DNA of 20,000 nucleotides from an uncultured virus (IMG/VR IMGVR_UViG_3300032019_000120) (Duplodnaviria > Heunggongvirae > Uroviricota > Caudoviricetes), in IMG/VR virus record IMGVR_UViG_3300032019_000120, one strand, 5' to 3'. Numbering within the stretch: the stretch's first letter is position 1; every line of letters begins with the position of its first letter. The notes under the pieces are model-generated. The model made no database searches. It was given only the letters and a program-made list of their open reading frames with translations, and had not been told where the DNA came from. The position numbers were made by a program, and so were the translations under genes. Below, piece after piece: positions 1 through 20,000 of the stretch.

Positions 1-1
1 A

Positions 2-895
2 GACGGTACTGACGGTACAGACCAAACAGAAGCTCTATTCGGTGCTCCTGACACATCATTCTCGGGTGATGGCGCAGGCTCATTGAGTGGCACAGCTGGT
101 GTTGGTATGACTACATTACAAGGTGAAGGCGACAACTTCGGTCAAATGGGTTTCTCAATCGACAAGACTACTGTTACAGCTAAGTCACGTCAATTGAAAG
201 CACATTACACAATGGAATTGGCACAGGACCTTAAAGCGGTTCATGGCCTTTCTGCTGAGACTGAGCTTGCTAACATCCTTTCAACTGAAATCCTTTCAGA
301 AATTAACCGTGAGTTGATTACAACAATTAACACTAACGCTAAGCGTGGTCATTCATTTGACACTGCTGTTGGTGCATCTGCTGTTACAACTTCTGGTTCT
401 GAAGTGGCTGTTTCTGATGGTCGTTGGGAAGTTGAAGTATTTAAAGCGCTAATCACTCATATTGAGAAGCAAGCAAACCTAATCGCTACTGACACTCGTC
501 GTGGTAAAGGTAACTTTGCAATCGTTTCTCCAAATGTTGCAGCTGCATTAAATGCTACTGGTTCTGTTGCTTATGGCAACGTTGCTGGTACTGGTCTTTC
601 AGACGTAACTGGTAACCTATTTGTAGGTACTCTAAACGGTGGAATGAAACTTTATGTTGATCCATTCGCTTCTAGTGACTACATCACTGTAGGTTATAAA
701 GGTGCTAACGCTTATGACGCAGGTATGTTCTACTGCCCATACGTTCCATTAAGTATGCACAAAACTGTTGGTGAAGATGACTTCCAGCCACGTATCGGGT
801 TCAAGACTCGCTATGGCATGCAAGTGAATCCTTTCACTTCTGCAGCAGCTGATTCAAACGCTTACTACCGTAACTTGGTGGTATCAAACCTATAA
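2..895 (+). CDS. gp23: T4-like major capsid protein gp23, C-terminal part (5' end lies outside the window)
   Basis: The frame is open from base 2. It carries the gp23 motifs AKSRQLKAHYTMELAQDLKAVHGL, ELANILSTEI, TRRGKGN, YDAGMFYCPYVPL and FQPRIGFKTRYG. Confidence 0.97.
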   Translation, partial: DGTDGTDQTEALFGAPDTSFSGDGAGSLSGTAGVGMTTLQGEGDNFGQMGFSIDKTTVTAKSRQLKAHYTMELAQDLKAVHGLSAETELANILSTEILSEINRELITTINTNAKRGHSFDTAVGASAVTTSGSEVAVSDGRWEVEVFKALITHIEKQANLIATDTRRGKGNFAIVSPNVAAALNATGSVAYGNVAGTGLSDVTGNLFVGTLNGGMKLYVDPFASSDYITVGYKGANAYDAGMFYCPYVPLSMHKTVGEDDFQPRIGFKTRYGMQVNPFTSAAADSNAYYRNLVVSNL

Positions 896-913
896 TATAG
901 GATTGAATCGACT

Positions 914-939
914 AAAGCCACCTTCGGGTGGCTTTTTTT
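914..939 (+). terminator. Rho-independent terminator after gp23
   Basis: AAAGCCACC-TTCG-GGTGGCTTT followed by a T run. The C(UUCG)G tetraloop is typical of T4-like terminators. Confidence 0.93.
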
Positions 940-940
940 A

Positions 941-948
941 TATAAATA
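941..948 (+). promoter_or_regulatory. T4-type late promoter TATAAATA
   Basis: Exact gp55-dependent consensus right after the terminator, 5 nt before ATG 954. Confidence 0.8.
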
Positions 949-953
949 AAAGC

Positions 954-1241
954 ATGATAGTAGAATTAATAGCAATGTTTGGTGCTAAAGCTTGTTGTAT
1001 TGGCGCTTCAGGTATTGGTGGCGTTTGCAATGCTGCAGTTAATAGCAAAACTCCAGTAAGGGATTTAGTGACTTCAGTCATCATTGGTTGGGTTGCAGCT
1101 GAATTCTTTATTCCAGCACTTATGTCTCATTTTGAGTTTGGTCCTGAAATAGCACTAACAATAGCCTTTATGTTTGGTTATAGTGGTGTTAGAATACTAT
1201 CTAAGATTGAAGGAAACATATTAAATAAGATTAAACTATGA
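954..1241 (+). CDS. Small membrane protein of 95 aa, holin-like
   Basis: Start moved to ATG 954 because the longer ORF runs through the terminator. There are three hydrophobic segments, an AFMFGYSG motif and a basic C-terminus. The stop overlaps the gp3 start (ATGA). Confidence 0.6.
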   Translation: MIVELIAMFGAKACCIGASGIGGVCNAAVNSKTPVRDLVTSVIIGWVAAEFFIPALMSHFEFGPEIALTIAFMFGYSGVRILSKIEGNILNKIKL

Positions 1242-1696
1242 GTACAAACTTTTTAAATCCAACTTCATTCGTATTATCGTTAGATATTACGACATACCCT
1301 AACGCAGAATTCACAGTCCAAACAATGGTACTGCCTGATGTGACTACTGACGGAGCTAGATTAGCTACCCCGTCAAGAGACATATCACTCGGAGCAGATA
1401 AGATTGTTTACGGACCTTTCGAGTGCTCGTTTCTTGTAGATGAAACTTTAACAAACTATAAGGAGATTTACGATTGGCTATATTCGCAAGTCGATACTCC
1501 TACCTCGACTCTTTCTAATGTTCGAGACATTACGTTAAGTATATTATCTTCTGCAAACAACGTAAATAAACAGATCCGGTTTATTGATGCATATCCAACC
1601 AACCTATCATCTTTACCATTCGACATCACAACTTTAGATGTTGAATACTTAACCGCTGTTGTGACGTTTAATTATTCGTATTTCGAAATAGTTTAA
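1238..1696 (+). CDS. gp3: T4-like tail tube terminator / tail completion protein gp3
   Basis: NFLNPTSF, FLVDETLTNYKEIYDWL, F.DAYPTNLSSL.F and Y...VTFNYSYF motifs. It sits between gp23 and uvsY, as in marine T4-like phages. Confidence 0.85.
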   Translation: MSTNFLNPTSFVLSLDITTYPNAEFTVQTMVLPDVTTDGARLATPSRDISLGADKIVYGPFECSFLVDETLTNYKEIYDWLYSQVDTPTSTLSNVRDITLSILSSANNVNKQIRFIDAYPTNLSSLPFDITTLDVEYLTAVVTFNYSYFEIV

Positions 1697-1699
1697 CTG

Positions 1700-1728
1700 T
1701 TGTATTTTGACCCGAAATAGGGTATAAT
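1700..1728 (+). promoter_or_regulatory. sigma70-type promoter upstream of uvsY
   Basis: TTGTAT (1700-1705), 17 bp spacer, TATAAT (1723-1728). Confidence 0.75.
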
Positions 1729-1753
1729 ATAATATACAACCCAGGAATTGATT

Positions 1754-2203
1754 ATGTTAAATATTGAAGAAATACTGAAGATGTGGAAAGAAGACTCGAC
1801 TATCGATGAGTTCCAACTAGACCAAGCTACTATAAAGATAGCTAAACTTCATTCCAAATACCTTGAGCTTATTACATATACTAAGATCCGTAGAAAGAAA
1901 AAGGACTTGGATTTTAAAAAGTTATTAAAGGATAAGTGGCTATATTATAATGGCAAGTTATCACGGGAAGAGATAGATTTAAAAGAGTGGCAATATGATC
2001 CATTCGGTGGATTAAACAAACCACTGAAAGGTGACATGAATTACTACTATGATGCTGATGATGATATACAAAAAGCGCAGGCAGAGCTTGAATACTTCAA
2101 AGTCTTAGAAGAGACATTAAAAGAGATTATAGATACTATAAGGTGGAGACACCAATCAATTGGTAATATAATTAAATGGAGGAGTTTTGAAGCAGGCGTG
2201 TGA
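1754..2203 (+). CDS. uvsY: UvsY recombination mediator
   Basis: MW..DS.ID, LHSKYL, KWLYYNGK, Y.DAD and I.NIIKWRSFEAG motifs. ATG 1754 follows AGGA, and the gene lies directly upstream of uvsW. Confidence 0.88.
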   Translation: MLNIEEILKMWKEDSTIDEFQLDQATIKIAKLHSKYLELITYTKIRRKKKDLDFKKLLKDKWLYYNGKLSREEIDLKEWQYDPFGGLNKPLKGDMNYYYDADDDIQKAQAELEYFKVLEETLKEIIDTIRWRHQSIGNIIKWRSFEAGV

Positions 2204-3701
2204 ATTAAAGATTGGTGTAAAAAATAATACATACCTTACAGTTGATTCAAATGACAAGGGAGTATTACACGAGCTGTCTGAGTTTTTTACTTTCTTAGTG
2301 CCAGGGTATAAGTATATGCCTGCATTTAAGAACAAGTTGTGGGATGGTAAGGTTCGACTTTTGGATATGAGGTCCCAGCAAATATACTCTGGGTTATATG
2401 GATACATAAAGGAATTTTGTGAAGAAAGAAGTATATCGATCATACTTGACGATGGTAATAGCAGTTACTACAGCCTACCTAACACTGTCTTCGATTCTAC
2501 TGTGGATTTCGCAACTACTTATTGCCTTACATCTAAAGGTAAAGAAATATCAATACGTGACTATCAGGCGCAGGCACTCGATTACGCGCTCAGAGAGAGA
2601 AGAGGCCTCTTAATTAGTCCTACCGCTTCTGGTAAATCATTAATCATATATCTGCTAATTAGATACTTCTTAGAACATGAGAATGATAAAGTTCTTCTAA
2701 TTGTCCCTACTACATCCCTAGTAAAACAAATGACTGGTGACTTTGCTGACTACTCTGAGTTTGATGATACCTTCGATGCTGATGAGATGTGTCATGAAAT
2801 TATGGCTGGAAAGGATAAAGGACATAAGACAAAGAAGATATACGTATCCACTTGGCAATCTATCTATAAAATGTCATCTCAATACTTCCAGCAATTTGGA
2901 ATGGTGATTGGTGATGAAGCTCATAACTTTAAAGCTAAATCATTGACATCCATTCTAACAAAGTGTACAGAAGCAAGATATCGATTCGGATTAACTGGAA
3001 CATTAGACGGAACACAAACACACAAGTTAGTGCTTGAAGGTTTATTCGGGCCAGTAAAGAATATTGTCAATACCGCTACCTTAATGGAACAAGGCAATCT
3101 AGCTGCGATGGACATCGACATTGTATTACTAAAGCATCCTACAGAAATGTGTAAATTAGTTAATAAGATGAAGTATCATGATGAGATAGATCACATTGTA
3201 TCATATGTTCCAAGGAACACATTCATTAAAAATCTTGCTTTAGACCAAGATGGAAACACATTAATACTATTCCAATTTGTAGAGAAGCATGGTGTACCTT
3301 TGTTTAGAATGATACAAGAAGCAGCTCATAAAAATCGAAAAGTTTTCTTTGTGTCTGGTAATACAGATGCTGAGACTAGAGAGAATATTAGAGCTATAAC
3401 TGAGACTCAAAACAATGCTATATTAGTATGTTCGTTTGGTACATTCTCTACTGGTATCAATATTAGAAATCTTCATAATATTATCTTTGCTAGCCCATCG
3501 AAAAGTCAGATTAGAATCTTACAATCAATAGGAAGAGGATTAAGGGTATCTGAAGATGGAAGACAAACTAAAATATATGACATAGCTGACGACTTGCATT
3601 GGAGACGAAGAAAGAACTATACTCTAAAGCATGCTGGTGAACGCATAAGAATATATGCTAAGGAAAAGTTTGAGTTCCGTATCCACGAAGTTGATATTTG
3701 A
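2187..3701 (+). CDS. uvsW: UvsW SF2 DNA helicase
   Basis: WDGKVRL, RDYQ, SPTASGKS (Walker A), DEAH, GLTGT and LQSIGRGLR motifs; 504 aa. The TTG start is uncertain. Confidence 0.95.
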   Translation: MKQACELKIGVKNNTYLTVDSNDKGVLHELSEFFTFLVPGYKYMPAFKNKLWDGKVRLLDMRSQQIYSGLYGYIKEFCEERSISIILDDGNSSYYSLPNTVFDSTVDFATTYCLTSKGKEISIRDYQAQALDYALRERRGLLISPTASGKSLIIYLLIRYFLEHENDKVLLIVPTTSLVKQMTGDFADYSEFDDTFDADEMCHEIMAGKDKGHKTKKIYVSTWQSIYKMSSQYFQQFGMVIGDEAHNFKAKSLTSILTKCTEARYRFGLTGTLDGTQTHKLVLEGLFGPVKNIVNTATLMEQGNLAAMDIDIVLLKHPTEMCKLVNKMKYHDEIDHIVSYVPRNTFIKNLALDQDGNTLILFQFVEKHGVPLFRMIQEAAHKNRKVFFVSGNTDAETRENIRAITETQNNAILVCSFGTFSTGINIRNLHNIIFASPSKSQIRILQSIGRGLRVSEDGRQTKIYDIADDLHWRRRKNYTLKHAGERIRIYAKEKFEFRIHEVDI

Positions 3702-3799
3702 TAAATAACTATAAGAGGCTTGCCTCTAGGGCCTTCAATTTCGCGTTATTTACGTTGGCCCGACTACAGATTCCCACAACATGAGAAGACGATAAAATT

Positions 3800-4135
3800 A
3801 TGATGGATGCAACAGTGAAAGACAAGTTAGATGCTATTCCAGTCAAGTACTTTAAATTGATGAATGGAGATTCGATAATTTCTTTTTGTCATGAGGACCT
3901 TGATAGAGATATGATTGGGTTAGAGATTCCAATGAAGGTAACTACAGATGAAGATCAACAGTTTCTTCTAAGTCCATATATGCCTTTTGCTCAAGATAAC
4001 TTACATCTTATAGATAGATATAATGTATTGATTGAATCTAATGTTGATGCAGAGGTAAAAGCTCATTACATTAAACTAGCAATAGATGATGGTGTATATG
4101 GATATGATGAATCTGATAGTAAGTTATTCCATTAA
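3800..4135 (+). CDS. Hypothetical protein between uvsW and gp55
   Basis: 111-aa ORF with a FKLMNGDSII N-terminal motif and L.PYMPF. It resembles the small ORF commonly found at this position in T4-like phages. Confidence 0.7.
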   Translation: MMDATVKDKLDAIPVKYFKLMNGDSIISFCHEDLDRDMIGLEIPMKVTTDEDQQFLLSPYMPFAQDNLHLIDRYNVLIESNVDAEVKAHYIKLAIDDGVYGYDESDSKLFH

Positions 4136-4168
4136 CCCCCCTTATCCAGCCTTCCCGGCCACATTATT

Positions 4169-4197
4169 ATTATACACTATAAATACTTAAAAGTCAA
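4169..4197 (-). promoter_or_regulatory. Minus-strand sigma70-type promoter, divergent from gp55
   Basis: The reverse complement reads TTGACT, 17 bp, TATAAT (+ strand agtcaa 4192-4197 and attata 4169-4174). No minus-strand ORF of 60 aa or more follows. Confidence 0.7.
4178..4185 (+). promoter_or_regulatory. Late promoter TATAAATA upstream of gp55
   Basis: Exact consensus, nested in the spacer of the minus-strand promoter. The context is AT-rich, so a chance match is possible. Confidence 0.5.
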
Positions 4198-4235
4198 CAG
4201 TTTTAAGTAAATAATAATAAAATAATCAAATACTG

Positions 4236-4264
4236 TTGTCTTATGCGCCCAAATGGTGTATAAT
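4236..4264 (+). promoter_or_regulatory. sigma70-type promoter for gp55
   Basis: TTGTCT (4236-4241), 17 bp, TATAAT (4259-4264), preceded by an A-rich UP-like tract. Confidence 0.75.
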
Positions 4265-4294
4265 AAGTATAATTAAACAATAAAGTGACATATT

Positions 4295-4867
4295 ATGACT
4301 GAGAAAATTAAACCTAGAGATAAGCCCCACTATGTTAATAACAGAGATTTCTCTTATGCTGTAGTGGATTATGTAAAGGCATGTGAAGTTGCAGGTGAGG
4401 AAGGCCGAAAGTCTCCAGTAGTTACAGACTACATTGCTACATGCTTCATGAAGATTTGTGAAGGATTATCACATAAACCTAACTTTGTACGATACACATA
4501 CAGAGATGAAATGGTTATGGATGGTGTAGAGAATTGTCTTAAAGCTATTCACAATTACAATATTGATGCAGCTACCAGAACAGGTAAACCTAACGCATTC
4601 TCATACTTCACCCAAATAGCTTACTTCGCTTTTATTAGACGAATTACTAAAGAGAAGAAACAAGCAGATATCAAATATAAGTTTATGGAGCAGGCTGATA
4701 TCGAAAGCCTAATAGCTGGTACGGACAGTTACAGTCAAATTGACCAAAGCTTTGTGGATGTTCTTAGAAATAAGATTTTGCAAATCAAGGTGAGTGATGA
4801 TGCTGTTAAGAAGTTTGCTCAAGATGAGAAGTCTAAGAAGAAAAAAGGATTGGAATTATTCTTATGA
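4295..4867 (+). CDS. gp55: Late-transcription sigma factor gp55
   Basis: HYVNN, LSHKPNFVRYTYRDEMVMDGVENC and NAFSYFTQIAYFAFIRRI.KEKKQ motifs. Confidence 0.95.
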   Translation: MTEKIKPRDKPHYVNNRDFSYAVVDYVKACEVAGEEGRKSPVVTDYIATCFMKICEGLSHKPNFVRYTYRDEMVMDGVENCLKAIHNYNIDAATRTGKPNAFSYFTQIAYFAFIRRITKEKKQADIKYKFMEQADIESLIAGTDSYSQIDQSFVDVLRNKILQIKVSDDAVKKFAQDEKSKKKKGLELFL

Positions 4868-5649
4868 GGAACGTGTACGGAATGATGTGGAAGGAAATAC
4901 TCATTGTAGGATTTGGTGTTGTAGGAAAGGCAGTGCACGATGGCATCAAGGGTTCTCATTTATGTGATATAATGGATCCCCCCTTAGGCTGGTATAATGA
5001 TGACTATACTAAATACGATGGCATTATATTATGTGTCCCAACTCCTGAGACTGATGATGGACAATGTGATGTGTCATTGGTAAAAAAGTACTTAGGTGAC
5101 ATAAGAAGGGTATCTAAGACGGTTCCCATTTTACTAAAAAGTACTACTACAATCGATGCTATTCCTGATGATGATTATCTAACAGTCAATCCTGAATTCT
5201 TAACCGAAGCTAACTCATCTAAAGATTTTAAAAATCAGAAGTTTGCCTTCTTTGGAGGTGACCCCGAACTTTCTGATATGTGGTATAATGTAATAACTAA
5301 GGGTGATGTAACTATTGATAAGGTTATGTTTACAACGAGAAAAAATGCTATGCTTGCTAAGTATGTCATCAACACATTTCTTGCAACCAAGATTTCCTAT
5401 TTCAACGACTTGTATAATATGATAGGTTCAGACTTTGATGAAGTAGTACGATTAGCATCACAAGATGAACGCTTAGGTAATTCTCATATGCAAGTTCCGG
5501 GACCTGATGGTAAGTTAGGATTTGGTGGTATGTGTTTCCCTAAGGACACAAAAGCGTTTATAGCTTACGCTAACGATAATGGAAAATCTCTTCCTGTTTT
5601 AGAAGCTGCAGTAGAATGCAATAAAAACCAAAGAATGAAAAAGTTATAA
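4864..5649 (+). CDS. Short UDP-glucose/GDP-mannose dehydrogenase family protein
   Basis: Rossmann GFGVVG, CVPTP, KST, NPEFL, K...N.FLA.KISY.N and catalytic GFGGMCFPKD. It appears to lack the C-terminal domain. The start may be ATG 4882. Confidence 0.88.
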   Translation: MRNVYGMMWKEILIVGFGVVGKAVHDGIKGSHLCDIMDPPLGWYNDDYTKYDGIILCVPTPETDDGQCDVSLVKKYLGDIRRVSKTVPILLKSTTTIDAIPDDDYLTVNPEFLTEANSSKDFKNQKFAFFGGDPELSDMWYNVITKGDVTIDKVMFTTRKNAMLAKYVINTFLATKISYFNDLYNMIGSDFDEVVRLASQDERLGNSHMQVPGPDGKLGFGGMCFPKDTKAFIAYANDNGKSLPVLEAAVECNKNQRMKKL

Positions 5650-5652
5650 ATA
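5645..5652 (+). promoter_or_regulatory. Late promoter TATAAATA heading the membrane gene block
   Basis: Exact consensus overlapping the stop codon of the preceding gene. Confidence 0.6.
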
Positions 5653-5718
5653 ATAACACGAGTGAGTGTTTTTAGATATTTTATGTTATGATAGATTAAA
5701 TTAATATAGGATATGTAA

Positions 5719-6546
5719 ATGTTTAGATCATTTTTAAGTGAGACGAAGTGGCTTTTAATAACTATTTTGACCATCACAGCTGTGTTGCTCGGCAACATTT
5801 TTTACTTTACGTGGCAACAGAATAAACTAGAAGCGGATACAGCTGGTATTCCAGACCAGGTTTGGAACCCAGAACTAAACGTTGCATCAGTCGACCCACC
5901 AGGGTTAGAATTCAAACAAGTAGCCCCTAAACTATACACATTAACCGGCACAGTCCGGGTAGGCGATTGTGAAAAGATTGTCCCATTAATGCCCACAACA
6001 GAACCCTTTGCAGTCATATTAGAATCACCAGGAGGCTCTCTCTTCGATGGTGGTTGTATCGCATCTCATTTTAAAGCACGAAATGTCGTTACGGTTGTAA
6101 GAGATACTCCAGTTATAGATGAAGAGGGAAATGTTATATATGAGCCAGGATTGATAGACGAGGATGATGTGAATAACGGTAAAGTTGTTTGTGCTTCTTC
6201 ATGTTCATTAATGTTCCTTGGCGGAGATAGACGGTACTTGATAGGAGATGTCTACTTCGGTATTCATGCACCGAGAACACCGAGTGAAGCGTTAGGAGGA
6301 ATAACGAAAAATGCTTTAGAAGCAGATGCGTATAGAACTTCAGCAGCATTAATAAACTTGTTAGCGCATTTAGGTATGACAAATGAGAAGTTAAGACTGT
6401 TGTTTATCCAAGTTCCTTCAGCTTCCATGTATTGGTTAAATCCAGCTGATTGGGAGGATTTTCCAGAATTACAACTACTAGCAACACATTACTTAAACTT
6501 CCATGGTTACTCGGGTGTTAATGTAATTGCTGTTGGCACAGAATAA
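5719..6546 (+). CDS. Membrane-anchored ClpP/crotonase-fold protein (COG3904-like)
   Basis: N-terminal TM helix, then LESPGG, CASSCSLMFLGG..R and FGIH, which parallel the ClpP/S49 fold motifs. Confidence 0.65.
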   Translation: MFRSFLSETKWLLITILTITAVLLGNIFYFTWQQNKLEADTAGIPDQVWNPELNVASVDPPGLEFKQVAPKLYTLTGTVRVGDCEKIVPLMPTTEPFAVILESPGGSLFDGGCIASHFKARNVVTVVRDTPVIDEEGNVIYEPGLIDEDDVNNGKVVCASSCSLMFLGGDRRYLIGDVYFGIHAPRTPSEALGGITKNALEADAYRTSAALINLLAHLGMTNEKLRLLFIQVPSASMYWLNPADWEDFPELQLLATHYLNFHGYSGVNVIAVGTE

Positions 6547-6555
6547 GGAAATATT

Positions 6556-7581
6556 ATGTTAAAATCATTTTTTTGGAGCAGCGACAGAGCCTTTTATGCT
6601 TGGGCAATGTTATCACTACTTTTGATAATGTCTTGGTACACAGTAGAGATATTAGTTTTTTATAACGCATGGAATAAAGAGATATACGATGCAATTCAAT
6701 CGTTGCAAGAGGATAGATTCTGGACGTTATTCTTAGGATTCGATCTAACTCGATTTACAGACTTTGTTCTTCTTAAAGAAGACACCTTGCCCTCATTTGT
6801 TGAGATTATTACCCTCTATACTCCAATAGCAGTATACGGTTCTTGGCAGACAGCAAGGTATTGTTTCAATTGGAGAGAGTCTAATACGTACCACTACTTA
6901 AAGAGGTGGGAGGTTTCGCCTGCTAAGATTGAGGGTGGAAGTCAGCGTATTCAAGAAGACTTAATGATATTCGGTAGAACACTTCAAGGATTATTTACTG
7001 GATTCTTCTCTGCTATTTTAGTTTTATTTGCTTTCCTTCCTATTCTATGGGATTTATCTGAGGGACTTCCAATTTGGAATGGAGAAATTGTTCCAGGATT
7101 CTTAGTATGGGTAGCACTTGGTGTATCAATAGGTGGTACATTAATATCATTAATTCTAGGTTGGAAACTACCTAAACTTGAATACAATAATCAAGTGGTG
7201 GAAGCTAAGTTTAGAAAGCAATTAGTATATTCAGAAGACGACTTCTCTATGAGGGCAACAGATGTACTATTCCCTATGTTCTCAAATGTTAAGAAGAATT
7301 ATTACCGATTGTTTAATTGGTACATGGGTTTTGGTGTTTGGCAAACAGCATTTAGTTTATGTGTTGGTAATGTGGCGCTAATCGTATTAGCGCCAGCTTA
7401 CTTTGACCAACTGATTACACTTGGAGTTCTATTCCAAGTACTAAACGCTTTCGGACGCGTAGAAAGTTCGATGGGTTACTTTATCGACCGATGGACCACA
7501 ATTGTGGACTTCTTATCAGTCATCCGTCGTATCCGTGAATTTAACATAGCTTTGGACGAAGCAGAACGTAAGAAGAGTTAA
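6556..7581 (+). CDS. SbmA/BacA-like inner-membrane transporter (no ATPase domain)
   Basis: FNWRES, IEGGSQRIQED, LFAFLPILW.LS, LP.LEYNNQVVEAKFRKQLVYSED, ITLG..FQ.LNAFGRVESS and WTTIV motifs; multiple TM segments. Confidence 0.9.
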   Translation: MLKSFFWSSDRAFYAWAMLSLLLIMSWYTVEILVFYNAWNKEIYDAIQSLQEDRFWTLFLGFDLTRFTDFVLLKEDTLPSFVEIITLYTPIAVYGSWQTARYCFNWRESNTYHYLKRWEVSPAKIEGGSQRIQEDLMIFGRTLQGLFTGFFSAILVLFAFLPILWDLSEGLPIWNGEIVPGFLVWVALGVSIGGTLISLILGWKLPKLEYNNQVVEAKFRKQLVYSEDDFSMRATDVLFPMFSNVKKNYYRLFNWYMGFGVWQTAFSLCVGNVALIVLAPAYFDQLITLGVLFQVLNAFGRVESSMGYFIDRWTTIVDFLSVIRRIREFNIALDEAERKKS

Positions 7582-7582
7582 C

Positions 7583-8083
7583 ATGAAAAATAAAACGTTA
7601 CTCAGGTGGTGGTTGTTCACTACAATCACCACCATAGGGGTATGGCCACTATGGCATTATGGAGTATTCCAAGATATATATCATGCTGATGTAACACAAA
7701 TCAGTATGGCGATTTATGGTGTATTTTTATTAGGTATGGGTATAACAGGGGTAGCAGCATACCGAACAGCCGTATCCATTGATAGGGGGTATAATAGGCT
7801 TACTAGAAACATTATAGACTTGGGATGGTTCCTATCTGAAACTATGATGGTGTTAGGACTCATTGGTACTGTAGCAGGTATGATTTACCTGTTTGGTCAA
7901 ATCTTTGTGAATATAGACCCCAACGATCCGAACGACTTGAAGGAGGCTTTAAGTCATATGGCGTCTGGATTATCAACAGCAATGTATACTACAATTGTTG
8001 GTATGGTAGGTGCTTTAATTACGAAATGTCAGTTAATGAACATCGACTTTGACCAACCTCGGAGTAGTAGTGGACAAGGCTAA
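7583..8083 (+). CDS. MotA/TolQ/ExbB proton-channel family protein
   Basis: LGLIGTVAGMI and GLSTAMYTTIVG signature helices, plus two N-terminal TM segments. Confidence 0.85.
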   Translation: MKNKTLLRWWLFTTITTIGVWPLWHYGVFQDIYHADVTQISMAIYGVFLLGMGITGVAAYRTAVSIDRGYNRLTRNIIDLGWFLSETMMVLGLIGTVAGMIYLFGQIFVNIDPNDPNDLKEALSHMASGLSTAMYTTIVGMVGALITKCQLMNIDFDQPRSSSGQG

Positions 8084-8753
8084 GTTTAAAGGTATAACAG
8101 GATTTTTAGATATGCTCTGGATTCTCTTAGCAGGATTCGGAGCAATGTTTATTATTGCCTACTTACTTATTCAACCACCTGCAAAAACAGCAGATGTAAT
8201 TAAACGAGCTGACTATATTATTGTATTAGAATGGGATCCAAATTCAACAGATGATATAGACTTGTGGGTTCAAGATCCAAATGGAGCTATAGTAAGTTTT
8301 AGAAATAAGAGCAACGGACTTATGCATTTAGAAAAGGATGATTTAGGAGCAACTAATGATACCTTTGTTGATGAATATGGAAACAGAACTACTTTAAAAA
8401 TTAACAGAGAGATAGTAACAATTCGTGGAGTAGTCCCTGGTGATTATCAAGTTATGATTCACATATACTCTAGAACATATGAAGAAGGTGGGGTAAAATC
8501 CCATGAGAGTCCATTCTCAGTAGAGGTTATTAAAATCGACCCATATGATATAAAGGTGAGAGTGGAAGGGAAGTATACTCTGAAAGGCTCTGAGATTGGT
8601 ATAGTTAGATTCACTGTGAATAGTGCCGCCGATTTTATTACTTATAATAATCATGTAACTAGTTTTATAGGAGCAAATTTAATACGAACCACAACCCCTA
8701 ATCCAAATCGCAATGTATCTTTATCATCGTATGAAGAAGGTATAACTAGATGA
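8070..8753 (+). CDS. Single-pass membrane protein, probable MotB/ExbD-like partner with a YfaP-like C-terminal domain
   Basis: GTG 8070 follows GGAG. There is an Asp at the start of the TM helix (GFLDMLWILL), followed by LEW...DDIDLWVQDPNG, L..DD.G and RE......PG.Y motifs. Confidence 0.6.
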   Translation: MDKAKFKGITGFLDMLWILLAGFGAMFIIAYLLIQPPAKTADVIKRADYIIVLEWDPNSTDDIDLWVQDPNGAIVSFRNKSNGLMHLEKDDLGATNDTFVDEYGNRTTLKINREIVTIRGVVPGDYQVMIHIYSRTYEEGGVKSHESPFSVEVIKIDPYDIKVRVEGKYTLKGSEIGIVRFTVNSAADFITYNNHVTSFIGANLIRTTTPNPNRNVSLSSYEEGITR

Positions 8754-9232
8754 TGTTAGATGCTGACGCAATCAAATTAGTATTAGTAATATCATTATTC
8801 TTACTAATGGGGTTCTCTTTATTGGTTGCTATAAAATATAGTAGGTCGAATAATTGGCTATACTTTATGATTCCAATAATATTAATGTTGTCTATTAGCA
8901 CTAAAACTGGAATGGATCGAATAATGGGATATCCATTAATAGCTAACACAACTGAACACCACGTATATATACATCACATGGTAGGTATTAATAAGGAGTG
9001 GATTTACGTATGGGCCATTGAACATAAAATATCACCAGAACCGCGTTCATATAAGATTGAATACACGAAGAAAAGAGAAAAACAATTGGCAGAAGCTAAA
9101 CAAGCCCAAAACCAAGGTATTCCACAAGGAATATTATTACCACCACAATTGGAAGGGCCTGAGTCATCAGAGTCCCAAGATGAGACTTTACAACTTTACA
9201 ACTTTAATAGACTAGAAGGGTATGAAAAATAA
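8750..9232 (+). CDS. Hypothetical membrane protein with two TM helices
   Basis: Two hydrophobic N-terminal segments, then GYP, WIYVW and EPRSYKIEY. It is translationally coupled (ATGA) to the upstream gene. Confidence 0.7.
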   Translation: MMLDADAIKLVLVISLFLLMGFSLLVAIKYSRSNNWLYFMIPIILMLSISTKTGMDRIMGYPLIANTTEHHVYIHHMVGINKEWIYVWAIEHKISPEPRSYKIEYTKKREKQLAEAKQAQNQGIPQGILLPPQLEGPESSESQDETLQLYNFNRLEGYEK

Positions 9233-9821
9233 AATGAGTGACACAAAAGTAGAAAATGGGCCGATGAATCCGGCCGAAGCTATTCCACCAAAGATGGATT
9301 TACATCTAAACGGAATGATGGTGTTCATGGGTGACGTAACTATGGAAAGTATGGGTCCCGTAATCGAGTGGATCCTAGCAGCTAACATGAAGGTTAATAA
9401 GCCTAGTGAACTTACTTTAGGAGTATGTTCGAGGGGAGGCGATTTAAACGCCTGCTTTGCTTTGGTTGATGTTATGAGAGCATCCTCTATTCCTATTCGA
9501 ACGATCGGATTGGGTATGATTGCTTCATGTGGTCTTCTAATCTTTATCTCAGGCGAGAAAGGTAGAAGGATTCTAACACCAAACACAGCAATCCTATCTC
9601 ATCAATATTCTTGGGGTTCACAAGGAAAGGAACACGAGTTGTTCGCAAGAGTTAAAGAGATGGAACTTACAACTAAACGATTAATTGATCATTATAAAAA
9701 AGTGACTGGATTAACAGAGAAACAAATCAGACAACATTTATTACCACCACATGATGTGTGGTTATCAGCGAATGAGGCCAAAAAGCTGAAACTGTGTGAT
9801 AAAGTTGAAGAAATAAAATAG
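9222..9821 (+). CDS. clpP: ClpP protease proteolytic subunit
   Basis: S.GG motif, TIGLGMIASCG (catalytic Ser), SHQ (His) and DVWLSANEAKKL.L.D (Asp); 199 aa. Confidence 0.92.
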   Translation: MKNKMSDTKVENGPMNPAEAIPPKMDLHLNGMMVFMGDVTMESMGPVIEWILAANMKVNKPSELTLGVCSRGGDLNACFALVDVMRASSIPIRTIGLGMIASCGLLIFISGEKGRRILTPNTAILSHQYSWGSQGKEHELFARVKEMELTTKRLIDHYKKVTGLTEKQIRQHLLPPHDVWLSANEAKKLKLCDKVEEIK

Positions 9822-9850
9822 TTGACTTTTGACTTGAATTGTAGTATAAT
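9822..9850 (+). promoter_or_regulatory. sigma70-type promoter
   Basis: TTGACT (9822-9827), 17 bp, TATAAT (9845-9850). Confidence 0.8.
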
Positions 9851-9881
9851 ATAGGATATTACAACCAATAATTGATGTATT

Positions 9882-10592
9882 ATGATAGTAGGATTTACGT
9901 GCTCTCCGTTTGACTTGTTACATGCAGGACATACGGAGATGCTTAAAGAGTGTAAAGGTAATTGTGATTATTTAATCGTAGGATTGAATGCTAATCCTTG
10001 TAAGAACGGAAAGTATCCAGTACAATCTCTCATGGAAAGATTTACACAACTGAGTGCAGTCAAGTATGTTGATGAAATCGTTCCGTATGAAAGTGAGGCC
10101 GACCTAGTTAATTTACTACAACTGAAGATGCCAGGCATTCGGTTCGTCGGACAAGATTACATGGGTCAGAGTTTTACTGGTGATGATTTAGATATAGATG
10201 TTATGTTCAACAAACGACAACATACATTCTCATCTCGAGAGTTAAAGGAGCGAGTAGCTCTATCAGAAGCTACAGAGCTAATCCCAGGTCACATAGTAAA
10301 AGACAATGAGCAATACAAGGTTATTGATAATACAAACCTTAAAAACCTTACCTTGTCTACTACATCACTAAAACCAAACCAAAAAACAAACGGACATTCC
10401 CACGAGGGCATTGAGGAGATATACACATTCTTGTCCGGAGAAGGTATCATTGAAATAGATGGTATGGAGTACTATGCTGAAGCAGCTAAGTCATTTACTA
10501 TAAAGGATGGAGTACATCATCAAGTGTTTAATAAATCTTCTCATGAGGATTTAGTATTTGTATGTGCTTTTAATAACAGGAGAAGCCATTGA
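9882..10592 (+). CDS. TagD-like cytidylyltransferase fused to a C-terminal cupin domain
   Basis: FDLLHAGH (HxGH), CDYLIVGL, YVDEIVPY and FSS motifs; cupin motifs GHSH...EEIY.F..G.G and G.HH.V.N. Confidence 0.85.
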   Translation: MIVGFTCSPFDLLHAGHTEMLKECKGNCDYLIVGLNANPCKNGKYPVQSLMERFTQLSAVKYVDEIVPYESEADLVNLLQLKMPGIRFVGQDYMGQSFTGDDLDIDVMFNKRQHTFSSRELKERVALSEATELIPGHIVKDNEQYKVIDNTNLKNLTLSTTSLKPNQKTNGHSHEGIEEIYTFLSGEGIIEIDGMEYYAEAAKSFTIKDGVHHQVFNKSSHEDLVFVCAFNNRRSH

Positions 10593-11350
10593 AAAAACGT
10601 ATTGTACTAACAGGTGGAGAGGGATATATAGGATCCCATCTTGGGCCATACTTAGAATCTAATGGGTATGATGTAGAGGTATATGAAGGAGACATATTAG
10701 ACTTTAAGTTGGAAGAGGACAGACGAGTTGATATGGTAATTCATCTGGCAGCACTGACTGGAGTTAGAGCTAGTTTAGAGCAACCTGAGGAGTATTATCG
10801 AGTTAATGTTAAAGGATTCTCAAAGGTTATGCATGAGTGCAGATTAGAGAGGGTTAAGCTCTTATATGCATCATCATCCAATGCTGCTGAATGGTGGTCT
10901 AATCCATATGCAGTAACCAAGAAAATTAATGAAGAGCTAGCTTGTGTTCCCTCTGTAACTCCATCTAGTGATTGCATCGGATTCAGGCCTCATACAGTAT
11001 ATCCTGGAAGACCTGATATGTTGTTCGATCAGCTGATGAACGATCCAAATCAGATTGAGTATATTAATACAAGTCACACAAGAGACTTTACTCATATTAA
11101 TGATTTATGCTCAGCAGTGTTGACTTTAGTCGAGAATTATAGTATAATAGAAGATAAAGTTGTAGATATTGGTAGCGGCGAAGCAGTAAGTGTTTTAGAC
11201 GTTGCTAGAGCGTTTGGATGGGATGGAATACGAAGGTCTAGTCCAACTCCTCATGAACGAGTTAACACTCAAGCAGATACTACAACACTACGAAAACTAG
11301 GCTGGGAACCAAAACACTATATATTCGATGAAATTAATAATATTAAATGA
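10589..11350 (+). CDS. NAD-dependent epimerase/dehydratase (extended SDR)
   Basis: TGGEGYIG, IHLAA, YASSS, YAVTK (YxxxK) and RDFTHINDL motifs. Confidence 0.9.
   Translation: MKKRIVLTGGEGYIGSHLGPYLESNGYDVEVYEGDILDFKLEEDRRVDMVIHLAALTGVRASLEQPEEYYRVNVKGFSKVMHECRLERVKLLYASSSNAAEWWSNPYAVTKKINEELACVPSVTPSSDCIGFRPHTVYPGRPDMLFDQLMNDPNQIEYINTSHTRDFTHINDLCSAVLTLVENYSIIEDKVVDIGSGEAVSVLDVARAFGWDGIRRSSPTPHERVNTQADTTTLRKLGWEPKHYIFDEINNIK
11120..11148 (+). promoter_or_regulatory. Intragenic sigma70-type promoter, probably driving gp47-gp46
   Basis: TTGACT (11120-11125), 17 bp, TATAAT (11143-11148), inside the epimerase CDS and about 180 bp upstream of gp47. Confidence 0.7.
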
Positions 11351-12386
11351 CACCCATTGCGGAGTAAGAAACTCTTCTGAAATCTTTATAAATTACCAAG
11401 AACGCTTCTACCAAGATGTGTTTTTTCCATATTGTATAGAGCACAACATCAAGCATGTACTACATCTTGGTGATTATTATGACCACAGAAAGAATGTGAA
11501 CTTCAAAGCGTTGAATGCTAACCGTCGTATGTTCCTAGAACCTCTACGAGACAATGGAATGACTATGGATATCATTCCAGGTAATCATGATGTGTTTCAT
11601 AAGAACACTAATGAGTTATGCTCGCTGAAAGAGCTACTTGGTTACTATACGTCTAACGTGAACATCTTTATGAAGCCTACAACGGTAGACTATGATGGAT
11701 TCCCAATCAACTTTCTCCCGTGGATTAACTCAGAAAATTATGCTGAGTCTATGGATTTCGTTAAAAAGAACTCAGGGATGATATGTGCACATCTTGAACT
11801 ATCTGACTTTGAGGTGATGAGGGGAATCAAACAACAGCACGGTATGAGTCCTACTCACTTTAGACACTACGACAAAGTATTATCAGGACACTATCATGCT
11901 AAATCATCTCAAGGCAATATCAACTACCTTGGATGCCAGTTGGAGTTTACTTGGGCTGATGCACATGATGGGAAGTACTTCCATGTATTGGATACAGAAG
12001 ATGGATCGTTAACACCTGTGATAAATCCAATCACCATATTCCAGAAAGTATACTATGATGATACTACAACCAACTATGATGAATATGATGTATCAATATT
12101 CGATAATAAGTTCGTTAAAGTAGTAGTATCGAATAAAACTAATCCATTCATGTTTGATAAGTTTATTGATCGAATCGCTGATCTTAACACACATGAATTA
12201 AAAATTGCTGAGAACTTCTCTGAATTTCTTGGCGAAAATGTTGTTACTAACATTGAAGATGTTGAGAACACCACTGATTTAATGAACAACTATATCGATG
12301 GAGTAACAACCGACTTAGATAAGGGTAAGTTAAAGACCCTTATGAACACACTTTATAATGAGGCACTTGACATGGAGATACAATAA
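11328..12386 (+). CDS. gp47: Recombination endonuclease gp47 (Mre11/SbcD-like)
   Basis: DTH.G, HLGD..D.RK, GNHD, AHLEL and SGHYH metallophosphoesterase motifs. Confidence 0.95.
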   Translation: MKLIILNDTHCGVRNSSEIFINYQERFYQDVFFPYCIEHNIKHVLHLGDYYDHRKNVNFKALNANRRMFLEPLRDNGMTMDIIPGNHDVFHKNTNELCSLKELLGYYTSNVNIFMKPTTVDYDGFPINFLPWINSENYAESMDFVKKNSGMICAHLELSDFEVMRGIKQQHGMSPTHFRHYDKVLSGHYHAKSSQGNINYLGCQLEFTWADAHDGKYFHVLDTEDGSLTPVINPITIFQKVYYDDTTTNYDEYDVSIFDNKFVKVVVSNKTNPFMFDKFIDRIADLNTHELKIAENFSEFLGENVVTNIEDVENTTDLMNNYIDGVTTDLDKGKLKTLMNTLYNEALDMEIQ

Positions 12387-12763
12387 TGAAATTTTTAATG
12401 ACTTTACTATTAGCTACAAGTATTACTACACCCACCTACGCAACTATTAACGGAAACGACCCATCACAATGTGATTGTGAAAGTGACATTCCTATTGCAT
12501 TATACTTACAGGACCTATCGATTGTGTATAATGTCCTCGGAGCTAGTAAATTTTACATGAATCGCTGTGGACCTTTGTCTACAAATGGTGTATACTATAG
12601 GGAACTAGCCATTAAATTACATGATTTGGATATGGGTTTGGTACAAAGTCAAGCAGGCTTCCAAGAGGGATGGATGGTGGCTGCGTCTTATCCATCATGC
12701 CGCGCCTTGTGGGATGGTTTAGACCAACTAGGAATTGGATTTTTATTTTCACAACCAGAGTAA
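12386..12763 (+). CDS. Hypothetical secreted protein (paralog A)
   Basis: Signal-peptide-like N-terminus MKFLMTLLLATSITTPTYA; clearly similar to the next ORF. Confidence 0.7.
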   Translation: MKFLMTLLLATSITTPTYATINGNDPSQCDCESDIPIALYLQDLSIVYNVLGASKFYMNRCGPLSTNGVYYRELAIKLHDLDMGLVQSQAGFQEGWMVAASYPSCRALWDGLDQLGIGFLFSQPE

Positions 12764-12765
12764 GT

Positions 12766-13119
12766 ATGAACAAACTCCTCGCTATTATGATATCTTTAAT
12801 GACCACTACCAGCGTGTCAGCATATACTGTTGACGACTTGTTGGTGTGGAGAGGATATACACATGAAGCATTAGGAGCAATGACATTCTTCCACTATAAT
12901 TGTGGAGGGGTATCAGAAGACGGCCGAGCTTTTATTTTAAAAGCAATGGCAAAATATGACATAGACCCGAAATTAGTACACATAACCAGCGACTCCTTTA
13001 TAGATGGATACAGAAAGGCTGAAGGCGAACCCAGTTGTGATGTACTATGGGCTAAATTTGATAAACAAGGATTCGCACACTTACTGACTTATGATAACAT
13101 TTCAGACGCTAACGTATAA
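12766..13119 (+). CDS. Hypothetical secreted protein (paralog B)
   Basis: Start moved to ATG 12766, which gives the signal-like MNKLLAIMISLMTTTSVSA. It shares LGA..F....CG..S..G and F..G...A...PSC..LW...D..G with paralog A. Confidence 0.7.
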   Translation: MNKLLAIMISLMTTTSVSAYTVDDLLVWRGYTHEALGAMTFFHYNCGGVSEDGRAFILKAMAKYDIDPKLVHITSDSFIDGYRKAEGEPSCDVLWAKFDKQGFAHLLTYDNISDANV

Positions 13120-14761
13120 GAATTTCCTGGCGGCAGGAAATAACCCAATTACAATCCAACTAGATAAAAGTAAATCCACCTTGATTGTGGGGGCTAATGG
13201 AGCTGGTAAATCTACAATACTGGATGCCCTTTCATTTGCTTTATTTGGTAAGGCTCATAGGAGTGTGCCCAAGAACGGATTGATAAATTCTGTCAATGGT
13301 AAACAATGTGAAGTATCGGTTGAATTTAATACTGCTGGACATGACTTTAAAATCATCAGGGGTATTAAACCTAATAAGTTTGAGGTGTGGCAAGATGGAT
13401 CAATGATCGACCAAAGCGCATCTGTTAGAGACTATCAAAAGTTTTTAGAACAGAACATTCTAAAACTTAATCACAAGAGCTTTCATCAGATAGTAGTACT
13501 TGGTTCATCATCATTCATTCCGTTTATGCAACTCAACTCTAATCATAGACGAGAGGTCATCGAAGACTTATTAGACATCAATATATTCTCAAAGATGAAG
13601 AGCATTCTTCGTGAGAATCTGGCTGGTGTTAGACAGAAGGCTCGTGATTCTAAAGTAGCATTAGATGCTCAGAGTGATAAGATTGATTATCAAAAGAAAC
13701 ACATACGTAATCTTGATAACATCAATATAGCAGCAAAGGCATCTAATGATGTAGCTATTAATACGCTGAAGGAAGATATATCCCAGTTGACCTCTAAGAT
13801 AACAGTGAGCGATGATGACGTCAAAGGTTGGAGTCAGACTGTCAACACTTTAACATCTACTAGAGATAGTCTACATCAACAAGTTGGTGTTTGTAAGCAT
13901 GATATCAAAAAGCTAGCTACAAGAGGTAAATTCTTTGAAGATAATGATATCTGTCCAACATGCACTCAAACTATAGAGGGTGATCTGAAACATAATATGC
14001 TTGATATCGTTAAGAATGATGCTGATAAAGTGATATCAAAAATGAAAGACTCTGAGAAGGAATTTGATAACGCAGTAGAGACGTTGAGATTAGTACATGA
14101 AGTTCAAACAGAGCATAAAGCAATCATTGATCAGATAGCACATAAGACCACCGAGTTATCTAATATTCAAAATCTAACCACGTCTCATGCTGATGTAAAG
14201 GAACCAGTATCTGATTTATATAAGATGATGAATACAGCAGATGAGTTAAGGGACGAGATGGATAGGTGTAATGACGACTTAACGTATGGTGAAATAGCAA
14301 GTGAGATGCTAAAGGATACTGGTATTCGTACAAAGGTTATTAGAGAGTATCTTCCAGCAATGAACACTCTAATCAATCAATACTTACAAACACTCGACTT
14401 CTTTGTTGCTTTTCATTTAGACGAAAACTTCCAAGAGACTATCAAATCAAGACATAGGGATAGCTTTGTATATGCAAACTTCTCTGAAGGCGAGAAGATG
14501 AGGATTGACTTGAGTCTACTGTTTGCTTGGAGACAAATAGCCAAGATGAAAAATTCAACTAACACCAATCTATTAATACTAGATGAAACGTTTGATTCTT
14601 CCTTGGATATAGAGGGAGTGGACAATCTAATGAAGATTCTGTTTACTCTAGATAAAGATACAAACACGTTTATCATATCACATAAGCCTGACATGTTGGA
14701 CGGTAAGATGAAGAGCAAAATTGAATTTAAGAAGATAAATAACTTTTCGAGGATAGCATGA
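13091..14761 (+). CDS. gp46: Recombination exonuclease ATPase gp46 (Rad50/SbcC-like)
   Basis: GANGAGKS Walker A, coiled coil with a CPTC zinc hook, FSEGEK signature, LLILDE Walker B and ISH. Confidence 0.96.
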   Translation: MITFQTLTYKNFLAAGNNPITIQLDKSKSTLIVGANGAGKSTILDALSFALFGKAHRSVPKNGLINSVNGKQCEVSVEFNTAGHDFKIIRGIKPNKFEVWQDGSMIDQSASVRDYQKFLEQNILKLNHKSFHQIVVLGSSSFIPFMQLNSNHRREVIEDLLDINIFSKMKSILRENLAGVRQKARDSKVALDAQSDKIDYQKKHIRNLDNINIAAKASNDVAINTLKEDISQLTSKITVSDDDVKGWSQTVNTLTSTRDSLHQQVGVCKHDIKKLATRGKFFEDNDICPTCTQTIEGDLKHNMLDIVKNDADKVISKMKDSEKEFDNAVETLRLVHEVQTEHKAIIDQIAHKTTELSNIQNLTTSHADVKEPVSDLYKMMNTADELRDEMDRCNDDLTYGEIASEMLKDTGIRTKVIREYLPAMNTLINQYLQTLDFFVAFHLDENFQETIKSRHRDSFVYANFSEGEKMRIDLSLLFAWRQIAKMKNSTNTNLLILDETFDSSLDIEGVDNLMKILFTLDKDTNTFIISHKPDMLDGKMKSKIEFKKINNFSRIA

Positions 14762-15063
14762 ATATTGAACCAAAAGACTTAATAGATGGAATATGTGAAG
14801 TAGAGAACATTCTACCAAGACAACTACTAGCAGACTTGAAGGGGACATACGAAAAGATGTACTCATTCAACGACTATTTGTCAAATAAGAAGATGCCTAA
14901 CCGTATGAAGGTTGACCTCGAAAGTAGATACTATAAGGGATATGCTTTAGCTATGAATACCGTTAACAAGATGCGGAGGAAATCTCAACGATTACTGTCA
15001 AGCGTTGTGCAGTGGGCAGTTATTGTAGGTGGTATATTATACTTACTGTCAGTTTTCTTATAA
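14758..15063 (+). CDS. Hypothetical protein with a C-terminal TM helix
   Basis: 101-aa ORF coupled to the gp46 stop, with a GAGGA RBS and a hydrophobic C-terminal tail. Confidence 0.6.
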   Translation: MNIEPKDLIDGICEVENILPRQLLADLKGTYEKMYSFNDYLSNKKMPNRMKVDLESRYYKGYALAMNTVNKMRRKSQRLLSSVVQWAVIVGGILYLLSVFL

Positions 15064-15066
15064 ATA
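15059..15066 (+). promoter_or_regulatory. Late promoter TATAAATA upstream of glutamine synthetase
   Basis: Exact consensus overlapping the previous stop codon. A transcript from it would begin just before the structured leader. Confidence 0.6.
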
Positions 15067-15073
15067 ATCACGA

Positions 15074-15123
15074 GAATCCAACGAAGGGTTCACCTTGACA
15101 ACGAAGTCCTTTTCACTAAAGGA
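15074..15123 (+). promoter_or_regulatory. ANTAR-type dual-hexaloop RNA leader with a competing anti-Shine-Dalgarno hairpin
   Basis: P1 is GAAUCC-AACGAA-GGGUUC (15074-15091), followed by a 5-nt linker and P2 GAC-AACGAA-GUC (15097-15108). The alternative hairpin UCCUUU-UCACU-AAAGGA (15107-15123) buries the RBS. Confidence 0.65.
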
Positions 15124-15131
15124 AAATAATA

Positions 15132-16118
15132 ATGTTAAATAAAACAATTCTAGAATACGTTTGGTTAGGAGCTAACCAAGAACTACGTAGTAAAATAAAA
15201 GTATCCCATAAACACATCAACACAATCAAAGATATATCAAAGTGGTCTTTCGACGGATCATCAACAGAGCAGGCCCCTGGTGACAAGTCAGATTGCATCT
15301 TAAAGCCTGTTAAGATGTATCCGAGTCCATTCTTTGATGATAGCTATCTTGTCATGTGTGAAGTTGAAGACCACGTAACCAACATAAGGAAAGACATTAG
15401 GAATGATGCATCTGCTATTTGGTTTGGGTTTGAACAAGAATATGTTATCTATAAAGATGGCAGAGTTCTAGGCTGGCCAGAAGAAGGTGAGCCAGGACCA
15501 CAAGGTCCATATTACTGTGGAGTAGGAACGGAAAATGTTGCTGGTAGATGGTTTGCTGACGAACACTTGAAATTATGTATTAGTGCTAATATTAATATTA
15601 CTGGCACAAACGCAGAAGTCATGGTTGGTCAGTGGGAGTATCAAGTGCTGAGTTTCGGAGCTAAGGCAGCTGGTGATGATGTTTGGATGTCTCGATATAT
15701 CTTACGTAGGCTAAGCGAGAAGTATGGATACATAATCAATTTAGAACCAAAGCCGGTTAAAGGTGATTGGAACGGATCAGGTCTACACGTGAACTTCTCT
15801 ACACCATCAATGAGGTCAGGTGCTACCAAAGAAACCTTCGATAATATAATTGATAAGCTAGCTAAAAGGCATGAAGATCATATTGCTGTATATGGTAAGG
15901 ATAATGACCAAAGACTAACTGGTAAGCATGAAACTGCTAGCATTGATGAATTCACTGCTGGACCATCTGATAGAGGAGCATCTATCAGAATCCCATTGGC
16001 AGTTATTGAATCCGATTGGACTGGGGGGTATCTTGAAGATAGACGACCAGCATCTAATGCTAATCCGTATGATATTACTAAAGTTATATTAGATACAATC
16101 GATTATAAGTTGAATTAA
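15132..16118 (+). CDS. glnII: Glutamine synthetase type II
   Basis: 328 aa with EYVW, WSFDGSSTEQA.G..SD, WFGFEQEY, GPQGPYYCGVG, NAEVM.GQWEYQ, GDWNGSG.H.NFS, RLTGKHET, RGASIRIP and GYLEDRRPASN motifs. Confidence 0.95.
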   Translation: MLNKTILEYVWLGANQELRSKIKVSHKHINTIKDISKWSFDGSSTEQAPGDKSDCILKPVKMYPSPFFDDSYLVMCEVEDHVTNIRKDIRNDASAIWFGFEQEYVIYKDGRVLGWPEEGEPGPQGPYYCGVGTENVAGRWFADEHLKLCISANINITGTNAEVMVGQWEYQVLSFGAKAAGDDVWMSRYILRRLSEKYGYIINLEPKPVKGDWNGSGLHVNFSTPSMRSGATKETFDNIIDKLAKRHEDHIAVYGKDNDQRLTGKHETASIDEFTAGPSDRGASIRIPLAVIESDWTGGYLEDRRPASNANPYDITKVILDTIDYKLN

Positions 16119-16153
16119 ACTAAACTTTAGTTGAATTTTTTACCGGGTCAATA
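16108..16153. repeat. Composite upstream element, copy 1 (19-bp box plus 25-bp box)
   Basis: AGTTGAATTAAACTAAACT (16108-16126) is the exact reverse complement of 18503-18521. AGTTGAATTTTTTACCGGGTCAATA (16129-16153) is identical to 18524-18548. Confidence 0.9.
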
Positions 16154-16166
16154 GTTAAAATAATTG

Positions 16167-16194
16167 TTGACCTTTGGTAAAAAGCGTGTATAAT
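16167..16194 (+). promoter_or_regulatory. sigma70-type promoter, probably early
   Basis: TTGACC (16167-16172), 16 bp, TATAAT (16189-16194), with an A-rich UP tract. Confidence 0.75.
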
Positions 16195-16230
16195 AGTAAG
16201 TACACCAATTGAGAACTACTATACTATATT

Positions 16231-18345
16231 ATGAATCTACAATCACAAGAACAACTCGCTAAATTACTCTCTAAAGAGAACTTATCAGTCCAACACGGAA
16301 ACTACCAAACAGCATCATTCGATATTAAGAATCGCGTGCTTAGACTTCCACTTTGGGAAGATAAAGGTAAGGACGTTTATGACTTATTAGTTGGCCATGA
16401 AGTCGGTCATGCTCTTTACACACCATATGAAGGCTGGCACGAAGCTGCTACATCAGTCTCTAACATTCCAAAAGGTTTCTTAAATATCGTTGAAGATATT
16501 CGTATTGAACGTAAGATTCAAGAGACTTATCCTGGTCTAAAAAGACGATTCAAAAAAGGTTATGTTCGACTAGTTGAAGACAACTTGTTCGGTACTGAAG
16601 GAAAGGACCTTTCCGAATTATCTTTCATGGACAGATTAAACATCTCTGCTAAAACACGTGGTGAGATTCCTATTGAGTTTTCATCTGAAGAGGTGCCATA
16701 TGTTAACAAAGCAATGGCTGTTGAAACTTGGGACGATGTTGTTAATGTTTGTCAAGAGCTAACTGATTGGTTAAGAGAACAAGAAGAAGAAAAGGACGAA
16801 GACGAAGATGGTGAAATGTCATCTGGTACTGAAGAGTCTGATGAAGAACAAGATGGTTCTAGTGCTAGTCAATCCGAAGAGGGTGAGCCAAGTAATGAAG
16901 AGCAAGAGGCTGAAGAGCAAGAGGCTTCTGCTTCTAGTTCTGACCCAATGGCTACTGACACTGATGATGCTTTCAGAAATAATGAAGAGCAACTACTTGA
17001 AAAGGATAAGCACGGTAAGACTCAACCTGAATTTTCATCTGGTATCTCAGATGAAAACCTCGACAAGGTTATATGCTCATACGCTAGTGCAAAAAAGATG
17101 CGTGATCAGGTTATTGATCAGCGTTCAACTGGTAGAGAAGACCGATTACAGTATAATGTATATGTTAGTGAACAAGTTACTGAGAAGTTTCTTGAAGATA
17201 AAAAAGGCTGGAACAAAACGGCTACTCTTCTTGCTAAAGATTTTGAGCGTAAGAAGGCCGCTTTTGAATATTCAAGAGCTACTGTGTCTAAGCGTGGTAC
17301 TCTGAACACTGACAAAATGTACCAATACAAGTACAGTGAAGACATCTTCAACAGTGTAACACAACTTGCTCAAGCACAAAGCCATGGTATCATCATGCAA
17401 ATTGACCTATCTGGTTCAATGAGTGACGTGATTAGTGATGTAGTTGCTCAAGCAATCACCATTGCTCTGTTTTGTAAAAAGGTACACATTCCTTTTGAGG
17501 TTTACACTTTTACTTCATCAGGTGCGCGCACTACCACACTACCTCAGAATAAATCAATAGAAGTTTCTGGTAATGGAATTCAGGGAATTCACAACTTAAA
17601 AATTGTTGAGTCCCTAAACACAAACATGAAAAAAGCAGAGTTTAACGAAGCTGCTCGTGCACTGTTCTCCTTGGGTGCTGTCCATTCATATAGTAATGCA
17701 AGATTTGGTTATATAGACCGTTATTCTATAGCCGCTTGTGATGAAATGGGCACCACCCCCCTTATTCAAGCTGTAATCGTTACAGCTCGTCTCGCTGAGA
17801 AGTTCCAACGCAAACATAATGTTCAAAAACTGAATATCATGATGCTAACCGATGGTTTTGCTGATCAAATTCATACTGAGCATGATGAACACAGAGATAT
17901 AAGTATTGACTACCGCGGCAGCATGTCAATTATGTTCAAGGGTAAGAGGGTTACTGCTGAAAACACAAGAGAGATGATGAAGGGGTGTCTTCTGAGATTG
18001 AAAGAGATAACTAAGGCTAAGACAATTGGATTCTTCCTTGCTGCTAATAAGAGTGATTATGGTAGTGGTCTCTATAATCTAGGCGGCCCACACGCGAGAC
18101 TCGATTTCAATAGTGAGTACAAAGCATGGAGAAAAAATAACTTCACTGCTAAGAAAAAGGCAGCAGGATATGATGAGTACTTCATCATTAAAGTAGGTGG
18201 TAAGCCGGTTCCAGAGGAATTCAACCTACCATCTGATAAGAGTGAAAAGATTAAGGACATCCGTAATCAATTCAAAAAGTTCAATAAGAGCAAAAAATCA
18301 ACCAAACAGCTAGTGAGTAGAATCTCAGACGCTGTTGCAATATAG
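16231..18345 (+). CDS. CobT-like protein: N-terminal HExxH metallopeptidase-like domain, acidic linker and C-terminal vWA domain
   Basis: HEVGH and NIVEDIRIE motifs, an E/D/S-rich linker, MIDAS DLSGS, GTTPL and MLTDG. It lies upstream of a CobS-like AAA+ gene, as in marine T4-like phages. Confidence 0.85.
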   Translation: MNLQSQEQLAKLLSKENLSVQHGNYQTASFDIKNRVLRLPLWEDKGKDVYDLLVGHEVGHALYTPYEGWHEAATSVSNIPKGFLNIVEDIRIERKIQETYPGLKRRFKKGYVRLVEDNLFGTEGKDLSELSFMDRLNISAKTRGEIPIEFSSEEVPYVNKAMAVETWDDVVNVCQELTDWLREQEEEKDEDEDGEMSSGTEESDEEQDGSSASQSEEGEPSNEEQEAEEQEASASSSDPMATDTDDAFRNNEEQLLEKDKHGKTQPEFSSGISDENLDKVICSYASAKKMRDQVIDQRSTGREDRLQYNVYVSEQVTEKFLEDKKGWNKTATLLAKDFERKKAAFEYSRATVSKRGTLNTDKMYQYKYSEDIFNSVTQLAQAQSHGIIMQIDLSGSMSDVISDVVAQAITIALFCKKVHIPFEVYTFTSSGARTTTLPQNKSIEVSGNGIQGIHNLKIVESLNTNMKKAEFNEAARALFSLGAVHSYSNARFGYIDRYSIAACDEMGTTPLIQAVIVTARLAEKFQRKHNVQKLNIMMLTDGFADQIHTEHDEHRDISIDYRGSMSIMFKGKRVTAENTREMMKGCLLRLKEITKAKTIGFFLAANKSDYGSGLYNLGGPHARLDFNSEYKAWRKNNFTAKKKAAGYDEYFIIKVGGKPVPEEFNLPSDKSEKIKDIRNQFKKFNKSKKSTKQLVSRISDAVAI

Positions 18346-18353
18346 GAGATAAT

Positions 18354-18509
18354 ATGAATTATCCAGACGCAAGAAAACATAGAGACATTAGCTTCCTGAA
18401 ATCAGGAATTCGTATGGTAGGATATGTAATGCTTCCATTTAACTTGGTGTGGGCAGCTTTGTTCCTAATCGGAGCTGAGGTGCTGGGCATTGTTGAGGAG
18501 TTAGTTTAG
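18354..18509 (+). CDS. Small 51-aa membrane protein, absent from the ORF track
   Basis: AGGAG RBS; translation MNYPDARKHRDISFLKSGIRMVGYVMLPFNLVWAALFLIGAEVLGIVEELV. It fills the gap between genes. Confidence 0.75.
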   Translation: MNYPDARKHRDISFLKSGIRMVGYVMLPFNLVWAALFLIGAEVLGIVEELV

Positions 18510-18548
18510 TTTAATTCAACTAAAGTTGAATTTTTTACCGGGTCAATA
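18503..18548. repeat. Composite upstream element, copy 2
   Basis: The 19-bp box is inverted relative to copy 1 and is followed 2 bp later by the identical 25-bp box. Confidence 0.9.
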
Positions 18549-18561
18549 TTGAAATAAAGTG

Positions 18562-18590
18562 TTGACCTTTGACTGGTTTTGGTGGATAAT
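18562..18590 (+). promoter_or_regulatory. sigma70-type promoter, probably early
   Basis: TTGACC (18562-18567), 17 bp, GATAAT (18585-18590). It has the same TGTTGACCTTTG context as the 16167 promoter. Confidence 0.7.
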
Positions 18591-18642
18591 GTAATTATAA
18601 CGGTTGGGAATGGCCCAATCAATTTTGAGAAAGGACTATATA

Positions 18643-19782
18643 ATGATAAACAAAAAAGTGATAGAAACGTTAATTGAAAATGGTACAACATGTACCACTG
18701 CTGATTATGTAAAAGCTGCTGTAAGCCTTGGAATCAACAAGCACACAGCTGCTGCTCAATCGAGAAAGCTTCCTGCCATTGCTGGCACAAGACCTACTCA
18801 ATATGACCTACAGCTGTACGCTCCGAAGTCGGAGAAGTCTGTTGTTGAACATGTTGGTGTTAAGAGTGTTGCTAATGAGGAAGTTTATGTTCCTCCTATG
18901 GATGAAACATTTGTTCCTTGGGGCAACTTCAAAGACCTTTTGATGATTGTCAAAAGTCGGATGTTCTACCCTACGTACATTTCTGGTCTCTCCGGTAATG
19001 GTAAGACGTTCATGATTGAACAAGCAGCTTCAAAAGTTGGTCGTGAATATGTTCGTGTTCAGATTTCACCTGAGACTGATGAAGACGACTTGATTGGTGG
19101 TTTCCGTTTGATTGATGGTGAAACTGTTTTCCAAAAAGGTCCAGTAATCAAAGCTATGGAAGCTGGTGCTCTTTTGATGATTGATGAGATTGACCGTGGA
19201 ACAAATAAAATCATGTGTCTTCAAGGTGTTCTTGAAGGTAAGCCAGTTCTGATTAAAAAGACTGGTGAAGTGATTACACCTGCTAATGGTTTCAACATTC
19301 TTGCTACTGCTAACACGAAAGGTCGTGGTTCAGATGATGGTCGCTATTCAGCTGCTGGTCTGATCGATGATGCTTTCCTTGAGCGTTTTACAATCACAAT
19401 GGAGCAGAAGTTTCCTTCTGCTGCAATTGAAAAGAAAATCATCATGAATCATATGAAGAAGTTTGAGAAGATTGATGAAGAGTTCGCTGATTTGTTAATC
19501 GGTTGGGCTGGTGCTATCAGAGCAACGTTCGATGACGATGGTATTGATGAAGTAATCTCTACTCGTCGTCTTTGTCACATTGTTCAAACATTTTCAATCT
19601 TTGGTAAACGCGACAAAGCTATTGCTCTTTGCGTTAACCGTTTTGATGATGAAACTAAAGAGGCATTCCTTGACTTATATGAAAAGGTGGATGCTACAAT
19701 CAATAACCCAGAAGTCAGCACAAGTGATGCTGATGATATTAATAAAGAACCACAACATAATGAGGAGTCAGAATGGTCTTAA
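18643..19782 (+). CDS. cobS: CobS-like / MoxR-family AAA+ ATPase
   Basis: ATG 18643 follows AAGGA. Motifs include GLSGNGKT Walker A, ETDEDDLIGGFRL, LMIDEID Walker B, ATANTKG.GS.DGR, AFLERF and ISTRRL. Confidence 0.88.
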   Translation: MINKKVIETLIENGTTCTTADYVKAAVSLGINKHTAAAQSRKLPAIAGTRPTQYDLQLYAPKSEKSVVEHVGVKSVANEEVYVPPMDETFVPWGNFKDLLMIVKSRMFYPTYISGLSGNGKTFMIEQAASKVGREYVRVQISPETDEDDLIGGFRLIDGETVFQKGPVIKAMEAGALLMIDEIDRGTNKIMCLQGVLEGKPVLIKKTGEVITPANGFNILATANTKGRGSDDGRYSAAGLIDDAFLERFTITMEQKFPSAAIEKKIIMNHMKKFEKIDEEFADLLIGWAGAIRATFDDDGIDEVISTRRLCHIVQTFSIFGKRDKAIALCVNRFDDETKEAFLDLYEKVDATINNPEVSTSDADDINKEPQHNEESEWS

Positions 19783-20000
19783 AACAAGAAACAGTTGATG
19801 TATTGAATAATCTTGCATCAATCAATAGCAACATAGTGATCAACGGAGATGGTGTTCTTCGTTCGGTCAATGCTATGAAAAATCTCATGGCGAGAGCTGA
19901 GGTTCCCGACAAGTTTCCGTACCGATTTGGTATATACGACTTAGGGGAATTTCTGAGTGCTATGGGCATGTTCGATAGTCCTGAGCTAGTGTTTGATGGA
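19773..20000 (+). CDS. gp45: Sliding clamp gp45, N-terminal part (truncated by the window; absent from the ORF track)
   Basis: GAGGAG RBS; translation MVLKQETVDVLNNLASINSNIVING...FPYRFGIYDLGEFLSAMGMFDSPEL matches the gp45 N-terminal pattern. Gene order after cobS fits. Confidence 0.88.
   Translation, partial: MVLKQETVDVLNNLASINSNIVINGDGVLRSVNAMKNLMARAEVPDKFPYRFGIYDLGEFLSAMGMFDSPELVFDG

Follow-up and report, generated by a model that had tools for sequence, protein, structure and literature searches.

The leader of the phage glutamine synthetase gene

The window, as we call the whole 20,000-nt stretch of viral DNA analyzed here, encodes on its plus strand a type II (GlnII-like) glutamine synthetase (GS) of 328 residues (positions 15132..16118) with the Pfam domains Gln-synt_N and Gln-synt_C. 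Its closest relatives of solved structure were eukaryote-type GSII chains of the PDB (E = 4.5e-94, residues 4-323). The score with the NCBIfam GlnII model, 338 bits, was under the equivalog cut-off of 500, indicating that the phage GS is a divergent member of GlnII. The same stretch was present as contigs in two metatranscriptome runs. In one of them (X1), there were contig breaks at 15065/15083 and 16147/16214; the GS contig had a depth of 17, as compared with about 9.8 in its flanks. In the other (X2), the break was at 15105/15106. We set these breaks aside as transcript ends, since the contigs neither show RNA ends nor exclude DNA, and since the two runs disagree.

Upstream of the GS start codon (AUG, 15132), on the same strand, lies a TATAAATA box (15059..15066), a predicted promoter by its match to what we take to be the T4-type late-promoter consensus. 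The stop codon of the preceding ORF (15061-63) falls within this box. The window contains four copies of the box sequence, all on the plus strand, and three of them are located just 5' of ORFs. The box is followed by hairpin P1 (15074..15091), in which GAAUCC (15074-79) and GGGUUC (15086-91) form six base pairs, including one U.G, around the loop AACGAA (15080-85). A linker of 5 nt, ACCUU (15092..15096), separates P1 from hairpin P2 (15097..15108), whose loop of the same sequence (15100-05) is enclosed by three pairs between GAC (15097-99) and GUC (15106-08). Both loops are closed by a C-G pair, and P2 alone is weak. A third hairpin (15107..15123), UCCUUU (15107-12) and AAAGGA (15118-23) on the two sides of the loop UCACU, contains in its 3' arm the putative Shine-Dalgarno (SD) sequence AAGGA (15119..15123), assigned from its sequence and its position 8 nt 5' of the AUG; we refer to this hairpin as anti-SD. 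U15107 and C15108 are common to P2 and the anti-SD helix. The preliminary description of this DNA had reported two hairpins 5 nt apart with AACGAA loops, and an SD-sequestering hairpin that overlaps the 3' arm of P2; the two hairpins lie exactly where it had placed them, and so does every element of the third.

A covariance model of P1, the linker and P2 (R1) matched 15072..15109 on the plus strand with 49.5 bits (E = 6e-12), the window sequence itself being included in the seed alignment. This was the sole significant match in the window, the runner-up reaching 10.3 bits. The minimum free energy (MFE) structure of the leader comprised P1 and the complete anti-SD hairpin (z = -2.4; 2 of 200 shuffles were equally stable). 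The window MFE also included a helix covering the AUG (15095-15100/15133-15138), which by eye was absent from other leaders and was left out of the element. A search of the plus strand of the leader for a terminator-like site found none, and no U-run follows the anti-SD hairpin. Since the leader has an SD-sequestering hairpin and neither a terminator nor a U-tract, the control exerted by it would be translational rather than by antitermination.

Conservation and covariation among related leaders

A total of 72 matches could be reduced to 13 unique leaders 5' of phage GS genes. Among the 80 closest GS loci of IMG/VR, R1 matched 20, each time once and directly 5' of the GS gene. The leader-bearing loci belong to uncultured T4-like phages, and their GS proteins are 50-64% identical to one another and to that of the window. 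The TATAAATA box was found 5-9 nt 5' of P1 in 11 of the 13 unique phage leaders. A second leader-preceded phage gene, present in T4-like contigs, encodes a small protein of 75-77 residues of unknown function. When the region was compared with 50,697 phage records by blastn, nothing matched, and a tblastn search of the GS against phage records recovered four uncultured huge-phage records only (43-51% identity). Among the matches listed in a loose pattern scan, nearly all were chance matches in coding DNA and were discarded, and one was a genuine locus (L196).

The preliminary description had suggested that the leader is a target of an ANTAR regulator, pointing to hexaloops with A at position 1 (A1) and G at position 4 (G4), and had proposed an alignment of related GS leaders as a check. 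The checks proposed there, where run, favored the suggestion or had no bearing on it. The alignment showed that the hexaloops are kept in both hairpins and that the P1 stem covaries. Across 17 distinct leaders, both partners changed in five of the six P1 pairs, and the inner four pairs were formed in all 17, by stems as dissimilar as GAAUCC/GGGUUC, UAGUAC/GUACUA, GGGC/GCUC, CAGCGU/GCGUUG and AUUGC/GCGAU. Overall, 85% of the cells of P1 were paired, as compared with 32-44% when the partners were slid, and the covariation score was 0.527 versus 0.211, with none of 500 shuffles scoring as high. P2 was formed in all 17 leaders as well, with C-G or U.G as the closing pair and with a fourth pair (G-C) in five of them. 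However, two of the P2 pairs were invariant and one merely alternated between C-G and U.G. As no compensatory change was seen, P2 is backed by conservation and not by covariation, which counts against the ANTAR reading.

Both loops were 6 nt long in the 17 aligned leaders and in an additional one (L009). In all of these, A1 and G4, which are required for EutV and NasR (Ramesh et al. 2012, PMC3369931), were invariant in both hairpins, so that the proposed signature held throughout; the other loop positions (3, 5 and 6) varied, save position 2, the variants being AACGAA, AACGAG, AAUGGC, AAAGAA, AACGAU and AACGAC. The linker was variable in sequence and about 3-8 nt long, with 5-8 nt in most leaders. 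In the eut leaders described in PMC3369931, linkers are 5-12 nt long, and a linker of 3 or 14 nt impaired the eutP leader of E. faecalis. Thus, the linker of about 3 nt in leaders of the L242, L256 and L291 type (taking P1 as 6 bp and P2 as 4 bp) also counts against the ANTAR reading.

Each of the 17 leaders had the anti-SD helix, 6-9 bp long and with a loop that varied, its U-run and A-run growing in step. In 16 of the 17, the MFE structure consisted of P1 and the anti-SD hairpin, and P2 was outside it. Forcing P2 cost up to about 4 kcal/mol, and nothing in the sole leader in which P2 was already part of the MFE structure. With P2 forced, the anti-SD helix became shorter, the two overlapping by 2-3 nt in every leader. 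P2 and the anti-SD hairpin thus compete with each other, as deduced earlier from the window alone, and on folding this is conserved in all 17. Nevertheless, a remnant anti-SD helix of 4-7 bp is still thermodynamically possible once P2 forms, which is a further point against the ANTAR reading. The overlap being this small, the release of the SD would require more than plain strand competition.

A bacterial counterpart upstream of nirB

The P2/anti-SD module occurred in leader context in one of 185,579 species genomes, that of a marine gammaproteobacterial MAG, in which it precedes nirB and a nitrite-transporter gene. The P2 module of this leader is identical to that of the phage, and its P1 covaries and has the loop AAUGGC. 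The MAG encodes one NasT-like REC-ANTAR protein; the REC-ANTAR protein of its lineage has 201 residues. As described in PMC10783516, nirB is a documented target of NasT, nirBD of Pseudomonas putida is under the control of NasT-dependent hexaloop leaders, and E. coli lacks NasST. When R1 was used in 61 relatives and in 122 genomes of the order of the MAG, the MAG alone gave a genuine match, R1 being skewed to phage-type sequence and overlooking the weaker leaders of three genomes (G040, G092 and G084). Three further R1 matches in bacteria (E 0.002-0.007) were dismissed, as they were inside coding DNA.

Of 26 nirB loci from more distant relatives of the MAG, at least 20 have canonical ANTAR antitermination leaders, in which P2 (GGU-AUUGAA-GCC) overlaps an intrinsic terminator. 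According to our own tally, an ANTAR gene was present in 61 of 73 NirB-positive relatives versus 33 of 78 NirB-negative ones. Four bacterial genomes have leaders of the SD type, and two observations made in them count against the ANTAR reading: one of them, G040, showed no ANTAR gene, and a NasS-type sensor (PF13379) did not score over the cut-off in any. In the MAFFT alignment, the canonical bacterial leaders were out of register at P1 owing to bulges.

A candidate ANTAR-responsive switch and its alternatives

As the leader is built like the targets of ANTAR proteins of the NasT type, the phage probably lets the nitrogen sensor of its host decide on GS translation. Judging from sequence comparison, we find it reasonably likely that the GSII leader is a translational ON switch responsive to a host ANTAR protein, and part of a portable late-promoter/leader/GS cassette. 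The 5' leader of the GSII mRNA, of about 60 nt, would then act in cis as a regulatory RNA of the kind that ANTAR proteins target. It would be transcribed from a T4-type late promoter whose end is about 7 nt 5' of P1. In the OFF state, the RNA alone would fold as P1 and the SD-burying hairpin. In the ON state, a dimeric NasT-like REC-ANTAR protein of the infected cell would read both hexaloops via A1 and G4 and clamp the weak P2 helix, and P2 would capture 2-3 nucleotides at the start of the anti-SD helix. As the remaining helix is mostly A-U and adjoins the bound protein, the ribosome could load. The ammonium-assimilating phage enzyme would be made only while the host regulator that activates nitrite reduction (nirB) is active. 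The sequences show the anatomy of the leader, how it is conserved and covaries, the fixed A1 and G4, the competition between P2 and the anti-SD helix, and the module at nirB in a genome with a NasT gene; ANTAR binding, activation as its effect, the host and the nitrogen signal are inferred from these.

A wider scenario appears to us evenly balanced between right and wrong. In it, marine T4-like phages would plug GSII and the small protein translationally into the NasT nitrite-assimilation regulon of the host by means of a portable late-promoter/ANTAR-leader cassette, and the same switch would have replaced the nirB terminator in a small-genome marine gammaproteobacterial lineage. The presence of the switch at nirB would make this lineage the predicted host, and the leader sequence could therefore serve as a host-prediction marker. 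Auxiliary metabolic genes of phages are usually treated as constitutive cargo; here one appears to be gated by a nutrient-sensing RNA-binding regulator of the host. If the reading is true, ANTAR-target RNAs would be new to viruses, and ANTAR-driven translational activation by anti-sequestration would for the first time be seen in a natural system. Its confirmation would extend ANTAR regulation to viruses and to translational activation, give a mechanistic rationale for a phage GS, namely the absorption of ammonium produced by the induced host nirB, and hint, at the level of sequence, at the host of an abundant marine group of uncultured phages. Additionally, its small size (about 50 nt), modularity and ease of testing commend the element as a natural translational switch that responds to a protein.

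Like the NasT/NasR leaders of P. putida nirBD ('NalA') and Klebsiella nasF, as described in PMC10783516 and PMC3369931, the phage leader has dual A1/G4 hexaloop hairpins, the second of which competes with a downstream inhibitory hairpin, and a nitrogen-assimilation target; upstream ANTAR-motif matches are also given for bacterial glutamine synthase genes (PMC3369931). In contrast to those leaders, its inhibitory hairpin sequesters the SD and has neither a U-tract nor the character of a terminator, and the element is carried by a phage and precedes GSII, behind a T4-type late-promoter-like box. With the eut leaders (PMC3369931), it shares small dual stem-loops, hexaloops with A1 and G4, conserved closing pairs, a short linker and a P1 tolerant of compensatory stem changes, but it differs in loop sequences, in the regulated genes, in lacking a terminator and in the linker of about 3 nt of some phage leaders. 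Engineered switches with NmPAL, a light-regulated ANTAR protein, open a cis-repressed SD (PMC11381354): as proposed for the phage leader, hairpin binding by a protein changes the fold of the mRNA and switches translation ON. Unlike that leader, these switches are synthetic, use a single aptamer hairpin, belong to no natural nitrogen circuit and are not phage-borne. Finally, cyanomyophage genomes carry NtcA-binding sites (PMC9083009, PMC8115048), by which phage genes are likewise wired to a nitrogen regulator of the host; NtcA works on DNA, when transcription is initiated, whereas the link proposed here would be made by a leader RNA and a regulator that binds it.

The same RNA anatomy could be read by a different binder, a phage-encoded or another host RNA-binding protein that recognizes the two AAxGAx hexaloops and determines when or how strongly late mRNAs are translated. 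T4-like phages encode translational regulators, and 20 kb of the phage genome are visible here, the related records being at most 50% complete. The window was said earlier to hold no ANTAR gene, and indeed none was found among its 24 larger ORFs by Pfam, in five partial phage records (7-50% complete) or by a single-protein query, which counts against the ANTAR reading. An alignment query recovered four distant REC-ANTAR genes on IMG/VR contigs. Viral ANTAR genes thus exist, in favor of a phage-encoded regulator, but those four contigs had no R1 match. The neighbors of GS in the window (a 101-aa ORF, gp46, a 704-aa ORF and AAA_5) were not found beside GS in 12 other GS loci searched, the sole common unit being promoter-leader-GS. 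As no gene is conserved beside the cassette, the adjacent phage genes are not candidate binders. Moreover, the module also precedes a bacterial nirB, where a phage protein cannot regulate, and the invariance of A1 and G4 fits ANTAR recognition specifically. Thus, we consider a binder other than a host ANTAR protein unlikely.

It is likewise improbable that no trans-acting factor is involved, i.e., that P1 is a 5' stabilizer and the SD hairpin damps or thermally tunes translation, or that the leader is a riboswitch directly responsive to a small ligand, its likeness to ANTAR targets being coincidental. Indeed, P1 begins close to where the transcript is predicted to start, P2 is not needed by the MFE structure in 16 of 17 leaders, and a generic descriptor of two hexaloop A..G.. 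hairpins has some two chance matches in every 20 kb (4 matches in the window versus 1.9 in simulated sequence). The same descriptor with identical loops was matched in 1 of 100 simulations, and the octamer CAACGAAG has just two sites in the 20 kb, with 0.29 expected and at least two in 9 of 200 shuffles. Judged from this one sequence, the ANTAR-like dual hairpin is mildly beyond chance, which is suggestive only; that the leader element is real follows from the comparative data across relatives and not from single-sequence statistics. Without a trans-acting factor, the invariance of a 3-bp P2 and of both hexaloops before GS genes 50-64% identical, the fixation of loop positions 1, 2 and 4 only, and the sharing of the module with a nirB leader that has canonical ANTAR-leader relatives would all be unexplained.

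As to a riboswitch, hairpins as small as these two have no evident pocket for a ligand. A scan of 14900-15300 with Rfam returned only MALAT1 (unstructured) and narK RNA (RF03032), so that no curated family recognizes the leader, another point against the ANTAR reading. The narK match (12.7 bits, E = 6.8, gathering threshold 43.2 bits) was rejected as noise, since five bacterial genomes gave many matches of 12-20 bits, all of them away from nirB. In eight related loci, no Rfam family fell on the leaders, and the only family found was tmRNA, beside the bacterial ones. The glnA RNA and Downstream-peptide families, which we take to be the glutamine riboswitches of Rfam, gave nothing in 14900-15300, even with E values of up to 10 allowed, or in the eight related loci.

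An ANTAR protein might also bind and repress, if occupancy of P1 and P2 beside the SD hairpin blocked 30S loading. According to the review PMC12591593 (citing Mehta et al. 2020), mycobacterial ANTAR RNAs that overlap the RBS inhibit translation, and this repression was the only natural translational ANTAR control that we found in the literature, which counts against activation. The phage leader resembles those RNAs in placing ANTAR-type dual hairpins at translation initiation, and the remnant anti-SD helix may persist when P2 forms. However, in mycobacteria the dual hairpin itself lies over the RBS, whereas in the phage the default is a separate anti-SD hairpin, which binding should relieve. 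With the SD buried even in the protein-free RNA, repression would be redundant. Furthermore, a leader of the same design stands before nirB, a gene activated by NasT in studied species (PMC10783516), and the homologous leader of the relatives is an antiterminator, i.e., an ON device. For these reasons, we regard repression as very unlikely.

That the two CAACGAAG copies, a direct repeat with 20 bp spacing in the window, are DNA operators of a transcription factor just 3' of the promoter is barely credible, since the spacing ranges from 19 to 23 bp among leaders, some of them have UAACGAAG or AAUGGC as the first copy, and the flanks covary as RNA stems.

The phage glutamine synthetase gene and its leader

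By its gene content, the window is part of a T4-like myovirus. Pfam recognized gp23, gp19-like, UvsY, UvsW, gp47-like and gp46-like genes, together with auxiliary genes for an SbmA/BacA-like transporter, MotA/ExbB, ClpP and sugar-nucleotide enzymes. The nearest cultured phages (Pelagibacter phage HTVC008M, Methylophilales phage Melnitz and cyanomyophages) are just ~50–56% identical to it in UvsW and gp23. The SbmA/BacA-like inner-membrane transporter (254 bits; 6556–7581), the MotA/ExbB-family protein (7583–8083) and the ClpP protease (9222–9821) are unusual in a T4-like phage. The type II glutamine synthetase (GS) gene occupies 15132–16118 on the plus strand; its product contains Pfam domains Gln-synt_N and Gln-synt_C, matches a solved eukaryote-type GSII with E = 4.5e-94, and reaches 338 bits on the NCBIfam GlnII model, under the equivalog cut-off of that model. 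Downstream of GS lie a 704-aa ORF without a Pfam family (16231–18345) and the gene of an AAA_5/CbbQ_C (MoxR-type) ATPase (18604–19782), both absent beside GS at the other loci searched.

The positions of the leader elements in the preliminary description were all exact when read off the window sequence. A TATAAATA box, which we take to be the T4 late-promoter consensus and here a putative promoter, overlaps the upstream ORF's stop codon (15059–15066). It is followed by hairpin P1 (GAAUCC-AACGAA-GGGUUC, 15074–15091), a 5-nt linker, hairpin P2 (GAC-AACGAA-GUC, 15097–15108), and the SD hairpin (UCCUUU-UCACU-AAAGGA, 15107–15123), the 3' arm of which constitutes the Shine–Dalgarno (SD) motif, 8 nt upstream of AUG. 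P2 and the SD hairpin have 2 nucleotides in common, the predicted ground state is P1 with the SD hairpin (z = -2.4), and no terminator-like site was found in the window leader. The window MFE structure adds a 6-bp helix (UUGACA/UGUUAA, 15095–15100 with 15133–15138), seen in no other leader, that joins the 5' arm of P2 to the start codon region and, in such a fold, would reinforce the OFF state and compete with P2.

Within the window sequence alone, the leader pattern stands out only moderately: there are 2 copies of CAACGAAG versus 0.29 expected, a generic descriptor of two A..G.. hexaloop hairpins has 4 matches versus ~1.9 in simulated sequence, and its identical-loop version appeared in 1 of 100 simulations. 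Contigs of two marine metatranscriptome runs (X1 and X2) correspond to 14400–16500 at 99–100% identity; the X1 contig breaks at 15065/15083 and 16147/16214, and a depth of 17 for the GS contig versus ~9.8 in the flanks, hint only weakly that GS has a transcript of its own.

Recurrence and covariation among phages

R1, a covariance model of P1-linker-P2 with the window sequence in its seed alignment, matched 20 of the best 80 of at least 599 GS loci in IMG/VR, once per locus and each time directly upstream of GS; 5 of the 80 had almost no upstream DNA and could not be judged. Together with further leaders from pattern scans of IMG/VR and metagenome contigs, 72 hits were collected, representing 13 unique GS leaders, plus variants. 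TATAAATA lies 5–9 nt upstream of P1 in 11 of the 13 unique phage leaders, and the window and each phage record carry one leader copy.

The comparison of related GS leaders proposed in the preliminary description showed that the hexaloops are kept and that the P1 stem covaries. Across 17 distinct leaders, P1 is formed by unrelated but complementary stem sequences, with both partners changed at 5 of 6 pairs and the four inner pairs formed in every leader. Overall, 85% of P1 cells are paired, versus 32–44% when the partners are slid by 1–3 columns, and the covariation score (0.527 versus 0.211 in shuffles) was matched by none of 500 shuffles. P2 is paired in all 17 leaders, with two invariant pairs, a closing C-G or U.G pair, and a fourth G-C pair in 5 of them. 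Both loops have six nucleotides throughout, with A1 and G4 constant and positions 3, 5 and 6 variable (AACGAA, AACGAG, AAUGGC, AAAGAA, AACGAU, AACGAC). All leaders contain an anti-SD helix of 6–9 bp, with a variable loop and U-run and A-run of matched lengths. Forcing P2 costs up to ~4 kcal/mol (nothing in one leader whose MFE structure already contains P2) and strips this helix of its G-C-rich base. The leader is almost certainly a genuine cis-RNA.

Leader-bearing GS proteins are just 50–64% identical. In a GS tree of 62 rows (duplicates and partial ORFs dropped; root placed at the midpoint solely for display), one well-supported clade of 26 holds 16 of the 17 leader-bearing rows as well as 10 rows, nested as a group, whose leader differs, and the seventeenth (locus L201) lies in the opposite half of the tree; this distribution requires at least three gains or losses. 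A search of 12 other GS-bearing loci found none of the window's neighbour genes beside GS, which leaves promoter–leader–GS as the conserved unit, a putative mobile cassette with a small regulon. The putative second regulon member is a 75–77-aa gene of no known family (protein start MYHDSGLCGFL), which three T4-like contigs carry between uvsY and a gp19-like gene (L365:5607–5840, minus strand; L366:1682–1909 and L367:181–408, plus strand). It is preceded by the same putative late promoter and dual-hexaloop leader as GS, with P2 loops AACGAU or AACGAC.

In a sister clade, the phage GS genes (loci L002, L004, L006, L012, L019–L022) are without the ANTAR-type leader. They have two CATAAAATTAAGCRTTTT copies ~100 nt upstream of GS and, as read by eye, a short upstream ORF of ~23 codons, its stop overlapping the start codon of GS (ATGA), and are perhaps controlled differently, maybe by translational coupling.

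Counterparts upstream of bacterial nirB

A scan of 185,579 species, one genome each, for the P2-loop/anti-SD pattern gave 25 loci, 24 of them chance matches. The real one belongs to a ~1.1-Mb MAG titled 'Gammaproteobacteria bacterium', in which a P1 (GAUACC-AAUGGC-GGUAU) whose hexaloop has A1 and G4 stands upstream of the module GAC-AACGAA-GUCCUUUU...AAAAGGA-AUG; in metagenome variants of this P1, A-U is replaced by G.U. The leader lies between the tmRNA gene and nirB, which is followed by a formate/nitrite transporter gene. The single ANTAR protein of the MAG (201 aa, Response_reg and ANTAR domains, the NasT architecture) is encoded beside a CBS-domain gene and amt. Among 151 relatives (the relatives of G006), NirB was found in 73 and an ANTAR gene in 94; by a tally of two tables, the latter was present in 61 of 73 NirB-positive versus 33 of 78 NirB-negative genomes. 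G138, a genome flagged as unpublished, is one count in these tallies, and no other result depends on it.

This SD-sequestering design, with AAAGAC or AAAGAU as the P2 loop, is shared by the three NirB loci that are closest (72–76% identity). Among 26 more distant nirB loci, at least 20 have an ANTAR antitermination leader of the textbook type, where a long hairpin, with P2 (GGU-AUUGAA-GCC) as its 5' base, precedes U6–9; by inspection, the P1 hexaloop is of the AAAGAU, AAGGUG or AAAGUA type in 17 of 20. Thus, one bacterial group has the nirB leader in both a classical terminator form and a translational form; it is to the latter that the phage leader corresponds.

The SD-type nirB leaders of G040, G092 and G084 (L374–L376) apparently have three hexaloop hairpins, as judged by eye; those of G092 are UAAUAC-AGUGCA-GUAUUA, AAC-AGCGAA-GUU (very weak) and GAC-AAAGAU-GUC. 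The canonical ANTAR antitermination leaders at L377–L402, the nirB loci of the relatives of G006, stand right after a U-run resembling the upstream gene's terminator; they are unrecognized by Rfam narK and so may constitute an undescribed family of NasT leaders.

Proposed control of translation

ANTAR substrates consist of two small stem-loops with hexanucleotide loops, whose A1 and G4 are needed for binding and induction; the closing pairs are important, the linker is 5–12 nt, and P2 overlaps a terminator (Ramesh et al. 2012, PMC3369931), whereas in the phage leader it overlaps the SD hairpin. That paper reports motif matches upstream of nitrogen genes, glutamine synthase genes among them, and only suggests translational control. 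Pseudomonas putida nirBD is under NasT control via such hexaloops (PMC10783516), mycobacterial ANTAR RNAs overlapping the RBS mediate translational inhibition (2025 review, PMC12591593), and an engineered ANTAR photoreceptor opens a cis-repressed SD (PMC11381354). The word 'phage' is absent from the review, and full-text searches of a limited literature collection for ANTAR and phage found no such viral element. NtcA sites of cyanomyophages are a precedent for phage use of a host nitrogen regulator (PMC9083009, PMC8115048), but they act on DNA, whereas the GS leader is an RNA element.

Judged by its motifs, the leader is an ANTAR-target-type RNA, and its predicted folds suggest that it apparently acts on translation, not termination; what is new relative to known ANTAR targets is that it is phage-borne, fused to a putative late promoter, and apparently translational instead of termination-based. 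The ANTAR-type switch proposed in the preliminary description drew support from the computational tests that could be run, and the leader is probably a NasT-type ANTAR-responsive translational ON switch. By default, the SD hairpin would form beside P1, keeping translation OFF, and a NasT-type ANTAR protein acting through the leader would turn it ON. We infer an ANTAR protein as the binder from the family-defining features and the bacterial homologue, and activation from a predicted fold that is OFF by default and from NasT acting as an activator at nirB.

Other readings are less likely. The binder could be some other protein, perhaps encoded by the phage, in place of the host ANTAR protein. 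Weak points of the ANTAR switch are that no ANTAR gene was found in the visible phage DNA, covering five partial phage records and the 24 larger ORFs of the window, for which the preliminary description had also reported none; that none of the four genomes with leaders of the SD type yielded a NasS-type sensor; and that G040, one of them, yielded no ANTAR gene. The leader could also operate without a trans factor, or as a riboswitch, a reading to be weighed against the constant loop A1 and G4. Further weak points of the ANTAR switch are the lack of covariation or compensatory change in P2, its overlap with the anti-SD helix of just 2–3 nt across leaders, a linker of ~3 nt in one leader type, and the failure of curated Rfam models to recognize the leader. 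ANTAR-mediated repression, with the mycobacterial RNAs as a parallel, would have to act on a leader predicted to be OFF by default. The repeats could also be DNA operators, a reading that faces the paired changes in P1.

R1 had no match on four IMG/VR viral contigs (L412–L415) that encode distant REC-ANTAR relatives, at 27–29% identity.
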